Shown here piece after piece: positions 1 through 64,000 of a DNA stretch of 64,000 bases. Origin of the DNA: a phage. Numbering within the stretch: the first letter of the stretch is position 1; each line of letters starts with the position of its first letter. The position numbers and the translations under genes were made by a program. The stretch lies in sequence record PZ445488.1. One strand, given 5' to 3'. The notes under the pieces are model-generated. The model did not search any database. It saw nothing but the letters and a program-made list of their open reading frames with translations, and was not told where the DNA came from.

Positions 1-19
1 AAACATAATTTCCTCAATA

Positions 20-35
20 GGGAGCCGAAGCTCCC
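20..35 (-). terminator. GC-rich tetraloop hairpin gggagc-cgaa-gctccc downstream of ORF 43..408
   Basis: perfect inverted repeat read from sequence; minus-strand RNA carries a UUCG loop; same hairpin family recurs after many genes. Confidence 0.5.
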
Positions 36-42
36 AATTAAT

Positions 43-408
43 TTAGATATCAAATTCGTTAAGAACTACATCAAAGATTGCTTCGAGATGTTCAGGTTTA
101 GCTCGGTTACTCAGGATATGACGAATCCAAGTTTTAACCAGAAGTTTACGATTAACACCATTCCAGCAAGGATGAGTACCTAAATCACGCTGACGGAAAT
201 CATCATCTAATGCAATTTTAAAATTTGAACCTTCCATCGTGATTGAAACCGTGATACCATTTTCAAATCGCATATAAACGTAATTAGGAGTCATGCACTG
301 TTCGATTTCACAAACTGTACCGTTTTCGTGTTTCCATAAGCAAATAACTTCAGAAGAACCAGCAATACCGTTAGAAACATATTTGCGTTCGAAGTTGATG
401 TAGTTCAT
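43..408 (-). CDS. hypothetical early protein
   Basis: 121-aa ORF on the early-gene strand with own promoter upstream and hairpin downstream; no motif recognised. Confidence 0.5.
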   Translation of the reverse strand: MNYINFERKYVSNGIAGSSEVICLWKHENGTVCEIEQCMTPNYVYMRFENGITVSITMEGSNFKIALDDDFRQRDLGTHPCWNGVNRKLLVKTWIRHILSNRAKPEHLEAIFDVVLNEFDI

Positions 409-445
409 TTTATTCTCCAGATGTTTAAGTTGTTTATTGGTACAG

Positions 446-479
446 GTCTATAATAACATAACCTGTACCAAAGTAAACT
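446..479 (-). promoter_or_regulatory. T4-type early promoter (-35 GTTTAC, 17-nt spacer, -10 TATTAT)
   Basis: minus strand reads GTTTAC-N17-TATTATAG just upstream of ORF 43..408. Confidence 0.5.
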
Positions 480-482
480 GTT

Positions 483-851
483 TTATGCAACTTTAATCCA
501 ATTGTCTAAATTTAAAACACCTTTGGCTTTCATTTTTTCGATCAGGTTATCTGCTGTAATGCGTCCATTTTGATACCATGTAACATCTTCAGAGTAACCA
601 GTTTCTTCGTCAACATATGTTTCTGAACGAATTTTACCGGTAATAATAGTTTTTAATTCGTATGTGTCACCTGTGAAAAAGTTTGCTAACACAATTTTCC
701 AAGAGAAATCATCAGAAGGACCTTCAGGGGTCATACAACCTACGAACTCAAATTGCTCTTTGTATAACATCCACTGGAATTCTTTAATTTCGATAGCTTT
801 ATAACCATCGTGGTCTTTACATTTGATGTATGAGTTCAGATTGATTTTCAT
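483..851 (-). CDS. hypothetical early protein
   Basis: 122-aa ORF, early-gene orientation, promoter-like element upstream. Confidence 0.5.
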   Translation of the reverse strand: MKINLNSYIKCKDHDGYKAIEIKEFQWMLYKEQFEFVGCMTPEGPSDDFSWKIVLANFFTGDTYELKTIITGKIRSETYVDEETGYSEDVTWYQNGRITADNLIEKMKAKGVLNLDNWIKVA

Positions 852-888
852 TTTGTTCTCCGGTTTGTTTTATTGATTAGGTGGTACA

Positions 889-923
889 AGTCTATAGTAA
901 CACATCCTACAGGAGAGTAAACA
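889..923 (-). promoter_or_regulatory. T4-type early promoter (-35 GTTTAC, -10 TACTAT)
   Basis: GTTTAC-N17-TACTATAG on minus strand upstream of ORF 483..851. Confidence 0.45.
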
Positions 924-958
924 TCTTTTTAAACTTTTTCTGCCCTAAACGCACAAAA

Positions 959-976
959 GGGAGACCGAAGTCTCCC
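959..976 (-). terminator. tetraloop hairpin gggagac-cgaa-gtctccc
   Basis: perfect inverted repeat immediately after stop of small ORF 982..1161. Confidence 0.5.
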
Positions 977-981
977 TAAAA

Positions 982-1161
982 TTACGCAACAACCTTTCCA
1001 AAACGAGAAGCATCATCTCGAAGAACTGCACGTGCTCTGCGCATGATCTTCTCAACTGTTTGATTAATACGAGAGTTCGACCCACGCTTGTATCCAGCGC
1101 GTTTAGAGGTACCATCAACTTTCTTTTCAACTGCTTTCTTTGCTTTAGCTTGTTTTGCCAT
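982..1161 (-). CDS. small lysine/arginine-rich protein (59 aa), below ORF-track cutoff
   Basis: hand translation MAKQAKAKKAVEKKVDGTSKRAGYKRGSNSRINQ...; followed directly by hairpin; function unknown. Confidence 0.4.
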   Translation of the reverse strand: MAKQAKAKKAVEKKVDGTSKRAGYKRGSNSRINQTVEKIMRRARAVLRDDASRFGKVVA

Positions 1162-1424
1162 TATAAATTCTCTTTAAATGAAAATGCAGGACTTATTGAC
1201 ATTGCCTGCGCAAGCCCTCAAGGGGAACATAGGTTTTGGATATTTAACGACAGGATAACCATAAACCCGTCATCATACCAACCACGACTTAGACAGATAA
1301 CCTTTTTCTGACGCGTGATAGTACAAAATACATTCAAGAGGTACACCGTAAAACTGCCGGGGTCTTAAAACTATAATGATTCGCAAATCATTAATCAGAC
1401 AGTTCGACGGCTCCTCGATTTAAC

Positions 1425-1673
1425 TTACTTCAGGGTAATAATAAAATGACGTACTGCTTTACGAGCTGCTGAAGCCAAAGGCTTAGCATATTTCAGTTCA
1501 TCTTTTGCTTCCAGTTCAGTAGCCAGTGCGGCCTGTGCTGGGTTCAGATGTTTGAAATAACGCAGGATTTCAAGAGCTTCGGCTTCAACATCAATAGATG
1601 CGCCATAGTTTTCGTGACCGTTATTCCATGCGTTGCGTTGCAGTTCAAGAGCGTGTTGTAATTGTTTAATCAT
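1425..1673 (-). CDS. rIII: rIII-like lysis-inhibition accessory protein (assigned by size and synteny)
   Basis: 82 aa, matching T4 rIII length, immediately downstream of gene 31 as in T4; sequence identity not verified. Confidence 0.5.
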   Translation of the reverse strand: MIKQLQHALELQRNAWNNGHENYGASIDVEAEALEILRYFKHLNPAQAALATELEAKDELKYAKPLASAARKAVRHFIITLK

Positions 1674-1797
1674 TTTAAATTCTCAATTCGAGATAATATT
1701 TAGTAGCCACGTTCTTCTGAATTTCACCTTCTTTCGACAAGTCTCTCAGTTGTAGGCTACCGCTTAGAAGAGTGTTCTCTTCATATAGTTATTTATA

Positions 1798-2130
1798 TCA
1801 CTTATAAAGACACGGAATAGCTTTATAGTGGCATGTTACGAATTTCTGTTTAATTTCTTTAGGTTGTTTAAGACCCAAAGCCACAAATGGGTGTGGAACA
1901 TTTCGAATTTGTCCAACTGGTAGTGGAGTCAAATCACCGACTTCAACAAAACCTTCAGGAACATCAGGACCTACAGAATGAACTACACATAGTTCAGGAA
2001 CTTCACCTTGAACACGTTTACCAATCACAAGTCCTGATTCTGTAACTTCTTCATCACCTGCTTGAGCGGGTTCAGAAACCAAAATGACATATTCACCAAC
2101 AGCACGAATTGGGAGTTGTACTTCAGACAT
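1798..2130 (-). CDS. 31: gp31 co-chaperonin (GroES analogue for capsid folding)
   Basis: 110 aa; [28 protein letters not shown]... ...[15 protein letters not shown] closely matches remembered T4 gp31. Confidence 0.85.
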
Positions 2131-2187
2131 CTTATTTCCTTGTTGTTTGACGATAGATTAATAATACCATACTATTCGTAAAGCATA

Positions 2188-2496
2188 TTACATAAGAAGC
2201 AAACGTTCGACCGGAGTACCATCAACCGAAATTACTTTATCAAGACGGAAAGAACGCCACTGGCCTAACTTGGTATCAAATGCTCGAACTGATTCACGAG
2301 GTTCATAACGAACTTCTGTTGCCGGATTGTTATTTTCATATTTGACTTCAAGTTCATCGCGCGAAGCAAACATAGTGCGTACATCACCGTTAGCCTTTTC
2401 AAATACAACACAATGAACGCCTACAGACAGAATAGTTTTAATACGTTCACGAAGAACCATAGTTTCTTGTTCAGTTAAAATCATATTATTCACCAC
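2188..2496 (-). CDS. hypothetical protein (cd-proximal)
   Basis: 102-aa ORF between cd and gene 31; no motif recognised. Confidence 0.4.
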   Translation of the reverse strand: MVNNMILTEQETMVLRERIKTILSVGVHCVVFEKANGDVRTMFASRDELEVKYENNNPATEVRYEPRESVRAFDTKLGQWRSFRLDKVISVDGTPVERLLLM

Positions 2497-3067
2497 AAAA
2501 GTTTCGGATTTGTTCCCAATTCAGAGAACGAAGATTATTACGAGAGTACTGAATTACTTCAATACCAGCTTGTTTTAGAATATCTGCCCAATTTTCAGGA
2601 GATCGGTCGTATAATTCTGCGTATACGACCTTTTTAATACCTGACTGCGTAATAGCTTTAGTACAATCAGGACATGGAGAAAGCGTCGTATATAACGTAG
2701 CACCTTCAATAGAATTACCTTTACGAGCGGCAAACAAAATTGCATTCAATTCTGCATGGATTTCATTATTAGCAGACCATGCACTATGAGCAGCTCGATG
2801 TTCTTTGGCTAAAACAAAATTATCTACCCGTCCAAATGCTGTAGTGCCTTCTTTATGTCCAGCAACGATGACTGGGATTGGTTTATTCTTCAACCAACCA
2901 TTTTCAGATGCATGTTCGCAACAGTTAACGCCACCTGCAGGTGAACCGTTATATCCAGTAGAGATAATGCGTCCATCTTTTTCAATGACGGCACCAACTT
3001 TCCATGAACAACATTTTGATTCTTGAGAAATCAGATATGCAATCTGAAGGTATGTGCTAGCTTTCAT
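2486..3067 (-). CDS. cd: dCMP deaminase
   Basis: 193 aa; zinc-dependent cytidine/dCMP deaminase motifs (HAE...PCxxC) and T4 Cd-like sequence. Confidence 0.9.
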   Translation of the reverse strand: MKASTYLQIAYLISQESKCCSWKVGAVIEKDGRIISTGYNGSPAGGVNCCEHASENGWLKNKPIPVIVAGHKEGTTAFGRVDNFVLAKEHRAAHSAWSANNEIHAELNAILFAARKGNSIEGATLYTTLSPCPDCTKAITQSGIKKVVYAELYDRSPENWADILKQAGIEVIQYSRNNLRSLNWEQIRNFCGE

Positions 3068-4059
3068 TATTGAACCTTATTAATATAAGTTAACAGCTCT
3101 TTAGTTTGTTCCCAACTGATGCACGCATCGGTAACGGAAACGCCATAGGACATATTATCAGAAATTTTTTGATTTCCTTCATGTAGGAACGATTCTATCA
3201 TAATTCCTTTGACCAAATCATTAGCTGCTAAATTTTTACCAATACCAATTTGATTGCTATAATGCCCATCAGCGTTTGCATGGCTACAGTCAACCATTAC
3301 ATAATGATTCAGACCTACTGCCCTTGCTTTGTTAGAAGCTTCTTGAATATCAGAAGAATGATAGTTCGGGCCGTTGGTCCCGCCACGCAATACGATATGC
3401 GTATTCTGATTACCTTCAGCTTCAACAATGCCTACAGTACCATCGACGTCCATACCCATATACCGATGAGGCCAGGCGGCACTATACATCGCGTCTGTAG
3501 CTACTTTAATAGAACCATTGGTTGCGTTCTTAAAGCCTACGCACATCGGTAGACCTGAAGCAATTTCACGATGTGTCTGACTTTCAGTCGTACGGGCGCC
3601 AATAGCAACCCATGAGAAAATACCAGAAAGATACTTAATCGTGAATGGGTCTAATACTTCAGTTGCTAATGGAAGTCCCATACGTAGAAGTTTACGACAC
3701 AATGTTCGTGCAACTATAAGACCGTGGTTCATATCAAAACTTCCGTCAAGATATGGATCATTTACAAGACCTTTCCAACCTACGGTAGTTCGAGGCTTTT
3801 CAAAATAAACGCGCATCACTAACAGAACATTAGGAAGACGAGTTTGAAGTTCAGCCAGACGTTTGCCGTATTCAACAGCAGCAATAGGGTCATGAATTGA
3901 ACAAGGACCTACAACAATAAGTTTGCGTGGGTCTTCACCGTTCATAATCGAATTAACTTGTTCGCGATGAGAAGCCACTTGTGATGCGTAAGCTTCCGAC
4001 AAAGGAATAATCTCAGCCAGTTCTTTTGGAGAAATAAGTTTTCCGACGACAGGTAACAT
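3067..4059 (-). CDS. 3-deoxy-D-arabino-heptulosonate-7-phosphate (DAHP) synthase, AroG/AroF/AroH class I type
   Basis: 330 aa; LIVVGPCSIHD, RVYFEKPRTTVGWKGL, GARTTESQTHRE, CSHAN, IESFLHEGNQ and VTDAC motifs align with E. coli AroG catalytic residues. Confidence 0.85.
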   Translation of the reverse strand: MLPVVGKLISPKELAEIIPLSEAYASQVASHREQVNSIMNGEDPRKLIVVGPCSIHDPIAAVEYGKRLAELQTRLPNVLLVMRVYFEKPRTTVGWKGLVNDPYLDGSFDMNHGLIVARTLCRKLLRMGLPLATEVLDPFTIKYLSGIFSWVAIGARTTESQTHREIASGLPMCVGFKNATNGSIKVATDAMYSAAWPHRYMGMDVDGTVGIVEAEGNQNTHIVLRGGTNGPNYHSSDIQEASNKARAVGLNHYVMVDCSHANADGHYSNQIGIGKNLAANDLVKGIMIESFLHEGNQKISDNMSYGVSVTDACISWEQTKELLTYINKVQ

Positions 4060-4179
4060 AACAATCCTTAGGAGATATAAACAGATTCTGATTCAACAAT
4101 ACCTTTAACCGGATTAGACAGGCTAAGTTGGTAGTGCTCAGATTTATGACCATTCTCGATAGTAATGAGATAGCTCTCA

Positions 4180-4416
4180 TTATAGTGTTCCATATACTCG
4201 AGTTGCTTCAACAAGACCATCACTGCCTAATTTAAGATTAGTAATTTGGTCACCATCTTTAGGATTAACGATTATGAGAAAAGAACGTGGAGATTCTTGA
4301 ATAACTCGTAATGTTGCATCCTGGAAACGTTCAGACACTTTATTGATGAGTGCTTGAGCAAATTCTTTTACTTTAATCTGAAATTCGTGTACTGTAATTG
4401 GGTTTTCACTTAGCAT
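4180..4416 (-). CDS. hypothetical protein
   Basis: 78-aa ORF in early orientation. Confidence 0.35.
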   Translation of the reverse strand: MLSENPITVHEFQIKVKEFAQALINKVSERFQDATLRVIQESPRSFLIIVNPKDGDQITNLKLGSDGLVEATRVYGTL

Positions 4417-4476
4417 TTCTATTTCCTCATTTGTTGGTAGAGTTATAGTATCACAACTCCACCATGTTGTAAACCA

Positions 4477-4752
4477 TTAAATTGCTTTGCATTCAATTTT
4501 TTGTGTACCGAAATTGATATCACATTGGATAACTAAATCACCGTCAAGATCAAATACCACTATGACGTGTGCAGACCCAGGGAGAAGAGTAATAGCAATA
4601 GAATCTACTTGGTCTGGGAGCAAAGCATTGAGTACATGAGTTAGTTGAGCATGAACTCTGAGTTCGGCTGCATTATCAAGCACTTCAAACATATTATTAG
4701 CAATAATCTGACTGAAGACTACCTTTACAATTTCAGAATAAGTTGGGAACAT
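4477..4752 (-). CDS. hypothetical protein
   Basis: 91-aa ORF in early orientation. Confidence 0.35.
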   Translation of the reverse strand: MFPTYSEIVKVVFSQIIANNMFEVLDNAAELRVHAQLTHVLNALLPDQVDSIAITLLPGSAHVIVVFDLDGDLVIQCDINFGTQKIECKAI

Positions 4753-4759
4753 AATTACC

Positions 4760-4984
4760 TCAGTGTACAGTATTTACTTTAACTCGAACAACAAATCGCT
4801 CGGTCGGTTCACCTACAGGAACGAACTCTACATGATATTCGCCTTTGTAACGAGTATTCAGATCATTACGAATTCCTGCGAGTTTGTTTATTAATGTAGG
4901 ACTCATATTAAGTCCCACTAGTTTACGAAGCATTTTGTATGCTTCATCTTCGATTTCATGATGTTTATCGTACATAGTTTTCAT
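4760..4984 (-). CDS. hypothetical protein
   Basis: 74-aa ORF in early orientation. Confidence 0.35.
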   Translation of the reverse strand: MKTMYDKHHEIEDEAYKMLRKLVGLNMSPTLINKLAGIRNDLNTRYKGEYHVEFVPVGEPTERFVVRVKVNTVH

Positions 4985-5155
4985 TTAACCATTCAATTGC
5001 CTGGTCGACGTTATCAAATATACCACCGTCCAAACGTTCTTCATGCTCATAGTCCAGCACATCAATACCGAACTGTCCATTTACTAAAGGCCAGGCAACA
5101 AACAAATATTCTTTATGCCGTTCAATGGCCTCAATCACTTCATATAATCGTTTCA

Positions 5156-5156
<1 letters not shown>
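4965..5156 (-). CDS. hypothetical protein
   Basis: 63-aa ORF whose start abuts the pseT stop. Confidence 0.35.
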
Positions 5157-6242
<1,086 letters not shown>

Positions 6243-6243
<1 letters not shown>

Positions 6244-6542
6244 TATTTTATTCCTAAGAAAGTTTCAAGAATACGAATGTTATGCTCGCGCCGGTCTTTA
6301 TTAATTTCAGCAACGTTTTTATTAATTGATGTACTTCTAACGTTTGAAGAAATAAATTTAATAATATGACTTTTGAGTTGTTGCAAATCCAACCCTTTTT
6401 CTTTAGCCGCTTTACGAAGAGCTTTACCTGCTTCATCTAGTGCCTTTGCTGCATCTTCGTCACAATTGTCAAGTGACATTCCACGACAGATATCAATATA
6501 CTCATCCGACCGTTTGATGTAATTCTCTAGTAATGTTTTCAT
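6243..6542 (-). CDS. hypothetical protein
   Basis: 99-aa ORF with promoter-like element upstream. Confidence 0.4.
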
Positions 6543-6567
6543 TTAGATTTCCTCAATTATCCATAGG

Positions 6568-6600
6568 AGCATTATACTCTGCTCCCAAGAGTTTGTAAAC
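6568..6600 (-). promoter_or_regulatory. T4-type early promoter (GTTTAC-N18-TATAAT), member of a repeated promoter segment
   Basis: minus strand GTTTACaaactcttgggagcagagTATAATgct; near-identical copy at 36040..36079. Confidence 0.5.
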
Positions 6601-6824
6601 TATTTTACTAAAGATTCAATATACTCATGAAGAGCTTTAGTCGCTACTGCCCACTTGTTCTGATATTCATTTTTCAAATTAGCACGAGACTGAACTAACA
6701 AGCGGTCATTAGTCGGAGGCAAAGATTCTAATCGTTGAATCTGGCGTCCATAAATCATAGCCGCCATTTCAGAATCATAAATAAGCCCTTTAAGGTACTC
6801 GTGTTGTTCTTTAGTCATTGACAT
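6600..6824 (-). CDS. hypothetical protein
   Basis: 74-aa ORF. Confidence 0.35.
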   Translation of the reverse strand: MSMTKEQHEYLKGLIYDSEMAAMIYGRQIQRLESLPPTNDRLLVQSRANLKNEYQNKWAVATKALHEYIESLVK

Positions 6825-7105
6825 TTTTCCTCTTTTAAACCACTACGATAATAACATAACATAGTCTTCTGGTCATGTACATATCTTTTTACGTCGTTTA
6901 ACCAGATACGAAATTCTTGAGAGTCTTCAAATGGCATTCCAACCCATGGATTACCATCAATAACCTTTACTTGCCATTTCTGGTTATATTCAACAATAGA
7001 TTCAGGCCATGGCGGATGTAAAGTTTCTTTAGGGCTTAAGGGCACATCCTGGGCACATCCAGCCAAAATACCAATAGATAATACAACTGCGGCTAATTTA
7101 ATCAT
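6815..7105 (-). CDS. outer-membrane lipoprotein, candidate o-spanin (T4 pseT.2 position)
   Basis: 96 aa; signal peptide ending in lipobox LAGC; adjacent to a membrane-anchored partner; position matches the T4 spanin pair. Confidence 0.5.
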   Translation of the reverse strand: MIKLAAVVLSIGILAGCAQDVPLSPKETLHPPWPESIVEYNQKWQVKVIDGNPWVGMPFEDSQEFRIWLNDVKRYVHDQKTMLCYYRSGLKEEKCQ

Positions 7106-7458
7106 TCTGAGAGCTTCCTGAGGTCTTCTGCAAAGGAATCAAAGGACCTGTTGATTTGTTTTTCGACCAATCCTGGCTTACTTGCCACCACGTTCTTCTT
7201 CTTCGAATCCTGACGGAGCTTTTCATTTTCGGCCTTAAGTTGGTCAACTAAAACACGATTCTTATATGTCATTTCTTCTATAGACTGATACTGAACCTTG
7301 AAGTCATCTAACGCTTTAGCGTTGTTATTAGCAGTCTCTTTTACTGTAGCCAATTCGGTATTCAGCGAATCGACTTTATGGTTCAGAAATGCTATTGTTA
7401 CAGTAGCAACAACCGCAAAAGCTGCCACTACAATATATGATGCATTTACTTTAAGCAT
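7102..7458 (-). CDS. N-terminally membrane-anchored coiled-coil protein, candidate i-spanin (T4 pseT.3 position)
   Basis: 118 aa; hydrophobic N-terminal helix (YIVVAAFAVVATVTIAFL) then charged helical region; overlaps lipoprotein gene start. Confidence 0.5.
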   Translation of the reverse strand: MLKVNASYIVVAAFAVVATVTIAFLNHKVDSLNTELATVKETANNNAKALDDFKVQYQSIEEMTYKNRVLVDQLKAENEKLRQDSKKKNVVASKPGLVEKQINRSFDSFAEDLRKLSE

Positions 7459-7946
7459 GTTTGAATAATCTCAATGATTTCGTCTCGGGATAATCCATTG
7501 ATAAGAACTGTTTTAGGCCCATCAGTTTGGATTTTGTAGGTCTCAAACATTACACACAGCTCTTCTGCTGTATGATATGGACTTGAAATTCCGAGGCGGT
7601 TGAATTTGTCGGTAAGAGGGTCGCAAATAATGTAGAATTTTATACCTGCGATATGTACGTTGGGTTGACTAATATTAATGAACACATTAGCGTCATATTT
7701 AGTCAAATTGTTTTGAAGAAATTCTACCATAGCATTAACTGCTTCTGGCATCGCTTCGCGTTTCTCTTCAGCGTATCGGGTTGAATACTCTTTTTGTTTT
7801 ACTTTCTTTTTAAGATTTTTGGCCAGTGTAACACGAAGGTCAGTAAGATAACCAACTGGACGTCCTTTCTTAAAGACTCGGATTCCGTCAGTTGTGTCTC
7901 CAAAAGCGGTTACGACCATATCATTAGTGATCAATTGCATATTCAT
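7446..7946 (-). CDS. alc: Alc-like protein (assigned by synteny); start set at MNMQ
   Basis: ORF between pseT region and gene 63 as in T4; an early promoter at 7974..8007 lies inside the longer ORF-track version, supporting the internal start; about 166 aa. Confidence 0.45.
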   Translation of the reverse strand: MNMQLITNDMVVTAFGDTTDGIRVFKKGRPVGYLTDLRVTLAKNLKKKVKQKEYSTRYAEEKREAMPEAVNAMVEFLQNNLTKYDANVFINISQPNVHIAGIKFYIICDPLTDKFNRLGISSPYHTAEELCVMFETYKIQTDGPKTVLINGLSRDEIIEIIQTCLK

Positions 7947-7973
7947 AATTTTCTCCTCGTGTTGTTGATAAAA

Positions 7974-8007
7974 GCCATAGTAACACCTTCCTTGGTGTTT
8001 GTAAACC
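7974..8007 (-). promoter_or_regulatory. T4-type early promoter
   Basis: GTTTAC -35 and TACTAT-like -10 on minus strand between gene 63 stop and alc start. Confidence 0.45.
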
Positions 8008-8008
8008 A

Positions 8009-9142
<1,134 letters not shown>

Positions 9143-9188
9143 TCAGTTAGTTTTTTTAAATTGTACCACAATCCTTGTGGTATGTAAA

Positions 9189-9599
9189 CTACTTTTTCTT
9201 ATGTTGGATATTCCAAGGCGGGTTGAACTTTTTGATAAAAAGTGGTTCTTCAAGGTCCATTGTTGCGATGGTCATTGAACCAAGTTCGTTGGTGACTGAA
9301 AGGTCAAAACATTGGCGGGCCCAGAATTCAACCTTTTTGCCTTGCATTAAGGCATCCAAAATCATAAGTGATTTTCTTGAATCTGAAGTCTGGTCTTTTC
9401 GATTTATGGCTGTTCGATAATAGTTAATGCGTTTCTTTAAATTCTTGGTTTTACCAATATACACAAGTTCGTCATCTATAGCAATAGCGTATATGACATT
9501 TTTCTTATTAGGGGCATCAATGGTTTTAATTGTTGCATCTTCTAATAGCTCCAATTCTATATATTTAATAAAGGAATATTCGGCGGCAATATCTTTCAT
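9189..9599 (-). CDS. denA: endonuclease II (GIY-YIG family)
   Basis: 136 aa as in T4; GIY-YIG-like motif VIYAIAI...LVYIGKTKNLKKRINYY; syntenic. Confidence 0.8.
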   Translation of the reverse strand: MKDIAAEYSFIKYIELELLEDATIKTIDAPNKKNVIYAIAIDDELVYIGKTKNLKKRINYYRTAINRKDQTSDSRKSLMILDALMQGKKVEFWARQCFDLSVTNELGSMTIATMDLEEPLFIKKFNPPWNIQHKKK

Positions 9600-9607
9600 A
9601 ATAAAGT

Positions 9608-9621
9608 GGGACCGAAGTCCC
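9608..9621 (-). terminator. tetraloop hairpin gggac-cgaa-gtccc after nrdB
   Basis: inverted repeat between nrdB exon 2 stop and denA. Confidence 0.45.
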
Positions 9622-9625
9622 GTCC

Positions 9626-10105
9626 TTAGAAATATTTTTTGTATGAATTGATTACATTTTGGTCTACATCATTATCAATTTGTGCGACAAGATAAGAACT
9701 GATTTCAACTTCCTGAGGAGCTGCTTGAACTAAATCAGAGTTCAGATATTCACGAATCCAAGGATACGGATGCTTGGTCGGAGCATCAGTGATTGGGCAT
9801 GGCAAACCACACTGTTTCATACGAGACACGGTCAAGTAATCAACAAAAGCACACATACTCTGCGTATTGATACCTGGACATGTACCATCTTTAAAGAGGT
9901 GTGCAGCCCATTCCTTCTCTTGACTATTTACTTCCATAAAAATGTCAACTGCTTCTTGTTCACATTCTTTAGCAATTTGAACCCACTCATCACCGTCAGT
10001 ACCAGATTGAAGTTGACGGATAATGTACTGAGTACCCTTGAGATGGAGTTGTTCGTCACGAGCAATGAACTTCATAATCTTTGCATTGCCTTCCATGATT
10101 TCCAT
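9626..10105 (-). CDS. nrdB: ribonucleotide reductase small subunit, exon 2 (3' splice site approximate, within about 50 nt upstream of 10105)
   Basis: MEGNAKI...ARDEQLHL aligns with E. coli NrdB EXXH iron-ligand region; ORF-track Met is not a true start. Confidence 0.8.
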   Translation of the reverse strand: MEIMEGNAKIMKFIARDEQLHLKGTQYIIRQLQSGTDGDEWVQIAKECEQEAVDIFMEVNSQEKEWAAHLFKDGTCPGINTQSMCAFVDYLTVSRMKQCGLPCPITDAPTKHPYPWIREYLNSDLVQAAPQEVEISSYLVAQIDNDVDQNVINSYKKYF

Positions 10106-11217
10106 GTTCTTATGGAAGTTAAAGGTACCGTTATGTTCGATTGAGCTCGCTAATTCTCAACCCGTTCTCTTATGAACTGCTACATATTACTATGCAGACC
10201 AGACTATATCACAATCCCAGAGGGATTCTCCCCATTTCGAGTCGCTTGACCCTACGTCCGAAGACTAGTCGTTGAACCTTGCTTTGCAATTGTCGCCGTG
10301 CCATCGTTTATATGTTGATGGTGATAAATCTTTCTTATCACAATATGGACAATTCAATTGAATTCTATTTGGATTTAATTTACATCTGTCATTATGTTTT
10401 AGATAAAATCCAGGACCTTTACCAATGTGACCGCAGAAATCACATGTGATTTCTTTTTGTGCAGGATGGGTCCCGTTCTTAACCATTTCTAATGTTTTTG
10501 CTGATGTTCTTTTCTTATGGCCTTCTGACAAGAAATGATGTGAACCGTCATTTACCCGTTTTGATTGAGTTTCTGACTGCATTTTACCACCGCAAAATAC
10601 ATGAGTACCTTCTTTTATAGCTGCAATATTGCGTTCTTTAACTTTTGCAATATGCTCAGCTTGTTGAAAATTATGTATACCTAATGCAACTCTATTTAAA
10701 TTAGATTTACGCTGTATTTCACCGTCTAAAAGATGAAATGTACCATTTTCTATCTTAGATTTAATAGAGGCAATATTTTTAGCTCGTACTTCAGGGATAT
10801 TAAAAATCTGGATTTCTCTAGATTTTGCGGCTTTAGAAGCTAATTCAGAAATTTCTTCAGGAGAATATTTCATTCTAAGCTTTATAGCATGACAAGCCTG
10901 GTAATCTTTTTGAGCTAAATGTATATCATAATGTTCCTGTATAGAAAGGCACATCAAATTATCTAAATCATTATTTTCACGGTTACCGTCTTTATGATGG
11001 ATTTCGTATGTTCTTCCATCAGAATCTTTAGGTATAGGTCCGTTAGCATCTATCCAAATTTTTCTATAGTTCAATTGTGCATCCTCTTAAAAGTATAATC
11101 ATATTTATATTATACTAATTAAAGGTGCAAGCAAAACCTTGGCTGCTAGTTTTCCTATAAAGGACTTTCCAGCAATTAAAGGAGTTTTCTATAAACGTTA
11201 CCGTTTAAAGGCGCATT
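10106..11217 (-). mobile_element. group I intron in nrdB carrying an HNH homing endonuclease gene (boundaries approximate)
   Basis: conserved NrdB sequence is interrupted for about 1.1 kb; exon 1 ends in a stop right after RFYVSFA; a free-standing HNH ORF lies inside; T4/RB3 have an intron at this gene. Confidence 0.75.
10265..11074 (-). CDS. HNH homing endonuclease (I-TevIII-like), intron-encoded
   Basis: 269 aa; HNH motif EIHHKDGNRENNDLDNLMCLSIQEHYDIH; Cys-rich C-terminal region (CPYCDKK). Confidence 0.8.
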   Translation of the reverse strand: MNYRKIWIDANGPIPKDSDGRTYEIHHKDGNRENNDLDNLMCLSIQEHYDIHLAQKDYQACHAIKLRMKYSPEEISELASKAAKSREIQIFNIPEVRAKNIASIKSKIENGTFHLLDGEIQRKSNLNRVALGIHNFQQAEHIAKVKERNIAAIKEGTHVFCGGKMQSETQSKRVNDGSHHFLSEGHKKRTSAKTLEMVKNGTHPAQKEITCDFCGHIGKGPGFYLKHNDRCKLNPNRIQLNCPYCDKKDLSPSTYKRWHGDNCKARFND

Positions 11218-11895
11218 TTACGCAAAAGATACATAAAAACGAATAGCTTCTAAGGCATTAATAACGTGTAAACAGAGGTAAAGAGATTTCATTAAAGCAC
11301 GTTTAGCTTCGGCTTCTTGTTTAATAGCTCGGTTTAAACGAAAATCAGCATCAGGAGATTCTTTAGCTAGTTCTACAAATTCTTTAGCATTTTCCCATTC
11401 ACGGGTTTTAATCAGAACGTCATCATAATAACGTCCAATGGATTCAGCGCGTTTCATAATAGCTTCATCTAATACAATTTCATCAAATACCTTCGATGGA
11501 TCGGTATAAAGATTTCGCATAATATGAGTATACGAACGAGAGTGAATAGTTTCACTGAATGTCCATGTTGCGACCCATGTATCTAATGAAGGGTCAGAAA
11601 TAAGTGCCATAAGTACCGCAGATGGGGCCCTGCCTTGGATAGAATCTAATAATGATTGATACTTAAGATTGTTTGTAAAGATGTCCTGTTGGAACTGAGG
11701 AAGCTTATTGAACTGCGCGGAGTCCAACATCAAGTTTACCTCTTCTGGGCGCCAGAAAAACGACAATTGCTTTTCAATAAGTTCTTCGAAAACTTTATGA
11801 CGCTGAATATCATACCGTGCGAGGCCAAGACCAGAACCAAAGAACATCGGCTCATTCAAAACATCGACTTGTTGCGTGTTAAAAACTGTACTCAT
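11218..11895 (-). CDS. nrdB: ribonucleotide reductase small subunit, exon 1
   Basis: 225-aa N-terminal part ending ...EAIRFYVSFA followed by in-frame stop inside the intron. Confidence 0.85.
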   Translation of the reverse strand: MSTVFNTQQVDVLNEPMFFGSGLGLARYDIQRHKVFEELIEKQLSFFWRPEEVNLMLDSAQFNKLPQFQQDIFTNNLKYQSLLDSIQGRAPSAVLMALISDPSLDTWVATWTFSETIHSRSYTHIMRNLYTDPSKVFDEIVLDEAIMKRAESIGRYYDDVLIKTREWENAKEFVELAKESPDADFRLNRAIKQEAEAKRALMKSLYLCLHVINALEAIRFYVSFA

Positions 11896-11950
11896 TATAT
11901 TTTCTCACTTAGTTATTAACTCATCCATGAGTAAATTATAATCAAAAGTC

Positions 11951-14206
11951 TTAAAGCTTACAAGCAGAACAATCTTCAGCTTTAGGTGTTTCTAATTCAT
12001 AGTCATCTGTACCTGACCCATCACGAGTGTTATGATAGTAGAGGTTTTTTCCGCCAAAGTACCAGAAGTAAAGCAGATCGTCAAGCATTACCGACATTGG
12101 CACTTTACCTTTCTCAAATACTGCAGGGTCATAGTAAGTATTAGCAGAAGCAGATTGGCACACCCATTTCAACATGATAGCAACTTGAGTCAAATAAGGT
12201 TTATTACCTTTCTTAGCAAGTTTCCACGCGTAGTCGTAAAGACTCATGTTATGTTCGATATTAGGAACAACCTGACGGAAGTTGCCTTCTTTAGATTCTT
12301 TAATACTTACAGGTCCACGAGGTGGTTCTATACCGTTTGTGCTATTTGAGACTTGACTGCTTGATTCACATGGCATGAGAGCACTAAGTGTACTGTTACG
12401 AATTCCGTGTTCTTTGAGTTCAGCTCGAAGTTCTTCCCAGTCACAGACGTAGTTCGGGGCTGCGATTTGGTCAATCTTTTTATTGTACCAGTCGATAGGT
12501 AATTCGCCTCTAGACCATTTAGTGTCTGAATAATACTCACAAGGTCCTTTTTCTTTGGCGAGTTTGATTGAAGCTTTGATAAGGCCATATTGCAATCTCT
12601 CGAACAATTCATGAGTCAAATCGTTAGCGTCTTCATATGAAGCAAAGTTAGAAGCTAACCATGCAGCATAGTTCGTCACACCGACACCGAGATTTCGACG
12701 CTTTTTAGCTTTTAAAGCTTCTGGAACTGGATAATCTTGATAGTCTAACAGGTTATCAAGTGCACGTACTTGTACTTCAGCAAGTTCATTAATTTTATCT
12801 TGGTCTTGCCAATCAAATTTATCTAATACAAAAGCAGATAACGTGCATAAACCAATTTCAGCATCAGGACCATTCACATCATTAGTTGGAATAGCGATTT
12901 CACAACATAAGTTACTCTGTCGAATTGGAGCTTTTTCACGAATAAATGGAGTGTAGTTGTTCGTGTTATCAACAAACTGTGGATAAATTCGAGCAGTACC
13001 AGAACGTTCAGTCATGAACAATTCAAAGAGTTCTAGTGCTTTGATTCTTTTCTTTCTGATTGTTGGGTCTTTTTCAGCTTTCTCATAAAGCTCACGGAAT
13101 TTATCTTGATCTTCAAAGAATGAGTAATATAGTTCGCCTGACATTTCGTGAGGGCTAAATAAAGTAATATAATCATTTTTACCAAGGCGTTCCATCATGA
13201 GGTCATTAATCTGAATTCCATAGTCCATATGTCGAATACGGTTTTCATCCACGCCTTTGTTATTTTTCAGAACTAATAGGTTCTCTACTTCTAAGTGCCA
13301 CATCGGATAATACGCTGTAGCAGCACCACCACGAATACCACCTTGAGAACAAGATTTTACTGCAGTTTGGAAATGTTTCCAGAATGGAATAACACCCGTA
13401 TGTCGAACTTCACCCATACCGATCTTAGAACCTTCTGCACGAAGCATACCAACGTTGATACCGATACCAGCTCGTTTAGAAATATATTCAATAATTGATG
13501 CTGAAGTTTTGTTAATAGATTTTAACGAATCACCGGCTTCAATAACTACACAACTAGAGAACTGGCGAGTTGGAGTACGAGCACCTGCCATAATTGGAGT
13601 AGGCAATGAAACTTGATGAGTAGAAACGGCATCATAAAACCGAATAATATGTTTCAAACGGTCATGAGTTTCGTCTTGATGTAAGGCCATGCCAATAGCC
13701 ATGATAGCAAACTGTGGAGTTTCATAAATCTTCCCAGTTGTTTTATCTTTAACTAGATATTTTTCTTTAAGCTGCATAGCACCAGCGTAAGTCAGATCAA
13801 AATCTCGCTCATGTTTAATCCGAGAATCAAGATAAATGATTTCTTCTGCAGAATATCTAGATAACAACTCAGGACCATATTTGCCTTCATTAACACAATA
13901 CGAGATATGGTCGATAAAAGCAGGAGGTTCAAACTGACCATACACGTCTTTACGAAGCGCAAACATTAATCCTTTAGCGGCAACATATTGATAATCAGGT
14001 TCTTCAACAGAAATCGAGTTAGCTGCAACTTTAATACAAATCTTCTGAATATCTTTGGTGCTCATCCCGTCAACAAGATGGGTCTTAATTTCTTCGTACA
14101 ATTCATATGGGTCGATTTGTGTTCCTTCACATTGCCAAGTTAAGACTTGAATAATTTTCTGTGCATCAAAATTTTGTGATACACCACTGCTCTTAGTTAC
14201 TTGCAT
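11951..14206 (-). CDS. nrdA: ribonucleotide reductase large subunit
   Basis: 751 aa; class Ia RNR features (ATP-cone N-terminus, catalytic NLCCEI...CES region, C-terminal redox-active Cys pair). Confidence 0.95.
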   Translation of the reverse strand: MQVTKSSGVSQNFDAQKIIQVLTWQCEGTQIDPYELYEEIKTHLVDGMSTKDIQKICIKVAANSISVEEPDYQYVAAKGLMFALRKDVYGQFEPPAFIDHISYCVNEGKYGPELLSRYSAEEIIYLDSRIKHERDFDLTYAGAMQLKEKYLVKDKTTGKIYETPQFAIMAIGMALHQDETHDRLKHIIRFYDAVSTHQVSLPTPIMAGARTPTRQFSSCVVIEAGDSLKSINKTSASIIEYISKRAGIGINVGMLRAEGSKIGMGEVRHTGVIPFWKHFQTAVKSCSQGGIRGGAATAYYPMWHLEVENLLVLKNNKGVDENRIRHMDYGIQINDLMMERLGKNDYITLFSPHEMSGELYYSFFEDQDKFRELYEKAEKDPTIRKKRIKALELFELFMTERSGTARIYPQFVDNTNNYTPFIREKAPIRQSNLCCEIAIPTNDVNGPDAEIGLCTLSAFVLDKFDWQDQDKINELAEVQVRALDNLLDYQDYPVPEALKAKKRRNLGVGVTNYAAWLASNFASYEDANDLTHELFERLQYGLIKASIKLAKEKGPCEYYSDTKWSRGELPIDWYNKKIDQIAAPNYVCDWEELRAELKEHGIRNSTLSALMPCESSSQVSNSTNGIEPPRGPVSIKESKEGNFRQVVPNIEHNMSLYDYAWKLAKKGNKPYLTQVAIMLKWVCQSASANTYYDPAVFEKGKVPMSVMLDDLLYFWYFGGKNLYYHNTRDGSGTDDYELETPKAEDCSACKL

Positions 14207-14294
14207 TATATTCCTCAGTATAGGTTGATAGACATTACTCCAAACGGGATAGTATTTATCCCGTTAATTTATTATACACTTTTAAACTGAAGCG

Positions 14295-14549
14295 TTAATT
14301 ATTCTTAGCAATAATTTCTTTGTATTCTTTAGGTGTCAAGACTGTGATATTGAAATAAACCAACGGTTCTTTTTCCATACCGTAACCACCACAAAATTCA
14401 CGATATTCATAAATTCGTTCGTGTGAATGACAAATGAATCGTTCACCTTTAACTGTGATTTCACTATTTGGTGAAGGGATATCCAGTTCGGTAGGATTTT
14501 TCATTTCAAAAATTGTGGTGCCATATGAATTAATAAAACGTAAAATCAT
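14295..14549 (-). CDS. hypothetical protein (nrdA.1 position)
   Basis: 84-aa ORF between nrdA and td. Confidence 0.4.
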   Translation of the reverse strand: MILRFINSYGTTIFEMKNPTELDIPSPNSEITVKGERFICHSHERIYEYREFCGGYGMEKEPLVYFNITVLTPKEYKEIIAKNN

Positions 14550-15410
14550 TTATACCGCCATTTTAGCTTTGATAGTTGGATGAGATTCGTAATTTTTAAG
14601 AATGAAATCACTCGGATTCATATGCTCTGTTACCCAATGAAGCTGTAATGTCGTGCTCCAATCAGAGAATCCTTCAGGCCAATCAATTTTAAGTTCACAC
14701 AGTTCTTTAGGCTCACGACGAAGAACTTCTTTGCACTGCTCTACATGGTTGCTGTAGATATGCGTATTGCCGCCTGAGAATACTAAATCACCCGGGATAA
14801 GATTACACATCTTAGCCACAATATGCGTCAAGGCAGCGTACGAGGCAATGTTGAACGGCAGGCCCAAGAAAACATCTACACTGCGTTGATACCATTGTAA
14901 ATCAAGATGACCATTACGCACATTAAATTGATAGAACATATGACAAGGAGGAAGAGCCATTTGGTCAATTTCGGCAGGGTTCCAGGCAGAAACAATTTGA
15001 CGACGATCAGTTGGTAATTTTTTAATACGGTCGATTGTTTCAACTAATTGGTCCACACCACCGAAATCACGCCATTGTTTACCATATATAGGACCAAGTT
15101 CACCACTATGATAACCAAGGTCTTTTGCCTGATTTTCGTAATTATCGTCCCAAATAGTTTTACCTTCAATTAGACTACCATGAGTACGAAGACGTAATTC
15201 ATTAACATTAGTAGAACCGGACATGAACCACAGTAACTCGGCAATACAAGCTTTCCATGCTAATTTCTTAGTTGTTACTGCAGGGAATCCTTTAGTCAGG
15301 TCCCAACGTAATTTAGTTCCGAACAGGGCAATTGTTCCTGTGCCTGTACGGTCGTCTGTTTCGTAGCCATTTTCTAGGATATCATTAATCAGGTATTGGT
15401 ATTGTTTCAT
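14550..15410 (-). CDS. td: thymidylate synthase, uninterrupted (no td intron)
   Basis: 286 aa continuous ORF, same length as T4 TS; conserved ThyA regions including the active-site Cys in PCHMFYQF. Confidence 0.95.
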   Translation of the reverse strand: MKQYQYLINDILENGYETDDRTGTGTIALFGTKLRWDLTKGFPAVTTKKLAWKACIAELLWFMSGSTNVNELRLRTHGSLIEGKTIWDDNYENQAKDLGYHSGELGPIYGKQWRDFGGVDQLVETIDRIKKLPTDRRQIVSAWNPAEIDQMALPPCHMFYQFNVRNGHLDLQWYQRSVDVFLGLPFNIASYAALTHIVAKMCNLIPGDLVFSGGNTHIYSNHVEQCKEVLRREPKELCELKIDWPEGFSDWSTTLQLHWVTEHMNPSDFILKNYESHPTIKAKMAV

Positions 15411-15994
15411 TTATATACGCTCTCAGTAATTTCGGTGAGTTCATCGATTCTGTAGTAATGAGATTCTACCATAGAACGTTGAAGCATAATATCTTGGATG
15501 AAATCTTTATCAAGTTGAACATCGGAATTAACACGACATTTCTTAATGATTTTAGTCATCACAATTTCATCGGCATAAGGCAGTGCTTGTTTTAATAAGG
15601 CAGGACCGCCGATAACAGATACATCAACATGTTCAGTAGAAAGTTTAAACGGTACGTCTGTTGAAGGGCCGAACAAGTTAATTTCACTACCAGTCACCAG
15701 GGTAATAAATTCTGCTTGGGTGATATAGAACCGTGCAAGTTCATCAGTTTTAGTCCTAGGCAGTTTTCTGGCCATATCAGTGACAACCACATGAGTACGA
15801 TCTGGTAGTAGACGAGGTAATGACGCAAAAGTCTTAGCACCCATAACCAATACAGTGTTTTTAGTGCGAGCAACAAAGTTACTCATATCTTGTTTGATAT
15901 GCTTCCATGGAAGTCCATCACCTAATCCAAAAGCATATTCTAGTTTATCATCAACTGTTTTAGATGGTGCGCATGCGAATACTAATTTAAGCAT
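15407..15994 (-). CDS. frd: dihydrofolate reductase
   Basis: 195 aa; LGDGLPW and VLVMGAKTF motifs, T4 Frd-like. Confidence 0.9.
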   Translation of the reverse strand: MLKLVFACAPSKTVDDKLEYAFGLGDGLPWKHIKQDMSNFVARTKNTVLVMGAKTFASLPRLLPDRTHVVVTDMARKLPRTKTDELARFYITQAEFITLVTGSEINLFGPSTDVPFKLSTEHVDVSVIGGPALLKQALPYADEIVMTKIIKKCRVNSDVQLDKDFIQDIMLQRSMVESHYYRIDELTEITESVYK

Positions 15995-15996
15995 TT

Positions 15997-16245
15997 TTAT
16001 TTCCTCAGATTTTTCTTAACAACTTTCCAATCAGCTTTAAACGATTCAACATCAGAGTGGTGAATCCAGAATCCTGCACTTTCACCATCTTCATAGAGTG
16101 GACATCCATCACATTCTTCGTTCCAACCCATTTCACGTAAAGCTTCTTCAGCTTGTTCAAGGAGTTCAGCATCTTTACCAACGATGTTGAAGTACCATTT
16201 ACCTCTAACTTCTGAATCTTTGATGCTCTGGCGTTGCAATCTCAT
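15997..16245 (-). CDS. hypothetical protein (frd.1 position)
   Basis: 82-aa ORF. Confidence 0.4.
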   Translation of the reverse strand: MRLQRQSIKDSEVRGKWYFNIVGKDAELLEQAEEALREMGWNEECDGCPLYEDGESAGFWIHHSDVESFKADWKVVKKNLRK

Positions 16246-16308
16246 TTTATTCTCCTCTTCACTTTTATTTGATAGGACTACTATAACATAGCCCTATCTT
16301 GTTATAAA

Positions 16309-16701
16309 CTACTTTTTAAAAGTTTTTTGCAAAAGTTTGATGATTTCGTCGACGTTGGTTTCATCTACGATACAATGGATTTTTGTTACACCTAAAGTTA
16401 TACCTTCGTTAGTAGGTTGAGGCTTTACTAAATCTACCTCAGTAAAGTATTTGAACTCGTCAGGATAAATCTCAAAATAAGTTTCAATTTCACCACCGGC
16501 AGAACATACCGTACCATCTTCCATAGTTACACTTACTACGTTTGACGTATCGCTATCATAATCAGGTTCCATTCCGTTTACAACAAAACTAGGCCCGTGG
16601 AGTTCAATCAATTTTAACATCTTAGCATTATTGTGTGGTGCTTCTTGAACAAAGTCATCTTTAAATAAAGGGTTAATGATATAAGATTTTCCGATTTCCA
16701 T
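16309..16701 (-). CDS. hypothetical protein (frd.2 position)
   Basis: 130-aa ORF with promoter upstream. Confidence 0.4.
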   Translation of the reverse strand: MEIGKSYIINPLFKDDFVQEAPHNNAKMLKLIELHGPSFVVNGMEPDYDSDTSNVVSVTMEDGTVCSAGGEIETYFEIYPDEFKYFTEVDLVKPQPTNEGITLGVTKIHCIVDETNVDEIIKLLQKTFKK

Positions 16702-16726
16702 TTTGATTTCCTCATGTTGTTGATAA

Positions 16727-16760
16727 GTCTATACTAACACATCCAGGGAAGAAGTAAACA
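16727..16760 (-). promoter_or_regulatory. T4-type early promoter
   Basis: GTTTAC-N17-TAGTATAG on minus strand. Confidence 0.45.
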
Positions 16761-16792
16761 ACTTTTTTTCAGCAATTTACAGATACTCAAAA

Positions 16793-16810
16793 GGGAGACC
16801 GAAGTCTCCC
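16793..16810 (-). terminator. tetraloop hairpin gggagac-cgaa-gtctccc after gene 32
   Basis: perfect inverted repeat 7 nt after gp32 stop. Confidence 0.55.
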
Positions 16811-16816
16811 AATTTA

Positions 16817-17716
16817 TTATAGACCAGCTAACAGGTCATCGAGGTCGCCATCGTCAGAAGACGAGGAACTCATGAAGTCATCTTCAGTTTTTGCAGAACT
16901 AAAGGCTTCCATGTCTTTATCAAAATCGTCAAGGTCAGAAGCAACTTTATCTGCAACAGAAGCTGCTGCGGCTGCTGCACCACCAAGAGCGGCAGTACCA
17001 AGAACCTTAGCGAAAGATTCATTTAATTTTTCAAAGGACTTGAACTGGTCTTTAGCCGTCAAAGTAGTAAGGTCTACCATCTGGTCATATAGTTCTTTCT
17101 GGAATGCTTCGTCATTAATACGAGGAATTTCAGATTGACCCAAGAATTTAGATTCGTCATAGTTGCTAAAACCGGAAACCTGCTTAGCTTTCAGAACGAA
17201 GTTGGCACCTTCAAACGGGCAAGTAACATCAACCGGAGTTTCACCCATTTCGGTATCAACTGCAATCATTGCATTGATTTTGTCCCAAATCTTTTTACCG
17301 AAACGATATTTAAATACTTTACCTTCATTATCTGGAGCTTGAGGGTCTTTAACAACCAGAATATTAGCCCAATAAGAAGTTTTACGTTTCAGTTGAGAAT
17401 ATTCAGTTTTGTTGGTATTGTACAGGTCATTTTTACTAATGTACTGACATACAGGACAAGAGTCGTAATCACCATGTGTAGAAGAGCAATTTTCAATATA
17501 CCATTTACCATTTTTCTTGAAACCGTGGTTAACAAGAATTGCAAATGGTAGTGCGTCATCAGTTTTTGCTGGCAGGAAACGAATTACCGCTTGACCATTA
17601 CCTGATGCATCTAGCTTCAGCTTCCATTCGCCTTTATCTTCTGAAGAGAAACCTTTGTTACCGTTCAGTTTAGCCATTTGAGCAGCGAGGTCAGCAGTAG
17701 ATTTACGTTTAAACAT
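16817..17716 (-). CDS. 32: single-stranded DNA-binding protein gp32
   Basis: 299 aa; zinc-binding H-x-C-x-C-x-C region and acidic Ser/Asp-rich C-terminal tail; T4 gp32-like. Confidence 0.95.
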
Positions 17717-17800
17717 TATATTTACCTTTATTTAGATTATTTAGATTATTTAATTTATTTACAGTTGGTTGCTACGACACTTATACCTCGTAGCTGGTAT
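17717..17800 (-). promoter_or_regulatory. gene 32 translational operator (repeated AU-rich elements plus upstream stem/pseudoknot-like hairpin)
   Basis: mRNA leader contains stem GCUACGA...UCGUAGC followed by repeated UAAAUAA elements before the AUG; analogous to T4 gene 32 autoregulatory site. Confidence 0.45.
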
Positions 17801-17841
17801 GATTTATTTATAAAGTAATTTTAACACACAAGAAATAAAGC

Positions 17842-18495
17842 TTAATACTTACATGATTTGATTGTTTCTATGAACAATTTCTTAGCAGCATTTCCATCGA
17901 TTTGAAGTATTTTTCGATATGCCTTTAATTTGGTAGAATAATTTTGCCAGACTAAATTGTCAGTAAGTTCGTCATGCTTATCTATAATATTCAAGAATGA
18001 ATCCAACAACAAGAAGGTTTCAAATGAAATTATATTGCTTTGTAGCAATTTAAATATGTAGCTCGACTGAACTTTATTATTATAATCAAATATCTCTTGA
18101 AGCGCACTAACTTCCACTTTCTTACTGAAATAGTAGATGTTACGTACATCTTCAGCAAACGTCTCCTTGGCTTGTTTGAGACGTCCAATATATTCCCTAT
18201 AGAAAACTAATGCATCAGCGTCTGATATCTCACCAATCCATGCATCTTGGTTAGCAACTAAGTTACTGATGAATATCAAGGTGAGTTCCTTTAACTTATA
18301 TTTCTCTGCTAGTTTCTCAAAGAAATATTTATCTCGACGTTTTTGATACGCATTATCTGAAACACGCATGCACCAGTTATATTTGATTACGTCATACCGA
18401 CCATTAAAATGTTGTTTGCACATCAAGTATAGTTTGTATACCGATTTTCCGTTAATATAACGTTCTCCATCAGGAGGCATGCGTATTTTAATCAT
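17842..18495 (-). CDS. 59: helicase loader gp59
   Basis: 217 aa as in T4; syntenic next to gene 32. Confidence 0.8.
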   Translation of the reverse strand: MIKIRMPPDGERYINGKSVYKLYLMCKQHFNGRYDVIKYNWCMRVSDNAYQKRRDKYFFEKLAEKYKLKELTLIFISNLVANQDAWIGEISDADALVFYREYIGRLKQAKETFAEDVRNIYYFSKKVEVSALQEIFDYNNKVQSSYIFKLLQSNIISFETFLLLDSFLNIIDKHDELTDNLVWQNYSTKLKAYRKILQIDGNAAKKLFIETIKSCKY

Positions 18496-18830
18496 AATAA
18501 GAAATCTAACGTATTAGTTTTTTCACCACGAGCAACTGATGGGCGAAGCATGTTTTCGTCAATTGCTTCGCTTGTAATTTTTTCAACAATTCCTGTAGGA
18601 ATAAATTTAGCAAATTGCGTTTCTGGAATAGAATTTTCTTCCAAGAAAGCAGTTGTTGCTTCTAAATAAGACATACCAAATTGTTCAACCATAGATTCGA
18701 TAATGAATCCGTTTTCTTGACGGTCAAGCAATTTAGCGATATCATCTTTATCGTGTTTTACTGCTAATTCTTGTTCAGATAAACCGGCCTCATCAACCGG
18801 TTTAATATCACTTAGTGAAAACTGTGTCAT
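18492..18830 (-). CDS. 33: late-transcription co-activator gp33
   Basis: 112 aa; ...LDRQENGFIIE...EENSIPETQFAKFIP...KTNTLDFLL matches remembered T4 gp33. Confidence 0.85.
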   Translation of the reverse strand: MTQFSLSDIKPVDEAGLSEQELAVKHDKDDIAKLLDRQENGFIIESMVEQFGMSYLEATTAFLEENSIPETQFAKFIPTGIVEKITSEAIDENMLRPSVARGEKTNTLDFLL

Positions 18831-19077
18831 AAAGCTCGACTACCTCTTCGTTTTCAGCTTCAAATTGGTCACGAGCATCTTTATGATAAAGAGCTAACAA
18901 ACGATTAAACATTTTTCCATCGACACCAAGCTCTTCTTTAGCACGAGTACGAATGTCTTTAATCAGTTCATTATAACCAGAAATTTTAAGTTTGTTATCG
19001 GAAGCTTCCTTGACTAGTTTAGCCAGTTCTTCACCATGCACATCTTGATTAAATTCAACTGCTTCTTTCTTAGCCAT
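18808..19077 (-). CDS. dsbA: double-stranded DNA-binding protein DsbA
   Basis: 89 aa as in T4; syntenic between rnh and 33. Confidence 0.7.
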   Translation of the reverse strand: MAKKEAVEFNQDVHGEELAKLVKEASDNKLKISGYNELIKDIRTRAKEELGVDGKMFNRLLALYHKDARDQFEAENEEVVELYDTVFTK

Positions 19078-19084
19078 GTTTACC

Positions 19085-20002
19085 TCAGAATTCGTTAATT
19101 ACACTTGTTAATTTAGAAAGACCCGATTTTACAAAGTATGAATAAATCTTGCCTTTAGGTTGTTGTTTATACGAGTTATAATACTCTATAATGGTTGAAG
19201 CAATATTATCAGGGATATAATCAAAATCAATGAGAACCAAATTTTCTTGATACCGTTTATATTCTTCTGCGCTTAATAATACTTCAGCTTGAGAACGGTC
19301 ATTGGCAATTGCTTCAATAATCGATGTTTTCATACTCGGAGTTCGTTCACCATCAACTCTGGTAAACCAGAAGTCGCCACGAACTCGAACAGATGCAACA
19401 CCATCCTTACGGTCACCTTTAAGAATTTTAGTCATGCAATCAATTTCAGCAGAACCATTCTTAATTTTAACCCATTTTTTCTGAGGCGGAGACCACTGTT
19501 TAACGTTAGGATATTTGTGTAATTGTGTAAAGTCACCATCTGATGCAACAATACATACTTTATGTCCAGCTAATGACAAATATTTAGTTAATACACCGAT
19601 ATGGTCATCCGCTTCATACTTGTCAATGTCCATTACAACGTATGGCATGTATTTCTTAATCTCATCAACAACTTGATGGAGTGCAGTAAAATATCCTTCC
19701 CAATCCCACTTTGAAGCTTCACGATCGGTTTTACGATTTTTCTTGTAATAGTAAGCAAAATCACGTCGCCAATAACCTGAAGTAGCATTATCCATACACA
19801 ATACAAATTTTGTATAGCCTTGCTTACGGAACATCACTACGTTTTTACGAATTGAATTCAAGATTACATGGCGAACCATCGGAACAGTAATTTTATCGCC
19901 ATCTTCAAAGTTGTTTAACGCGGCTGCTAATGCAATGTTACTAAAGTCAGCAAGTGCAATACCTTCTTTGTAATCTTCATCCAACATCATTTCTAAATCC
20001 AT
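19085..20002 (-). CDS. rnh: RNase H (5'-3' exonuclease, FEN family)
   Basis: 305 aa as in T4; syntenic; acidic-residue pattern typical of FEN nucleases. Confidence 0.85.
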   Translation of the reverse strand: MDLEMMLDEDYKEGIALADFSNIALAAALNNFEDGDKITVPMVRHVILNSIRKNVVMFRKQGYTKFVLCMDNATSGYWRRDFAYYYKKNRKTDREASKWDWEGYFTALHQVVDEIKKYMPYVVMDIDKYEADDHIGVLTKYLSLAGHKVCIVASDGDFTQLHKYPNVKQWSPPQKKWVKIKNGSAEIDCMTKILKGDRKDGVASVRVRGDFWFTRVDGERTPSMKTSIIEAIANDRSQAEVLLSAEEYKRYQENLVLIDFDYIPDNIASTIIEYYNSYKQQPKGKIYSYFVKSGLSKLTSVINEF

Positions 20003-20030
20003 ATGAACCTCTTGTTCAGTTAGTCAACTT

Positions 20031-20064
20031 GACTATAGTAACACACTCATTTGAAAGCGTAAAC
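20031..20064 (-). promoter_or_regulatory. T4-type early promoter for rnh
   Basis: GTTTAC-N17/18-TACTATAG on minus strand. Confidence 0.45.
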
Positions 20065-20065
20065 T

Positions 20066-20073
20066 GGTATAAA
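20066..20073 (+). promoter_or_regulatory. late promoter TATAAATA for gene 34
   Basis: exact TATAAATA 33 nt upstream of gene 34 ATG. Confidence 0.6.
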
Positions 20074-20105
20074 TAAGTATTATTGAAACAATAAAGGAAA
20101 AACGA

Positions 20106-23100
20106 ATGGCCGACATCAAACGTAAGTTCAGAGCCGAAGACGGTCTGGACGCCGGTGGCGACAAGATTGTTAACGTAGCATTAGCCGACCGTACAGTAGG
20201 TACTGATGGCGTAAACGTTGACTTCCTGGTACAAGAAAACACCGTTCAAGTATATGATTCTACGCGTGGATACAACAAAGGATTTGTTGTTCTTTATGAC
20301 AACCGTTTATATCAAGCAATAAATGATATCGTGTCTCCTTCCGGGGCATTTAACCTTTTACAATGGCGTGCAGTTCGTACCGATGCACAATGGATAACTG
20401 TCGCTTCTGGGACTTATCAACTTTCTTCAGGTGAATCGATTTCGGTTAACACTGGTGCCGGCAATGATATGGTTTTTACATTGCCAAATACTCCAGTTGA
20501 TGGTGATACTGTTGTTTTGGCTGATATTGGTGGACGAACCGGGACAGTTAAAGTACAGATTAACGCGTCTGTACAGAGTATTTTAAACTTTAGAGGTGAA
20601 CAAGTTCGTACGGTTTTAATGACGCGCCCACGTTCACAACTATTGTTTGTGTTTAGTAATCGTTTGTGGCAGATGTATATTACCGATTATGGTAAAGAAT
20701 CAATCACTGTTACACCTGCGACACCATATCAAGCACAAGCAAATGATTTTATCGTTCGTCGTTTTACTAGTGCAGCACCAATCAACATTACACTTCCACG
20801 TAATGCTAACAACGGTGATATAATCAGCCTAGTCGATTTAGATAGATTAAACCCACTGTATCATACATTTGTTAAAACATTTGATGATACAACGTCTATT
20901 GGTGAAGTCGGGACTCATATTGCCGAAGGCAGAAATGACTCTGACGCGTTTTTTGTTTTTGATGCTGCAAATAGTTTATGGCGTATATGGGAAGGCGACC
21001 AGAAATCGCGTCTTCGTATTATCCGTGCGGATTCAAATATTCGTCCAAATGAAGAAGTTCTTATTTTTGGCACAAATAACGCTACAACCGGAACTATTAA
21101 TCTTACGCTGCCTACCGGAATTTTGAGTGGTGACACTGTTAAAATTTCAATGAACTACATGCGTAAAGGTCAAACAGTAAAAATTAAAGCTGCCGAAGGT
21201 GATACAATTGCTTCCACTGTTGCATTGCTTCAGTTCCCTAAACGTTCTGAATATCCACCTGATGCTCAATGGGTCTCTGTTACTGAACTAGAATTCAATG
21301 GCACTACTTCATATGTTCCTGTATTAGAATTAGCGTATATCGAAGACACCGTTGCTGGTACACGTTATTGGGTTGTGCAACAGAATGTCCCTACAGTAGA
21401 ACGTGTTGATGCTGGAACTGATGCTACACGAGCTCGTTTAGGTGTTATTGCTCTTGCTACTCAAGCGCAAGCAAATGTTGATTTAGAGAATACTCCAGCT
21501 AAAGAAGTGGCTATTACTCCTGAAACGTTGGCAAATCGTACAGCAACTGAAGCTCGACGTGGTATCGCTAAAATTGCTACAACAGCACAAGTTAACCAGA
21601 ATTCCACAGCAACATTTGTGGATGATACTATTGTTACGCCTAAAAAACTAAATGAGCGTACAGCAACTGAAACTCGTCGTGGTCTTGCTGAAATTGCTAC
21701 TCAGGCTGAAACAGATGCTGGTCTTGACGACACAACGATTATTACACCTAAGAAATTACAGGCACGTCAGGGTTCCGAAACACTATCTGGTATAGTTAAA
21801 TATGTATCAACTACTTCTGCTACTCCTGCTGAAACTCGTGGGACCGCAGGCACTAACGTTTATAATAAAACCGTAAATAATTTAACTATTTCTCCTAAAG
21901 CCCTTGACCAATATAAAGCAACTTATGCTCAACAAGGTGCGGTAATTTTAGCTATTGATAGTGAAGTAATTGCCGGACAATCTCAGTCTGGATACTCTCA
22001 CGCTGTAGTAACTCCTGAAACACTACATAAGAAAACTTCTACTGATGGACGTATTGGTTTAATTGAAATTGCTACGCAAGCAGAAACTAACACTGGAACT
22101 GATTATACTAGAGCAGTAACGCCTAAGACGTTAAATGATAGGAAAGCTACGGAAGGATTATCCGGCATAGCCGAAATTGCTACGCAAGTTGAATTTGATA
22201 CTGGAACTGATGATACTCGTATCTCGTCTCCACTGAAAATTAAAACTCATTTTAATTCTTCTGACCGTACCAGTGTTAATTCTGATTCCGGACTTATTGA
22301 AGAAGGAACCTTGTGGAACCATTATACTCTTGATATTTCTAAAGCAAATGAAACACAACGCGGTACGCTTCGCGTAGCGACCCAAGCAGAATCTAATGCA
22401 GGAACTTTAGATGATGTTCTTATTACTCCTAAAAAGCTTTTAGGAACTAAGTCCACTGAAACGTCTGAAGGCGTGATTAAGGTTGCTACTCAGGCTGAAA
22501 CTGTAACAGGAACTTCTGCTAATACTGCTGTATCTCCTAAGAATTTAAAATGGATTGTCCAGAATGAACCAACATGGGCTGCTACTACTGCAATAAGAGG
22601 TTTTGTTAAAACTTCATCTGGTTCAATTACATTCGTTGGTAATGATACAGTTGGTTCAACACAACCTTTAGAATCATATGAAAAAAATAGCTATGCTATA
22701 TCTCCATATGAATTAAACCGTGTACTTGCTAACTATTTGCCATTGAAAGCTAAAGCCGTAGATAGTAATCTGTTAGATGGTCTAGATTCTCTTCAGTTCA
22801 TCCGTAGAGACATCGACCAGACGGTTAATGGTTCTTTAAGTCTTACTAAACAGACCAACCTGAGTGCTCCTTTAGTATCTACAAGCACTGCTTCTTTTGG
22901 GTCCGAAGCATCTGTTACTCGTAGATTAACTCTTAATGACTCTAGCGGTTCCGAAATAGTTTTCACTAAAGGAACCCAATCTCTTAGTAATAAAGAGAAT
23001 TTCGTTGTTAGAGCATGGGGTAATAGCTCTACAGATGGTGCCCGTGATACAGTATTTGAAGCTGGTGACGAAACCGGATACCATTTCTATTCTCAGCGCG

Positions 23101-23939
23101 CTTCTGATAATAAAGTATCATTTAATATTAATGGAACACTTTATTCAACAGGTATTGTTTCTACAAATGGATTAAATGTTACAGGTGTTTCTACCTTTAC
23201 CGGGCCTATTAGTGCTACAGGTGAAATTGTTTCTAGTTCTCCTATTGCATTCAGAGCTATTAACGGTAACTATGGTGTTATGCTTTATAATGCTGGTGAC
23301 AATTCTTATATTGCATTAACTAACTCAGGTGACCAGACTGGGACGTTTAATAACTTACGCCCGATCACGATTAACAATGCCACAGGACTGGTTCGTCTTG
23401 ACAACGGTGTTCAAATCACAAGTGGTGCAACAATAACTACCGGCGGGTTAACTGTAAATAACAGGATTATTTCTAACGGCGTTAAAACTGCCACGGTTTA
23501 TACCGATAAACCAACAGCTTCTACTGTAGGTTTTTGGTCTATTGACATTAACGATTCTGCCGTATATAGCCAATTCCCTGGATACTGGACGCGTGATAAC
23601 AAAGGTAACCGTGACCAAGAAATTAAATATCCTGGTACTTTGACTCAATTCGGCAATAGCTTAGATTCGCTTTATCAGGATTGGATTTGTTATCCTACAG
23701 GTGCAAATGGTGGTAGTATTCGTTATACTCGTACCTGGCAGAAAAATAAAGATGCTTGGACTTCATTTGCAATGGTATTTGATAGTGGCAACCCACCTTC
23801 ACCTAGCGATGTCGGTGCTATCCCGTCTGATAATGCTGTTATTGGAAACCTTACTATTCGAGACTTCTTACAATTAGGAAATGTGAGAATTGTTCCAGAC
23901 CCGGTTAACAAAACAGTTAAATTTATATGGGTTGAATAA
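20106..23939 (+). CDS. 34: long tail fibre proximal subunit gp34
   Basis: 1277 aa; first gene of the plus-strand late block; repeated ATQAE/ETxxG segments typical of the gp34 shaft. Confidence 0.9.
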   Translation: MADIKRKFRAEDGLDAGGDKIVNVALADRTVGTDGVNVDFLVQENTVQVYDSTRGYNKGFVVLYDNRLYQAINDIVSPSGAFNLLQWRAVRTDAQWITVASGTYQLSSGESISVNTGAGNDMVFTLPNTPVDGDTVVLADIGGRTGTVKVQINASVQSILNFRGEQVRTVLMTRPRSQLLFVFSNRLWQMYITDYGKESITVTPATPYQAQANDFIVRRFTSAAPINITLPRNANNGDIISLVDLDRLNPLYHTFVKTFDDTTSIGEVGTHIAEGRNDSDAFFVFDAANSLWRIWEGDQKSRLRIIRADSNIRPNEEVLIFGTNNATTGTINLTLPTGILSGDTVKISMNYMRKGQTVKIKAAEGDTIASTVALLQFPKRSEYPPDAQWVSVTELEFNGTTSYVPVLELAYIEDTVAGTRYWVVQQNVPTVERVDAGTDATRARLGVIALATQAQANVDLENTPAKEVAITPETLANRTATEARRGIAKIATTAQVNQNSTATFVDDTIVTPKKLNERTATETRRGLAEIATQAETDAGLDDTTIITPKKLQARQGSETLSGIVKYVSTTSATPAETRGTAGTNVYNKTVNNLTISPKALDQYKATYAQQGAVILAIDSEVIAGQSQSGYSHAVVTPETLHKKTSTDGRIGLIEIATQAETNTGTDYTRAVTPKTLNDRKATEGLSGIAEIATQVEFDTGTDDTRISSPLKIKTHFNSSDRTSVNSDSGLIEEGTLWNHYTLDISKANETQRGTLRVATQAESNAGTLDDVLITPKKLLGTKSTETSEGVIKVATQAETVTGTSANTAVSPKNLKWIVQNEPTWAATTAIRGFVKTSSGSITFVGNDTVGSTQPLESYEKNSYAISPYELNRVLANYLPLKAKAVDSNLLDGLDSLQFIRRDIDQTVNGSLSLTKQTNLSAPLVSTSTASFGSEASVTRRLTLNDSSGSEIVFTKGTQSLSNKENFVVRAWGNSSTDGARDTVFEAGDETGYHFYSQRASDNKVSFNINGTLYSTGIVSTNGLNVTGVSTFTGPISATGEIVSSSPIAFRAINGNYGVMLYNAGDNSYIALTNSGDQTGTFNNLRPITINNATGLVRLDNGVQITSGATITTGGLTVNNRIISNGVKTATVYTDKPTASTVGFWSIDINDSAVYSQFPGYWTRDNKGNRDQEIKYPGTLTQFGNSLDSLYQDWICYPTGANGGSIRYTRTWQKNKDAWTSFAMVFDSGNPPSPSDVGAIPSDNAVIGNLTIRDFLQLGNVRIVPDPVNKTVKFIWVE

Positions 23940-23947
23940 GAGGTTAT

Positions 23948-25072
23948 ATGGAAAAATTTATGGCAAGGTTTGGACAGGGATACGTCCAAACGCCGTTTTT
24001 ATCGGAAAGCAATTCAGTTAGATTTAAACTAAGTATAGCGGGTTCATGCCCGCTTTCAACAACTAATCCGTATATTTTGTTCCAAAACGAGCCTTTAGGG
24101 TTGCAGTCTTTTGGTATTGGACTAAATGTTAGGGTAATAAATCCGGAAAATGGAACTATAGTTGATAGTAAATTATACAATTTTGCGCCTACAAATAATG
24201 CAACTTCGGCCGCGTTTATTTCGTTTGTTAATACATACGCAGATAATTTCATTTTCGCATTTATTTCTAATAACAAATTTAATTTGCCGCCAGAAATAAT
24301 TGGATGGTTTAAAGCTGCTGGGAGTTCAGTTATACCGTCAATTGAAGTTGCTAGTCTTGTTGATATTTCATATTCAGCGTTTTATGTTTCAGGTAAAAAT
24401 ACTATTGCATTAGAACACATAAAATACAGTAATAAGAAAACAATTTCTGATTACGCAACTCCATTAGATATTGTATATGACTCTATTGCTGATATAGGTG
24501 CTACCGGCTATCCTAGACGTACATATGAAGCTCTAGAAACGTTTTTATCTCCTGTTGGAGGAACTAACAATGAAATAAAAAGGGTGCCTACATCATCTCT
24601 TGTTACTCCTATCGCAAACTATGGATTAAAGCCTACAGATTTTCTTTATTTGAAATTTCAATTAATGGCTGATGAAGCATTACTAGAGGAAGGAACCACA
24701 AGACTTTCAATTCGTTTCTTTAAGACTCCATCTAGCTCTCCTATATTGTCTAAAGATATAAACTTTGATGGAACTGCTGGTGAATGGAAGTTATACGAAG
24801 AATACGTTGAAATACCAGCTGAAGCCGATGGCTTTACAGTATATTGTTACCGTACGGCCCCAGTCGGTCAAGGTGGACTAAGAAATGTTATTTTCACTGA
24901 AGTATCATGTAACGGAAGTATAGCAAAACCTGCCGAGTTTGGCCTAAACGGTATTCGTGCTAATTACATCGATGAATCATTAATCGGTAATGATATAATG
25001 GACTTGCCTACTCAGTTATCTAACGACACAGGTAAGGTATTTGGGCAGGAATTTAAAGAGTACACAGAATAA
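23948..25072 (+). CDS. 35: long tail fibre hinge protein gp35
   Basis: 374 aa, syntenic. Confidence 0.8.
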   Translation: MEKFMARFGQGYVQTPFLSESNSVRFKLSIAGSCPLSTTNPYILFQNEPLGLQSFGIGLNVRVINPENGTIVDSKLYNFAPTNNATSAAFISFVNTYADNFIFAFISNNKFNLPPEIIGWFKAAGSSVIPSIEVASLVDISYSAFYVSGKNTIALEHIKYSNKKTISDYATPLDIVYDSIADIGATGYPRRTYEALETFLSPVGGTNNEIKRVPTSSLVTPIANYGLKPTDFLYLKFQLMADEALLEEGTTRLSIRFFKTPSSSPILSKDINFDGTAGEWKLYEEYVEIPAEADGFTVYCYRTAPVGQGGLRNVIFTEVSCNGSIAKPAEFGLNGIRANYIDESLIGNDIMDLPTQLSNDTGKVFGQEFKEYTE

Positions 25073-25090
25073 AGGAGACTTCGGTCTCCT
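25073..25090 (+). terminator. tetraloop hairpin aggagac-uucg-gucuccu after gene 35
   Basis: perfect inverted repeat starting at the base after the gp35 stop. Confidence 0.5.
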
Positions 25091-25097
25091 TTTCGCG

Positions 25098-25105
25098 TAT
25101 AAATA
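25098..25105 (+). promoter_or_regulatory. late promoter TATAAATA for genes 36/37
   Basis: exact TATAAATA 26 nt upstream of gene 36 ATG. Confidence 0.6.
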
Positions 25106-25131
25106 CTTTAATATTAATAAGGAGACACGAA

Positions 25132-25788
25132 ATGGCCGATTTAAAAGCCGGAAGTACAGTTGGTGGTTCCGTCATATGGCATCAAGGCAATTTTCCTTTA
25201 ATGCCAGCTGGCGATGACATCCTATATAAAACATTTAAATTATACACCGAATATAACAAGCCAAAAGCGGCTGATAACGATTTCGTATCTAAAGCAAATG
25301 GTGGGACATATCTCAAAAAGGTAATCTTTAACGAAGGTGTTGCAGTCAAAACAGCAGATGACCAAACGAATGGTATTTTTTCTGGTGGTGGTGACGCCGC
25401 GACATTCGACCAAACAAACATGGATATTGTTTCGTGGTATGGTATTGGGTTTAAATCATCTCAAGGTACAGGTGAAAGAACTGTTGTAATTGATACTCGC
25501 ACCGGTAATATAAGTTCTAAAGGCGTTATTGAAGCATCTCAATTCAGAGCCACAACGTTAGCACCTTTAAATAATTACGACCTTACTCGCAAAGATTATG
25601 TTGATAGTCAAATAAATACAGTTAATGCTAATGCAAACAGTCGTGTACTCCGTTCAGGAGATACGATGACCGGCGCGCTAACAGCCCCAAACTTTTTCTC
25701 ACAGAATCCTGCATCTCAACCATCGCATGTTCCACGATTTGACCAAATTGTTATTAAGGATTCTGTTCAAGATTTCGGCTATTATTAA
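25132..25788 (+). CDS. 36: long tail fibre distal connector gp36
   Basis: 218 aa, syntenic. Confidence 0.8.
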   Translation: MADLKAGSTVGGSVIWHQGNFPLMPAGDDILYKTFKLYTEYNKPKAADNDFVSKANGGTYLKKVIFNEGVAVKTADDQTNGIFSGGGDAATFDQTNMDIVSWYGIGFKSSQGTGERTVVIDTRTGNISSKGVIEASQFRATTLAPLNNYDLTRKDYVDSQINTVNANANSRVLRSGDTMTGALTAPNFFSQNPASQPSHVPRFDQIVIKDSVQDFGYY

Positions 25789-25796
25789 GAGGACTT

Positions 25797-28700
25797 ATGG
25801 CTACTTTAAAACAAATACAATTTAAAAGAAGCAAAACTGCAGGAGCACGTCCTGCCGCTTCAGTATTAGCCGAAGGTGAATTGGCTATAAACTTAAAAGA
25901 CCGTGTACTTTTTACTAAAGATGACCAAGGAAATATTATTGATCTGGGTTTTGCTAAAGGTGGTAGTATTGACGGGAATGTTATTCATATAGGAAACTAT
26001 AATCAAACTGGTGATTATACTTTAAATGGCGTCTTCACTCAGACTGGTAATTTTAATTTAACTGGTATTGCTCGAGTAACTCGCGATATTATTGCCGCTG
26101 GGCCGATTATGACTGAAGGCGGAGAACTTATTACAAAAAGTTCAGGTACATCACATGTTCGTTTTCATGATTCAGCTGACCGTGAACGTGGAATCATTTT
26201 TTCTCCTGCTAATGATGGATTAACTACACAAGTAATTAATATTAGAGTTCAAGACTACGCAGCTGGTAGCGAAAGCACCTATGCATTTTCAGGCAGTGGA
26301 CAATTTATTTCACCTGAAGTATCGGCATGGAAATCTATGTCAACTCCTCAGATTTTGACTGACAAAGTCATTACAGACGGGAAGAAGGCAGGTGATTATG
26401 ACATCTATTCATTAGCAAATAATAATTCTAATACAGATAAAAATAATTTACGTGTTGTACGTACCGACCCAGCGGCCGCAATGCTCCATGAAATTTGTGA
26501 AAACAACGGCATCAGTTGGTATTCTGGTTCAACCCCTACTGATTATATGTTATCTTTTGCTTATTCCGGCGGTTTTCAAGCAGGCCATTCGATTGCAGTA
26601 GGTATGGAATCAGGGCCTATGACATATTCAACCTTAGGTAAAGGTTCTATTGTTCTTGGGGATAATGATACTGGATTTAAATGGCATCAAGACGGATATT
26701 ATTTCAGCGTTAATAATGGAACAAAAACGTTTTTATTTAATCCTAGCGAAACAACTAGCCTAAGAAAATTTGTAGCTGGATATTCTACTAATGGAACCGA
26801 TTTAACTACTCCTCCAACTGAAAACTATGCTCTTGCTACTGTTGTGACATATCACGATAATAACGCGTTTGGAGATGGTCAGACTCTTTTGGGATATTAT
26901 CAAGGCGGTAACTATCATCACTATTTCCGTGGTAAGGGTACCACAAACATTAATACTCATGGCGGTTTGTTGGTTACTCCTGGTAATATTGATGTTATTG
27001 GCGGTTCTGTTAATATAGATGGTAGAAATAATTCTTCTACACTAATGTTTAGAGGCAACACAACAGGATACAGCTCGGTTGATAATATGGATATTAAAGT
27101 TTGGGGTAATACGTTTGTTGATCCAAGCGGAGGTATCCGTAAAAACATTATGGAAATTTCTGATGCAACTAGCTGGATGAGCTATATTCAAAGACTTACT
27201 ACTGGCGAAGTAGAAATGAACGTTAATGGTTCATTTGAATCATCTGGTGTTACTGCTGGAGATAGAGGAGTTCACACAACAGGTGAAATTTCATCTGGAG
27301 CAGTGAATGCTCTTCGTATTTGGAACGCAGATTATGGAGCCATTTTTAGACGTTCAGAAGGAAGTCTTCATATTATTCCAACTGCTTATGGCGAAGGCAA
27401 AGATGGCGATATTGGTCCACTTCGCCCATTTAGTATGGCTTTAGATACTGGTAAAGTTACTATTCCAGATTTACAATCAAGTTACAATACGTTCGCTGCT
27501 AACGGTTATATTAAATTTGTTGGTCATGGAGCGGGTGCCGGCGGTTATGACATTCAATATGCTCAAGCGGCTCCTATTTTCCAGGAAATTGATGATGATG
27601 CTGTAAGCAAATATTATCCTATTGTTAAACAGAAGTTTTTAAACGGTAAATCTGTTTGGTCTTTAGGTACCGAAATTGAATCAGGTACATTCGTTATTCA
27701 TCATCTGAAAGAAGATGGTTCACAAGGCCATACATCAAGATTTAATATGGATGGTACAGTTAATTTCCCTGATAATGTTCTGGTCGGTGGTGGTGAAGCT
27801 GCTATTGCTCGTAATGGTAATATTTTCTCGGATATTTGGAAAACGTTTACTTCTGCAGGCGACGTAACTAATATTCGCGATGCAATAGCTACTCGTGTTG
27901 CCAAAGAAGGTGACACGATGACAGGTCGTTTAACTCTTAAAACCAACGCAGATGCTGTTGTTATTGATTATCCGGCAGATGAAGCGGGTTATGTTAAGGG
28001 TAAAAAAGGTGGTGCTGATAACTGGTATGTCGGTAACGGTGGTGCTGATGATGGTTTAGCCTTCTGGAGCTTCCAATCCAAAGGCGGTATTAATATTAAC
28101 CCTAATGGCGAGGTTATTCTATCTCCACAGGGCACTAGTATATTCAATATAAACCGCGACCGTATTCATATGAATGGTTCCAACTGGATTGCACATAAAT
28201 CTGGTAAGTGGGGCGACCAATGGGGCTTAGAAGCACCTTATTTCCTTGATTTTGGTAACGTTGGCGAAGACAGTTATTATCCTATCATTAAAGGCCGATC
28301 TTTAATTAGTGGTCAGGGTTATACTACTTCTGTTGAATTAGGCCTGCGTCGTACTCCACAAACATGGGGACAAGCGATAATTCGAGTTGGTAATGCCGAA
28401 GGCGCTGACGGTCCTGTAGGTATTTTCGAATTCCACTCTGACGGTAGATTTTACTCCCCGACTTTAGTCCAGACTCCTGCAATTGGTGTTGGTACTGATA
28501 ATGGACTTGGTGCTCCAAGTATTGCAATCGGTGATAATGACACGGGCTTATCACATGGTGGTGACGGTCGAGTTAATATGGTTGCTAACGGGATTCATAT
28601 TGCATCTTGGTCTAACTCTTACCATACTCATGAAGGTCTTTGGGGTACCAATGGTGCTTTGTGGACTGAAACAGGAAGAGCTATTATTTCTTTTGGCCAT

Positions 28701-29090
28701 TTAGTCCAACAAAGCGACGCCTATTCTACATATGTTCGAGACGTTTATGTTCGTTCTGATATTCGTGTTAAAAAAGACCTTGTTAAATTTGAAAATGCTT
28801 CCGAGAAGCTTTCTAAAATTAACGGTTACACTTATATGCAGAAACGTGGAACTGACGAAGAAGGTAACCAGAAATGGGAACCTAACGCCGGTTTGATAGC
28901 TCAAGAAGTTCAAGCTATTTTACCAGAATTAGTTGAAGGCGACCCTGATGGTGAAGCTTTACTTCGTTTGAACTATAACGGCGTAATTGGTTTAAATACA
29001 GCTGCAATCAATGAGCATACTGCAGAAATTGCAGAACTTAAGTCAGAGATTGAAGAGCTTAAAAATTTAGTTAAATCATTGTTAAAATAA
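25797..29090 (+). CDS. 37: long tail fibre distal subunit gp37 with C-terminal intramolecular-chaperone (peptidase S74-like) domain
   Basis: 1097 aa; C-terminus ...RSDIRVKKDL...INGYTYMQ... then coiled-coil tail resembles autoproteolytic chaperone domains of phage fibres. Confidence 0.85.
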   Translation: MATLKQIQFKRSKTAGARPAASVLAEGELAINLKDRVLFTKDDQGNIIDLGFAKGGSIDGNVIHIGNYNQTGDYTLNGVFTQTGNFNLTGIARVTRDIIAAGPIMTEGGELITKSSGTSHVRFHDSADRERGIIFSPANDGLTTQVINIRVQDYAAGSESTYAFSGSGQFISPEVSAWKSMSTPQILTDKVITDGKKAGDYDIYSLANNNSNTDKNNLRVVRTDPAAAMLHEICENNGISWYSGSTPTDYMLSFAYSGGFQAGHSIAVGMESGPMTYSTLGKGSIVLGDNDTGFKWHQDGYYFSVNNGTKTFLFNPSETTSLRKFVAGYSTNGTDLTTPPTENYALATVVTYHDNNAFGDGQTLLGYYQGGNYHHYFRGKGTTNINTHGGLLVTPGNIDVIGGSVNIDGRNNSSTLMFRGNTTGYSSVDNMDIKVWGNTFVDPSGGIRKNIMEISDATSWMSYIQRLTTGEVEMNVNGSFESSGVTAGDRGVHTTGEISSGAVNALRIWNADYGAIFRRSEGSLHIIPTAYGEGKDGDIGPLRPFSMALDTGKVTIPDLQSSYNTFAANGYIKFVGHGAGAGGYDIQYAQAAPIFQEIDDDAVSKYYPIVKQKFLNGKSVWSLGTEIESGTFVIHHLKEDGSQGHTSRFNMDGTVNFPDNVLVGGGEAAIARNGNIFSDIWKTFTSAGDVTNIRDAIATRVAKEGDTMTGRLTLKTNADAVVIDYPADEAGYVKGKKGGADNWYVGNGGADDGLAFWSFQSKGGININPNGEVILSPQGTSIFNINRDRIHMNGSNWIAHKSGKWGDQWGLEAPYFLDFGNVGEDSYYPIIKGRSLISGQGYTTSVELGLRRTPQTWGQAIIRVGNAEGADGPVGIFEFHSDGRFYSPTLVQTPAIGVGTDNGLGAPSIAIGDNDTGLSHGGDGRVNMVANGIHIASWSNSYHTHEGLWGTNGALWTETGRAIISFGHLVQQSDAYSTYVRDVYVRSDIRVKKDLVKFENASEKLSKINGYTYMQKRGTDEEGNQKWEPNAGLIAQEVQAILPELVEGDPDGEALLRLNYNGVIGLNTAAINEHTAEIAELKSEIEELKNLVKSLLK

Positions 29091-29096
29091 TAAGAG

Positions 29097-29110
29097 GGGC
29101 TGAAGCCCCT
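29097..29110 (+). terminator. hairpin ggggc-ugaa-gcccc after gene 37
   Basis: inverted repeat between gp37 stop and gp38 start. Confidence 0.4.
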
Positions 29111-29895
29111 TGGAGGTTTATATGGCAGTTGAAGGACCGTGGGTAGGATGGTCTGCGAGAGTACAAACTGGAGACCCTTGGATGGGTGGTGCCGCACAGA
29201 GATTGAGAATGGGAATTCCGTTTTGGATGAGTAATATGATAGGTCGATCTGTTGAAGTAATTCACACGCTTGGAGCAGACCATAACTTCAATGGCCAATG
29301 GTTCCGAGATAGATGTTTTGAGGCAGGTAGTGCACCTATAGTGTTTAATATCACTGGAAATTTAGTATCATATAGTAAAGATGTTCCATTATTCTTTATG
29401 TATGGCGATACGCCAAATGAATATGTTACTTTGAATATTCACGGTGGAGTTCATATGTGGGGACGAGGTGGTAACGGTACTGTAAACGGAAACCCAGGCA
29501 CAAATGGCGGCGATGTAATCCAAAATGATATCGGCGGAAGACTTCGTATTTGGAACTATGGCGTTATTGCATCAGGCGGCGGCGGTGGTGGTGCGGTGTC
29601 ATTACAGAATAGCTGGGCACCAAATGCTACAGCAGGTGGCGGTGGCGGCAGACCATTTGGCCTCGGCGGAGGCGGCGTTAATTGGCCTGGTGGTAATGCT
29701 AGTTATGACGCCCCGGGCGGCGCCGGTTACACTTCCCAATTCGGCGGTGGTAATGGCGGGGATGCTGGAGGTCGGGGCGGAGATGGATGGGGCAAACACT
29801 TATCTAGATCTGGGGGTGGTGCTCCTGGTAGAGCAGTATTCGGAAGTTCACCGACATGGGGTGCTACAGGCACAATTTACGGCTCCTGGATTTAA
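29110..29895 (+). CDS. 38: receptor-binding adhesin gp38 (T2-type, glycine-rich motifs)
   Basis: 261 aa; runs of GGGGGGA, AGGGGGR, GLGGGG, GGGNGG, GGRGGDG separated by short variable segments. Confidence 0.85.
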
Positions 29896-29913
29896 ACGAT
29901 AATACCTCTCAAT

Positions 29914-29921
29914 TATAAATA
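29914..29921 (+). promoter_or_regulatory. late promoter TATAAATA for t
   Basis: exact TATAAATA 20 nt upstream of holin ATG. Confidence 0.55.
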
Positions 29922-29940
29922 TTGATAAATGGGAGGTAAT

Positions 29941-30600
29941 ATGGCAGCACCTAGAATATCATTTTCGCCTAGTGATATTTTATTTGGGTTGCTAGACCGC
30001 ATTTTCAAAGATAACGCCTCTGGAAATATTCTTATTTCCAGAGTTGCTGTTGTAGTTCTTTTGTTCCTAATGGCACTAATATGGTACAAAGGGAATATTT
30101 TTATGGATTATTACGTGAGGTCGAAATATGATACTTACACAGAAGTAATTCAAAAAGAAAGAAATACACGATTTGAATCTGCGGCTTTAGAACAACTACA
30201 AATAGTCCACGTCACATCAAGGGCGGATTTTAGTTCGGTGTATTCTTTCAGACCTAAAAATCTAAATTATTTCGTCGACCTTATTGCGTATGAAGGTAAG
30301 TTACCTAGCACAGTAACTGAAAAATCTATGGGAGGATTTCCTGTTGATAAAACGACAGCAGAATATTCGGTCCATTTAAGTGGACTTCACTTTACTTCTA
30401 AAACAGATTTTGCTTTCTTACCTACCAAATCAAAAACTCCGGAACTGGCGTATATGTATAGTTGTCCTTACTTCAATTTGGATAACATATATGCGGGAAC
30501 TGTTTCTATGTATTGGTATAAGGGATCGGATGTGCTAAATGAAGAACGCTTGGCTGCAATATGCAACCAAGCAGCAAGGATATTAGGGCGGGCTAAATAA
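29941..30600 (+). CDS. t: holin T; start set at MAAPRISF
   Basis: 219 aa; MAAPRISFSPSDILFGLLDR...CPYFNLDNIYAGT...AARILGRAK matches remembered T4 holin. Confidence 0.9.
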   Translation: MAAPRISFSPSDILFGLLDRIFKDNASGNILISRVAVVVLLFLMALIWYKGNIFMDYYVRSKYDTYTEVIQKERNTRFESAALEQLQIVHVTSRADFSSVYSFRPKNLNYFVDLIAYEGKLPSTVTEKSMGGFPVDKTTAEYSVHLSGLHFTSKTDFAFLPTKSKTPELAYMYSCPYFNLDNIYAGTVSMYWYKGSDVLNEERLAAICNQAARILGRAK

Positions 30601-30873
30601 TTAGTTGTTAGAATACATCGTCAAATGGCGATAAATATTTTCAAAACCTTCATTGAATTCACTAATCAGTGTTTTCTTTTCTTCGGCAGTTAAATTCGTA
30701 ATTAGTTTTCTGAACGAATTCTGATTTAGCTGCCGACCATCTTTTTTAATTCCAATCTCATTCAAGAATCCGATGAAATTTGCTCGGTCTTCAACAATAT
30801 CTTCCCTCGAGAATTTAATCAAAATAGAAGCAACCGTAATAATTTCACGTACAATTTCAATATCTTTATTCAT
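30601..30873 (-). CDS. asiA: anti-sigma70 factor AsiA
   Basis: 90 aa; MNK-IDTVREIITVASILIKFSREDIVE-RANFI-FLNEIG... matches remembered T4 AsiA. Confidence 0.9.
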   Translation of the reverse strand: MNKDIEIVREIITVASILIKFSREDIVEDRANFIGFLNEIGIKKDGRQLNQNSFRKLITNLTAEEKKTLISEFNEGFENIYRHLTMYSNN

Positions 30874-30919
30874 AACGTTTTATTCATTCCATTTGGTTGA
30901 TATGAGTATAGTACCATTA

Positions 30920-31081
30920 TCAGTGTTGATTGTAAACAGCTTTTTCTACACTTTTAACGTAATCAGTGTAGTCTTCCTGTTCGTACGAGTGTAAGGCCAA
31001 GAACGTGGCTAATAGTTCATTATAGACTAAAGCCTCACGCTCACGTTCTGCCTCTACTACGTTCTGAAGATTATGGCTCAT
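30920..31081 (-). CDS. hypothetical small acidic protein (asiA-motA variable interval)
   Basis: 53 aa from internal Met MSHNLQ; start abuts upstream stop. Confidence 0.35.
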   Translation of the reverse strand: MSHNLQNVVEAEREREALVYNELLATFLALHSYEQEDYTDYVKSVEKAVYNQH

Positions 31082-31082
31082 A

Positions 31083-31469
31083 TCATTCCTTATAACTATC
31101 AATGTAGTCCTGTATGTCAAAGAATGACATTTCATATTCTAGGACATTAAGAGCCCGTTCTTCAGTATAGTCAGAACCAAATACGATAGTGATTTCACCA
31201 GGCTTCATATGATTGAAATCGACACTAAAAGGAATACGAGAACATACTTCGTCTGCCATATCTGCAACAACACTACGATACACTTCTCGGTTAACCTGAT
31301 AAAGCTCTGCAAGTTCTTCACAACGAATAACAAGTTCAGTGGCAGGATTTTCTTTGATTTTAGTAAGCATAGTCTTTACCCTTATGTTTTTGTTTGCGTT
31401 TAGATTGAAGTTCTGATTTCTTCTTGTCCTTATGGACAGAAGCCTTATTGAAATCGTGTTTTGCCACAA
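31083..31469 (-). CDS. hypothetical acidic protein at the T4 arn position (start uncertain)
   Basis: 128-aa ORF, acidic C-terminal half; position only, no sequence match to T4 Arn verified. Confidence 0.35.
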   Translation of the reverse strand: MWQNTISIRLLSIRTRRNQNFNLNANKNIRVKTMLTKIKENPATELVIRCEELAELYQVNREVYRSVVADMADEVCSRIPFSVDFNHMKPGEITIVFGSDYTEERALNVLEYEMSFFDIQDYIDSYKE

Positions 31470-31672
31470 GATTGTTCATAATGCTTTATAACCTCGTTTA
31501 AACATTTATCAGTAAAAGAAAACTTTTTAGCCACAGAACATTCGATAATGTGCTCTTTCAAATCTTTAGGGTCAGTATAACCCATCTCAGTAATAAAGTG
31601 GCGAATTAAAGCTTTATTCTTATCATTAACAGAATTAAAATAATCTGCTTTAGAATCAATTATTCTCATCAT
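31445..31672 (-). CDS. hypothetical protein
   Basis: 75-aa ORF. Confidence 0.35.
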   Translation of the reverse strand: MMRIIDSKADYFNSVNDKNKALIRHFITEMGYTDPKDLKEHIIECSVAKKFSFTDKCLNEVIKHYEQSCGKTRFQ

Positions 31673-31937
31673 CTAATTTCCTTAATTGATATTGCAACGA
31701 GCTAATAATTTCTTCGTTCATTTTAATATACATGTCGCGCAAGAAAGGTTTTAACCCATCACGAATAATTGCTAACGTATCACCTTTACATAAATTAACC
31801 AAATAAGGATGGTCTAAAGCATCCCAACCAGGCTGATTAGCATACATACCATAGTTTTCTTCCATCATATGATTAAGATGTTTGATATCTTGGATACGTG
31901 ATTCAATAGCATCTTTCTGAAGTTGTTTAATATTCAT
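31656..31937 (-). CDS. hypothetical protein
   Basis: 93-aa ORF. Confidence 0.35.
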   Translation of the reverse strand: MNIKQLQKDAIESRIQDIKHLNHMMEENYGMYANQPGWDALDHPYLVNLCKGDTLAIIRDGLKPFLRDMYIKMNEEIISSLQYQLRKLDDENN

Positions 31938-32398
31938 TAATACAGGTCCTCTGAATAAAGTTCTTTCTCACTTCCACCACGTTCAATACGTACCTGTCCA
32001 GCATACGTTGCAATAATCATTGCTTCTTCACGCGTCCAGTAATTAGAGTATTGGTCAATAAAGCCTTGGTCGTCACCACAAACTTGTTGCGAGACTAATT
32101 GAGGACCAACTATATCAAGTACTTCAGCCATATCTTTAGAGTAATGACGAACTCCAGGAATAACCAGAGTTCCACCGCTCTTCAATTTAAACCTATTAGC
32201 TGCACATACTATAACACGTTGAACTTTTTGGTCATTGTTCCAATAGCACGTTTGCCAACAGATTTCAGGAACTTCATTCATTATATCATCAGCAGAATAA
32301 TTATAACCGTATGACTGGAATTTTTCTGCTAGACTTTCAGGAGTCTCACGAGACAAGGCCAAATCTAATAGCTCTAAACGTTCTTTAAATGATTTCAT
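31937..32398 (-). CDS. hypothetical protein
   Basis: 153-aa ORF, no motif recognised. Confidence 0.4.
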
Positions 32399-32739
32399 TT
32401 AAACCATTCCTTAATACGTTGCCAAATAGATTTTTGTGCTTGTTTATTTACACCAATCGAACGAATAACCGGTTGTGACTGCTGATATTCTTTATAATCT
32501 TCTTTATAGATTTCGTAAGCTGCATCAACAAATGAACTGATCGCTGCCATAAAGTTTTTACGTATACCGCCAGGAGCTACTCCATTAGGGAATTCGGAAT
32601 TTTCGCGAATAATTAAATATAACCCAGCTCTAACTTTAACGATAGTTCCAAGATAAGCCCCGTGGTACCAAATATCCCATCCTTCCTGAGTAGGTTCTGC
32701 ACATTTACGAAGTTCGTTAATAATATTCAGCTTATTCAT
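32395..32739 (-). CDS. hypothetical protein
   Basis: 114-aa ORF. Confidence 0.4.
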
Positions 32740-32749
32740 TATGTATTCC

Positions 32750-33382
32750 TCACAGTACGTTAGTTACAAGGGTAATGATTTCTTTAGACACATTAGGGAA
32801 GTCAATGTAAGTATATTTACCACCGATCTTAATCTTAACATCATTTTCAAGAGAAGTAAACAGCTTTGATTCAGTTTCTGACATGTTGTATGCAAAGATT
32901 CTAAGAGCGCCATCTCGTCGAATTTCAATTTGGCGAATGCCTAGAACTCGTTTAGCGAATCGAACTTCTAAGTTACTACGGTTTTCACCAATTTCTTTAA
33001 CTTCAACTTTATCTTTAATATTTTCAAAAACAAAGTTTGCTAATTCATGCATTTCAGGAGTAACTCCACGTGCTTTTCTGGTGTTACGTTTCTGAAGAAG
33101 TTCTGGAGCATTTTCTTGAGCAAATAGGTCTGCAGCTTTTTGGATAATATCCATTGCTTCGCCGGTTGCCACAAGTCCATCACCAGATTTTTCGACTAAA
33201 CCTTTCTTAATCAATACACCAATGTTAGAGTTAACAACTGATGCATTGTATTCTGCTTCCAGAGCTTCACGGACATTGGCAGCAGTGGTGAAGTTGTTCT
33301 TAATGATATAAACCATTATTGCAGCAGTTTTTTCATTCAGAGTGTTTTCAGAAGCTTTGATGATGTAAGTAACTTTAGACAT
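32750..33382 (-). CDS. motA: middle-transcription activator MotA
   Basis: 210 aa; MSKVTYIIKAS...VVNSNIGVLIKKGLVEKSGDGL... matches remembered T4 MotA. Confidence 0.9.
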   Translation of the reverse strand: MSKVTYIIKASENTLNEKTAAIMVYIIKNNFTTAANVREALEAEYNASVVNSNIGVLIKKGLVEKSGDGLVATGEAMDIIQKAADLFAQENAPELLQKRNTRKARGVTPEMHELANFVFENIKDKVEVKEIGENRSNLEVRFAKRVLGIRQIEIRRDGALRIFAYNMSETESKLFTSLENDVKIKIGGKYTYIDFPNVSKEIITLVTNVL

Positions 33383-33415
33383 TTTATTTCTCCAAATTAG
33401 TATTTTTTTTTGATA

Positions 33416-33450
33416 GGTCTATAATATCATGTTTGAAGCAAAAGTAAACT
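33416..33450 (-). promoter_or_regulatory. early promoter for motA with MotA-box-like TGCTTCA in spacer; copy A of a duplicated promoter/leader
   Basis: GTTTACttttGCTTCAaacatgaTATTATAG on minus strand; duplicated at 33737..33771. Confidence 0.5.
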
Positions 33451-33486
33451 TTATTTTGGGCTCTTTTTCAAAAGCCCTGGTAAAAT

Positions 33487-33702
33487 TTACAAACTCATTT
33501 CTTTAATAAGGCTAATAAGTTTTGCCTTTTTAGAACGAAGCTTTTCTAAATGATACCCGTTTGAACCGCGAACAACTAAAGAATTGATTTCAACTTCTAA
33601 GAAATTTAATTCTTCAACAAGTGCTTTACGGGGAGCATTCATACCAGGTTTAACTTTACCGAAACGAGTAGTTGTGTTTTGGGTTAATTTCATTTTAGAC
33701 AT
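33487..33702 (-). CDS. hypothetical basic protein (71 aa) sharing leader and MSK start with motA
   Basis: identical 5' leader and ATGTCTAAA start as motA. Confidence 0.45.
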   Translation of the reverse strand: MSKMKLTQNTTTRFGKVKPGMNAPRKALVEELNFLEVEINSLVVRGSNGYHLEKLRSKKAKLISLIKEMSL

Positions 33703-33736
33703 TTTATTTCTCCAATTTGGTTGTTTTGTTTTGATA

Positions 33737-33771
33737 GGTCTATAATATCATGTTTGAAGCACATGTAAACT
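33737..33771 (-). promoter_or_regulatory. early promoter, copy B of duplicated promoter/leader
   Basis: GTTTACatgtGCTTCAaacatgaTATTATAG on minus strand. Confidence 0.5.
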
Positions 33772-33797
33772 GTTTTGTGAGGAAAAATGCACAAAAG

Positions 33798-33813
33798 GGA
33801 GCTTCGGCTCCCT
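33798..33813. other. tetraloop hairpin gggagc-uucg-gcuccc, exact reverse complement of hairpin 20..35
   Basis: perfect inverted repeat between gene 52 and downstream ORF; opposite orientation to other hairpins. Confidence 0.4.
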
Positions 33814-33888
33814 AATCATGTTTGTCCAACCAATACAACCAAATCACTAGTGCAGCTATTGCACTGAGAAATCCTAAGGCTAGGGCAC

Positions 33889-35214
33889 TCAAAGTGCCTC
33901 CAAGTCTTTAGTGTACTCTGTCACAACATCAGTAGACTTCCAATACTCATTTTCTTCTTTCTTAGCTTTAGCTTCTTCTGCTAGTTTACGTGCTTCATCG
34001 GAAGTGATATGGAAGATGTTAAGACCTACCAGTTTATCGACATGTTCTTTATACATTTCGATTTGTGCTAGCTCTTCGGTCAAAGCTTTACGAGTCTTGC
34101 CCTGAATCACAATTTCGCCACTGATAACTTTTTTGATGAAGTGTGCCTTAGCAAAAGCAAGTTTAAATGCTTTTTCAGATTCAAGGATTTTGTTGTCAAT
34201 ACGTTTCTGAACGTAAGTCTTACGGACTTCAACAAAATCTTTGATTAAGTCCACTACGTTATCGTAGACTGCTAATTTACCCTTTTCATTAATCACTGTG
34301 ATGTTTTGTGAACGACGTTCGATGAGACTAAAATCTTTCATGATTTTTTCATGACGTAGATCTTCATCATCAGGAAGCGAGTACTCTTTACGGAACTTCA
34401 CCTTAAACCCAAAGCCGTGTTCACCACAATCATCTTCCCATGAGATTAGACCTTTGTCTTCCAACGGGTCAAGAACCTTACTCACATACGTTTCACGGTC
34501 GAATTTATATGGGATTTCAGTTATCTGCATTTGAGTACGAGATGTGAACTTGTATGTTCCGTGAATCTCATAACGCCCATCAACTTCATGCACTTCACCA
34601 CGGAATTCCGGGAATTCAACTTTTGGCTTAGTGACATTTTTACCTTGAAGAGCTTGTAATACAGCCTTTTTGACTGATTTAAAACTATGAGGCAGAATAT
34701 TTGTTGCGTAACCGGTTGCAATACCAGAGACGCCATTCAAAAGAACTGTCGGAATAATAGGAAGATAGAATTTTGGTGGAACGTGTTCTTTATCTTCGTG
34801 AGCTGGAGCATATTCAGTATCTTTATATACGTTATAGAAATTTTTACTTACACGAGCAAAAATATAACGAGATGCTGCAGCTTTTTGGACTGTTCTAGAA
34901 CCAAAGTTGCCTTGGCCATCTAACAGTGGATAATTGTTGTTCCATGTGTTAGCCATTAATGCACCTGCATCTTGTGCAGAAGATTCACCATGGTGATAAC
35001 CTAAATCTGCAACACCGCCTGCAATTGACGCAAGTTTATGAAATTTTTCTTTATTACCACGAGCCAAATCTAATGCACGATGAACCACAAAACGTTGAAC
35101 CGGCTTAAATCCATCAATCATGTTTGGGATTGCACGGTTTTCAACGGTGTACATAGCATATGCTAAGGCTTCGTTATCAATAATACTTTTTAGATTACGA
35201 GAATTCAATTGCAT
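33889..35214 (-). CDS. 52: DNA topoisomerase II medium subunit gp52
   Basis: 441 aa; GyrA/ParC-like N-terminal region (AIPNMIDGFKPVQRFV, active-site Tyr region); T4 gp52-like. Confidence 0.9.
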   Translation of the reverse strand: MQLNSRNLKSIIDNEALAYAMYTVENRAIPNMIDGFKPVQRFVVHRALDLARGNKEKFHKLASIAGGVADLGYHHGESSAQDAGALMANTWNNNYPLLDGQGNFGSRTVQKAAASRYIFARVSKNFYNVYKDTEYAPAHEDKEHVPPKFYLPIIPTVLLNGVSGIATGYATNILPHSFKSVKKAVLQALQGKNVTKPKVEFPEFRGEVHEVDGRYEIHGTYKFTSRTQMQITEIPYKFDRETYVSKVLDPLEDKGLISWEDDCGEHGFGFKVKFRKEYSLPDDEDLRHEKIMKDFSLIERRSQNITVINEKGKLAVYDNVVDLIKDFVEVRKTYVQKRIDNKILESEKAFKLAFAKAHFIKKVISGEIVIQGKTRKALTEELAQIEMYKEHVDKLVGLNIFHITSDEARKLAEEAKAKKEENEYWKSTDVVTEYTKDLEAL

Positions 35215-35218
35215 ATTT

Positions 35219-35359
35219 TCACCATATTAATGAACGAATAACCATTATAACATCTGAAATGAAAAGCACTACTTGGATTAGTCCAAACATCACACCATAG
35301 TACAGAACCGTAAGCAACAACAAGAGCCCGAAGGCTCCTGCTAAGATTTTCTTAATCAT
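35219..35359 (-). CDS. small hydrophobic membrane protein (46 aa), T4 ac/stp interval
   Basis: hand translation MIKKILAGAFGLLLLLTVLYYGVMFGLIQVVLFISDVIMVIRSLIW; below ORF-track cutoff. Confidence 0.35.
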   Translation of the reverse strand: MIKKILAGAFGLLLLLTVLYYGVMFGLIQVVLFISDVIMVIRSLIW

Positions 35360-35505
35360 TACTCGCCTTTTAATACGTTAAGAAGAGCTAAGACCGCTAA
35401 GGTACCTTGTGATACAGCCTGTTGAAATACTGTTGTTTCGCCTGTAACTAAAGTGTTAACGAATAAAAACGACCAACACAGCAATGCAATAATCCATGCT
35501 ACCAT
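35359..35505 (-). CDS. small hydrophobic membrane protein (48 aa)
   Basis: hand translation MVAWIIALLCWSFLFVNTLVTGETTVFQQAVSQGTLAVLALLNVLKGE; stop overlaps next start (TAATG). Confidence 0.35.
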   Translation of the reverse strand: MVAWIIALLCWSFLFVNTLVTGETTVFQQAVSQGTLAVLALLNVLKGE

Positions 35506-35557
35506 TTTAATTACCTCAAAAATAAATTAAAGGCCTAACTTAATAGGCCTGTATAAA

Positions 35558-36004
35558 TTAGTAACTCTGCAGAATAAATTTGAAATTATCGGCCAGAAGA
35601 CGGTTCATTTCAGTGAGTGTTTGATATTCTGATGTATGGTTGCGAGTGAACGCTAGAGCCAATTGTCCTTTACCATAACCGGTAGTTAGGGGTTTCATGT
35701 TCTTAGCTGAAACAAAGATTACATCATATTCAATATTATTAGTGCCCATGGTACGGGCGAGTTGTGAGCGGCCTTGACGAATGTGAGAAAGAATTGCATC
35801 CAACCCTTGTTTAGAACGTTGACGTCCTACAAAGAATCGTGCTGCTACTTGTCGCCAATCAGATGAACCTTTAACAAAGAAGTAAAAACCTTCACGAGAA
35901 CGAAACTCTTTAGAAACTTCAGAACCGTATTCACCATTACGAACTACTGCAACAACTTCACCGCCAACTGCCAGAAGGTCTTTACGAGTTAAATATTTGG
36001 ACAT
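35558..36004 (-). CDS. ndd: nucleoid disruption protein Ndd
   Basis: 148 aa; ...RQRSKQG..A.LSHIRQ.RSQLART...[40 protein letters not shown] matches remembered T4 Ndd. Confidence 0.85.
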
Positions 36005-36046
36005 GCTAATTTCCTCAATTGATTAATGTTTTTGTAATCCATGAGA

Positions 36047-36078
36047 GCATTATACTCTGCTCTCAAGAGTTTGTACAA
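36047..36078 (-). promoter_or_regulatory. early promoter for ndd (variant -35 TGTACA, -10 TATAAT), repeated promoter segment
   Basis: near-identical to segment 6561..6600. Confidence 0.45.
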
Positions 36079-36080
36079 TT

Positions 36081-36281
36081 TTATTCGGTTATATCAGAAC
36101 GTTCAAAAAGCTCTTCAACAGTTAAACATTCAGTGTCATCCTCAATAAAGAATCGAGTCCAACACGTTGGGGCGATACAGTTATGAGTTTGTCCGGTGAT
36201 AGAAGCTACACGAATAAGCTGCTGACCATTATTCAGAACAAATTTTTCACCAATTTCAACATCTTTAAAAAGCTTAGCCAT
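36081..36281 (-). CDS. hypothetical protein
   Basis: 66-aa ORF with own promoter. Confidence 0.35.
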   Translation of the reverse strand: MAKLFKDVEIGEKFVLNNGQQLIRVASITGQTHNCIAPTCWTRFFIEDDTECLTVEELFERSDITE

Positions 36282-36307
36282 TTTGTGTTCCTCATGTTTT
36301 GATAGGA

Positions 36308-36340
36308 CTACTATACCATAATCCTATCGTGATGTAAACA
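36308..36340 (-). promoter_or_regulatory. T4-type early promoter
   Basis: GTTTAC-N18-TATAGT on minus strand. Confidence 0.45.
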
Positions 36341-36531
36341 ATTAAATTACATTAAAATATGTTAAAGCCAGCCATGTTCCAGTGAACGAACATGCAATGT
36401 AAAAACCCGTATCACAAATTGTTCTTAGTACAATAAGAAGTGCATTTTTCATAAGTACCTCAACACAATTGAAAATATTATACAAATCATTGGGATACTA
36501 AGCAACCATATTCCTATCCACATTTTAGAGC

Positions 36532-36795
36532 TCATATCTCAACTTCCGCGAGTTCCATATATCCTTTGTTGATAACCTCTTTAAGGTCTTTAGAAAGAAT
36601 AACACCAAAATGGTCGTTCATATGTCCATTAACTAAACGAGTTATTTCGGCTTCAGATGACATATAAGGCACGTCTGAGTCCCAATGAGATAGACCCAAA
36701 TGGGTATAAATCATCCCTTCGTCATCTGCAGTGTTGTACATTGAAACAAATTCGCCTGTTACTTTATGTTTTGCGTAGAAAAATTTAAATTTCAT
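36532..36795 (-). CDS. hypothetical protein
   Basis: 87-aa ORF with own promoter. Confidence 0.4.
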   Translation of the reverse strand: MKFKFFYAKHKVTGEFVSMYNTADDEGMIYTHLGLSHWDSDVPYMSSEAEITRLVNGHMNDHFGVILSKDLKEVINKGYMELAEVEI

Positions 36796-36818
36796 GATGT
36801 TATCCTCTTTTAGATAGG

Positions 36819-36852
36819 ACTACTATATCATAGTCCTACTTAGTTGTAAACA
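36819..36852 (-). promoter_or_regulatory. T4-type early promoter
   Basis: GTTTAC and TATAGT-like -10 on minus strand. Confidence 0.45.
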
Positions 36853-36863
36853 CTTTTGTGAAA

Positions 36864-37421
36864 TTAAAGATGAAGATACCACCCGTTGTAGTTGCTCTTG
36901 CGGACGATTTTCTTTAGGTCTTCATGGTCTCCCACGAACTTTATAGAATAAGAGAAGACGTCAGGTGAGGTTTCTTTGACATCTAATATAATAATGCAAT
37001 CTGCGACTCGATGGTTCAAGAAGGGCCCTATATTGATTCCATTACCACCCGGATAATCACCACTGTATCCTGTGGTAACCGAAATCCATTTCGAATCCAT
37101 CTGATGGGTCTTTACTTCTACGCGTAGACCACAGTACTTAGGATGAGCTAAAACGTCCCATGCATACGTGTACGGGTCTTCTACGTCTTCATTACCTTTA
37201 TTAACATATCCGTCTAGCCAATTTGCTACTACATACTCTGCAAAGACTGCAACCTTACAACGTCGAACAACGTCTTCTTTTATTTGACCTGGATCTTGTT
37301 TCAACGAGTACCGAGCAGTATCAGCGATCTTAACCTTCATTTCGCTAGTCAAAAACTCATTCGACAGGATAAATGTCGGAAGACTCTTCAGCCTCAACAG
37401 TCCCAAGTTCGTCTTTACCAT
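36864..37421 (-). CDS. denB: endonuclease IV; start set at MVKTNLGLL
   Basis: 185 aa; NLGLLRLKSLPTFILS.EFL.SEMKVKIADTARYSLKQ.PGQIKEDVVRRCKVAVFAEYVVANWLDGYVNKG matches remembered T4 DenB. Confidence 0.85.
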   Translation of the reverse strand: MVKTNLGLLRLKSLPTFILSNEFLTSEMKVKIADTARYSLKQDPGQIKEDVVRRCKVAVFAEYVVANWLDGYVNKGNEDVEDPYTYAWDVLAHPKYCGLRVEVKTHQMDSKWISVTTGYSGDYPGGNGINIGPFLNHRVADCIIILDVKETSPDVFSYSIKFVGDHEDLKKIVRKSNYNGWYLHL

Positions 37422-37644
37422 AGATACCTCTAATGTGTAGTTCGCCAAAATAAATGCGGTCACCTTCTTCAAGATATTCTGCATCTACCGGTGGGATTTC
37501 AATAACAACTTCGTCACATTCTAACCAGCCATAGTGTGCATCACCTGGGTGTTTTACCAATTTAGCGCAATACACTGATTTACATTTATGATGGCCACGA
37601 AGATTAGCGATTTTGGATTCTGATACGTCAAATGGATGAATCAT
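37357..37644 (-). CDS. hypothetical protein between rIIB and denB (start uncertain; 3' end overlaps denB start)
   Basis: 95 aa from internal Met MIHPFDVSE; Cys/His-containing. Confidence 0.35.
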   Translation of the reverse strand: MIHPFDVSESKIANLRGHHKCKSVYCAKLVKHPGDAHYGWLECDEVVIEIPPVDAEYLEEGDRIYFGELHIRGIYGKDELGTVEAEESSDIYPVE

Positions 37645-37665
37645 AATTACCCCTAAAGAAAAAAA

Positions 37666-37681
37666 GGGGACCGAAGTCCCC
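37666..37681 (-). terminator. tetraloop hairpin ggggac-cgaa-gucccc after rIIB
   Basis: perfect inverted repeat 6 nt after rIIB stop. Confidence 0.5.
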
Positions 37682-37686
37682 AATTA

Positions 37687-38622
37687 TTATTCTGCAAATA
37701 ATTCAGTAACGTCTGAAATTACTTCATAACGACAAGTACGCATCTTAGCATCACCATAGTCAACTGGGATGGATACAACATCACGTGGATGAACTTTAAC
37801 CTTCACAACTTTATCTGAGCTTGAACCAAAGTGGCGAATATAAGATTTAGCACAAACGTGGAGACCGCGAGAACAGGTTTGAGTATCATCGTCGTTAACT
37901 CGAGTACGAGGCATTGAAACAACTTTACCTGGGGAGTTATCAAATGTACCACTATAGCAGTCTAAATAGTCCTTACGAACTACTTTCCACGCATAGAAAT
38001 GACCATCTTCAGTGATTTCAATATCATTTGCAACCAAGAAGTCGAATAAACGTTGTACAGCTTTTTCGCTTGGGTTTTCTAACAGGTTTTCAAGGAACGG
38101 CAGATAGAATTTAAAGTCTTCGCCTTTTTCCATGGAATCAATAATACGATTAACCAAGCCAGAACGAATCTCTATACCTTGATAAAATAAACTACCACCT
38201 TCAATAACAACATTACCGTCAACAAACTTACTAATAGCTTTCTTGATGTTAATAAGTTCGACAGCTTTACTAAGGTTTCCTGCGACCAGATTAGCTTTAA
38301 TTTCTTCAAAATTTGCATGACTTGATGGGGTCGCATTGTATGCTACGCGTCCTTCAATAATTGAAATAAATTTAGATGACGCGTTCCATACTATTTCAGG
38401 ACGATGTCCGCCGATAATAGGTTCATTATTTTCTTGGACCTGTTCTTCGTCTTCAAATTCAGCTGCTTTCTCTTCAGCTTTAAAGTTCTTAACAATCTTA
38501 CGAAGAGTGTCAGTGGAAATATTGAAGTAATCAGCAATTTCCCGACGGGTCCATTGGCCTGATTTAACCAGACCGTAAGCTTCTAACTGTTCTTCTTGAG
38601 ACAAGCATTTAATATTGTACAT
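37687..38622 (-). CDS. rIIB: rIIB membrane-associated protein
   Basis: 311 aa, T4 RIIB-like, syntenic after rIIA. Confidence 0.9.
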   Translation of the reverse strand: MYNIKCLSQEEQLEAYGLVKSGQWTRREIADYFNISTDTLRKIVKNFKAEEKAAEFEDEEQVQENNEPIIGGHRPEIVWNASSKFISIIEGRVAYNATPSSHANFEEIKANLVAGNLSKAVELINIKKAISKFVDGNVVIEGGSLFYQGIEIRSGLVNRIIDSMEKGEDFKFYLPFLENLLENPSEKAVQRLFDFLVANDIEITEDGHFYAWKVVRKDYLDCYSGTFDNSPGKVVSMPRTRVNDDDTQTCSRGLHVCAKSYIRHFGSSSDKVVKVKVHPRDVVSIPVDYGDAKMRTCRYEVISDVTELFAE

Positions 38623-38631
38623 AATGTTTCC

Positions 38632-40845
38632 TTATTTGGCTGCTTCCACAGCCTTCATGAATTTAACGATTTGAGCGACTTGTTCTTTAGAAAGAGTACC
38701 ACGTCGTCCCATGTAGTCTGACACAATATGATAATTGGTTTCGAATTCAATAACCATTTTATCATCATTATCGTAAGCATTATCTTTAAGCTTATCGAAA
38801 ATTTTAGCACACAATTCTAACTTCTTATTCAGGTCTGTATTAGTAGCACCTGCGAATCGATTCCATCCCCAACGATTATTTACTGTTGAGAGTTTTGCAA
38901 AGTCTTTACTGATTTCTTTGTTCTTAGAGCTAAAATACTTACTAAGGAAGTTAAGCTCTTCATTACGAGTAATATGATTCAAATAAGGCTGTGCTCTACG
39001 ACTTGGTGATACATACTCATCATAATCTACTTTATCGATTAGCGTAATATAGTCATTAATTGATTTTTCGAACAAGCATTCTACTTCACCAAGTTTACGA
39101 ACTTTCTTAGCAATCTGTGGACGAACTACAGTGAACTCTTTAATACCTGACAAATCAGCAATACGGGTCAAGAAATTGGAGTCATAGTTCAACCAACCTT
39201 TATCTGCGTCAAGACATTCAGCATTAGAACGATTACGAACTATAGCATAACCTTGGATTTCATCTGCTTCACTTGCCGGAATAAAGAGGTCTTCTGATAC
39301 CCAAACATCGTTTTCATTCTTAAAGAATCGATGAGCACTTGGGGATTTAGGACGAGGCTCATTAGTCCGTTTCCTGACTTCAATCCATGGCTTAACGATT
39401 TGTAAAAGCTCTGAAGTCTTGTACATGTTAATGTTGTCGCCATCAAAGATAACTTTAAGGCGTTCCAGAAGTTTCATTGCATCTTCGTCTGTAGGGTCAA
39501 CGAATAGTACGCTTTTACCAAAACCGCGTGGAACTTTACCGGTTAATTTAACCTCGTCTTTAGACATTTCAATTGAATTAAGAGCTCGCATTAATGGAAC
39601 GCGTCCCTTAACGTCGTCAATAACAATTTCAACGTTTTTAATGTTAATGCCAATCAGGCTGTTAATTGAAATAGTTGATGATGAGCTACCACTTTCACGA
39701 ATACGACGAAGACGAGGGGATTCAACGATATCGTATACGACGCCAAGATTACACCACTCAGGCCCCATTTTAAAACGTTTGTACAACTCAGAATAAGTTA
39801 GTTGTTCTTTAGAGTATTTCAGTGATTCAATATTAGACCCGGCCTTTTCCATGTATTTACGAGCGGTATAGCCAAGAGAATCAATTTCACGGAACACATG
39901 ACGTGGGTATTTACAATCAATCCATTTCTTAGAATCTTCAGCGAACAATTTAGCATCGATTTCTGCAACGCGTTTATGGATATTTGCTACCGTACGTTTA
40001 TCAAATGACAATGCTTCACGAGACGGAGCTACATCTAGTTCACCCATAGGGAATTTAATATAAGCTGTAGTGCATCGTGTCATCATCCATGTTTGTTCTT
40101 TAATAACACTTCCGATTGGATATACAATACCACCGTAAACAGCCATGATATTACCGCGTTCACCCCATGGAGCTTCCTTGGCCAAATATACATCATCAAA
40201 TTCAGGGAAGTATTTAATATCTTTAACACCACGAACTTCTGCAATATCACCTAGAGGACGCATAACATATGCAATTTCGGATGCGAACTTTTCAAAATCT
40301 TCCGGGTTAACCGGTACGACTACTTCTACACCAGTACGGTCATCAGGACCCATCTTATCTACAAAGGTCGGCTTAATTTGTGGACCCGTATCATCTTGGT
40401 AGATTACGTAACCACGAACTTCGCCGTTGTGATAAGACGTAAGGTTAAACGTATCGGTATATGCTAGCGGAGCTTTAGAGCCGAGTCCGAATCCACCGAT
40501 GAAATCGTTACTCGATGTTTTAGTTGAAGCAAAATATGAGTTATAGATTCCTGGCTCTTCGTCATTACCTCGAATGGTGAAATCGCTCATACCAGGACCA
40601 AAGTCTCGAACTACAAAACGTGGGTCTAAACGACCTGGAGCCTGAACAATAAACTTATCAGTGCAACCGTTAAGAATTTGTCCATCGATACAGTTTGTAA
40701 TTAATTCACGTACACAAGCCAATTCTTTGTTTGTATAAAGGTCATTAGACAAAATCTTATAAACTTTGCTATTGCCTTGAATAGTGAATGCTGTGCTCTT
40801 ACCACCGGAACCAATAATCGTTTCTTTAGCAGTTTCAATAATCAT
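38632..40845 (-). CDS. rIIA: rIIA protein
   Basis: 737 aa; N-terminal GHKL-type ATPase-like region; T4 RIIA-like. Confidence 0.9.
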   Translation of the reverse strand: MIIETAKETIIGSGGKSTAFTIQGNSKVYKILSNDLYTNKELACVRELITNCIDGQILNGCTDKFIVQAPGRLDPRFVVRDFGPGMSDFTIRGNDEEPGIYNSYFASTKTSSNDFIGGFGLGSKAPLAYTDTFNLTSYHNGEVRGYVIYQDDTGPQIKPTFVDKMGPDDRTGVEVVVPVNPEDFEKFASEIAYVMRPLGDIAEVRGVKDIKYFPEFDDVYLAKEAPWGERGNIMAVYGGIVYPIGSVIKEQTWMMTRCTTAYIKFPMGELDVAPSREALSFDKRTVANIHKRVAEIDAKLFAEDSKKWIDCKYPRHVFREIDSLGYTARKYMEKAGSNIESLKYSKEQLTYSELYKRFKMGPEWCNLGVVYDIVESPRLRRIRESGSSSSTISINSLIGINIKNVEIVIDDVKGRVPLMRALNSIEMSKDEVKLTGKVPRGFGKSVLFVDPTDEDAMKLLERLKVIFDGDNINMYKTSELLQIVKPWIEVRKRTNEPRPKSPSAHRFFKNENDVWVSEDLFIPASEADEIQGYAIVRNRSNAECLDADKGWLNYDSNFLTRIADLSGIKEFTVVRPQIAKKVRKLGEVECLFEKSINDYITLIDKVDYDEYVSPSRRAQPYLNHITRNEELNFLSKYFSSKNKEISKDFAKLSTVNNRWGWNRFAGATNTDLNKKLELCAKIFDKLKDNAYDNDDKMVIEFETNYHIVSDYMGRRGTLSKEQVAQIVKFMKAVEAAK

Positions 40846-40857
40846 ATTTTTCTCTCA

Positions 40858-41058
40858 TCACAAGTTACGTTTAAAAATTTCTGCTACTTCAAGAAGTTCT
40901 TCTTTAGTAGCTGTATCGGTTTGTATTTTATATCGAATTTCTTTAAAGCGTTCTTTAAAGGACTCTGCTGACTCTATATCAAAAAATCTTTGGATAAGCC
41001 GGAATTCCCGGAGCACTGCTTTATCAAAAAGTTCCAAGTCCACGTTATATGTTCTCAT
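40858..41058 (-). CDS. hypothetical protein (rIIA.1 position)
   Basis: 66-aa ORF. Confidence 0.4.
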   Translation of the reverse strand: MRTYNVDLELFDKAVLREFRLIQRFFDIESAESFKERFKEIRYKIQTDTATKEELLEVAEIFKRNL

Positions 41059-41150
41059 AATATTCTCTTCAGTAGATTCCTAGGGCACTATTACTAAAGA
41101 CCATATAATCTATCATCTTATGGGTAATAGTGCCTCAGGCGATTCAGGAT

Positions 41151-42251
41151 TTACGCTGTGAAGATTTTATCCCACATCGCAACAACTGCATCTCGGTTAT
41201 ACTTCTTCCATACTGCTTCAGCACGTTTAACTCGAGCTTCGTATGTGTCAGTGAATTCTAATACAGCTTTTGCGTAAAGCGCAACTACTTCTTTCTTAGG
41301 AGTAGAGGAATCAATTTCTACACGCACAGTATCTGGGTCATATTCGAATGTCGCGTGCGGATAATCCTTAAAAACTAACTGAATTACAGGGACACCTTTA
41401 GAGATGGCTTCAATAGAACTATTCTCTACCGTACCCGTGTCAGGACACGTATTGATAAGTGCTTTAGCTGTTTTAAGACGTTCCATGATTTCACTGTGTG
41501 GAGCATCAATAATAACAGGATACTTAGCCGGTGGTGCCCATTTACTAGGACAGTATCCTACACCATTTTCGCCTAGTGCTTTAATCGCTTCAAGAGCAAC
41601 ATCAGTACGACGCATTTTAGTGTCATAACGTTGTGCACTAATAATCAGATCAGTCGCCGGAAGAACTTCAGGTTTATCATTCAAACAAATAACCGGATAA
41701 TCTTCGGCTTCAAACAACGGATTTGCTCGCCAATAATCATAATCAATTTTGTCAGTCAGACCTGAAGTCATATAACAATATTTGCGTTCAAATTCACGGA
41801 AGGCTTTAGTAGGAGCATAACTCTTACCACCGTTCTTATGAATTTGAATAGTCTGGTCCCAAATTTGAACAATGCCACGAGATACCGGTTCAAATGGTGT
41901 TGCCATAAAATTCTTATGAACTTTAGAGAGACCCGCGTCTTTAATTGCCTGAACGGTTAGTTTGGTCGGTTCCATAGTAACAACAAAATCGTATTCATGG
42001 ATGCCGGCTAGTTCAACAATCTTACGAGCCATAGTATAACTCATACCTAGACTGAATTTAGTCAGATGACCAACAGGATGATGATTAACCTTCCAATCAC
42101 CAAATGTGTCATTATCAAAGCCGATATAATCAATATCAGCACCGATAGAAACTAAATATTTCAACACATTTAAATGTACTGCTTCAAGACCACCTTGTAC
42201 ACGTTCTGGGTTAAATGGGACTGCGCGAGATGGGATAAACATAACTTTCAT
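41151..42251 (-). CDS. GT-B-fold glycosyltransferase (GT4-like); candidate DNA hydroxymethylcytosine sugar transferase
   Basis: 366 aa; N-terminal MKVMFIPSRAVPFNPERVQGGLEAVHLNVLKYL resembles the GT4 pattern; C-terminal TGTVENSSIEAISKGVPVIQ resembles the EX7E/EAMAxGxPVI donor-binding motif; no similarity to T4 alpha- or beta-GT. Confidence 0.6.
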   Translation of the reverse strand: MKVMFIPSRAVPFNPERVQGGLEAVHLNVLKYLVSIGADIDYIGFDNDTFGDWKVNHHPVGHLTKFSLGMSYTMARKIVELAGIHEYDFVVTMEPTKLTVQAIKDAGLSKVHKNFMATPFEPVSRGIVQIWDQTIQIHKNGGKSYAPTKAFREFERKYCYMTSGLTDKIDYDYWRANPLFEAEDYPVICLNDKPEVLPATDLIISAQRYDTKMRRTDVALEAIKALGENGVGYCPSKWAPPAKYPVIIDAPHSEIMERLKTAKALINTCPDTGTVENSSIEAISKGVPVIQLVFKDYPHATFEYDPDTVRVEIDSSTPKKEVVALYAKAVLEFTDTYEARVKRAEAVWKKYNRDAVVAMWDKIFTA

Positions 42252-42277
42252 AATTAAGCCTTATTAAAATTAAAATG

Positions 42278-42295
42278 AAGCTCCCGAAGGAGCTT
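42278..42295 (-). terminator. tetraloop hairpin overlapping the gene 39 stop codon
   Basis: aagcucc-uucg-ggagcuu in minus-strand RNA. Confidence 0.45.
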
Positions 42296-44114
42296 AGGAC
42301 ATCCATTCTTTACGAAGTTCTGAATCATCACCCAACAACATTTCAAAGAGTTCTTTCCAATTTTCAGGAAGTTTAACTACGTCGTACACAGGGTTCTGAA
42401 TCATTTCACGATACTCTGACTTTTCAAGGGAGCCCAATCCCTTGATGTATCGAATACTATGCTTAGGCAGCGTATCTTTAACTTCTTCATACTCAGCTAC
42501 AGTATAAAACCATTTTTGAGTTTTGCCAATTTGTGCAATAATTACAGGTGTTTTAACAAAGCGAATACGTCCTTGTTCAAACAATTCAGGCCAATTACTA
42601 AAGAAAGCAAGCAAAGCAGGATAAATACTTCCAAGGCCGTCATGATCGGCATCGGTCATAATTGCAATATTACGATAGTTCGTATTCTCTGCCTTTTCAC
42701 CAAGAATAAGACCTGTGATAGCACAGATATCAAAGAGCTCTTTGTTCTTCATCATATCAGCATATGACATACCCCAGCTATTCATCACCTTACCACGTAA
42801 TGGGAATCCGCCGTGTAGTTCACGGTCACGAACATCAATGAGATAACCAATTGCCGAATCACCTTCTGTTAAGAACAATGTCGTATCTGCATCTTTACCA
42901 CATTGGTTAGCTTTAATATGCTTATGAACCTTAGCTTTAGTTGCCTTTTTAGCTGCTTTAGTTTCTGCGGCCTTTTCTGCTGCCAATTTACGAGCTAATG
43001 CTGCTTCAATTATAGGCATTAAAACTGCTTCAGAATTCAAAATATTTTTTGCCAATTTTTTGGTATCTAATTTAATATGCGTCCGAATTTCGCCATAAGG
43101 ACTTGTTAAACGCTCTTTGGTTTGGGAATCAAAACGAAGGTTCTTCATTCCACGAACGAACATTAAGAGAGTGAGACATTCCTTGATGCGCGCTTTAGTC
43201 ACGTCGATTTTATATTTGCGTTTAATAGCCGGAATTAATTCTTCGCAAATGTCGTCCATCACACATTCAATGTGATGACCGCCATTTTTGGTATGGATGT
43301 TATTAACATAAGTTAAATGACGGAAGCCATCTGGTGACCGACCAATGGCAATAGAGCATCCATCTTGTTCTTGAATGACGGTCTCTTCATCAAATTGTTT
43401 AGCAAACTTCTTAAAGTTACCTTTAATCCTTTTGCCATTAAATTTAAATTCAATACCAGGATAAACGACTGCCAATGTTTGGAGCCGGTCTATAGTAATA
43501 TCTTGGTATATTTTTTCAAATTGATTCATTTCAAAATGAGAGAAATCAGGAATAAACTCGACCTTAGTCCCGTTGTTTTTAGACGGCTTAGATTTCCAAG
43601 AAATATTATCAGCATTATTAGAACAATTAACTGTCAATTCGTTTTTACCATCTGAAGTAGTGCCAACAAAAGAGACAGAAAAAATATTTGTTAATGAAGA
43701 ACCGACACCGTTTTGTCCACCCGTAACACGTTCTTTGTCGTCACCAAAGTTGCCACCAGCTTTTGTACGTGTCCACGCCGCAACTGGTCCTGGAATTTCT
43801 TCTCCTTCAGGAGTAATAACTGTTTCTTGAGGAATACCTCGTCCATTATCTTCAACAGTCACTTTATTAGAATTTAAATCAATACTAACAGAAATTTTAT
43901 TAGCATATTTGAAATTGGTTCGAATAGCTTCATCTACCGAGTTGTCAATAATTTCATCAATTAATTTGAGAACACCTGCAACATATTTAACCTTTTTAAA
44001 TTCACCGAATAGGAAACGTTCTTGTTCTTCATTGGCAACACTTCCAATATACATGCCAGGACGCTTCAAACAATGCTCTTTATCAGATAGCATTTCAATT
44101 TTATTATCAATCAT
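42294..44114 (-). CDS. 39: DNA topoisomerase II large subunit, fused 39/60 form; start set at MIDNKIEM
   Basis: 606 aa continuous ORF; GyrB-like ATPase and Toprim regions; longer than T4 gp39 alone, consistent with the unsplit form. Confidence 0.9.
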   Translation of the reverse strand: MIDNKIEMLSDKEHCLKRPGMYIGSVANEEQERFLFGEFKKVKYVAGVLKLIDEIIDNSVDEAIRTNFKYANKISVSIDLNSNKVTVEDNGRGIPQETVITPEGEEIPGPVAAWTRTKAGGNFGDDKERVTGGQNGVGSSLTNIFSVSFVGTTSDGKNELTVNCSNNADNISWKSKPSKNNGTKVEFIPDFSHFEMNQFEKIYQDITIDRLQTLAVVYPGIEFKFNGKRIKGNFKKFAKQFDEETVIQEQDGCSIAIGRSPDGFRHLTYVNNIHTKNGGHHIECVMDDICEELIPAIKRKYKIDVTKARIKECLTLLMFVRGMKNLRFDSQTKERLTSPYGEIRTHIKLDTKKLAKNILNSEAVLMPIIEAALARKLAAEKAAETKAAKKATKAKVHKHIKANQCGKDADTTLFLTEGDSAIGYLIDVRDRELHGGFPLRGKVMNSWGMSYADMMKNKELFDICAITGLILGEKAENTNYRNIAIMTDADHDGLGSIYPALLAFFSNWPELFEQGRIRFVKTPVIIAQIGKTQKWFYTVAEYEEVKDTLPKHSIRYIKGLGSLEKSEYREMIQNPVYDVVKLPENWKELFEMLLGDDSELRKEWMS

Positions 44115-44790
44115 TAGATTTTCTCTCAAATTGCATGACTATATTTTTGTATGAACCTTCCGGAAATCCACGTTTAACGCTTTCTTTAGCAAATTTACCG
44201 ACCTTTGGTTTATCCAATTCTAACCATAATTTATATAAAGAAGATTCATATTCCCATACAGGACTTTTACGATTTTTAAGCCCACACTTTATAAGCGCTT
44301 CCTTTGTATGTTTCTTATTATAAAATGGATTGTTTTTGCCACTCATTGCTTTAGAATGTTCAGGGCGCTTAATTCCATACATCGGATTAAGATCGCCTTT
44401 CTTGATAATTGATTGTAGTTCAATAGTTTCTTCAGAGTGATTGTGTCCATAAAATGGATTTAACTCTTTTGAAACATCCATACCAAAGCACCCATCGACT
44501 GTGGCATAAGACATGTTGAAAAATTTTTCAGATTTAACCACATTATGCAATTTCTGGTAATACAACTCACAAAACGTCGCTTCTTCACGTGTATCAAATT
44601 CGCCAATAATACATGAATCAAATAAATGAGGATTATCTTTTATCTCTTTATCATAAATTTGTTTATATTTTTTCGACTTTACCGTACCATGATAGTAACT
44701 GTTTGTATGTTTATCAAGATAAGTAGACCCTATATAAAACGGTGGCAACTTATCGCCTGTGTATATTGTTAAGTATGTTATGTATTTCAT
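44107..44790 (-). CDS. putative homing endonuclease-like protein (degenerate GIY-YIG N-terminus with NUMOD3-type repeats)
   Basis: 227 aa; N-terminal YLTIYTGDKLPPFYIGST; repeats NPFYGHNHSEETIE, NPMYGIKRPEHSKAMSGKNNPFYNKKHTKEA resemble NUMOD3 modules of Seg/Tev-type endonucleases. Confidence 0.5.
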   Translation of the reverse strand: MKYITYLTIYTGDKLPPFYIGSTYLDKHTNSYYHGTVKSKKYKQIYDKEIKDNPHLFDSCIIGEFDTREEATFCELYYQKLHNVVKSEKFFNMSYATVDGCFGMDVSKELNPFYGHNHSEETIELQSIIKKGDLNPMYGIKRPEHSKAMSGKNNPFYNKKHTKEALIKCGLKNRKSPVWEYESSLYKLWLELDKPKVGKFAKESVKRGFPEGSYKNIVMQFERKSND

Positions 44791-44825
44791 AAAGGTATTC
44801 TATCATCCGAAATCTAAAGCAAAAA

Positions 44826-44837
44826 GGGCCGAAGCCC
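44826..44837 (-). terminator. short hairpin gggc-cgaa-gccc
   Basis: inverted repeat directly after stop of ORF 44838..45260. Confidence 0.35.
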
Positions 44838-45260
44838 TTATTTAAATTTAATTTTCTGAAGTGCATCAATTGCAGCCAGACGCCCTTGTTCACTTTTAAC
44901 TGTAATGACCACATCACCTGATACGATCACCGAACCATCAACAAATTCTATAGAGCCTTTTTTGAAATCAACTGACGTAGGTTCCGGAACTTCTTCAAAG
45001 AATTTAAATTCTGCACCATAAAGCAGAATATCACCTTGCATACTATGAATAGTTCGGCCATAATCGCCTACGGCTTCTACAGCAATAACCGAAACGCCGT
45101 AACCAATCATCTCTTCCACAATAAAATCTTTGGACAATAAAGTAGTATGCAGATTAGTATTAAGACGTTTACCAGTCGTATTAAGAATTCTCAAGAAATT
45201 ATCTTCTTGTCCTTTGATAATACGATATTTCTTACCAACTTCAAAACCTTTAAAAGCCAT
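44838..45260 (-). CDS. hypothetical protein
   Basis: 140-aa ORF. Confidence 0.45.
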   Translation of the reverse strand: MAFKGFEVGKKYRIIKGQEDNFLRILNTTGKRLNTNLHTTLLSKDFIVEEMIGYGVSVIAVEAVGDYGRTIHSMQGDILLYGAEFKFFEEVPEPTSVDFKKGSIEFVDGSVIVSGDVVITVKSEQGRLAAIDALQKIKFK

Positions 45261-45262
45261 AA

Positions 45263-45442
45263 TTAACCCTTTTTAAGTAAGTCGTAAAAACCACCGTTCA
45301 CATGTTTAGGAGCAGAAACCCGACGAGTAGACAGACGATGACATTCAGGGCAAACATCGTTTTCTCGTTCAGAAATTCTTTTAATTTTTTCATATTCATG
45401 GCCGCAATCTTCAGATTGGCATTTATAGTCGTATAACGGCAT
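45263..45442 (-). CDS. FmdB-like zinc-ribbon protein (59 aa), below ORF-track cutoff
   Basis: hand translation MPLYDYKCQSEDCGHEYEKIKRISERENDVCPECHRLSTRR...; CxxC-x18-CPEC pattern with MP-YxY-C start. Confidence 0.5.
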   Translation of the reverse strand: MPLYDYKCQSEDCGHEYEKIKRISERENDVCPECHRLSTRRVSAPKHVNGGFYDLLKKG

Positions 45443-45447
45443 TATTA

Positions 45448-45876
45448 TTATTCCTTAAAATGTGCTTTCAACATTTGATACAAAGACCATGCCTGGTCGT
45501 TATTTTTGATAGTAATCGTCATCACCGGAAATTCAGACAATTCGTCAAGTTCACCAGAATCTTGCTCTTCGGACGCTTGATACGGATTTCCAACTTCATC
45601 AAAAAACTCTGCTTCATTCGTGGAGAGCCAGATAAAGTTTTCATCAAGGATATCACCACCTGTCGCGTATCCAACCATGCCAGTAGATGTCACAATTTTA
45701 GTAGGACGACCAAGATGGTCAACATCTAATACTTTAAATGGTTCCATGCCAAGACGTCGTGCATAAATCCCATTATCGGTGTGGTCCTTAATAAACTCTT
45801 CTTGGGCACGTTTATCTTTAAATTGGTACCACGAGTTAACGCGGAATTTATTAGCCATTAGTAAGTTTCCTTCCAA
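45448..45876 (-). CDS. hypothetical protein
   Basis: 142-aa ORF, acidic C-terminal region. Confidence 0.45.
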
Positions 45877-46130
45877 TAAGTTGTACCGTTTTCAGTGATT
45901 TCACGGAAGATACCGTAGATAGGCATTTCATCACCGAGTTTTTCGTAAACGTAAACCACTTCAGTGTAGCATAAAAATCCGGTCCAGTTTTTCTGTACAA
46001 CAACTAAATCAGGATTAAACAGAACATCTTCAAACTCATCGATGTTTGAATCAGTAGTTACGTTTTTAATGATTTGACGTTTCATAATATTCTCCTCTTG
46101 TTTTGATAGGTCTATAGTATCATAGACCAT
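45858..46130 (-). CDS. hypothetical protein
   Basis: 90-aa ORF. Confidence 0.4.
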
Positions 46131-46142
46131 AGTTGTTGTACA

Positions 46143-46667
46143 TCATTTTAGCAAAATAAAATCAACTTGTTCTGCCAATGAACGTCTAAACATTAATTGA
46201 CAACTTCCGAGGATGAAATCAGGTGCTTCATAGACCGCGATGTAGTATCCTTTAGCTTTCAAGAGTTCAACATCCACCTGGTCATCAAACCATGCATAAA
46301 CCGCGTCAACGCTTTCAAATCCAAAATAGAACCCTTGAGCCCAATCTTCACTCAATTCAAATGTGTACTCAATTCTATGGTATCTTAAGATATTTTGTTC
46401 AAGAAGTTTGTCTTCATTTACTGTAGGACGATTAGGGACATTATAGTTGTCGCCGTGATGGTAGAAGTTACCTGAGAGTATTCCATGCTTATCAAGGAAC
46501 TCCCATGTTTCTTCAGAGTTGTCAGTGCCAGACCAACCGTAAGGTGAGCGAGGTTCTTTATTCCAAGAGGTTTCCCAAATTCTGACGGCTTTACCGTCTT
46601 CGATAACAATTCCTGGTAATGATTCACGTTGAGTACAAAAACTACGTTCTACGCGGTAAACTAACAT
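46143..46667 (-). CDS. hypothetical protein
   Basis: 174-aa ORF, no motif recognised. Confidence 0.45.
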   Translation of the reverse strand: MLVYRVERSFCTQRESLPGIVIEDGKAVRIWETSWNKEPRSPYGWSGTDNSEETWEFLDKHGILSGNFYHHGDNYNVPNRPTVNEDKLLEQNILRYHRIEYTFELSEDWAQGFYFGFESVDAVYAWFDDQVDVELLKAKGYYIAVYEAPDFILGSCQLMFRRSLAEQVDFILLK

Positions 46668-46726
46668 ATTATTCTCCTCTGGTTGATATGGTTATAATAT
46701 CAAAACCAGAGGAGAAGTAAACAACT

Positions 46727-47146
46727 TTATGCGAAAGCAGCTGGGCTATATTTTTTAATTTGGAATTCAGGAACTACCATGAACTGACCAGCGAAAACGA
46801 TGTTATAAAGCTTAACACCATCTTCTACCCAACGGTCGCTAATAAATCCGGCGATTTGCTTAGTTTTCCATGGCGTTCCATCAGTTGCCGCAGCAATAGT
46901 GAATTCATGGTCTTTTTCAACAGAAACTGATCTGCATAGTCCCCATTTGAACGCTTTTTCTTCTGGCTCAATGAACTGGCTTGAGACGTAGCCAATATTA
47001 CCATTAGCATCACGAACTTTAACTTGGTTACGACCAAAAACCGGATCACTCACAGAAAGAACTTCAACCAACTTCCCGGCAACTTTAGAGCGAGAAGCAA
47101 CAGATACATATACGTAATCACCTGTAGAGAGATTTACAATATTCAT
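46727..47146 (-). CDS. paralogue family member 1 (unknown function)
   Basis: 139 aa; shares SRSKVAGKLVEV and C-terminal FISDRWVEDGVKLYNIVFAG motifs with the next two ORFs. Confidence 0.55.
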   Translation of the reverse strand: MNIVNLSTGDYVYVSVASRSKVAGKLVEVLSVSDPVFGRNQVKVRDANGNIGYVSSQFIEPEEKAFKWGLCRSVSVEKDHEFTIAAATDGTPWKTKQIAGFISDRWVEDGVKLYNIVFAGQFMVVPEFQIKKYSPAAFA

Positions 47147-47155
47147 AATAATTCC

Positions 47156-47641
47156 TTAAGCTTTACGAGGAGACACATAGCGAGTGATTTCAGATTCTTT
47201 AACAACTCTGAAGTCACCTAAGAATATGATATTGTATAACTTTTCACCATCTTCAACCCATTGGTCACTAATGAAGCCGCACATAGTATCAGTTTTGCTT
47301 GGATAACCGTATTCATCGATGAAGTCAAATTCTTTATCAGTCTGGAATTCAACGCCTTTGCAAAGGGCCCATTTGAACTGTACATTATGCTCTGTGGATT
47401 CAACTTTTTCTCTTGAAGCAAAAGCACTACTCACAGGCGTTTCCAAGAACTTTGCACGAACATAAGCAAATTTGGTTTCCTGTGTCCCAAAACTAGGAAT
47501 AATACGAACTTTTACCTCAGAATCTTCATCTTTAACGCCTTCTTTAAGTTGAATACTTACAACTTCGACCAATTTTCCTGCGGCTTTAGAACGAGATTTG
47601 TTAGATACGCGAACGATTTCACCAATAATACCAAGATTCAT
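47156..47641 (-). CDS. paralogue family member 2; start set at MNLGIIGEI
   Basis: 161 aa; SRSKAAGKLVEV ... FISDQWVEDGEKLYNIIFLGDF; promoter lies inside the longer ORF-track version. Confidence 0.55.
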   Translation of the reverse strand: MNLGIIGEIVRVSNKSRSKAAGKLVEVVSIQLKEGVKDEDSEVKVRIIPSFGTQETKFAYVRAKFLETPVSSAFASREKVESTEHNVQFKWALCKGVEFQTDKEFDFIDEYGYPSKTDTMCGFISDQWVEDGEKLYNIIFLGDFRVVKESEITRYVSPRKA

Positions 47642-47668
47642 AATTTCTCTCTCTTTGTTTAAATTGAA

Positions 47669-47700
47669 TTCATTATACTCCATCCATCCTTGGATATACA
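47669..47700 (-). promoter_or_regulatory. early-type promoter (TGTATA-N17-TATAAT) for paralogue 2
   Basis: shares core attatactcca-ccatccttgg with 48228..48260. Confidence 0.45.
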
Positions 47701-47703
47701 ACA

Positions 47704-48198
47704 TTAATTAAGGATATTAACCACAGCACTACGTGGAACTACACTAAAATCACCTGCATGAACAACGTTCAGAAGTTCAACACCGTCTTCAATCCACTGG
47801 TCAGTTACCCATCCATTTACTGGACCTGCGAACGGGCGTCGAATTGAAACATATTTACACAGCAAATCAGTAGGCTCAATAGGCTTAATCAGAGTACCGT
47901 ACATACAAGCGATATCCATATCAATACAGATGTCTTTAACGGGTTCTACTTCTTCAATCAACAGTTCAAAGTCTGTGCTTGGAAGGGCGGTAGTAGAAAT
48001 TGTACCATATGAATTTTTAATTTCTAAGAATAACCAAGGGCCTTCAGCTTGTTTGATGAAGTTAACAATAGTGAAACTATTGCCTTGAGTGGCACCTAAA
48101 ATTTCACAAAACTTTTCGTAAGCTCGCACTGAAGCACTGTACCAGTTGATTTGTTTTTCGTCTTTCAGGATGTAAGTAGCCGTAGTATTGATATTCAT
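47704..48198 (-). CDS. paralogue family member 3
   Basis: 164 aa; C-terminal WVTDQWIEDGVELLNVVHAGDFSVVP matches the family motif. Confidence 0.5.
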   Translation of the reverse strand: MNINTTATYILKDEKQINWYSASVRAYEKFCEILGATQGNSFTIVNFIKQAEGPWLFLEIKNSYGTISTTALPSTDFELLIEEVEPVKDICIDMDIACMYGTLIKPIEPTDLLCKYVSIRRPFAGPVNGWVTDQWIEDGVELLNVVHAGDFSVVPRSAVVNILN

Positions 48199-48227
48199 AA
48201 TGTTTTTCCTGTTTGGTTAAGATAGAA

Positions 48228-48260
48228 AGATTATACTCCAACCATCCTTGGTTGTAAACT
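48228..48260 (-). promoter_or_regulatory. early promoter (GTTTAC-N18-TATAAT) for paralogue 3
   Basis: duplicated promoter segment. Confidence 0.45.
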
Positions 48261-48264
48261 GGTT

Positions 48265-48942
48265 TTATCGCTGTTTTACACTTATCGGGTCAGGATTCTC
48301 AGGGACATCTTCAAGGCCAAGCGCATAACGCTGAGCATATTTTAACATCAAAATATCTTTAGCACAATCGTGAATACTATCATGGGCAACGAATCCTTTT
48401 AGCGTACCCATCGGTAATGGACACATACTTAATCCTCGTGTCAACGAGTAAGCTTCGATTGCCGTACGAATATCACGTTGAGCCCAGAATTTAACAGGTT
48501 CTAATTTATCGGTATCAATATCTGGTTCAAGAACACCTTCATCACGATAGAGGTCACGAATCAAATCGACCAAGATCGGGAAGTCAAAGCTCATACCACG
48601 GCACCACATCTGTGATTTCCATTGGTCAACTTTATTAGCTCGACAATAATCTAAAAAGATTTTAATGCCTTCAAGCGTAGTGACATCGTCTTCAGACGGA
48701 GCCAGGTTTTTACGTGCTTCTGCTGATTGTTCTTTCCACCATTTCATAGTGGATTTAGCGAAAACTCGCTTCCCTTTTTGAGAAGCTAAATTAAATTTAA
48801 TTCGCTTACCTCGTTGAACAAGTTCTTCAAATGTTTCAACAACTTCAGGGTCGGAATTATATGCAATAACCGCAAGGTCAATAACAGCCGCTTTTGATGT
48901 ATTGCCGAATGTTTCAAAATCTATAATAACATCAGTGCTCAT
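48265..48942 (-). CDS. dexA: exonuclease A (DnaQ-like 3'-5' exonuclease)
   Basis: 225 aa; N-terminal IIDFETFG Exo I motif; syntenic before dda. Confidence 0.8.
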   Translation of the reverse strand: MSTDVIIDFETFGNTSKAAVIDLAVIAYNSDPEVVETFEELVQRGKRIKFNLASQKGKRVFAKSTMKWWKEQSAEARKNLAPSEDDVTTLEGIKIFLDYCRANKVDQWKSQMWCRGMSFDFPILVDLIRDLYRDEGVLEPDIDTDKLEPVKFWAQRDIRTAIEAYSLTRGLSMCPLPMGTLKGFVAHDSIHDCAKDILMLKYAQRYALGLEDVPENPDPISVKQR

Positions 48943-48951
48943 AATTTTCTC

Positions 48952-50265
48952 TCAAATAAAATGGACGTCAAAACGACCGCGAGTTGTGCCGACATACAAT
49001 AACTGTTTAGCTAATTCTGAATCAGCATAATGGATACACGGTGTATAAACAAAGGCCGTGTCAACAGACATACCCTGGGCCTTATGGAAGGTTGATACTG
49101 GTAGTGCCTTCACCTTAGTGAACATACGTTTAGCATCCCAGAATTCACTCCATGGAGCTTTACCACCTTTATTCCAGAATTTGTATGTTTCTGCTGTCTT
49201 AGCCAAAAACAAATTGAATTTATAAAGCTCTTCTTCAGAAGAAATAACCTTTATATCCTCGCGGACGTATTCTTCATCATCCACATATGTTTCTACTGTA
49301 AGATTCCAATATCGTATCATATACTCGCCTGAAACACCACGTGCTTTAACGAATGTAGACGTTTCTACAGCATCTCGAATACGAACGAATTGCCCGTTAT
49401 TGAAAAGCATTTCGGTCATATTTTTGCCATCTAGCTTATACGTCTTGGTAAACGGCTCTTGTAGAACAATGACCTCGTCTTTAATAAATGGTTTTTCTGT
49501 TTCGAGAAGTTTTCGGCGAATAATTGAATTCAACTTATCTACTGACTTATTTGTGAATGCCATCATTCGATTTTCGAAAAGGTCTTCAGGAGTTTTAACG
49601 ACGTTAAAATAGTTCATCATATACGATTTAAGGTCTGTATATCCATGAACACCGTGCCCATCAACTACTTTATCGTAAATCCATTTGCCATTACGAATAT
49701 CAGTCGCAACATCAATAATTGGTGCATTGCTACGTTTAACTTCTGTAAGGTTGCATTGCACGAAGTCTTTGTGAGTGAAGAAAGGACTTAGATACGCAGT
49801 TGATTCGCCTGGGTCTACCGGTCGAATTTGACATCGGTCGCCGATTCCAATTACTGTGCACCATTTAGGGATACTAGCTAACATTATTTTAAACAGAGAA
49901 CGGTCACACATTGACGCTTCATCAAATAACAGTACACGACACAAGGCTAAGTCGGGAACCTTTTTCTGTTCAAATAATACGTTTTCTTCGTATGTAGTTG
50001 GGTTGATTTTAAGAATGCTATGAATAGTCGATGCTTCTTGACCTGCAAGTTTGCTTAGAACCTTTTTAGCAGCGTGTGTAGGGGCTGCTAAAATAATACC
50101 TGATTCTCCAGAAGAAATAAGGGCTTCAACGATGAATCTAGTAAGGGTTGTTTTACCTGTACCAGCAGGCCCATTAATAGTTACGTGATGTTTCTTTTCT
50201 TTAATAGCTTTCATAACAACGTTGAAGGCGTTTTTCTGGCCTTCGGTCAAATCGTCAAATGTCAT
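48952..50265 (-). CDS. dda: Dda DNA helicase (SF1B)
   Basis: 437 aa; Walker A GPAGTGKTT, LLFDEASM, C-terminal VGTTRGR motifs. Confidence 0.9.
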   Translation of the reverse strand: MTFDDLTEGQKNAFNVVMKAIKEKKHHVTINGPAGTGKTTLTRFIVEALISSGESGIILAAPTHAAKKVLSKLAGQEASTIHSILKINPTTYEENVLFEQKKVPDLALCRVLLFDEASMCDRSLFKIMLASIPKWCTVIGIGDRCQIRPVDPGESTAYLSPFFTHKDFVQCNLTEVKRSNAPIIDVATDIRNGKWIYDKVVDGHGVHGYTDLKSYMMNYFNVVKTPEDLFENRMMAFTNKSVDKLNSIIRRKLLETEKPFIKDEVIVLQEPFTKTYKLDGKNMTEMLFNNGQFVRIRDAVETSTFVKARGVSGEYMIRYWNLTVETYVDDEEYVREDIKVISSEEELYKFNLFLAKTAETYKFWNKGGKAPWSEFWDAKRMFTKVKALPVSTFHKAQGMSVDTAFVYTPCIHYADSELAKQLLYVGTTRGRFDVHFI

Positions 50266-50573
50266 CGTAAAGTCCCTGCAATTGGAATACTAACAATACG
50301 ACCCGTGTCCAGGATTCGTTGATATAATCTTTGCGTCTCCGCATCTAGTTTAACGTGTTTCATTTCAAGCTTATTAAACCAGAACTTACGCGGAGTTTCG
50401 ACCATTCTTAGAACTCCCATTTTTAAATCTGTTTTATACTGTGTTTTCAAAGTATCGAAAACTTTATCTGCAATATCCTTTCTAAAAAATACTGCAGGAC
50501 GATGTTCATCAAGTGGAACCGGGACAGTAAATCCTTCCATATCTCGATAAACTATTGCATATACATAAACCAT
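50262..50573 (-). CDS. hypothetical protein (dda.1 position)
   Basis: 103-aa ORF. Confidence 0.4.
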   Translation of the reverse strand: MVYVYAIVYRDMEGFTVPVPLDEHRPAVFFRKDIADKVFDTLKTQYKTDLKMGVLRMVETPRKFWFNKLEMKHVKLDAETQRLYQRILDTGRIVSIPIAGTLR

Positions 50574-50575
50574 AA

Positions 50576-51324
50576 TTAACCTTTAATCAGTTGGAATAAT
50601 GATGCGCTAAGTGGTAAGCCACGTTTCAATTTTAATTTACCAATGAAACCAATCTTTTCAAAACGTTGCAGACCTTGGATAACTTTATCATATGTATCGA
50701 AAAGCGATTCAGCGTCAGTTAATTTAGTTTTAGTTTTCCAGTCAGAGCCTTTAAGAAGAACATTGAGTTTAGTAAGTTCATGTCCTTCCGCTTGATGTGA
50801 ACCATTAATGCGTGCTTTCAAAGCAACAATTCTAAGTTTAGATTCGTTAGATAAAGGTTGATTTTTCATCATGTTCGCCATATGCTTAACACGATTTTCA
50901 CGTTTTGCTCGGATTTTTAAAATAGTACCATAAACCTTTTTAATTTGGGCCCATTTCTTCTCGTCGAGATTAAGTTTCTCTACTTTACGGACAGAAGGAT
51001 TAGCGATACGTCTTGCAATGGCATCACGTTTCTCAATAAGTTCTTCTAATGTTAAATCAGAACGAGCCGTGTTATATTTTTTCTTAACTGGGATAACATT
51101 ACCTTTAATGTATCCTATATCGTTATTAAAACGTTCTAAGGATAATTTCTCACCTTCAACAGAGTTATTGAAAGATTCACCTGAGTAAGCGCAGACCTTT
51201 TGATCAAGAATGTTTTTAAGGTAATTAAAGTCTAAGTTAAAATCCTTAGAGCGTCTCTTCGCAGAAGCTCTGGTGTGGTAAAGACGACGATTGATTTTTT
51301 TTTAATTTTATTATTTGATAACAT
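50576..51324 (-). CDS. srd-position gene interrupted by a -1 frame change at an A9 run near codon 10 (about 249 aa if read through)
   Basis: ATG at 51322-51324 opens MLSNNKIKKK then frame closes after 25 codons; the long ORF 50576..51301 is in the -1 frame and joins if the A9 run (51295-51303) is read as A10; identity with T4 Srd not verified. Confidence 0.4.
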
Positions 51325-51477
51325 AATATTTTCCTCTGTCTTACGGACGTTAAGGTCATTTAGCTGATAAGCTTATAATATCATGCCCTCAGGTAGTGTA
51401 CACTCTTTTTTCATAAAATGCTTTAATTTTTTATGTGTTATAATGGTTTTGAGTTCCATCCGGTTATTCCAATCCAG

Positions 51478-52086
51478 TCAGTAACCGACAATAGACAGAT
51501 TCCAGATTGTATAACGTCCATCTTGAATAATAGAATCTACACGCAGTGTAGTCCCTATAGGGAGCATAAATTCACATTCGTCAGATATAAGTCTAGCATT
51601 AGACCGTCTTGTCGCTTCAGGGAAAGCTCCATTGAACTCACAAGATGGCGCAGCCAGAATCATGTTAAGCATATGTTCACGGAAGTTGAAAGCAAATGGT
51701 GCATCTTTGATGCAGAACATATTAAATGTTCCATAAAAATTATATGAAGCGAAGTTACGTGCTACACCGAACACTGGACTAAAGCTCATTACTCTGTCAA
51801 ATTTAATAATACTACCAATGCCTTTATCAACAAGTGTGGCCATAGTTTTCTTAGAGATTCCACGATACATTGTCTCAGGAACTGAAGACGTCCAATTTCT
51901 ACGAACAATTGCACTTAAATCTTGTTGAATGCTATCAGGCTTGTTTTCCATACACTGCCATAGTACACTTTGTTCAATGTCGCTGAATTGCTCATCGATT
52001 TTGTACTGAAGCATATCTTGATAATCCGGGCATTGAGCACGACGAACCATTTCTTCAATTTCACACTCGTTATACGGCATAAACAT
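51478..52086 (-). CDS. modA: ADP-ribosyltransferase, ModA/ModB family
   Basis: 202 aa; Arg (YRG), Ser-x-Ser-like (FSP) and E-x-E (ECEFM) signature elements; which paralogue is modA versus modB is by position only. Confidence 0.6.
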   Translation of the reverse strand: MFMPYNECEIEEMVRRAQCPDYQDMLQYKIDEQFSDIEQSVLWQCMENKPDSIQQDLSAIVRRNWTSSVPETMYRGISKKTMATLVDKGIGSIIKFDRVMSFSPVFGVARNFASYNFYGTFNMFCIKDAPFAFNFREHMLNMILAAPSCEFNGAFPEATRRSNARLISDECEFMLPIGTTLRVDSIIQDGRYTIWNLSIVGY

Positions 52087-52143
52087 TTAGGTTTCTCCTG
52101 TGGTTGATAAAGGTATAGTATCATCATCGGAAGAGTTTGTACA

Positions 52144-52725
52144 CTAAAAATTCAACATTTTCAAATGAATGATTTTGTATAACCGAGATAAAGGGTCATA
52201 TTCTAAGTCTTCAATTTCTACAATCTCAAATCTAGAGATACCTGAGACCATATATTCTTGTTCAGATTCAATCATATCTAGGACGTCAACACGTTTTTCT
52301 TCCATAACATGCTTAGGGTTCTTTCCGGCGAGTACAATGTTAATCATGTTTTGGTAGTAATCAAAAATGAATGGAGCATTCCTGAGACTAAGAATAGTGT
52401 ACGTCTGATATTCCCAACTCCCAGAGAACTGTCTGGCCGTACCAAAGTCTGTTGTAAACGATGTTACTCGTCCAGGAGACCAATGGCATCCAACAGAAAG
52501 AAGGGAAAGACGTTCTACTTCTTCTGGAGTTACACCACGATAGAGTTCTACTGGTACTGTAGAAGTCATATGCTTACGAACAAGATGGTCTAATTCATAG
52601 TGGAAATCTGGGTCTTCCTTATAATCAGTGCAAGCCCAGAGAATGTTTTGTTCTTGTTTAGTGAATTTATCATCAATTAGTGCTGCGAGATATTCGCGTT
52701 CTTGAAGTTCAGATTGACATGTCAT
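52144..52725 (-). CDS. modB: ADP-ribosyltransferase, ModA/ModB family
   Basis: 193 aa; paralogue of previous ORF (LYRG, WSP, EQEYM). Confidence 0.6.
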   Translation of the reverse strand: MTCQSELQEREYLAALIDDKFTKQEQNILWACTDYKEDPDFHYELDHLVRKHMTSTVPVELYRGVTPEEVERLSLLSVGCHWSPGRVTSFTTDFGTARQFSGSWEYQTYTILSLRNAPFIFDYYQNMINIVLAGKNPKHVMEEKRVDVLDMIESEQEYMVSGISRFEIVEIEDLEYDPLSRLYKIIHLKMLNF

Positions 52726-52941
52726 GATAGACCTCCATTTAAAGATAAGCCTATCATAACACGAGAGGAGGGAATGTAAACTACTTTTTAAGCTTTCCTA
52801 CTAAAGGTCCATCAGGGCCAGGTTGTTCTAACATGAATAACGATGCTTTAAAAAGCAATGTCAACCCTTTCACCATTCGATACCATGTCTCAAAGTCTTT
52901 TTCCTTGATTTCTAGTAAGAATTTCTCTTTAAATTTCTCTT

Positions 52942-53130
52942 TCATTTCCAAGGACTCCATGGTGGAGGGTCGTCATAATAAGAGGCAAGGTCTTTCAGGG
53001 CTTCAACAGGTAAACTAAAGCCGTGTCGTTGTATAATACTATCTAGTTCATCGACAAGTTCACTACGATGCACTTTAGGAGCCTTGACTTCAGGCTCATC
53101 AAACATACTCATAAGGTCCATATTATTCAC
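52942..53130 (-). CDS. hypothetical protein
   Basis: 62-aa ORF. Confidence 0.3.
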   Translation of the reverse strand: MNNMDLMSMFDEPEVKAPKVHRSELVDELDSIIQRHGFSLPVEALKDLASYYDDPPPWSPWK

Positions 53131-53587
53131 CTAAATAAAAACTAGCAGGTTCAGAGAATGTTTCTAGTGCTACACCTTTTGTCTTAAAAAATTTCCAAAT
53201 AGCTCGTTGCAAATGGATTAAATCTGCTAATGATGTAATAAAGTATTTTTTGGCAAAATATGTATGGTCTCGCTTTTCAAACAGGTCTAAACGCTTTTCA
53301 GGATTCACATAAACAGCATTTTCTGTAGATTCATACCCTAAGTCCTTTATGCCTTCTTCAAGACTAAACGGAGAATTTTTAGAATGAGTAATAGCTCCAA
53401 CTCGCTCTACACGAATTTTGTAACCTTTAGGAATCTGCAATTTGCAGAATTCTTCTACGATATATTGCGGATTATTTAGACTTTTGTTAATGAGAATAGC
53501 TATTTCTAGTGGAGTCTTATCTTCTACTGGTATATGTTTAAATGACTTGGCTTCAAGCAAATACATTTTAAATAACATAGCATCCAT
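53123..53587 (-). CDS. hypothetical protein
   Basis: 154-aa ORF. Confidence 0.4.
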   Translation of the reverse strand: MDAMLFKMYLLEAKSFKHIPVEDKTPLEIAILINKSLNNPQYIVEEFCKLQIPKGYKIRVERVGAITHSKNSPFSLEEGIKDLGYESTENAVYVNPEKRLDLFEKRDHTYFAKKYFITSLADLIHLQRAIWKFFKTKGVALETFSEPASFYLGE

Positions 53588-53762
53588 TATAATTTCCTCG
53601 ATGGTTCACCCATATAAAGTTTTACAATACGTTCGCCTTCATCTTCGACGAGCTTTTCTTCATGTTTCTGGAATTCTTTAGCCATATTCTCTTCAAGAAC
53701 ATCCAGCCAATCTTCTGGACCGACACCATCATTCCAGCTTTTAAACCATTTTACTATTCTGT

Positions 53763-53951
53763 TCATTCGCAGCTCCCTGAGTCCGAACTACAATCGGAAT
53801 AACTTGAACCAGAATCTCCAGACCAGGATGATACGTAAGAATGATTATAACTTGAAGAGTTTGAAGCAGACTTAGGACGAATAACTTCTTCCATCATGAC
53901 GTCACCAATATATTCCCAACTTTTTTCATGTGTATCAGGAATAGGCATCAT
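53763..53951 (-). CDS. small protein with serine-rich acidic C-terminal tail; start set at MMPIPD
   Basis: C-terminus SASNSSSYNHSYVSSWSGDSGSSYSDCSSDSGSCE; GAAGG ribosome-binding site before the internal ATG. Confidence 0.4.
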   Translation of the reverse strand: MMPIPDTHEKSWEYIGDVMMEEVIRPKSASNSSSYNHSYVSSWSGDSGSSYSDCSSDSGSCE

Positions 53952-53964
53952 ACCTTCGCCTGGT

Positions 53965-54192
53965 TTAACAACAAATAACTTCTTCAGCATCGTAAGCATT
54001 AATTGTTCCTCGAACAAAACGAACACCACCATCATCCCAACGGATTTCGGCATTAAATTTGACGTCTTCACCATCCATCATGAATGAGTGTACGACTACG
54101 TCATCATAATATCCAAGACCGTATTTCAGCGAAACTTCTTGTGCAATCAAAGCGCCTAATGTGTTATTAGGTTTAATCCAACGATTTAACAT
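53965..54192 (-). CDS. hypothetical protein
   Basis: 75-aa ORF. Confidence 0.35.
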   Translation of the reverse strand: MLNRWIKPNNTLGALIAQEVSLKYGLGYYDDVVVHSFMMDGEDVKFNAEIRWDDGGVRFVRGTINAYDAEEVICC

Positions 54193-54265
54193 AATGTTCT
54201 CCTCTTGAGTAAGTAAGAATATCTTAACATAGTTTTTAGTGGATGTAAACTCTAGAAACGAAAAA

Positions 54266-54285
54266 AGGAATCCCGAAGGATTCCT
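54266..54285 (-). terminator. tetraloop hairpin aggaaucc-uucg-ggauuccu after soc
   Basis: perfect 8-bp inverted repeat 9 nt after soc stop. Confidence 0.5.
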
Positions 54286-54293
54286 TAAATTAT

Positions 54294-54530
54294 TTAACCA
54301 CTTACTGGTGTAGGGGTAAACATTGCAGCGTTCTTAGTTTTCCAAGTTGCTGCATCAGAAACGACATCAGAATAAGCTGCCTTTTCTGATGGAAAGATTT
54401 GGTAATGAGAATCTGCAATCCGATGTTCGTTTGAATAAATCTCAAACGGTACAGAAACTTCCATACCTTTAACTTCTTTACCTTCACCCGCAGGATGCGT
54501 AAAGGTTTTGATGTTTACATAACCACCCAT
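54294..54530 (-). CDS. soc: small outer capsid protein Soc
   Basis: 78 aa; GYVNIKTF ... HYQ.FPSEKAAYS matches remembered T4 Soc; TATAAATA late promoter upstream. Confidence 0.85.
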   Translation of the reverse strand: MGGYVNIKTFTHPAGEGKEVKGMEVSVPFEIYSNEHRIADSHYQIFPSEKAAYSDVVSDAATWKTKNAAMFTPTPVSG

Positions 54531-54562
54531 AATTAACTCCTTTGTTGTTTAATTACAGGTGT

Positions 54563-54570
54563 ATTTATAA
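54563..54570 (-). promoter_or_regulatory. late promoter TATAAATA for soc
   Basis: exact TATAAATA on minus strand about 31 nt upstream of soc ATG. Confidence 0.55.
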
Positions 54571-54575
54571 CTTAA

Positions 54576-55097
54576 TTAGTAACCATTATCCTGACGTTCA
54601 AAGTTGTGTTGGTTTTTCAAGTAGTAAAGTTTAAAGATTTCTTCAGCCGAAAGACCTAGACCTTGGAACATATTTAGAACGAAATGCAGAATATCAATCA
54701 TTTCAAATTTAATTTCAAGCTGGTCTTCAGGAGACAGTTCATCAATACGACGATTTCGATATTCAGCATGTTGTGCCTTCCACGGCTTCCATACACTGCT
54801 GGCGGCTTTTTCACCATTGCTCATACCACCAAGTGAAGTCAGCAGTTCACGGAATTCATCATCAATATAATCTTTCTGATTACGCAGCCAATCAACAACA
54901 TCACCAGCAGTGGCCAATTCATCAGGATGTTTGTTATGTTCAGGCTTGTCATTTGCCAGACGAACCTGTAAAGATTTTTGCATATCAAGCATTACCTGCA
55001 GTGGGTCTTTATCTTCGTGAATCAGAGCATTAAAATAAGCTTCTTCTGCTTTATCAACACCAGAAATAAGTTGTGAACATTCATTAAAGTGCGCCAT
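54576..55097 (-). CDS. 56: dCTPase/dUTPase gp56 (MazG-like); start set at MAHFNEC
   Basis: MAHFNEC...DPLQVMLDMQ...ELATAGDVV.W.R.QKD.IDDEFRELLTSLG matches remembered T4 gp56. Confidence 0.85.
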   Translation of the reverse strand: MAHFNECSQLISGVDKAEEAYFNALIHEDKDPLQVMLDMQKSLQVRLANDKPEHNKHPDELATAGDVVDWLRNQKDYIDDEFRELLTSLGGMSNGEKAASSVWKPWKAQHAEYRNRRIDELSPEDQLEIKFEMIDILHFVLNMFQGLGLSAEEIFKLYYLKNQHNFERQDNGY

Positions 55098-55185
55098 TAT
55101 TTTTCCTTTCAATTCAGTATAAGAGAGTTAATTCTAACATTAATTTTATAAAGCGTAATAAATAATAGGTAACCAAGGAGATATT

Positions 55186-55383
55186 ATGTTTAAACTTCCA
55201 TCGTTAATCAACGCTATTAAAGGCAATAAAAAGAAAACTGCTATCGCTGCAATAGTTGTAGGCGGCATTATTTCATGGAACTTCGGGATTGCACCATTGT
55301 TAGTTGCCCATGGTATTATAGTTCCTTCTGTTCCATTGGATACTGTAGTTGATTTGGCCTTTGCTATTATAGGACTTGTTTAA
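55186..55383 (+). CDS. small hydrophobic membrane protein encoded opposite to flanking early genes
   Basis: 65 aa; strong ribosome-binding site AAGGAG 6 nt before ATG; two hydrophobic segments. Confidence 0.45.
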   Translation: MFKLPSLINAIKGNKKKTAIAAIVVGGIISWNFGIAPLLVAHGIIVPSVPLDTVVDLAFAIIGLV

Positions 55384-56402
55384 ATCTTCGAATAACGAGA
55401 TAATCTCATTTTAGCATGCAACCCACTTGAAATATTCTGTTTCATATATTCTAAAATTTCTTGTGGTGTTGCATTTTCTTTCATTACCATATCATTCACA
55501 TCCTTTGAACTCCATGGAGCTCGGTCCCAGAACATAACACGTTCGCCTGCATCTACTAATCGCTTCATACGAGCTATAGTATCCGGATGCCTAGGTTCAT
55601 TATCCATTACCCATACCCGACGTTCTTTAAATGGTACCACATCTAAATCTATTGAGCCGCCTGTAATAGCGATTGCGTTTGGTATGAATAAACTATCAAT
55701 AGGACCTTCCATTACCCAGACGTCTCCTTCCTTAACACGTTCAACACCATAAATTTTTGTTGCAGACTCAAAAGCTTTAATAGTGATATATTTCTGAGGA
55801 GCATCTTTGCGAAGTGCACGTCCTTGAAATGACTCAGCCTTCCCGTCTTTATTAAAAATAGGAATCACTAAACGCGGTTCTGGAATCTCTTTCTTATACG
55901 TGCCTGGTTGAATCTTGTTGACCAATTTAGGCCATTCTAATGTGAACCATAATCTGTTCCATGATTCTTTAGGAATACACCGGGACTTAACATATTTCAC
56001 AATAGGATGCTCTTCAGGCAACTTGTCCAGACGAGAACAAGACGGCAAAGAATTTATAGTCTTTTTCTCCGGTTCTGGTTTATGTTCAGGAACCTTTTCA
56101 ATCTTTGGTTCCATTCTAGCTTTTTCTTTACGAACTTCCATTAGATATTCACGATAAAGCTCTTCGTCATACTCTTTTAAGTATCCGGAAATTGTATTAT
56201 GATATTGACAGTTATAGCAATGCACATTACCTGGAGTACCGCCATAATACCATCCGCGAGCTTTCATTGCATCTGTCTGGGAGTCGCCACAAACCGGGCA
56301 TCGAAATGTTAATTTAAATGTGCTTGAATTATTGATTTGTCTAAAACGAGGTAGGTGAGAAAACGCACGATAAGCAAATTCATTATCTATCCATTCAGCC
56401 AT
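55380..56402 (-). CDS. 61: DNA primase gp61
   Basis: 340 aa; EWIDNEFAYRA...STFKL.FRCPVCGDS zinc ribbon and Toprim region match remembered T4 gp61. Confidence 0.9.
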   Translation of the reverse strand: MAEWIDNEFAYRAFSHLPRFRQINNSSTFKLTFRCPVCGDSQTDAMKARGWYYGGTPGNVHCYNCQYHNTISGYLKEYDEELYREYLMEVRKEKARMEPKIEKVPEHKPEPEKKTINSLPSCSRLDKLPEEHPIVKYVKSRCIPKESWNRLWFTLEWPKLVNKIQPGTYKKEIPEPRLVIPIFNKDGKAESFQGRALRKDAPQKYITIKAFESATKIYGVERVKEGDVWVMEGPIDSLFIPNAIAITGGSIDLDVVPFKERRVWVMDNEPRHPDTIARMKRLVDAGERVMFWDRAPWSSKDVNDMVMKENATPQEILEYMKQNISSGLHAKMRLSRYSKI

Positions 56403-56441
56403 AGTATTCTCCAGAGGCCTTAAATTAATAAGGCCATCATA

Positions 56442-56936
56442 TCACAACTTATTAATATTTACTTTAATTCGCTTTCTTTTCTTGGAAGGAATTTGTTCTG
56501 GACCTTTATTTACGACTGCACCTGTAGTTGTTCCTGATGCAATAGCTTGAGGACTGCCACCTGAATCACCAGCAACCATATCCTCAAATAAAGGGAGTTC
56601 TTTAAATATTTCTTTCTGTTGTTCTTCAGTAATGTTATAGCGTGAAGCTACAGCACTCCAGGCAGACATCATTGAGGCCATTCCATTAAGACCTGGAACA
56701 GTACTCATCATTCGCTTCATTGAACGAACTGAAGCATGAAAAGGTGTATAAGCCGCTTTCTCTTCGGGAGTAGAAGGACGTTTAAGAACACTTCCACGTT
56801 CGTCGATTATTTTGGCTTCGTACGCTTTCCATTCGGTAAAAGGTTTTTGCATTAGTCGAATAAACTTATATGCGTAAACAGAATCTATTGCAGTGTTAAT
56901 AATACCCATAGGTACCTCCTGAGTATATTTAATCAA
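56442..56936 (-). CDS. hypothetical protein (61.1 position)
   Basis: 164-aa ORF; C-terminal basic KKRKRIK tail. Confidence 0.4.
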   Translation of the reverse strand: MIKYTQEVPMGIINTAIDSVYAYKFIRLMQKPFTEWKAYEAKIIDERGSVLKRPSTPEEKAAYTPFHASVRSMKRMMSTVPGLNGMASMMSAWSAVASRYNITEEQQKEIFKELPLFEDMVAGDSGGSPQAIASGTTTGAVVNKGPEQIPSKKRKRIKVNINKL

Positions 56937-57126
56937 TCACAAAGATCGCTTTATCACCGTTCGCATCTGTGACTTCATATGTAGTGTCTTCATAGTGTGG
57001 AATATTCCAAATTACACCATCATTAGCTTTTACGCTAATATGGTATTGGTGTTTTGAAACAACTTCATAATCTTCAAAACTTGTAAAAACACTAATTTTA
57101 GAACCAGTGCAAATTGCAGTAGTCAT
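56929..57126 (-). CDS. hypothetical protein
   Basis: 65-aa ORF. Confidence 0.3.
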   Translation of the reverse strand: MTTAICTGSKISVFTSFEDYEVVSKHQYHISVKANDGVIWNIPHYEDTTYEVTDANGDKAIFVID

Positions 57127-57127
57127 T

Positions 57128-57787
57128 TTAACCTCGATTCATAAATGCATTAAATATTTGGTCATCAACAGAAATTTCTAATTCGACTTCAATTGTTTCA
57201 GCCTTTTCTTCAGGTGGTAATTCGTATCCACACACTACAATTTTTTCATCGATATCAAAATATACAGAAGCAATACGATTAATGTTACTTTCAGTTAAGT
57301 CTAAATCAACATCAACATCTTTTTGACCTACACTTAAAGGATAACTAATACGAGTTATTTTATTATCTTTAACAAAGAGTCCACCAACATACTCTGTACT
57401 ACGTTTGAAGTTTACACGTTTCCGAATTGAAAGATATGATACATCTTTACCGTGAGCTCGGCTCATAGGACATAATGAATAACTAGAATAAGAGATGTCA
57501 AATCCTACGCCTTCAACATGTGCTAGAGTATCATGAGTAAACCAATTATAGTCGTATGCCAAATCCATTAAATTATAATATGTGAAAGGCACTGGATTAA
57601 CATCATATGTTGTACCTTTAAAATCTGCCCAGGCAACGATTTCGTTATCTTTAACAATTACAAAAATTACACCAATATGGTATCCGTTATTATTTTCATT
57701 CGGCGTTATATTATAACATTGTGCATTAGGAAATTTACCATATTTAAATGGCGCGTTTTTGTGCATGTAATAAATCATATTATTCAC
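57128..57787 (-). CDS. hypothetical protein
   Basis: 219-aa ORF, no motif recognised. Confidence 0.45.
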   Translation of the reverse strand: MNNMIYYMHKNAPFKYGKFPNAQCYNITPNENNNGYHIGVIFVIVKDNEIVAWADFKGTTYDVNPVPFTYYNLMDLAYDYNWFTHDTLAHVEGVGFDISYSSYSLCPMSRAHGKDVSYLSIRKRVNFKRSTEYVGGLFVKDNKITRISYPLSVGQKDVDVDLDLTESNINRIASVYFDIDEKIVVCGYELPPEEKAETIEVELEISVDDQIFNAFMNRG

Positions 57788-58073
57788 CTGTGATTTCGGT
57801 TACGATATCTTTGTTATCGAAATTAGGGTCACAATACAAAACATAGTTGTACTGCATGATACCGCCAGACTTAAGTTGTTCAACAACTTTATTAACCATA
57901 TTAGGACGGTCTCGTTTAGTGATGTTCATGATATCAGAGAAGATTTGTTGTTCAACATCTTCTTGATTTGCAGTCATTGACCACTCACAGAGGTCTTTAT
58001 CATAACCTGCTGTAACTGGAGCTGGTGCACATGATACTGCAAGTAAGATTGCTGCCAATGATAACTTTTTCAT
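57780..58073 (-). CDS. sp: spackle periplasmic protein (superinfection exclusion)
   Basis: 97 aa; signal peptide then AGYDKDLCEWSMTA...IMNI.KRDRP...QLKSGG.MQYNYVLYCD matches remembered T4 Sp. Confidence 0.85.
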   Translation of the reverse strand: MKKLSLAAILLAVSCAPAPVTAGYDKDLCEWSMTANQEDVEQQIFSDIMNITKRDRPNMVNKVVEQLKSGGIMQYNYVLYCDPNFDNKDIVTEITGE

Positions 58074-58136
58074 TTTAACTCCTTAGTTGATTTGATAGGA
58101 CTACTATACTATAGTCCATCTATAATGTAAACAAGT

Positions 58137-58385
58137 TTATTCTTTTTCGCGAATAATAATTACTTGTTGAGGCTGCTGAGCAGATTTCTTTTCGGCAACG
58201 ATAGACCAAATTAAAGTTCCAATCCAACCAATCATCGTCCAGTTAAAGAGTAAAGATACAAAGAAGATTGCTGTTGTGCTTTTTGTGCCACGAATAAGTG
58301 CGATTACCCAAGGCAACATGTAAATGATGATTGAACCAATACCTGCGATTAAAACTGCTACTGAACTAGCTACGAATAATTCCAT
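58137..58385 (-). CDS. small two-helix inner-membrane protein
   Basis: 82 aa; two hydrophobic segments (VAVLIAGIGSIIIYMLPWVIALI and AIFFVSLLFNWTMIGWIGTLIWSIV). Confidence 0.5.
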   Translation of the reverse strand: MELFVASSVAVLIAGIGSIIIYMLPWVIALIRGTKSTTAIFFVSLLFNWTMIGWIGTLIWSIVAEKKSAQQPQQVIIIREKE

Positions 58386-58446
58386 GTTAATTTCCTCTTG
58401 ATTTGTTATGTTTATAGTATCTTATTTTAACTTTGGTGTAAACCGA

Positions 58447-58815
58447 TTAATTAAATTTGTTTAAACGTTCAATACACTGGACATAGTTATTCGCGATTTG
58501 TTTCTGGGAAGGCTCTTTACCAGTTGTTTCAACATAGCGAATGAATGCGATTTCAGTAGCCTGTAGACAATGTTCTTTAACGCGTTGTTCTTTTGACAAT
58601 GCTACAGTATCAGAATCACGATAACGTTGAGCATGAGCATCAGCTTTAATCATTCGATTACCTACAGTAACCGGGTCTTCCACTTCAACTTTAGGTTGGT
58701 CATACTGTTTAACATTCGGATTGTAAATCAATTGGCCAACGTTATTAGGGATAAAGCCATGAGCACCACATCCGGTTAATCCAAATACCATTGCTAAAGT
58801 GATTAATTTTTTCAT
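58447..58815 (-). CDS. lipoprotein (signal peptide with lipobox LTGC)
   Basis: 122 aa; MKKLITLAMVFGLTGCGA... Confidence 0.55.
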   Translation of the reverse strand: MKKLITLAMVFGLTGCGAHGFIPNNVGQLIYNPNVKQYDQPKVEVEDPVTVGNRMIKADAHAQRYRDSDTVALSKEQRVKEHCLQATEIAFIRYVETTGKEPSQKQIANNYVQCIERLNKFN

Positions 58816-58885
58816 TTCAATTTCCTCTGTAGTTGATAGAAAGATAGTAACGCAGTATGTGGTGCTTGTAAACAGTTATTTAAAA

Positions 58886-59095
58886 TTATTGAAAATCTGC
58901 TTCGAAAACTTTCTCGTCATTAACAAATGCTTTAACTAATGCGTTGTTCACTTCGGCAAGTTGTACCGTAACCCACTCGATTTCTTCGCGATCACCTGAT
59001 AACATGATATCTTTAGTGAACATCTCACCGCTTTTAAACCAACCGATAAAAGTAACTTTAGTTAATTTGCCCATATTTCCTCGCAAAATGCCCAT
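58886..59095 (-). CDS. hypothetical protein
   Basis: 69-aa ORF. Confidence 0.3.
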   Translation of the reverse strand: MGILRGNMGKLTKVTFIGWFKSGEMFTKDIMLSGDREEIEWVTVQLAEVNNALVKAFVNDEKVFEADFQ

Positions 59096-59388
59096 TCAGC
59101 GTGATAAACTGTAGCACCTTTAGTATCATTCATTTGAACTACGTCTACTGGAGAAATTACTCGATAGAGACGTGGTTCACCTCCATAAGAGCGTGCTGCT
59201 CGTCCTGCATAAATCTTTGCTAAACCGATATCTTCAGTAAAGAATACACGATTCAAGTTTTTCTTACGTCCAGTTTCAGACAGAACTCCTGTTTCTTCAG
59301 GAGGACAAAGCATGTTTTCGATGTTAGCTGAACTACTTGAACCGTGATAAAAAATCTTAAATTCTGCTTTGCAATCGATGGTTTCCAT
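59062..59388 (-). CDS. hypothetical protein
   Basis: 108-aa ORF with promoter upstream. Confidence 0.4.
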   Translation of the reverse strand: METIDCKAEFKIFYHGSSSSANIENMLCPPEETGVLSETGRKKNLNRVFFTEDIGLAKIYAGRAARSYGGEPRLYRVISPVDVVQMNDTKGATVYHAEWAFCEEIWAN

Positions 59389-59453
59389 TTTGTTCTCCTC
59401 TTGGTTGGTGTAAGTACATCATATCATGCCTAGAGGAAGATGTAAACCCCGAA

Positions 59454-59471
59454 AGGAGACCGAAGTCTCCT
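59454..59471 (-). terminator. tetraloop hairpin aggagac-cgaa-gtctcct after gene 41
   Basis: perfect inverted repeat 5 nt after gp41 stop, followed by a GTTTAC promoter. Confidence 0.5.
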
Positions 59472-59476
59472 TTTTA

Positions 59477-60919
59477 TTAAAATTTTAACTCATTGGCTAA
59501 GCTATCTAGGTCAGCACGTGTTGCTTTGGCTTTACCTACGCGTTCCGTACGATTCACCTCTGCCTGACGCATCTGAGCACCTGCGTTTTCATTTACTGTG
59601 TTAGGTGTGTTCATGCCTTCTTGCTCAATCTCAATCCATTTCTGGTTGCCTTTACGTACACCCATCAAGAACTTGTTCCACTTATTCTTATCACCGTATC
59701 GTGATTTGATTTGTTTGATAAGTTGTTGTTCAGCTTGTGCAAGTTCTTCGGTTTCAATTACGGCCAACATGAAATCTGCCGTTGCTGGTAAACCTGCTGA
59801 TTCTGCGATATCACTCATGTTCATGTCTGAAGCATCCCATGCTGCACGTCCTACTTGGGCTGCAGTCCATAGAACTGTTTCAGATTCTACTGCTAATGCA
59901 CGAAGTTCTTCTGCGATAGCTTTAACTAATGTGTAGCTATTTTCAGTGTAAACTCTGATACGACAAGACCCACAAATACCTAAGTAATCAACCATGATTA
60001 CAGATGGCACAAAGTTCTTCTTAAGTTTTAACTCATTAAGCAATGCACGGAATGTATTAGCATTAGCTCCACCAGTAGGATACTGTTTAACTACTAAACG
60101 TCCTAATGTGGATTTTGAACGCCATTTTTCCATCTTGGCTTTATATTCAGCATAAGATACGTTACCATCATCGATATCATCGAGCGATACGTCAAGCATA
60201 TTTGCATCTATACGCTTAGCACAAACTTCTTCAGCCATTTCCATGGAAATATAAAGAACATTATGTCCTGTTTGAAGATAATCTGCAGCAAGTGAACAAA
60301 GGCCTAAAGATTTACCAACGTTAACACCGGCCATTAAAACGTTCAGTGTACCTGTTTCTGCGCCACCTTTGGTGATTTTATTAAGAATGTTTAATTTGAA
60401 CGGGACCTTACGTGCTTTATTTAGATAAGAAAGCCAGCGTGCTTCATAGTCTTCCATCCAGTCATGTCCAACATAACTATCAAACGAAATTGAAAGTGCT
60501 TGACGCATAATATCAGGAATAGCTCCTACGTCAGGCATTTTCTTGTTACGTTGTTCTGGAGGTAGTTCAGCATTAGACTGAATCTCAATGATTTTGGATG
60601 TAGCATTATACATCGCTTTTTGCTGGACATATTTCTCAGTTTCTTTAACCAACCATTCGTGGTCTTCAGGAGTATCAGCCAATTTTTCAATTAGGTCTGA
60701 AGTTCCTTTATATTCGGCTTCAGTTAAAGAACTGTTATCTAAAGCCACCTTTAACGCATTGATAGATGGCATTGCATTATATTCGTTAACGTGGCTCTTT
60801 ATAATTTTAAAGACGTTTTTTGCCGGTCCACGCTCAAAATACTCAGAATCCATATAAGGCCAGACCTTAGAAAAATAAGCCTGGTCATATACTAGATGAG
60901 ACAAAATAATTTCTACCAC
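59477..60919 (-). CDS. 41: replicative DNA helicase gp41 (DnaB family)
   Basis: 480 aa; Walker A GVNVGKS, RecA-like core; T4 gp41-like. Confidence 0.9.
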   Translation of the reverse strand: MVEIILSHLVYDQAYFSKVWPYMDSEYFERGPAKNVFKIIKSHVNEYNAMPSINALKVALDNSSLTEAEYKGTSDLIEKLADTPEDHEWLVKETEKYVQQKAMYNATSKIIEIQSNAELPPEQRNKKMPDVGAIPDIMRQALSISFDSYVGHDWMEDYEARWLSYLNKARKVPFKLNILNKITKGGAETGTLNVLMAGVNVGKSLGLCSLAADYLQTGHNVLYISMEMAEEVCAKRIDANMLDVSLDDIDDGNVSYAEYKAKMEKWRSKSTLGRLVVKQYPTGGANANTFRALLNELKLKKNFVPSVIMVDYLGICGSCRIRVYTENSYTLVKAIAEELRALAVESETVLWTAAQVGRAAWDASDMNMSDIAESAGLPATADFMLAVIETEELAQAEQQLIKQIKSRYGDKNKWNKFLMGVRKGNQKWIEIEQEGMNTPNTVNENAGAQMRQAEVNRTERVGKAKATRADLDSLANELKF

Positions 60920-60928
60920 GATAACTCC

Positions 60929-61270
60929 TTAAAAGAATTTAAATTTTTTCTTGGTTCGTTCATTAAAAGCTTGTTGTACTTGCATTGTAACACATTTTTC
61001 AACATGTGGTGCAAGTTCTGCTTTTCTGTCCTGGTCAAGAACTGCAAAGTCCATTACGATTTTACCATCAACCCAGTCTAGTTTTGTAATATAGACTATA
61101 TGATGAGAACCATCTTCAAGTGTAATCAGAATCTCTTGAATGACATTTTCCATTGCTGAACGGATAATTTTAAGAGATTCATTAAACACTCGTTCTTTGC
61201 GAATGTCTTCCCCTTCCGAAGAAGGGGATTCATCAACGATTTCTAGATTTAAATCATCGAGATTATTCAT
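60929..61270 (-). CDS. 40: gp40-position protein (head vertex assembly chaperone in T4); start set at MNNLDD to avoid 150-nt overlap with uvsX
   Basis: syntenic between uvsX and 41; assignment by position only. Confidence 0.45.
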   Translation of the reverse strand: MNNLDDLNLEIVDESPSSEGEDIRKERVFNESLKIIRSAMENVIQEILITLEDGSHHIVYITKLDWVDGKIVMDFAVLDQDRKAELAPHVEKCVTMQVQQAFNERTKKKFKFF

Positions 61271-62435
61271 CGAAATCTTCCATTTCGTCAAGGTCGTTTT
61301 CAATATCTGCTGCAGACGGAGCATCAGAAGCTTTAACAGGAACTTTAGTTGTTGCTTTGCAATTAATAAGGTCGTTAACAGCGTCATCAACTTCTTTAAT
61401 AGAAGAGATAGCACCTAGTTTATATTTAGTTTCAATTGCATCTCGGAAAGGTTTGTGTTTAAACAACGGTCCCCAGAATTCTACACAATCAGTAGCTTTA
61501 GCACGCCACGATTTCTCTTCACGAATCATTTCACCTGTTTCTTCGTCAAGGAATTCACGAGCATACCAACCAGCTTTAGGCTTAACAACAAATCCAATTT
61601 CAGTTGCCATTTCTAACAAGCCACTGAATGGATCAATACCGCCATCAAAATTAACCGTGATTGGGAAAGTAGATTTCTCTTTAACTGTACGAGATTTTTC
61701 TGCTTTCAACGTGAAGTCATAACCGGTCAATTCTGTACCTTCTTTAACCTGACGTTTAGAGATAAAGAATACAGTGTTAGCAGAGTAAAGAATACCTGTA
61801 CCACCACCCATAATCTCTTTAGGATATAGTCCGCCGATTTCCATTGCTGTATGGTTGATTGCAACACACGGAATATCTTTAATAGTCAGATAAGGAGTCA
61901 CAATGCGGAACAGAGATTTAAGTGCCTTAGCACGAGACATATCACCTACAACTTTCTCGTTCAATGCATCTTCGGTTTCTTTCTTAGATGCAGTATTACC
62001 GATTGAATCGATAAAGATAATAACTTTATCACCGCGTTCAATAGCATCAAGCTGATTAGTCATATCGACTTTAAGTTGTTCGACAGACTGAATTGGTGTA
62101 TGAACTACGCGGTCCAAATCAACACCCATTGAACGAAAATAAGATTCTGAAGCACCAAATTCAGAATCATAGAACAAACAAATTGCATCTTTATATTTCT
62201 TCATATACGCTGCAACCATAGTTAGTCCAAACAGCGTTTTAAAGTGTTTAGAAGGAGCAGCAAAAATAGTTAAGCCTGATTGCAATCCTGCATTCAGAGA
62301 ACCACCTAGTGCGATATTCAACATCGGAATACGAGTAGGGACTTCATCACGATTATTAAACAGCTTAGACTTAGTCAAGTCTGCAGTCATTTTAGAAGTA
62401 GAAGCTTTAATCAGACGAGATTTTAAATCAGACAT
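61263..62435 (-). CDS. uvsX: UvsX recombinase (RecA family)
   Basis: 390 aa; Walker A APSKHFKT, acidic C-terminal tail; T4 UvsX-like. Confidence 0.9.
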   Translation of the reverse strand: MSDLKSRLIKASTSKMTADLTKSKLFNNRDEVPTRIPMLNIALGGSLNAGLQSGLTIFAAPSKHFKTLFGLTMVAAYMKKYKDAICLFYDSEFGASESYFRSMGVDLDRVVHTPIQSVEQLKVDMTNQLDAIERGDKVIIFIDSIGNTASKKETEDALNEKVVGDMSRAKALKSLFRIVTPYLTIKDIPCVAINHTAMEIGGLYPKEIMGGGTGILYSANTVFFISKRQVKEGTELTGYDFTLKAEKSRTVKEKSTFPITVNFDGGIDPFSGLLEMATEIGFVVKPKAGWYAREFLDEETGEMIREEKSWRAKATDCVEFWGPLFKHKPFRDAIETKYKLGAISSIKEVDDAVNDLINCKATTKVPVKASDAPSAADIENDLDEMEDFDE

Positions 62436-62533
62436 TGTATTTTTCCATAGGCATCATTATATTTTACTCATGTTTAAAAGATAAGATGATTATATACTAA
62501 GGGTTATACAGCATTTAAAACTTTAAATGGCTC

Positions 62534-63082
62534 TTAACGAGCCCATTTGATGATTTCTGTAATCAAACCATTACGTTCGCTTGCATTAAATCCTATAACT
62601 TTGTTAGCACCATCATGATTAAGTAATTGATATGTTTGGATTTTGTTATGAATTGCAAACTCTTCAAAATGTGAAATGACTGTATTAAAACCGAATGAAG
62701 ACAAAGTAATAAGGTCGTCTTCAAAACTTTCAGTCATTTCGTTACGTGTTAAAATAATTGTGAACACATCATGGTTTTGGCAAAGACGAACATAATCCTG
62801 CTCATAAACATCAAGAACAGAGTCCGCATCTTGACGAATACGTCCATAAACCCAGTTACTAATATATCCACGGTCTAACAGATAAATCTTAGTAGGGTCT
62901 AAATAATTCAACATCGTTTCGAAACAGCCAACTTCATTTCGAGACTTAACATCGAAACGTCCATCAACTGTTCGTTTAGGGAAATCAATCTTTACATATC
63001 TTTCACTAATTTCCATTATGTCATTAATGAAAGTTGTTTTACCGGCATTATCCGGGCCATCTACTAAAATAATTTTAGCCAT
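62534..63082 (-). CDS. P-loop nucleotide/nucleoside kinase-like protein (thymidylate-kinase-like) at the T4 beta-gt locus
   Basis: 182 aa; P-loop VDGPDNAGKTT and LLDRGYIS (DRY-like) motif. Confidence 0.55.
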   Translation of the reverse strand: MAKIILVDGPDNAGKTTFINDIMEISERYVKIDFPKRTVDGRFDVKSRNEVGCFETMLNYLDPTKIYLLDRGYISNWVYGRIRQDADSVLDVYEQDYVRLCQNHDVFTIILTRNEMTESFEDDLITLSSFGFNTVISHFEEFAIHNKIQTYQLLNHDGANKVIGFNASERNGLITEIIKWAR

Positions 63083-63083
63083 T

Positions 63084-63983
63084 TTATTCCTCGATTACGA
63101 CATCTTCGTATTTAGGTATATTATACGGCGAAGAAATTAAAGCGTTAAAGTAGATGAACTCACCAAGACCTGGATGGAATACTTCTTCAGGATTTTCGAA
63201 ATATTGAATCTTCGGGCGTCCTTTAAGAATTTTATAGTACTCAGTTTTAGTTGGTTTAAAAATTCGAATCAGCGCTTCTTCAGGATACTTATTTCTGTCG
63301 AAGCTATTATTTGGATCGGTTATATAAAGCGGTTGGCCTAATTGAATTGCACATTCAACCACTTGTTCAAAACGATAGCACGGGTCACTAATTCGAAATG
63401 GATGAAAAATACCATCTAGATGAATAGGAGCCAAATCACCTACAAGACGCTGCATGATGGAAGGACGTATAACTTTCTGAGTTACGATAATCTTATTACC
63501 ATCTGCACCGGCGTTAACCAGCACTTCTTTTTGACGTTCATTCAACACAGTAGTTTGAAGTGAACGATTAACCGACAACATATCGGTTTTTAAGAATTCG
63601 TCAATATAAAAACGTGGTTTATTAGGGTCTGCCGTGATATTGAAATTGAATTCTACATCAAAAGCGCCGTCATATCCAGTGATATCTGTTATTAGAAAAT
63701 CACAATCATAATAAGCAATTAATGAATCAACCACAAATTCATTTTCAGACCAGAAATATTTACGAGTGTTATACGCGTTATCTTTATACCATAATGGAAC
63801 AAACTTAAATTCCGGGAAAAGACGTTCACATTCTTTAATATCAGATGCATTACGTGGATATGTAATCACATCACCTGGATTAGCACGGTGCAAATGAAGT
63901 TGGAAGTTGCCATCCTTAAGGATAGCATACTGTCCAGTTTCATAAGACCGCATACTCAAGATTGGTACGCGGAAAATAGCCAT
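63084..63983 (-). CDS. hypothetical 299-aa protein at the T4 beta-gt locus
   Basis: complete ORF, no similarity to T4 beta-GT or dCMP hydroxymethylase recognised. Confidence 0.5.
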   Translation of the reverse strand: MAIFRVPILSMRSYETGQYAILKDGNFQLHLHRANPGDVITYPRNASDIKECERLFPEFKFVPLWYKDNAYNTRKYFWSENEFVVDSLIAYYDCDFLITDITGYDGAFDVEFNFNITADPNKPRFYIDEFLKTDMLSVNRSLQTTVLNERQKEVLVNAGADGNKIIVTQKVIRPSIMQRLVGDLAPIHLDGIFHPFRISDPCYRFEQVVECAIQLGQPLYITDPNNSFDRNKYPEEALIRIFKPTKTEYYKILKGRPKIQYFENPEEVFHPGLGEFIYFNALISSPYNIPKYEDVVIEE

Positions 63984-64000
63984 TAGTCAAGGAATCCTTT

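Follow-up and report, generated by a model that had tools for sequence, protein, structure and literature searches.

The spackle gene (sp) of T-even phages encodes one of the textbook exclusion factors of phage T4, the other being Imm, and in the phage DNA studied here two further small genes for envelope-targeted proteins lie next to it. The question raised by this locus is whether these genes also act in superinfection exclusion and what part the lipoprotein encoded by one of them may play. A first-pass annotation of the window, the whole stretch of 64,000 nucleotides that was analysed, had described an 82-aa protein with two membrane helices and a 122-aa lipoprotein with an LTGC lipobox, each with its own GTTTAC promoter and both upstream of and next to sp. 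It had put both forward as candidates for further exclusion or receptor-masking functions. The anatomy was described correctly. The ORFs occupy exactly 58137..58385 and 58447..58815, the first with two Kyte-Doolittle hydrophobic stretches and the second with its lipobox at residues 13-16; the GTTTAC-N18-TACTAT motifs stand at 58873..58844 and 58443..58414; and sp, recognised by its match to PF25676, follows at 58073..57780. What had been missed is the identity of the two genes, neither of which had been recognised as an orthologue of imm or imm.1.

Layout of the locus

The features of the locus are as follows.

60919..59477, minus strand: gene 41 helicase, first in the order of transcription
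59388..59062, minus strand: ORF of 108 aa between gene 41 and dmd
59074 or 59095..58886, minus strand: dmd, upstream of the imm.1-like gene
58844..58873, minus strand: early promoter of the imm.1-like gene, GTTTAC-N18-TACTAT, from a pattern search and a promoter scan
58447..58815, minus strand: imm.1-like gene for a predicted lipoprotein of 122 aa, with LTGC ending in Cys16 and with Cys83 and Cys114 (ORF, DUF5481, phrog_1754)
58414..58443, minus strand: early promoter of imm, GTTTAC-N18-TACTAT, from a pattern search and a promoter scan
58137..58385, minus strand: imm, for a superinfection immunity membrane protein of 82 aa (PF14373, phrog_1039)
58103..58132, minus strand: early-type promoter of sp, GTTTACA-N17-TATAGT, from a promoter scan
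57780..58073, minus strand: sp (spackle), 97 aa, periplasmic inhibitor of the gp5 tail lysozyme (PF25676, T4_Spackle)
57128..57787, minus strand: AdfA (61.2), anti-DarT factor, downstream of sp

For both the imm.1-like gene and imm, the ORF is taken at its longest, starting from the earliest start codon downstream of a stop. Identity across the region is 100% with Escherichia phage CEV1 and approximately 98% with many genomes of Mosigvirus (RB69-like phages), and the window is that of a Mosigvirus, an RB69-like T-even phage. The annotations given in its Mosigvirus relatives are 'immunity to superinfection membrane protein' for the 82-aa gene and 'spackle' for the gene beside it. The locus is thus the imm.1–imm–spackle exclusion cluster known from T-even phages. 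Many relatives already have it annotated, and in itself it adds nothing new.

The window holds 17 GTTTAC-N18-TACTAT motifs, where 0.71 were expected from shuffles, and all but one of them (16 of 17) lie on the minus strand. The motifs of the imm.1-like gene and imm each stand 28 nt 5' of the respective start codon, and both genes have a strong ribosome-binding site, GAGGAAATT, 4-5 nt before the ATG. We are confident that the imm.1-like gene, imm and sp are early minus-strand genes, each with its own promoter and transcribed in that order.

The 82-aa protein and Spackle

The 82-aa protein scored 57.2 bits with PF14373 (Imm_superinfect; cutoff 27.9), with all 42 model positions covered, and matched phrog_1039, 'immunity to superinfection', at 9.9e-31. 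Its alignment with T4 Imm runs over the full length (65% identity in 83 columns, E 3e-37); the C-terminal QVIIIREKE is common to both, and R32 and W49 align with R33 and W50 of the T4 protein. The hydropathy profile (Kyte-Doolittle, 19-residue window, threshold 1.6) places the two hydrophobic stretches at approximately residues 1-34 and 40-60. Judged by these matches, the 82-aa protein is an orthologue of the classical protein of superinfection immunity, T4 Imm. For this gene, the earlier suggestion of further exclusion functions beside sp therefore proved right, and the 122-aa lipoprotein stays a candidate. By tblastn, Imm was found in 808 phage records at 808 places, one copy per record; no second copy of imm was found in the window or in any of these matching records. 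A PDB sequence search with Imm returned no relative of solved structure.

The product of sp matched PF25676 (T4_Spackle) over its full length at 1.1e-42 and is 66% identical to T4 Sp, which identifies the gene as a true orthologue of sp.

Both proteins have well-described counterparts. In T-even exclusion, Imm acts at the inner membrane and Sp acts against the gp5 lysozyme in the periplasm (PMC7677548; review PMC6832632). In a 2026 preprint, T4 Imm is reported to co-purify with gp29, the tape-measure protein, to be located by cryo-EM on the helical-bundle domain of gp29, and to be weakened in exclusion by the R33A and W50A mutations (bioRxiv 10.64898/2026.03.06.709160). Plasmid-expressed Imm by itself excludes T4 (bioRxiv 10.64898/2026.03.06.709160), and the activity of Imm therefore does not require Imm.1. 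For the phage studied here, homology of Imm was established from sequence and the mechanism is carried over from T4. Imm would insert in the inner membrane and, when a further T-even phage adsorbs secondarily, bind its tape-measure protein, which would keep the inner-membrane channel shut; since this channel would stay unopened, the incoming DNA is proposed to be left stranded in the periplasm. Sp, by analogy with its T4 counterpart, would inhibit the gp5 tail lysozyme in the periplasm. The cluster is very probably the set of genes with which an RB69-like T-even phage excludes superinfection at the level of the envelope.

The 122-aa protein and its predicted lipid anchor

The 122-aa protein matched DUF5481 at 37.9 bits against a Pfam cutoff of 27 and phrog_1754, a family with no function assigned, at 5.9e-28. 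Its identity to T4 Imm.1, a protein that begins with MKIAILVIALGLAGC, is 32% (E 1e-19). By these criteria the protein is an orthologue of T4 Imm.1. A literature search found no paper mentioning DUF5481 or giving a function for imm.1.

The N-terminus has MKK as its n-region, followed by a short hydrophobic core and then, at residues 13-16, by the lipobox LTGC, in which Cys16 is the lipobox cysteine. Twelve positions are invariant across six divergent Imm.1 members: Y31, N32, P33, K36, Y38, V45, Y65, R66, S68, E76, C83 and C114. A lipobox with a residue other than Asp at position +2, together with the C-terminal Cys pair, was found in the window protein, T4, STP4-a, VR26 and the metagenomic relatives P0005 and P0008, and the residue that follows the lipobox Cys in Imm.1 members is G, V, V, A, A or S, with Asp in none. 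In E. coli, the Lol rule holds that a residue other than Asp after the lipobox Cys predicts outer-membrane sorting. Applied to Imm.1, the rule predicts that the lipoprotein is sorted to the outer membrane.

A separate question from the role of Imm.1 is whether the protein is lipidated at all. Signal peptidase I might instead cleave it, perhaps behind AHG20, and release a soluble periplasmic helical protein much like Sp. The metagenomic relative P0002, 45% identical to the window protein, carries Phe where the lipobox Cys would be (LAGFSAHA), so that lipidation is not universal in the Imm.1 family, and the window protein itself has A-H-G just past the Cys. T4 Sp contains LASC, which resembles a lipobox, but its mature form of 75 aa is soluble (PMC7677548), and a lipobox match alone is therefore no proof of lipidation. 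Against this, five of the six divergent lineages retain the lipobox Cys, and the sequences of T4, P0005, P0008, VR26 and STP4-a, read by eye, offer a poor signal peptidase I site after the Cys. The short hydrophobic core is also typical for lipoprotein signal peptides. Release as a soluble protein is improbable on this evidence, and we treat Imm.1 as a predicted lipoprotein in what follows.

Predicted structure and family size

For the 122-aa protein, AlphaFold2 gave a model in which confidence is low overall (mean pLDDT 62). The N-terminal 48 residues fall below pLDDT 50 and are disordered in the model, and helices are placed at residues 48-67, 75-98 and 104-120, with pLDDT 85-89 over residues 80-120. 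C83 and C114 fall in the predicted helices 75-98 and 104-120; a periplasmic disulfide between the two residues is thus a reasonable inference, and it probably clamps a helical hairpin. The predicted architecture of Imm.1 is a flexible tether of approximately 30 residues, containing the invariant YNP..K.Y motif, followed by the helical hairpin.

With this low-confidence model, Foldseek matched only the protein's own family in BFVD and returned only noise from the PDB, and a PDB sequence search with Imm.1 was empty. Spackle was not among the PDB structures returned, and hhalign between Imm.1 and Spackle pairs the signal peptides alone. Descent of Imm.1 as a paralogue of Spackle was ruled out on these two results.

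A word-based search for homologues of Imm.1 gave three matches, an exhaustive HMM search of 1.84 billion representative proteins gave nine, mostly small Imm.1-like proteins, and a scan of viral contigs gave only seven loci; the family is therefore tiny. The three HMM matches with contigs that we examined, P0002, P0005 and P0008, all lie in T4-like gene contexts. Within phrog_1754 are T4 Imm.1, STP4-a ORF039 and VR26_045, with E values of 1e-43 to 1e-47. The link of STP4-a ORF039 to Imm.1 consists of this common phrog_1754 match and a weak BLASTP match to VR26_045; against the DUF5481 profile, ORF039 gave no significant match beyond the signal peptide.

Conservation of Imm.1 and receptor masking

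Conservation of the two ORFs was confirmed by tblastn, which found Imm.1 in 657 phage records beside the 808 for Imm, and both proteins passed the Pfam gathering thresholds. In Tequatrovirus and Mosigvirus, Imm.1 is present in 657 records and Imm in approximately 657, counted in corresponding identity bands. Within these genera the protein is close to fixed: Imm.1 is at least 95% identical in 502 of 502 matching Tequatrovirus records, T2, T4 and T6 among them, and in almost all of approximately 155 Mosigvirus records. Between lineages it diverges quickly. The window and T4 proteins are 86% identical for gp41, 66% for Sp, 65% for Imm, 65% for AdfA, 55% for Dmd and 32% for Imm.1, and in every lineage pair the conservation of Imm.1 is about half that of Imm, corresponding to approximately twofold faster evolution.

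These figures bear on the earlier suggestion of receptor masking, by which Imm.1 would act from within the periplasm to shield the phage's receptor in the outer membrane, in the way T5 Llp shields FhuA, or in the manner of Cor. In favour of masking, the protein is a predicted outer-membrane lipoprotein, early and with its own promoter, and its evolution is faster than that of the genes around it, which are 55-86% identical to their T4 counterparts where Imm.1 reaches 32%. T2, T4 and T6, however, use different receptors. Near-fixation of Imm.1 across these three phages and the remainder of the 502 Tequatrovirus records thus argues against masking. Searches of Pfam, NCBIfam and PADLOC gave no match to Llp, Cor or any other family, the model found no fold match in BFVD or the PDB (a weak test with a low-confidence model), and a relative without the lipid anchor, P0002, exists. 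For the lipoprotein, receptor masking is accordingly very improbable, and this part of the first-pass annotation did not hold. The pattern points to a target that is common within a genus. The target of Imm.1 would be a conserved component of the injection apparatus or of the envelope, and not a receptor.

Genomic contexts of imm.1 and imm

The imm.1-then-imm order, with gaps of 7-61 nt, was found in T4, the window, STP4-a and three metagenome contigs (L022, L023 and L024). In T4 the order is 43, imm.1, imm, 42, with 7 nt between imm.1 and imm; this stretch has a single GTTTAC...TACTAT motif, which sits upstream of imm.1. Gelderlandvirus STP4-a has the pair in T4-like order and with tight spacing. 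Two of the metagenomic T4-like contigs carry it flanked by 43 and 42, the third has it after a frd.3-like gene, and in the window, as a Mosigvirus, it lies between dmd and sp. The intervals that hold the pair in one phage are occupied differently in the other. The dmd-sp interval of T4 contains gene 61.4, an unrelated gene, and the 43-42 interval of Mosigvirus JK45 contains genes for arabinose-5-phosphate isomerase, a GlmU-like protein and phosphoheptose isomerase, with no imm in that interval. Since the same pair recurs between differing flanks, imm.1-imm behaves as one unit, set into three contexts or more. It is a conserved two-gene cassette with three genomic contexts (43|42, dmd|sp and a frd.3-like neighbour). 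This cassette behaviour and the predicted lipoprotein architecture are what is new here; the rest of the locus is known.

The direct placement of imm.1 upstream of imm was not seen in distant members of the VR26, JS98 and X20 type. Gaprivervirus and Dhakavirus have the reversed order, with 43, imm, a membrane ORF of approximately 40 aa and then the phrog_1754 lipoprotein. In Winklervirus X20 and in Kanagawavirus PEi20 and IME523, the lipoprotein directly follows gene 43 with no adjoining imm. A scan of the whole 172-kb genome of Serratia phage X20 with the Imm profile found no Imm, while the phrog_1754 lipoprotein and sp are both present; as a control, the profile detected a remote Vibrio-phage homologue in the same search. 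Since X20 has the lipoprotein without Imm, the lipoprotein can exist without Imm and has a role independent of it. The idea that Imm.1 is an obligate partner of Imm is weakened by X20 and by the ability of Imm to function alone.

Possible roles of Imm.1

These arrangements would also be expected if the Imm.1-like lipoprotein had nothing to do with exclusion. It would then be an ancestral early envelope protein of Tevenvirinae, acting, for example, in host-envelope takeover, in the neutralisation of a periplasmic or outer-membrane host factor or in the timing of lysis, and would have come to adjoin imm through the plasticity of the region downstream of gene 43. Placement after gene 43 without an adjacent imm in X20, PEi20 and IME523, the lack of Imm anywhere in X20, the reversed order with a small membrane ORF between the genes in Gaprivervirus and Dhakavirus, and the function of Imm alone from a plasmid all agree with such a protein. 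Ancestry at one locus, however, hardly explains why the order and adjacency of the pair are kept in three contexts. The 7-nt spacing of the T4 genes behind a sole early-type motif upstream of imm.1, and the agreement between Imm.1 and Imm record counts in Tequatrovirus and Mosigvirus (657 and approximately 657), also speak against a role apart from exclusion. We consider such a role quite possible, if somewhat short of probable.

Imm.1 is a phage-restricted family and is inherited with imm in the form of the imm.1-then-imm cassette. The alternative that we develop here is that Imm.1 is a third factor, acting in the periplasm against secondarily adsorbing T-even tails, or one that protects the envelope from them. 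We offer this assignment tentatively and would not put it at even chances. A more specific version, in which Imm.1 is a tethered periplasmic lipoprotein inherited together with imm on a mobile cassette of two genes, would make it the third exclusion or envelope-protection component of the set; it would intercept some conserved part of the tail tip of the incoming phage, or stabilise the envelope where injection takes place, and would add to the action of Imm in the inner membrane and of Sp at the level of the cell wall. This version is possible, though on the doubtful side.

The value of the locus lies in a sharper hypothesis on T4 imm.1, a conserved gene of the best-studied phage. Imm.1 is nearly universal in Tevenvirinae, is predicted to be early and to face the periplasm, and travels with imm through three contexts. 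If its role in exclusion is true, T-even exclusion would have three layers and not two.

Comparison with known systems

HK97 gp15, a prophage exclusion protein, is a small inner-membrane blocker of tape-measure-dependent genome entry and in this respect is Imm-like (bioRxiv 10.64898/2026.03.06.709160); the likeness is an analogy only, drawn from the published description. With T5 Llp and Cor, Imm.1 shares the character of a small early phage lipoprotein, predicted to reside in the inner leaflet of the outer membrane. It differs from them in that sequence and fold similarity are lacking, its conservation does not track the receptor, and the anchor is dispensable in one relative. T4 Spackle (gp61.3) and Imm.1 are alike solely in small size, export, helices and a conserved Cys pair.

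The closest comparison is with T4 itself. T4 Imm, at 83 aa, and the 82-aa protein of the window have the same two hydrophobic segments and keep the residues R33 and W50 of the T4 numbering, and the imm gene of the window, like its T4 counterpart, has an early-promoter motif upstream. The surroundings of the gene differ. T4 imm lies between genes 43 and 42, whereas the imm of the window is found within the dmd-sp interval, with imm.1 on one side and sp on the other; T4 imm follows imm.1 after 7 nt, whereas that of the window follows after 61 nt and has its own promoter. A membrane ORF of 47-49 aa comes after imm in T4 but does not adjoin imm in the window, and in Mosigvirus JK45 this ORF remains near gene 43. 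T4 Imm.1 has a VVNQSDVGK stretch after the Cys and a second Cys pair (C33/C44), both of which the window protein lacks, but the two proteins share the lipobox signal peptide, the YNPNVK.Y and Y-R-x-S motifs and the C-terminal Cys pair, and their genes hold the same position directly upstream of imm.

Genes around imm and gene 43 in related phages

A small ORF of 47-49 aa, which follows imm in T4, VR26, and the metagenome contig, and gene 42 of JK45 lie at these positions:

L002 (T4) 3134..3283, membrane ORF
L003 (Mosigvirus JK45) 13871..14014, membrane ORF
L012 (phage VR26) 2349..2492, membrane ORF
L022 (metagenome contig) 1287..1490, membrane ORF
L003 9544..10260, JK45 gene 42 (dCMP hydroxymethylase)

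The ORF encodes a single-pass membrane protein with the C-terminal end ...KYEC(F/I)N. In T4 it overlaps the imm stop codon, is unannotated in that T4 record, and the same order of imm followed by this ORF is seen in VR26 and the metagenome contig. In JK45 the ORF remains in the gene 43-proximal region and therefore has not moved along with imm.1 and imm. The JK45 interval between genes 42 and 43 is filled with sugar-nucleotide genes, encoding an arabinose-5-phosphate isomerase, a GlmU-like protein, and a phosphoheptose isomerase, and T4 gp42 shares only ~25% identity with the dCMP hydroxymethylase of JK45. We take these sugar-nucleotide genes and the divergent gene 42 to be consistent with arabinosyl-hydroxymethylcytosine modification of the RB69 type.

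In Serratia phage X20, sp comes directly after gene 41 without dmd in between, and the phrog_1754 lipoprotein gene is kept, positioned after gene 43. No Imm_superinfect gene was detectable across the whole X20 genome (L021, L026-L029).

Genes flanking dmd and sp in the window

Three ORFs and one intergenic gap are of note here:

59389..59476, gap between gene 41 and the 108-aa ORF, counterpart site of an extra gene at 3946..4320 of the Mosigvirus relative L001
59062..59388, − strand, 108-aa ORF, phrog_2110 member
57128..57787, − strand, 219-aa AdfA-type ORF
56442..56936, − strand, 164-aa ORF

The 108-aa ORF, which lies between gene 41 and dmd and whose end overlaps the dmd start, belongs to phrog_2110 (1.2e-59), a family of unknown function. 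It is labelled 'putative ADP-ribosyl transferase' in one relative; Pfam Arr-ms (rifampin ADP-ribosyltransferase) gave only a sub-threshold match (E 0.089). An additional hypothetical gene of 375 nt separates gene 41 from this ORF in most Mosigvirus relatives (ATK47, JK45, and others) but is missing from the window, CEV1, and 348Ecol098PP. This explains the alignments in two pieces with ~430 extra bases.

Directly downstream of sp, and overlapping it by 8 nt, the 219-aa ORF is covered over its full length by Pfam AdfA (anti-DarT factor A; 2.2e-118, profile search). By this match, the early cluster that holds sp also includes a known counter-defence gene, AdfA. Its T4 counterpart is gp61.2, at 65% identity.

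The start of the 164-aa ORF is provisional, as the listed start is TTG and the ORF overlaps the preceding gene. The ORF as a whole matches phrog_2086, and its C-terminal third matches phrog_1823 (5.9e-26). The latter profile, at 54 positions, is about the same size as the 165-nt T4 gene 61.1, and the window ORF appears to be an extended or fused form of that small gene.

Follow-up and report, generated by a model that had tools for sequence, protein, structure and literature searches.

Putative arabinosyl-5-hydroxycytosine genes at the beta-gt site of a Mosigvirus are orthologues of a described RB69 cluster

Introduction

Phages can hide their cytosines by a recently described route in which a repurposed thymidylate synthase hydroxylates the base at position 5 and arabinose is then attached. 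Arabinosyl-5-hydroxycytosine is a barrier to restriction enzymes, glycosylase defences and some CRISPR systems, and is relevant to therapeutic phages directed at E. coli, Klebsiella and Acinetobacter. Mahler et al. 2025 and He et al. 2026 (Nat Chem Biol, doi 10.1038/s41589-026-02150-z) reportedly treat the gene cluster as well, beside the account summarized here.

In published chemical analyses, among them that account, by Lee et al. (NAR 2026; PMC13326640), arabinosylated 5-hydroxycytosine is present in virion DNA of RB69, DLP3, Bas46 and LC53; RB69 carries beta-D-Araf-(1,3)-alpha-D-Araf on O5 of 5-hydroxy-dC. The ThyA homologue RB69 gp48 makes 5-hydroxy-dCMP, the T4 gp1-type dNMP kinase gp159 converts it to the diphosphate, and expression of these two proteins alone brings 5hodC into DNA. 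RB69p028 is the dCTPase, and gp3 was proposed as beta-arabinosyltransferase 2. In RL38J1, the base-proximal sugar is galactose (PMC13326640).

Here we analyze two genes in 64,000 nucleotides of phage DNA (PZ445488.1; hereafter the window), which a preliminary description had singled out as replacing T4 beta-gt. Judged by sequence, both are already known: they are orthologues of published genes of the RB69-type arabinosyl-5-hydroxycytosine pathway, so that the window itself adds no new biology.

Results

The beta-gt site holds an RB69-type module

The source phage is a Mosigvirus, with 98.6% DNA identity to RB69 across positions 62400-64000 and near-identity to HY126. Both open reading frames were confirmed as first described (Table 1), together with the kinase motifs GPDNAGKTT (residues 9-17) and LLDRGYIS (residues 68-75). 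They form a tightly packed pair directly upstream, in the sense of transcription, of uvsX. A single nucleotide separates the stop codon of the 299-aa gene from the ATG of the kinase, whose GAGG Shine-Dalgarno sequence lies inside the upstream gene, and the 299-aa ATG in turn overlaps the stop codon of the ThyA-homologue gene (TAATG). The few codons of the latter in the window match the C-terminus of HY126/RB69 gp48; its signature residue lies beyond position 64000. No promoter or terminator in 62300-64000 exceeded shuffled expectation. Since homologues occur in 344 (182-aa) and 349 (299-aa) phage records and in metagenomic clusters, both genes are real rather than chance reading frames.

Table 1. 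Features of the module and of related pathway genes in the window
Feature	Coordinates	Strand	Remarks
P-loop kinase gene, predicted thymidylate kinase (TMK) fold	62534..63082	-	182 aa; reading frame coordinates confirmed
Glycosyltransferase gene, predicted GT-B fold	63084..63983	-	299 aa; reading frame coordinates confirmed
uvsX recombinase, conserved downstream flank of the module	61263..62435	-	67% identical to T4 UvsX over 390 aa; RB69 and HY126 annotation
ThyA-homologue gene (RB69 gp48-type), last five codons and stop, cut by window end	63983..64000	-	C-terminal KGFLD*
Second pathway glycosyltransferase (RB69 gp3 / HY126 GT, GT4-like), away from the cluster	41151..42251	-	phmmer 1e-248 to PDB 9iqz/9ir0
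dCTP pyrophosphatase (gp56-type), predicted to supply dCMP and remove dCTP	54576..55097	-	173/173 identical to the annotated HY126 enzyme

Gene order at the locus is identical in RB69, HY126 and JS98; at the corresponding site T4 has uvsX-segA-beta-gt-gene 42. Searches with T4 beta-gt, T4 alpha-gt and PS2 beta-alpha-gt gave no match in the window (tblastn, E<=1), while the same search recovered uvsX. The claim that the T4 beta-gt locus here holds a different DNA-modification module therefore stands: the module is orthologous to the RB69 cluster, and the window retains no beta-gt remnant. Replacement by two unrelated genes describes it only in part, in that a kinase has been added but one DNA-sugar transferase has been exchanged for a non-homologous one. 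The exchange also reaches further than beta-gt, the neighboring gene 42 having been replaced by a predicted flavin-dependent 5-hydroxy-dCMP synthase (PMC13326640). By orthology to RB69, we take the modified base of the source phage to be arabinosyl-5-hydroxycytosine and not an hmC derivative.

Other steps of the pathway map elsewhere. Cooperation of the pair with the glycosyltransferase (GT) far from the cluster, as first suggested, is supported; this GT is 98% identical to the solved 'phage HY126 glycosyltransferase' (9iqz) and corresponds to RB69 gp3, the proposed second arabinosyltransferase (PMC13326640). A second-step role, once offered for the pair, fits that enzyme better. Synthesis of the sugar-nucleotide donor, also offered for the pair, falls instead to RB69 gp51-gp55, further upstream and outside the window. 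Besides a phosphatase and an isomerase, the pathway has one protein that is both sugar kinase and UDP-sugar pyrophosphorylase (RB69 gp52:53, HY126 AfhE).

The 299-aa protein is a predicted GT-B glycosyltransferase

The longer protein had been regarded as an unknown without recognizable motif. Its predicted structure is instead a GT-B fold, with two Rossmann-like domains and an inter-domain cleft. It is the orthologue of RB69 gp46:47 (99% identical), DLP3 gp79 and Thanatos TH1_063 (47.5% identical), and shares 296 of 299 residues with HY126 XAN60474. The gene is a single intact reading frame in the window; the RB69 reference record splits its orthologue into ORF046c and ORF047c. No Pfam family matched at E<=1, a 51-sequence profile found no PDB match, and the sequence offers no clear counterpart of the canonical EX7E motif (region 270-278 reads H-P-G-L-G-E-F-I-Y-F-N). 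Nor is there profile similarity to the second GT of the phage (hhalign probability 0.5%).

Two orthologues have been assayed. Purified DLP3 GTs taken singly, gp79 among them, did not arabinosylate 5hoC-DNA with UDP-Araf or UDP-Arap (PMC13326640). TH1_063 made UDP-xylose from UTP and xylose-1-P and glycosylated none of DNA, dCMP or dCTP, in an assay that offered no 5-hydroxy substrates and describes only a no-enzyme control (PMC12838424). Net charge was dropped as a clue to DNA versus nucleotide substrates: pI is acidic in the GT family (median 5.2) and in the kinase family (~5.0-5.3) and basic in T4 beta-GT (9.05) and M6 5-HMUDK (8.66), but calibration showed acidic values for T4 alpha-GT (6.1) and PS2 beta-GT (5.85) as well.

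The 182-aa protein is a divergent thymidylate-kinase-like protein

The preliminary reading of the shorter protein as thymidylate-kinase-like agrees with its predicted TMK fold and its motifs: a P-loop (G9-P-D11-N-A-G14-K15-T16), F34-P35-K36-R37 and D70-R71-G72-Y73. The P-loop and DR motifs align to their TMK counterparts in partial HMMER alignments. The P-loop Asp of TMKs binds the 3'-OH of the deoxynucleotide. Divergence is nevertheless marked: PF02223 gave no match at E<=1, TIGR00041 scored 16.3 bits against a curated cut-off of 83.25, and even the best member of the family reached only 1.9e-7 and 3.9e-8 with these two dTMP-kinase profiles. DR is followed by Gly in the window protein and by Phe in distant members. 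In place of the basic LID usual in TMKs, the window kinase has an acidic F-x-D-D, invariant in the family, with a single Arg (R113) in the region. Its position next to the gene of a ThyA homologue that hydroxylates dCMP makes a cytosine derivative, rather than dTMP, the more likely substrate.

The kinase is the orthologue of RB69 gp45 (98.9% identical), DLP3 gp78 and Thanatos TH1_064, and matches HY126 XAN60473 at 179 of 182 residues. By sequence, the PDB holds no solved structure of either protein; its HY126 entries are those of the ThyA homologue (9iqc/9ir2) and the gp3-type GT (9iqz/9ir0) only. Identity as a 5-HMUDK-like DNA kinase was considered and rejected on the lack of PF18748 among the 25 families listed, of 30, and an alignment to M6 gp54 limited to the P-loop.

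Hydroxylase, glycosyltransferase and kinase genes form a conserved triad

Kinase and GT homologues, at 24-100% identity, occur in the same genera and are nearly always found together in phage genomes, and each also has ~130-140 metagenomic protein clusters. The small gap between their record counts is due mainly to five Serratia records, and an equal number of Serratia records carry beta-gt. Both Serratia phages checked, PS2 and Muldoon, are Muldoonvirus with a remote GT homologue and no kinase. The pair does not, as the preliminary description had allowed it might, occur equally in phages with beta-gt: these lack both genes, barring that remote, kinase-less homologue. Of the cooperation first suggested with the DAHP synthase (3067..4059), the sole sign is a phyletic distribution that overlaps that of the module.

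We examined 12 loci, comprising RB69, Thanatos and 10 metagenomic contigs, six reached via the GT and four via the kinase. Each clusters a ThyA homologue that bears the RS.N signature with homologues of the GT (34-48% identical) and of the kinase (26-44%). GT and kinase genes are adjacent throughout; among the 11 loci with a single-reading-frame GT, they overlap in 10, by 1-26 nt. JS98 and Rhizobium phage P10VF bring further triads, for 14 loci in total, from Straboviridae, Pootjesviridae and metagenomic phages. The order permutes (ThyA-GT-kinase, kinase-ThyA-GT, ThyA-kinase-GT) with the three genes staying contiguous; in JS98 and L010 the kinase adjoins ThyA, not the GT. The RS.N signature (D169N; RSQN in RB69 gp48) is present in RB69 gp48 and in all 12 other examined ThyA neighbors of the GT and/or kinase, whereas gene 42 of T4 and PS2 has RSND.

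Sugar-nucleotide genes are missing from the surroundings of several non-T4-like triads, so the triad is independent of arabinose. In the nearby sequence, within ~5 kb of the metagenomic triads, we found no gp1-type dNMP kinase; P10VF keeps both the TMK-like and the gp1-type kinase. The GT family includes a Rhizobium-phage GT that adjoins ThyA and corresponds by synteny to RL38J1 gp215. The gp3-type GT is narrower in range, found in only 212 phage records from Mosigvirus-type Escherichia/Shigella phages and Acinetobacter phages. It is absent from the mono-arabinosylated LC53 and Thanatos, which have the 299-aa-type GT and the kinase, as it is from Klebsiella, Yersinia, Proteus and Dhakavirus phages in which the 299-aa GT is retained.

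A three-gene core is the probable explanation

The two genes are probably the downstream two-thirds of a three-gene core of 5-hydroxycytosine hypermodification, made up of hydroxylase, base-proximal GT and modified-dCMP kinase. The ThyA-type synthase would make 5-hydroxy-dCMP. The 182-aa protein, whose part is less firmly inferred, would serve as a dedicated dNMP kinase that takes 5-hydroxy-dCMP to the diphosphate, and host NDP kinase and phage polymerase would then carry the product into DNA. The 299-aa protein, as a retaining-type GT-B enzyme, would transfer the first, base-proximal sugar from a UDP-sugar (UDP-Araf here) to the 5-OH of 5-hydroxycytosine, and the second pathway GT would add the second arabinose. 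In this model the three genes were inherited together, or transferred together, into the plastic region from uvsX to gene 43, the place of gene 42 and beta-gt in T4. Lee et al. assign the two proteins likewise, as 'arabinosyltransferase 1' and 'nucleotide kinase' (PMC13326640). Like them, we infer the base-proximal role of the 299-aa GT; here it rests on LC53 and Thanatos, which are mono-arabinosylated with this GT and without the gp3 type, and on the family membership of the Rhizobium-phage GT that matches RL38J1 gp215 by synteny. Some observations sit uneasily with the core model. With gp159 already acting on 5-hydroxy-dCMP, a second kinase would look redundant, yet nearly every genome with the GT keeps it; gp79 is inactive on 5hoC-DNA, and the UDP-xylose result for TH1_063 is discordant; and the kinase falls below curated dTMP-kinase thresholds, with its acidic F-x-D-D in place of a basic LID.

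Some of this would be accommodated if glycosylation were pre-replicative, a reading we regard as unlikely. The 299-aa GT would arabinosylate free 5-hydroxy-dCMP, the TMK-like kinase would phosphorylate the bulky arabinosyl-5-hydroxy-dCMP that a gp1-type kinase cannot handle, the pre-glycosylated dCTP would be incorporated, and later GTs would extend the chain on DNA. Mutagenic, repair-prone 5-hydroxycytosine would then never be exposed in DNA, and both the second nucleotide kinase kept beside the GT and the inactivity of gp79 on 5hoC-DNA would be explained. The kinase is indeed kept with the GT in ~344/344 genomes although the gp1-type kinase accepts 5hodCMP (P10VF keeping both), their genes overlap in most loci, the kinase Shine-Dalgarno in the window is coupled, and the invariant F-x-D-D departs from the basic LID of TMKs. 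Lee et al. themselves note that their data do not separate first arabinosylation on the mononucleotide from that on DNA, and gp79 did not act on 5hoC-DNA (PMC13326640). Against this, the kinase of JS98 and L010 lies beside ThyA rather than the GT, a locus encoding a kinase::HhH-GPD fusion has a D169N ThyA and no GT1 homologue within 9.8 kb, and net charge is uninformative, T4 alpha-GT and PS2 beta-GT being acidic too. To our knowledge, every sugar modification of phage DNA described so far is added after replication. Entry of 5hodC into DNA with gp48 and gp159 alone also makes unglycosylated 5hodCTP a viable polymerase substrate. Still less probable is a reversal of GT roles, whereby the gp3-type enzyme would add the first arabinose to 5hoC-DNA, leaving the 299-aa GT to attach the second sugar or to act only as a partner. 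Thomas et al. 2018 first proposed ORF003c as the arabinosyltransferase, and the HY126 gp3-type GT was solved together with the hydroxylase (PDB 9iqz/9ir0, 9iqc/9ir2), which suggests that it was treated as the arabinofuranosyltransferase. He et al. 2026 reportedly crystallized these two HY126 proteins and may assign the roles differently. In DLP3 no single GT is active alone, and gp76 and gp77 must act jointly, an analogy for a partner role (PMC13326640). The gp3-type GT is, however, missing from LC53-type Serratia phages and from the Thanatos, Klebsiella, Yersinia, Proteus and Dhakavirus phages that have the 299-aa GT, and it is the latter that is tied to the hydroxylase gene in every lineage.

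The in vitro product of TH1_063 would suit a role in donor synthesis, with the 299-aa protein as a UDP-pentose pyrophosphorylase and the kinase phosphorylating a sugar or regenerating UTP (PMC12838424). We think this very improbable: the predicted fold is GT-B rather than that of a nucleotidyltransferase, the pathway already has RB69 gp52:53/HY126 AfhE, a phosphatase and an isomerase, non-T4-like triads lack sugar genes nearby, the nucleotide motifs of the kinase, the P-loop Asp among them, are of TMK type, and the Thanatos assay describes only the no-enzyme control. It is scarcely credible, finally, that DNA is the substrate of the kinase, with phosphate placed on a base or sugar hydroxyl of the polymer in the manner of 5-hmdU DNA kinases. 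Distant relatives carry fused DNA-glycosylase-type domains (HhH-GPD in P0270, P0271 and P0276; UDG in P0350), and the hypermodification of thymidine pairs a P-loop kinase with a transferase that resembles HhH glycosylases (PMC8989533). The fused HhH-GPD domain, though, resembles an ordinary MBD4/EndoIII-type repair glycosylase and does not match the AADT family. The 25 families listed, of 30 in all, for 13 members of the kinase family do not include PF18748 (HMUDK), and hhalign against M6 gp54 aligned 34 P-loop columns only. In fold and motifs the kinase comes closest to nucleotide-binding TMKs, and the final base carries no phosphate, O5 being the glycosidic oxygen.

Discussion

A contiguous hydroxylase-GT-kinase triad that recurs from Straboviridae to Pootjesviridae and uncultured phages, independently of sugar genes, gives a concrete reason for testing the kinase.

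The closest described system is the RB69 cluster itself. The RB69 and HY126 counterparts of our pair (gp45 and gp46:47; XAN60473 and XAN60474) are 98-99% identical to the window proteins, are likewise encoded between uvsX and the 5hodCMP synthase gene and have the same predicted folds, with essentially no differences; DLP3 gp78/gp79 and Thanatos TH1_064/TH1_063 correspond to them. The likeness to T4 beta-GT and gene 42 is one of place and, for the GT, of predicted activity: both loci lie between uvsX and a ThyA-homologue gene, and both enzymes have a GT-B fold and would use a UDP-sugar to glycosylate the hydroxyl of a cytosine modified at C5. The two enzymes share no sequence homology, however. 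T4 beta-GT (GT63) is inverting and acts on 5-hydroxymethyl-C in DNA, whereas the 299-aa GT resembles retaining GT4 enzymes and has 5-hydroxy-C as its predicted target; the T4 site has no kinase, the window GT is accompanied by one, and their phyletic distributions are essentially disjoint. To retaining GT-B enzymes of GT4 type (sucrose-phosphate synthase 6kih, BshA 6n1x, PimA 2gej) and T4 alpha-GT (1y6f) the identity is 7-12%. Compared with the GT4-type enzymes, the phage protein is unusually small and has neither a Pfam GT domain (Glycos_transf_1 or Glyco_trans_4) nor a clear EX7E.

We compared the kinase with the thymidylate kinases of T. thermophilus (5x7j), vaccinia (2v54) and M. tuberculosis (1g3u) and with SPbeta YorR (2axp/3kb2). 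It differs from TMKs in having Gly after DR instead of Tyr, Phe or His, in the acidic F-x-D-D and in its sub-threshold dTMP-kinase scores. The T4 gp1-type kinase, RB69 gp159, phosphorylates modified dCMP (hm-dCMP in T4, 5-hydroxy-dCMP in RB69), the same step as we propose for the window kinase. The window kinase and 5-HMUDK (PF18748) have in common a small size (~185 aa), a P-loop and a gene that neighbors that of a ThyA homologue within a cluster for base hypermodification. The similarity is confined to the P-loop, whereas M6 gp54 matches PF18748 at 7.7e-18, and the 5-HMUDK chemistry, in which phosphate becomes a leaving group on a methylene, is a misfit for an aryl-type 5-OH that ends as the glycosidic oxygen.

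Locus and relatives

Both ORFs reported in the preliminary description lie directly upstream of uvsX, and their coordinates, sequences and quoted motifs were confirmed in the window (table). By local tblastn, T4 UvsX was matched at 67% identity, and no trace of beta-gt, alpha-gt or beta-alpha-gt appeared anywhere in the window; the T4 order at the equivalent place is uvsX-segA-beta-gt-gene 42. The kinase ATG lies 1 nt past the stop of the 299-aa ORF, with a GAGG ribosome-binding site within the last codons of that ORF. The 299-aa ORF in turn shares TAATG with the stop of the gene upstream, just the final five codons of which (KGFLD*) fall in the window.

Features of the modification locus and related loci
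Feature	Record or locus	Coordinates	Strand	Remarks
uvsX	window	61263..62435	-	downstream (transcription sense) of kinase ORF, followed by gene 40 and gene 41
Kinase ORF	window	62534..63082	-	182 aa; GPDNAGKTT and LLDRGYIS
Glycosyltransferase (GT) ORF	window	63084..63983	-	299 aa
dCMP deaminase gene	window	2486..3067	-	abuts DAHP synthase
DAHP synthase	window	3067..4059	-	PF00793, 5.2e-75; abuts dCMP deaminase gene
Flavodoxin_2 or FMN_red gene	L006; L007; L009; L012; L014; L015	4739-5293; 2715-3275; 2793-3293; 2229-2723; 2269-2763; 6068-6613		directly beside D169N ThyA
Kinase::HhH-GPD fusion	L015	5001-6074		between D169N ThyA homologue and FMN-reductase, SIS-isomerase and AfhE-like genes
Two kinases	P10VF (L021)	1042-1614; 3961-4596		gp1-like dNMP kinase; TMK-like protein
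Extended triad neighbourhood	L004; L008; L011; L013	7600-8650; 5818-6902; 5081-6204; 5042-6095		uncultured phage contigs, 157-356 kb

Matches to 62400-64000 occur in 252 phage records in total, with the partial CEV1 record 100% identical and RB69 98.6%. In RB69, RB69p045 ('thymidylate kinase') corresponds to the 182-aa gene, and the gene upstream of the 299-aa counterpart is ORF048c, a ThyA/dCMP-hydroxymethylase homologue. The HY126 order is arabinose-5-P isomerase, a 562-aa protein, a small phosphatase-sized gene, a 386-aa protein, the ThyA homologue, the 299-aa gene, the 182-aa gene and uvsX; the window proteins match those of HY126 at 296/299 (GT) and 179/182 (kinase) residues. In the RB69 record NC_004928 (L001 4685-5585) the 299-aa gene is broken into ORF046c and ORF047c, and tblastn matches it in two pieces. 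The ORF is single and intact in the window, HY126 and most relatives, in agreement with the sequencing-error explanation of the RB69 split (PMC13326640).

A contiguous hydroxylase, glycosyltransferase and kinase triad

We inspected 12 loci, entered six times through distant GT homologues and four times through distant kinase homologues, together with RB69 and Thanatos. Each of the 12 combines a ThyA homologue bearing the RS.N (D169N) signature with homologues of the GT (34-48% identical) and of the kinase (26-44%). The order varies (kinase-ThyA-GT in JS98, ThyA-kinase-GT in L010, ThyA-GT-kinase in RB69), the three genes are always contiguous, and of the 11 loci having a single-ORF GT, 10 show a 1-26 nt overlap between GT and kinase. 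On five non-T4-like contigs (L006, L007, L009, L012 and L014) a Flavodoxin_2 gene lies ahead of ThyA and no sugar-nucleotide genes lie near the triad, which argues that the triad is a core independent of arabinose. The Flavodoxin_2 or FMN_red product could plausibly act as flavin reductase for a flavin-dependent cytosine hydroxylase; RB69-type phages carry no such gene at the position beside the ThyA homologue. In the four extended neighbourhoods, a ~218-aa protein that faintly matches T4 endonuclease IV lies ahead of the triad, and after it come a conserved YAcAr (SLOG-type) gene, a ~222-aa protein and dCMP deaminase.

The GT family extends to Rhizobium phages (14 records). Among these, the Pootjesviridae phage P10VF has the order gp1-like dNMP kinase, one ORF, ThyA (RSQN), GT and a very divergent TMK-like protein, an arrangement syntenic with the RL38J1 214-216 triad described by Lee et al.; in RL38J1 the base-proximal sugar is galactose (PMC13326640). 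The P10VF dNMP kinase is so annotated and matches T4 gp1 only weakly by BLASTP (E 5e-4). In the TMK-like protein directly past the GT (hhalign probability 88%) the DR and F-x-D-D motifs are gone, so it may be inactive or repurposed.

Across our phage genome collection, GT and kinase occur in 349 and 344 records, with equal genus counts except for Serratia (14 vs 9) and Klebsiella (26 vs 25). The Serratia excess equals the number of beta-gt-bearing Serratia records (five), and both of those that we checked, PS2 and Muldoon, belong to Muldoonvirus. Other genera contribute 126 records with beta-gt. PS2 is a glucosyl-hmC-type phage with beta-gt and beta-alpha-gt. Its FF83_gp042 (L017 3501-4427) is remotely homologous to the 299-aa GT (hhalign probability 99.2%, 19% identity) and adjoins an hmC-type gene 42 (RSND) at a locus where the kinase is absent. 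Many residues invariant in the GT family are altered in FF83_gp042; the protein could represent a third DNA GT, either uncharacterised or degenerate. DAHP synthase homologues are found in 213 phage records (Escherichia, Klebsiella, Shigella, Proteus, Serratia sp. ATCC 39006 phages and Edwardsiella); these genera largely overlap those of the 5-hydroxycytosine (5hoC) module, and homologues are rare in Acinetobacter phages (4/57). The cooperation with the DAHP synthase suggested in the preliminary description is therefore tentative.

The 299-aa protein is a predicted glycosyltransferase

The 299-aa ORF, initially taken for an unrelated unknown protein, is instead the predicted replacement glycosyltransferase: a small sequence-orphan GT-B enzyme whose nearest structures are retaining GT4 members. 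Profile comparison reveals no sequence relationship to the gp3-type GT at 41151..42251, which shares 98% identity with 9iqz. Only 212 records, from Escherichia and Shigella phages (Mosigvirus type) and Acinetobacter phages, contain a gp3-type GT. Within the collection this GT is missing from Serratia LC53-type phages and Thanatos, both of which retain the 299-aa GT and kinase and are reported to be mono-arabinosylated (Thanatos: PMC13326640). This comparative pattern supports a base-proximal role for the 299-aa GT, with gp3 as the putative extender. He et al. may instead credit gp3 with arabinofuranosylation, given that the PDB holds structures of the HY126 hydroxylase and the gp3-type GT and none of the 299-aa GT. 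When the DLP3 GTs were assayed singly, 5hoC-DNA stayed without arabinosylation (Lee et al., PMC13326640).

Thanatos encodes an orthologue of the 299-aa GT, TH1_063 (L003 5995-6897; 47.5% identical). Formation of UDP-xylose from UTP and xylose-1-phosphate would be unexpected for a GT-B fold, and the arabinosyl-5hoC pathway possesses its own nucleotidyltransferase. TH1_063 was published as a 'UDP-xylose pyrophosphorylase' catalyzing this very reaction, with a no-enzyme reaction as the sole control described; plasmid DNA, dCMP and dCTP were not glycosylated, and 5-hydroxy substrates lay outside the assay set (PMC12838424). We treat the UDP-xylose report as unexplained, and not as a refutation of the GT role. 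The adjoining TH1_064, a kinase orthologue (44% identical), is absent from the discussion in PMC12838424.

The kinase and its substrate

Against Pfam, the 182-aa kinase yielded sub-threshold AAA/GTPase P-loop matches only; it matched PHROG 761 ('thymidylate kinase') at 5.7e-45. Its AlphaFold2 model has a pLDDT of 86.4, with weak confidence at residues 37-42 and ~121-130. Among 13 diverse family members, 10 matched PF02223 and 12 TIGR00041, all far under curated thresholds. The family profile, whose top sequence match is the SPbeta protein YorR, aligns its P-loop and DRxxxSNxxY with yeast, vaccinia and M. tuberculosis TMKs. Residues invariant across the entire family are D11, G14, K15, F34, D70, R71, S75, N76, V78, Y79, R113, F120, D122, D123, F132 and N133. 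Whereas TMKs have a basic LID, this family carries an acidic F-x-D-D motif in that region, a family peculiarity. The family is small, with 44 representatives at E<=1e-10 among 1.84 billion representative proteins. A 5-hmdU DNA kinase was considered and rejected: PF18748 was absent among the 25 families listed, of 30 matched, for the 13 family members, and the M6 gp54 alignment spanned 34 P-loop columns only.

Some distant kinase-family members carry a C-terminal fusion domain, which scores as HhH-GPD in P0270 and P0271. P0270, P0271, P0276 and P0278 have a common MBD4/EndoIII-like motif (G-L/C-G-K-Y-A-x-D-S ... D-K-E-L). Further family proteins of 314-324 aa are P0278, P0281, P0285, P0287 and P0327, with no Pfam match among the C-terminal halves inspected; in P0350, a weaker relative, the fusion partner is a UDG-superfamily domain. 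Such fusions could act in repairing deaminated 5-hydroxycytosine, or their role could be directed at DNA.

Pairs of a ThyA homologue and a kinase are common among base-replacing phages. The most economical reading, which we judge to have roughly an even chance, is that the TMK-like protein is a dedicated 5-hydroxy-dCMP kinase for the modified dCMP from the neighbouring hydroxylase. RB69 gp159 already performs this phosphorylation in vitro and in E. coli (PMC13326640), yet the TMK-like kinase is kept in essentially every GT-bearing genome, and P10VF likewise has both kinase types. This retention leaves room for an option also left by Lee et al., in which the GT acts on 5-hydroxy-dCMP and the TMK-like kinase phosphorylates the glycosylated nucleotide. 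We consider that order of events unlikely: in JS98 and L010 the kinase adjoins ThyA, not the GT, and the kinase::HhH-GPD locus, with its D169N ThyA, FMN reductase, SIS isomerase and AfhE-like protein, has no GT1 homologue within 9.8 kb. The rest of the weight falls to other or unknown substrates. Net charge, tried as a substrate clue, was uninformative once calibrated.

Comparison with known systems

The preliminary interpretation stands in part. It rightly suggests a swapped modification module that works with the GT at 41151..42251, but sugar-nucleotide donor synthesis is encoded elsewhere. The chemistry of the module is 5-hydroxycytosine arabinosylation. Arabinose has been described on RB69 DNA, where ORF003c was proposed to encode the transferase and ORF052/053/055 to supply UDP-arabinose (Thomas et al. 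2018, PMC6024577), and a 2021 survey lists RB69p045 and p047 as 'presumably' in the arabinose pathway (PMC8056088). The locus is already known from RB69, HY126 and DLP3.
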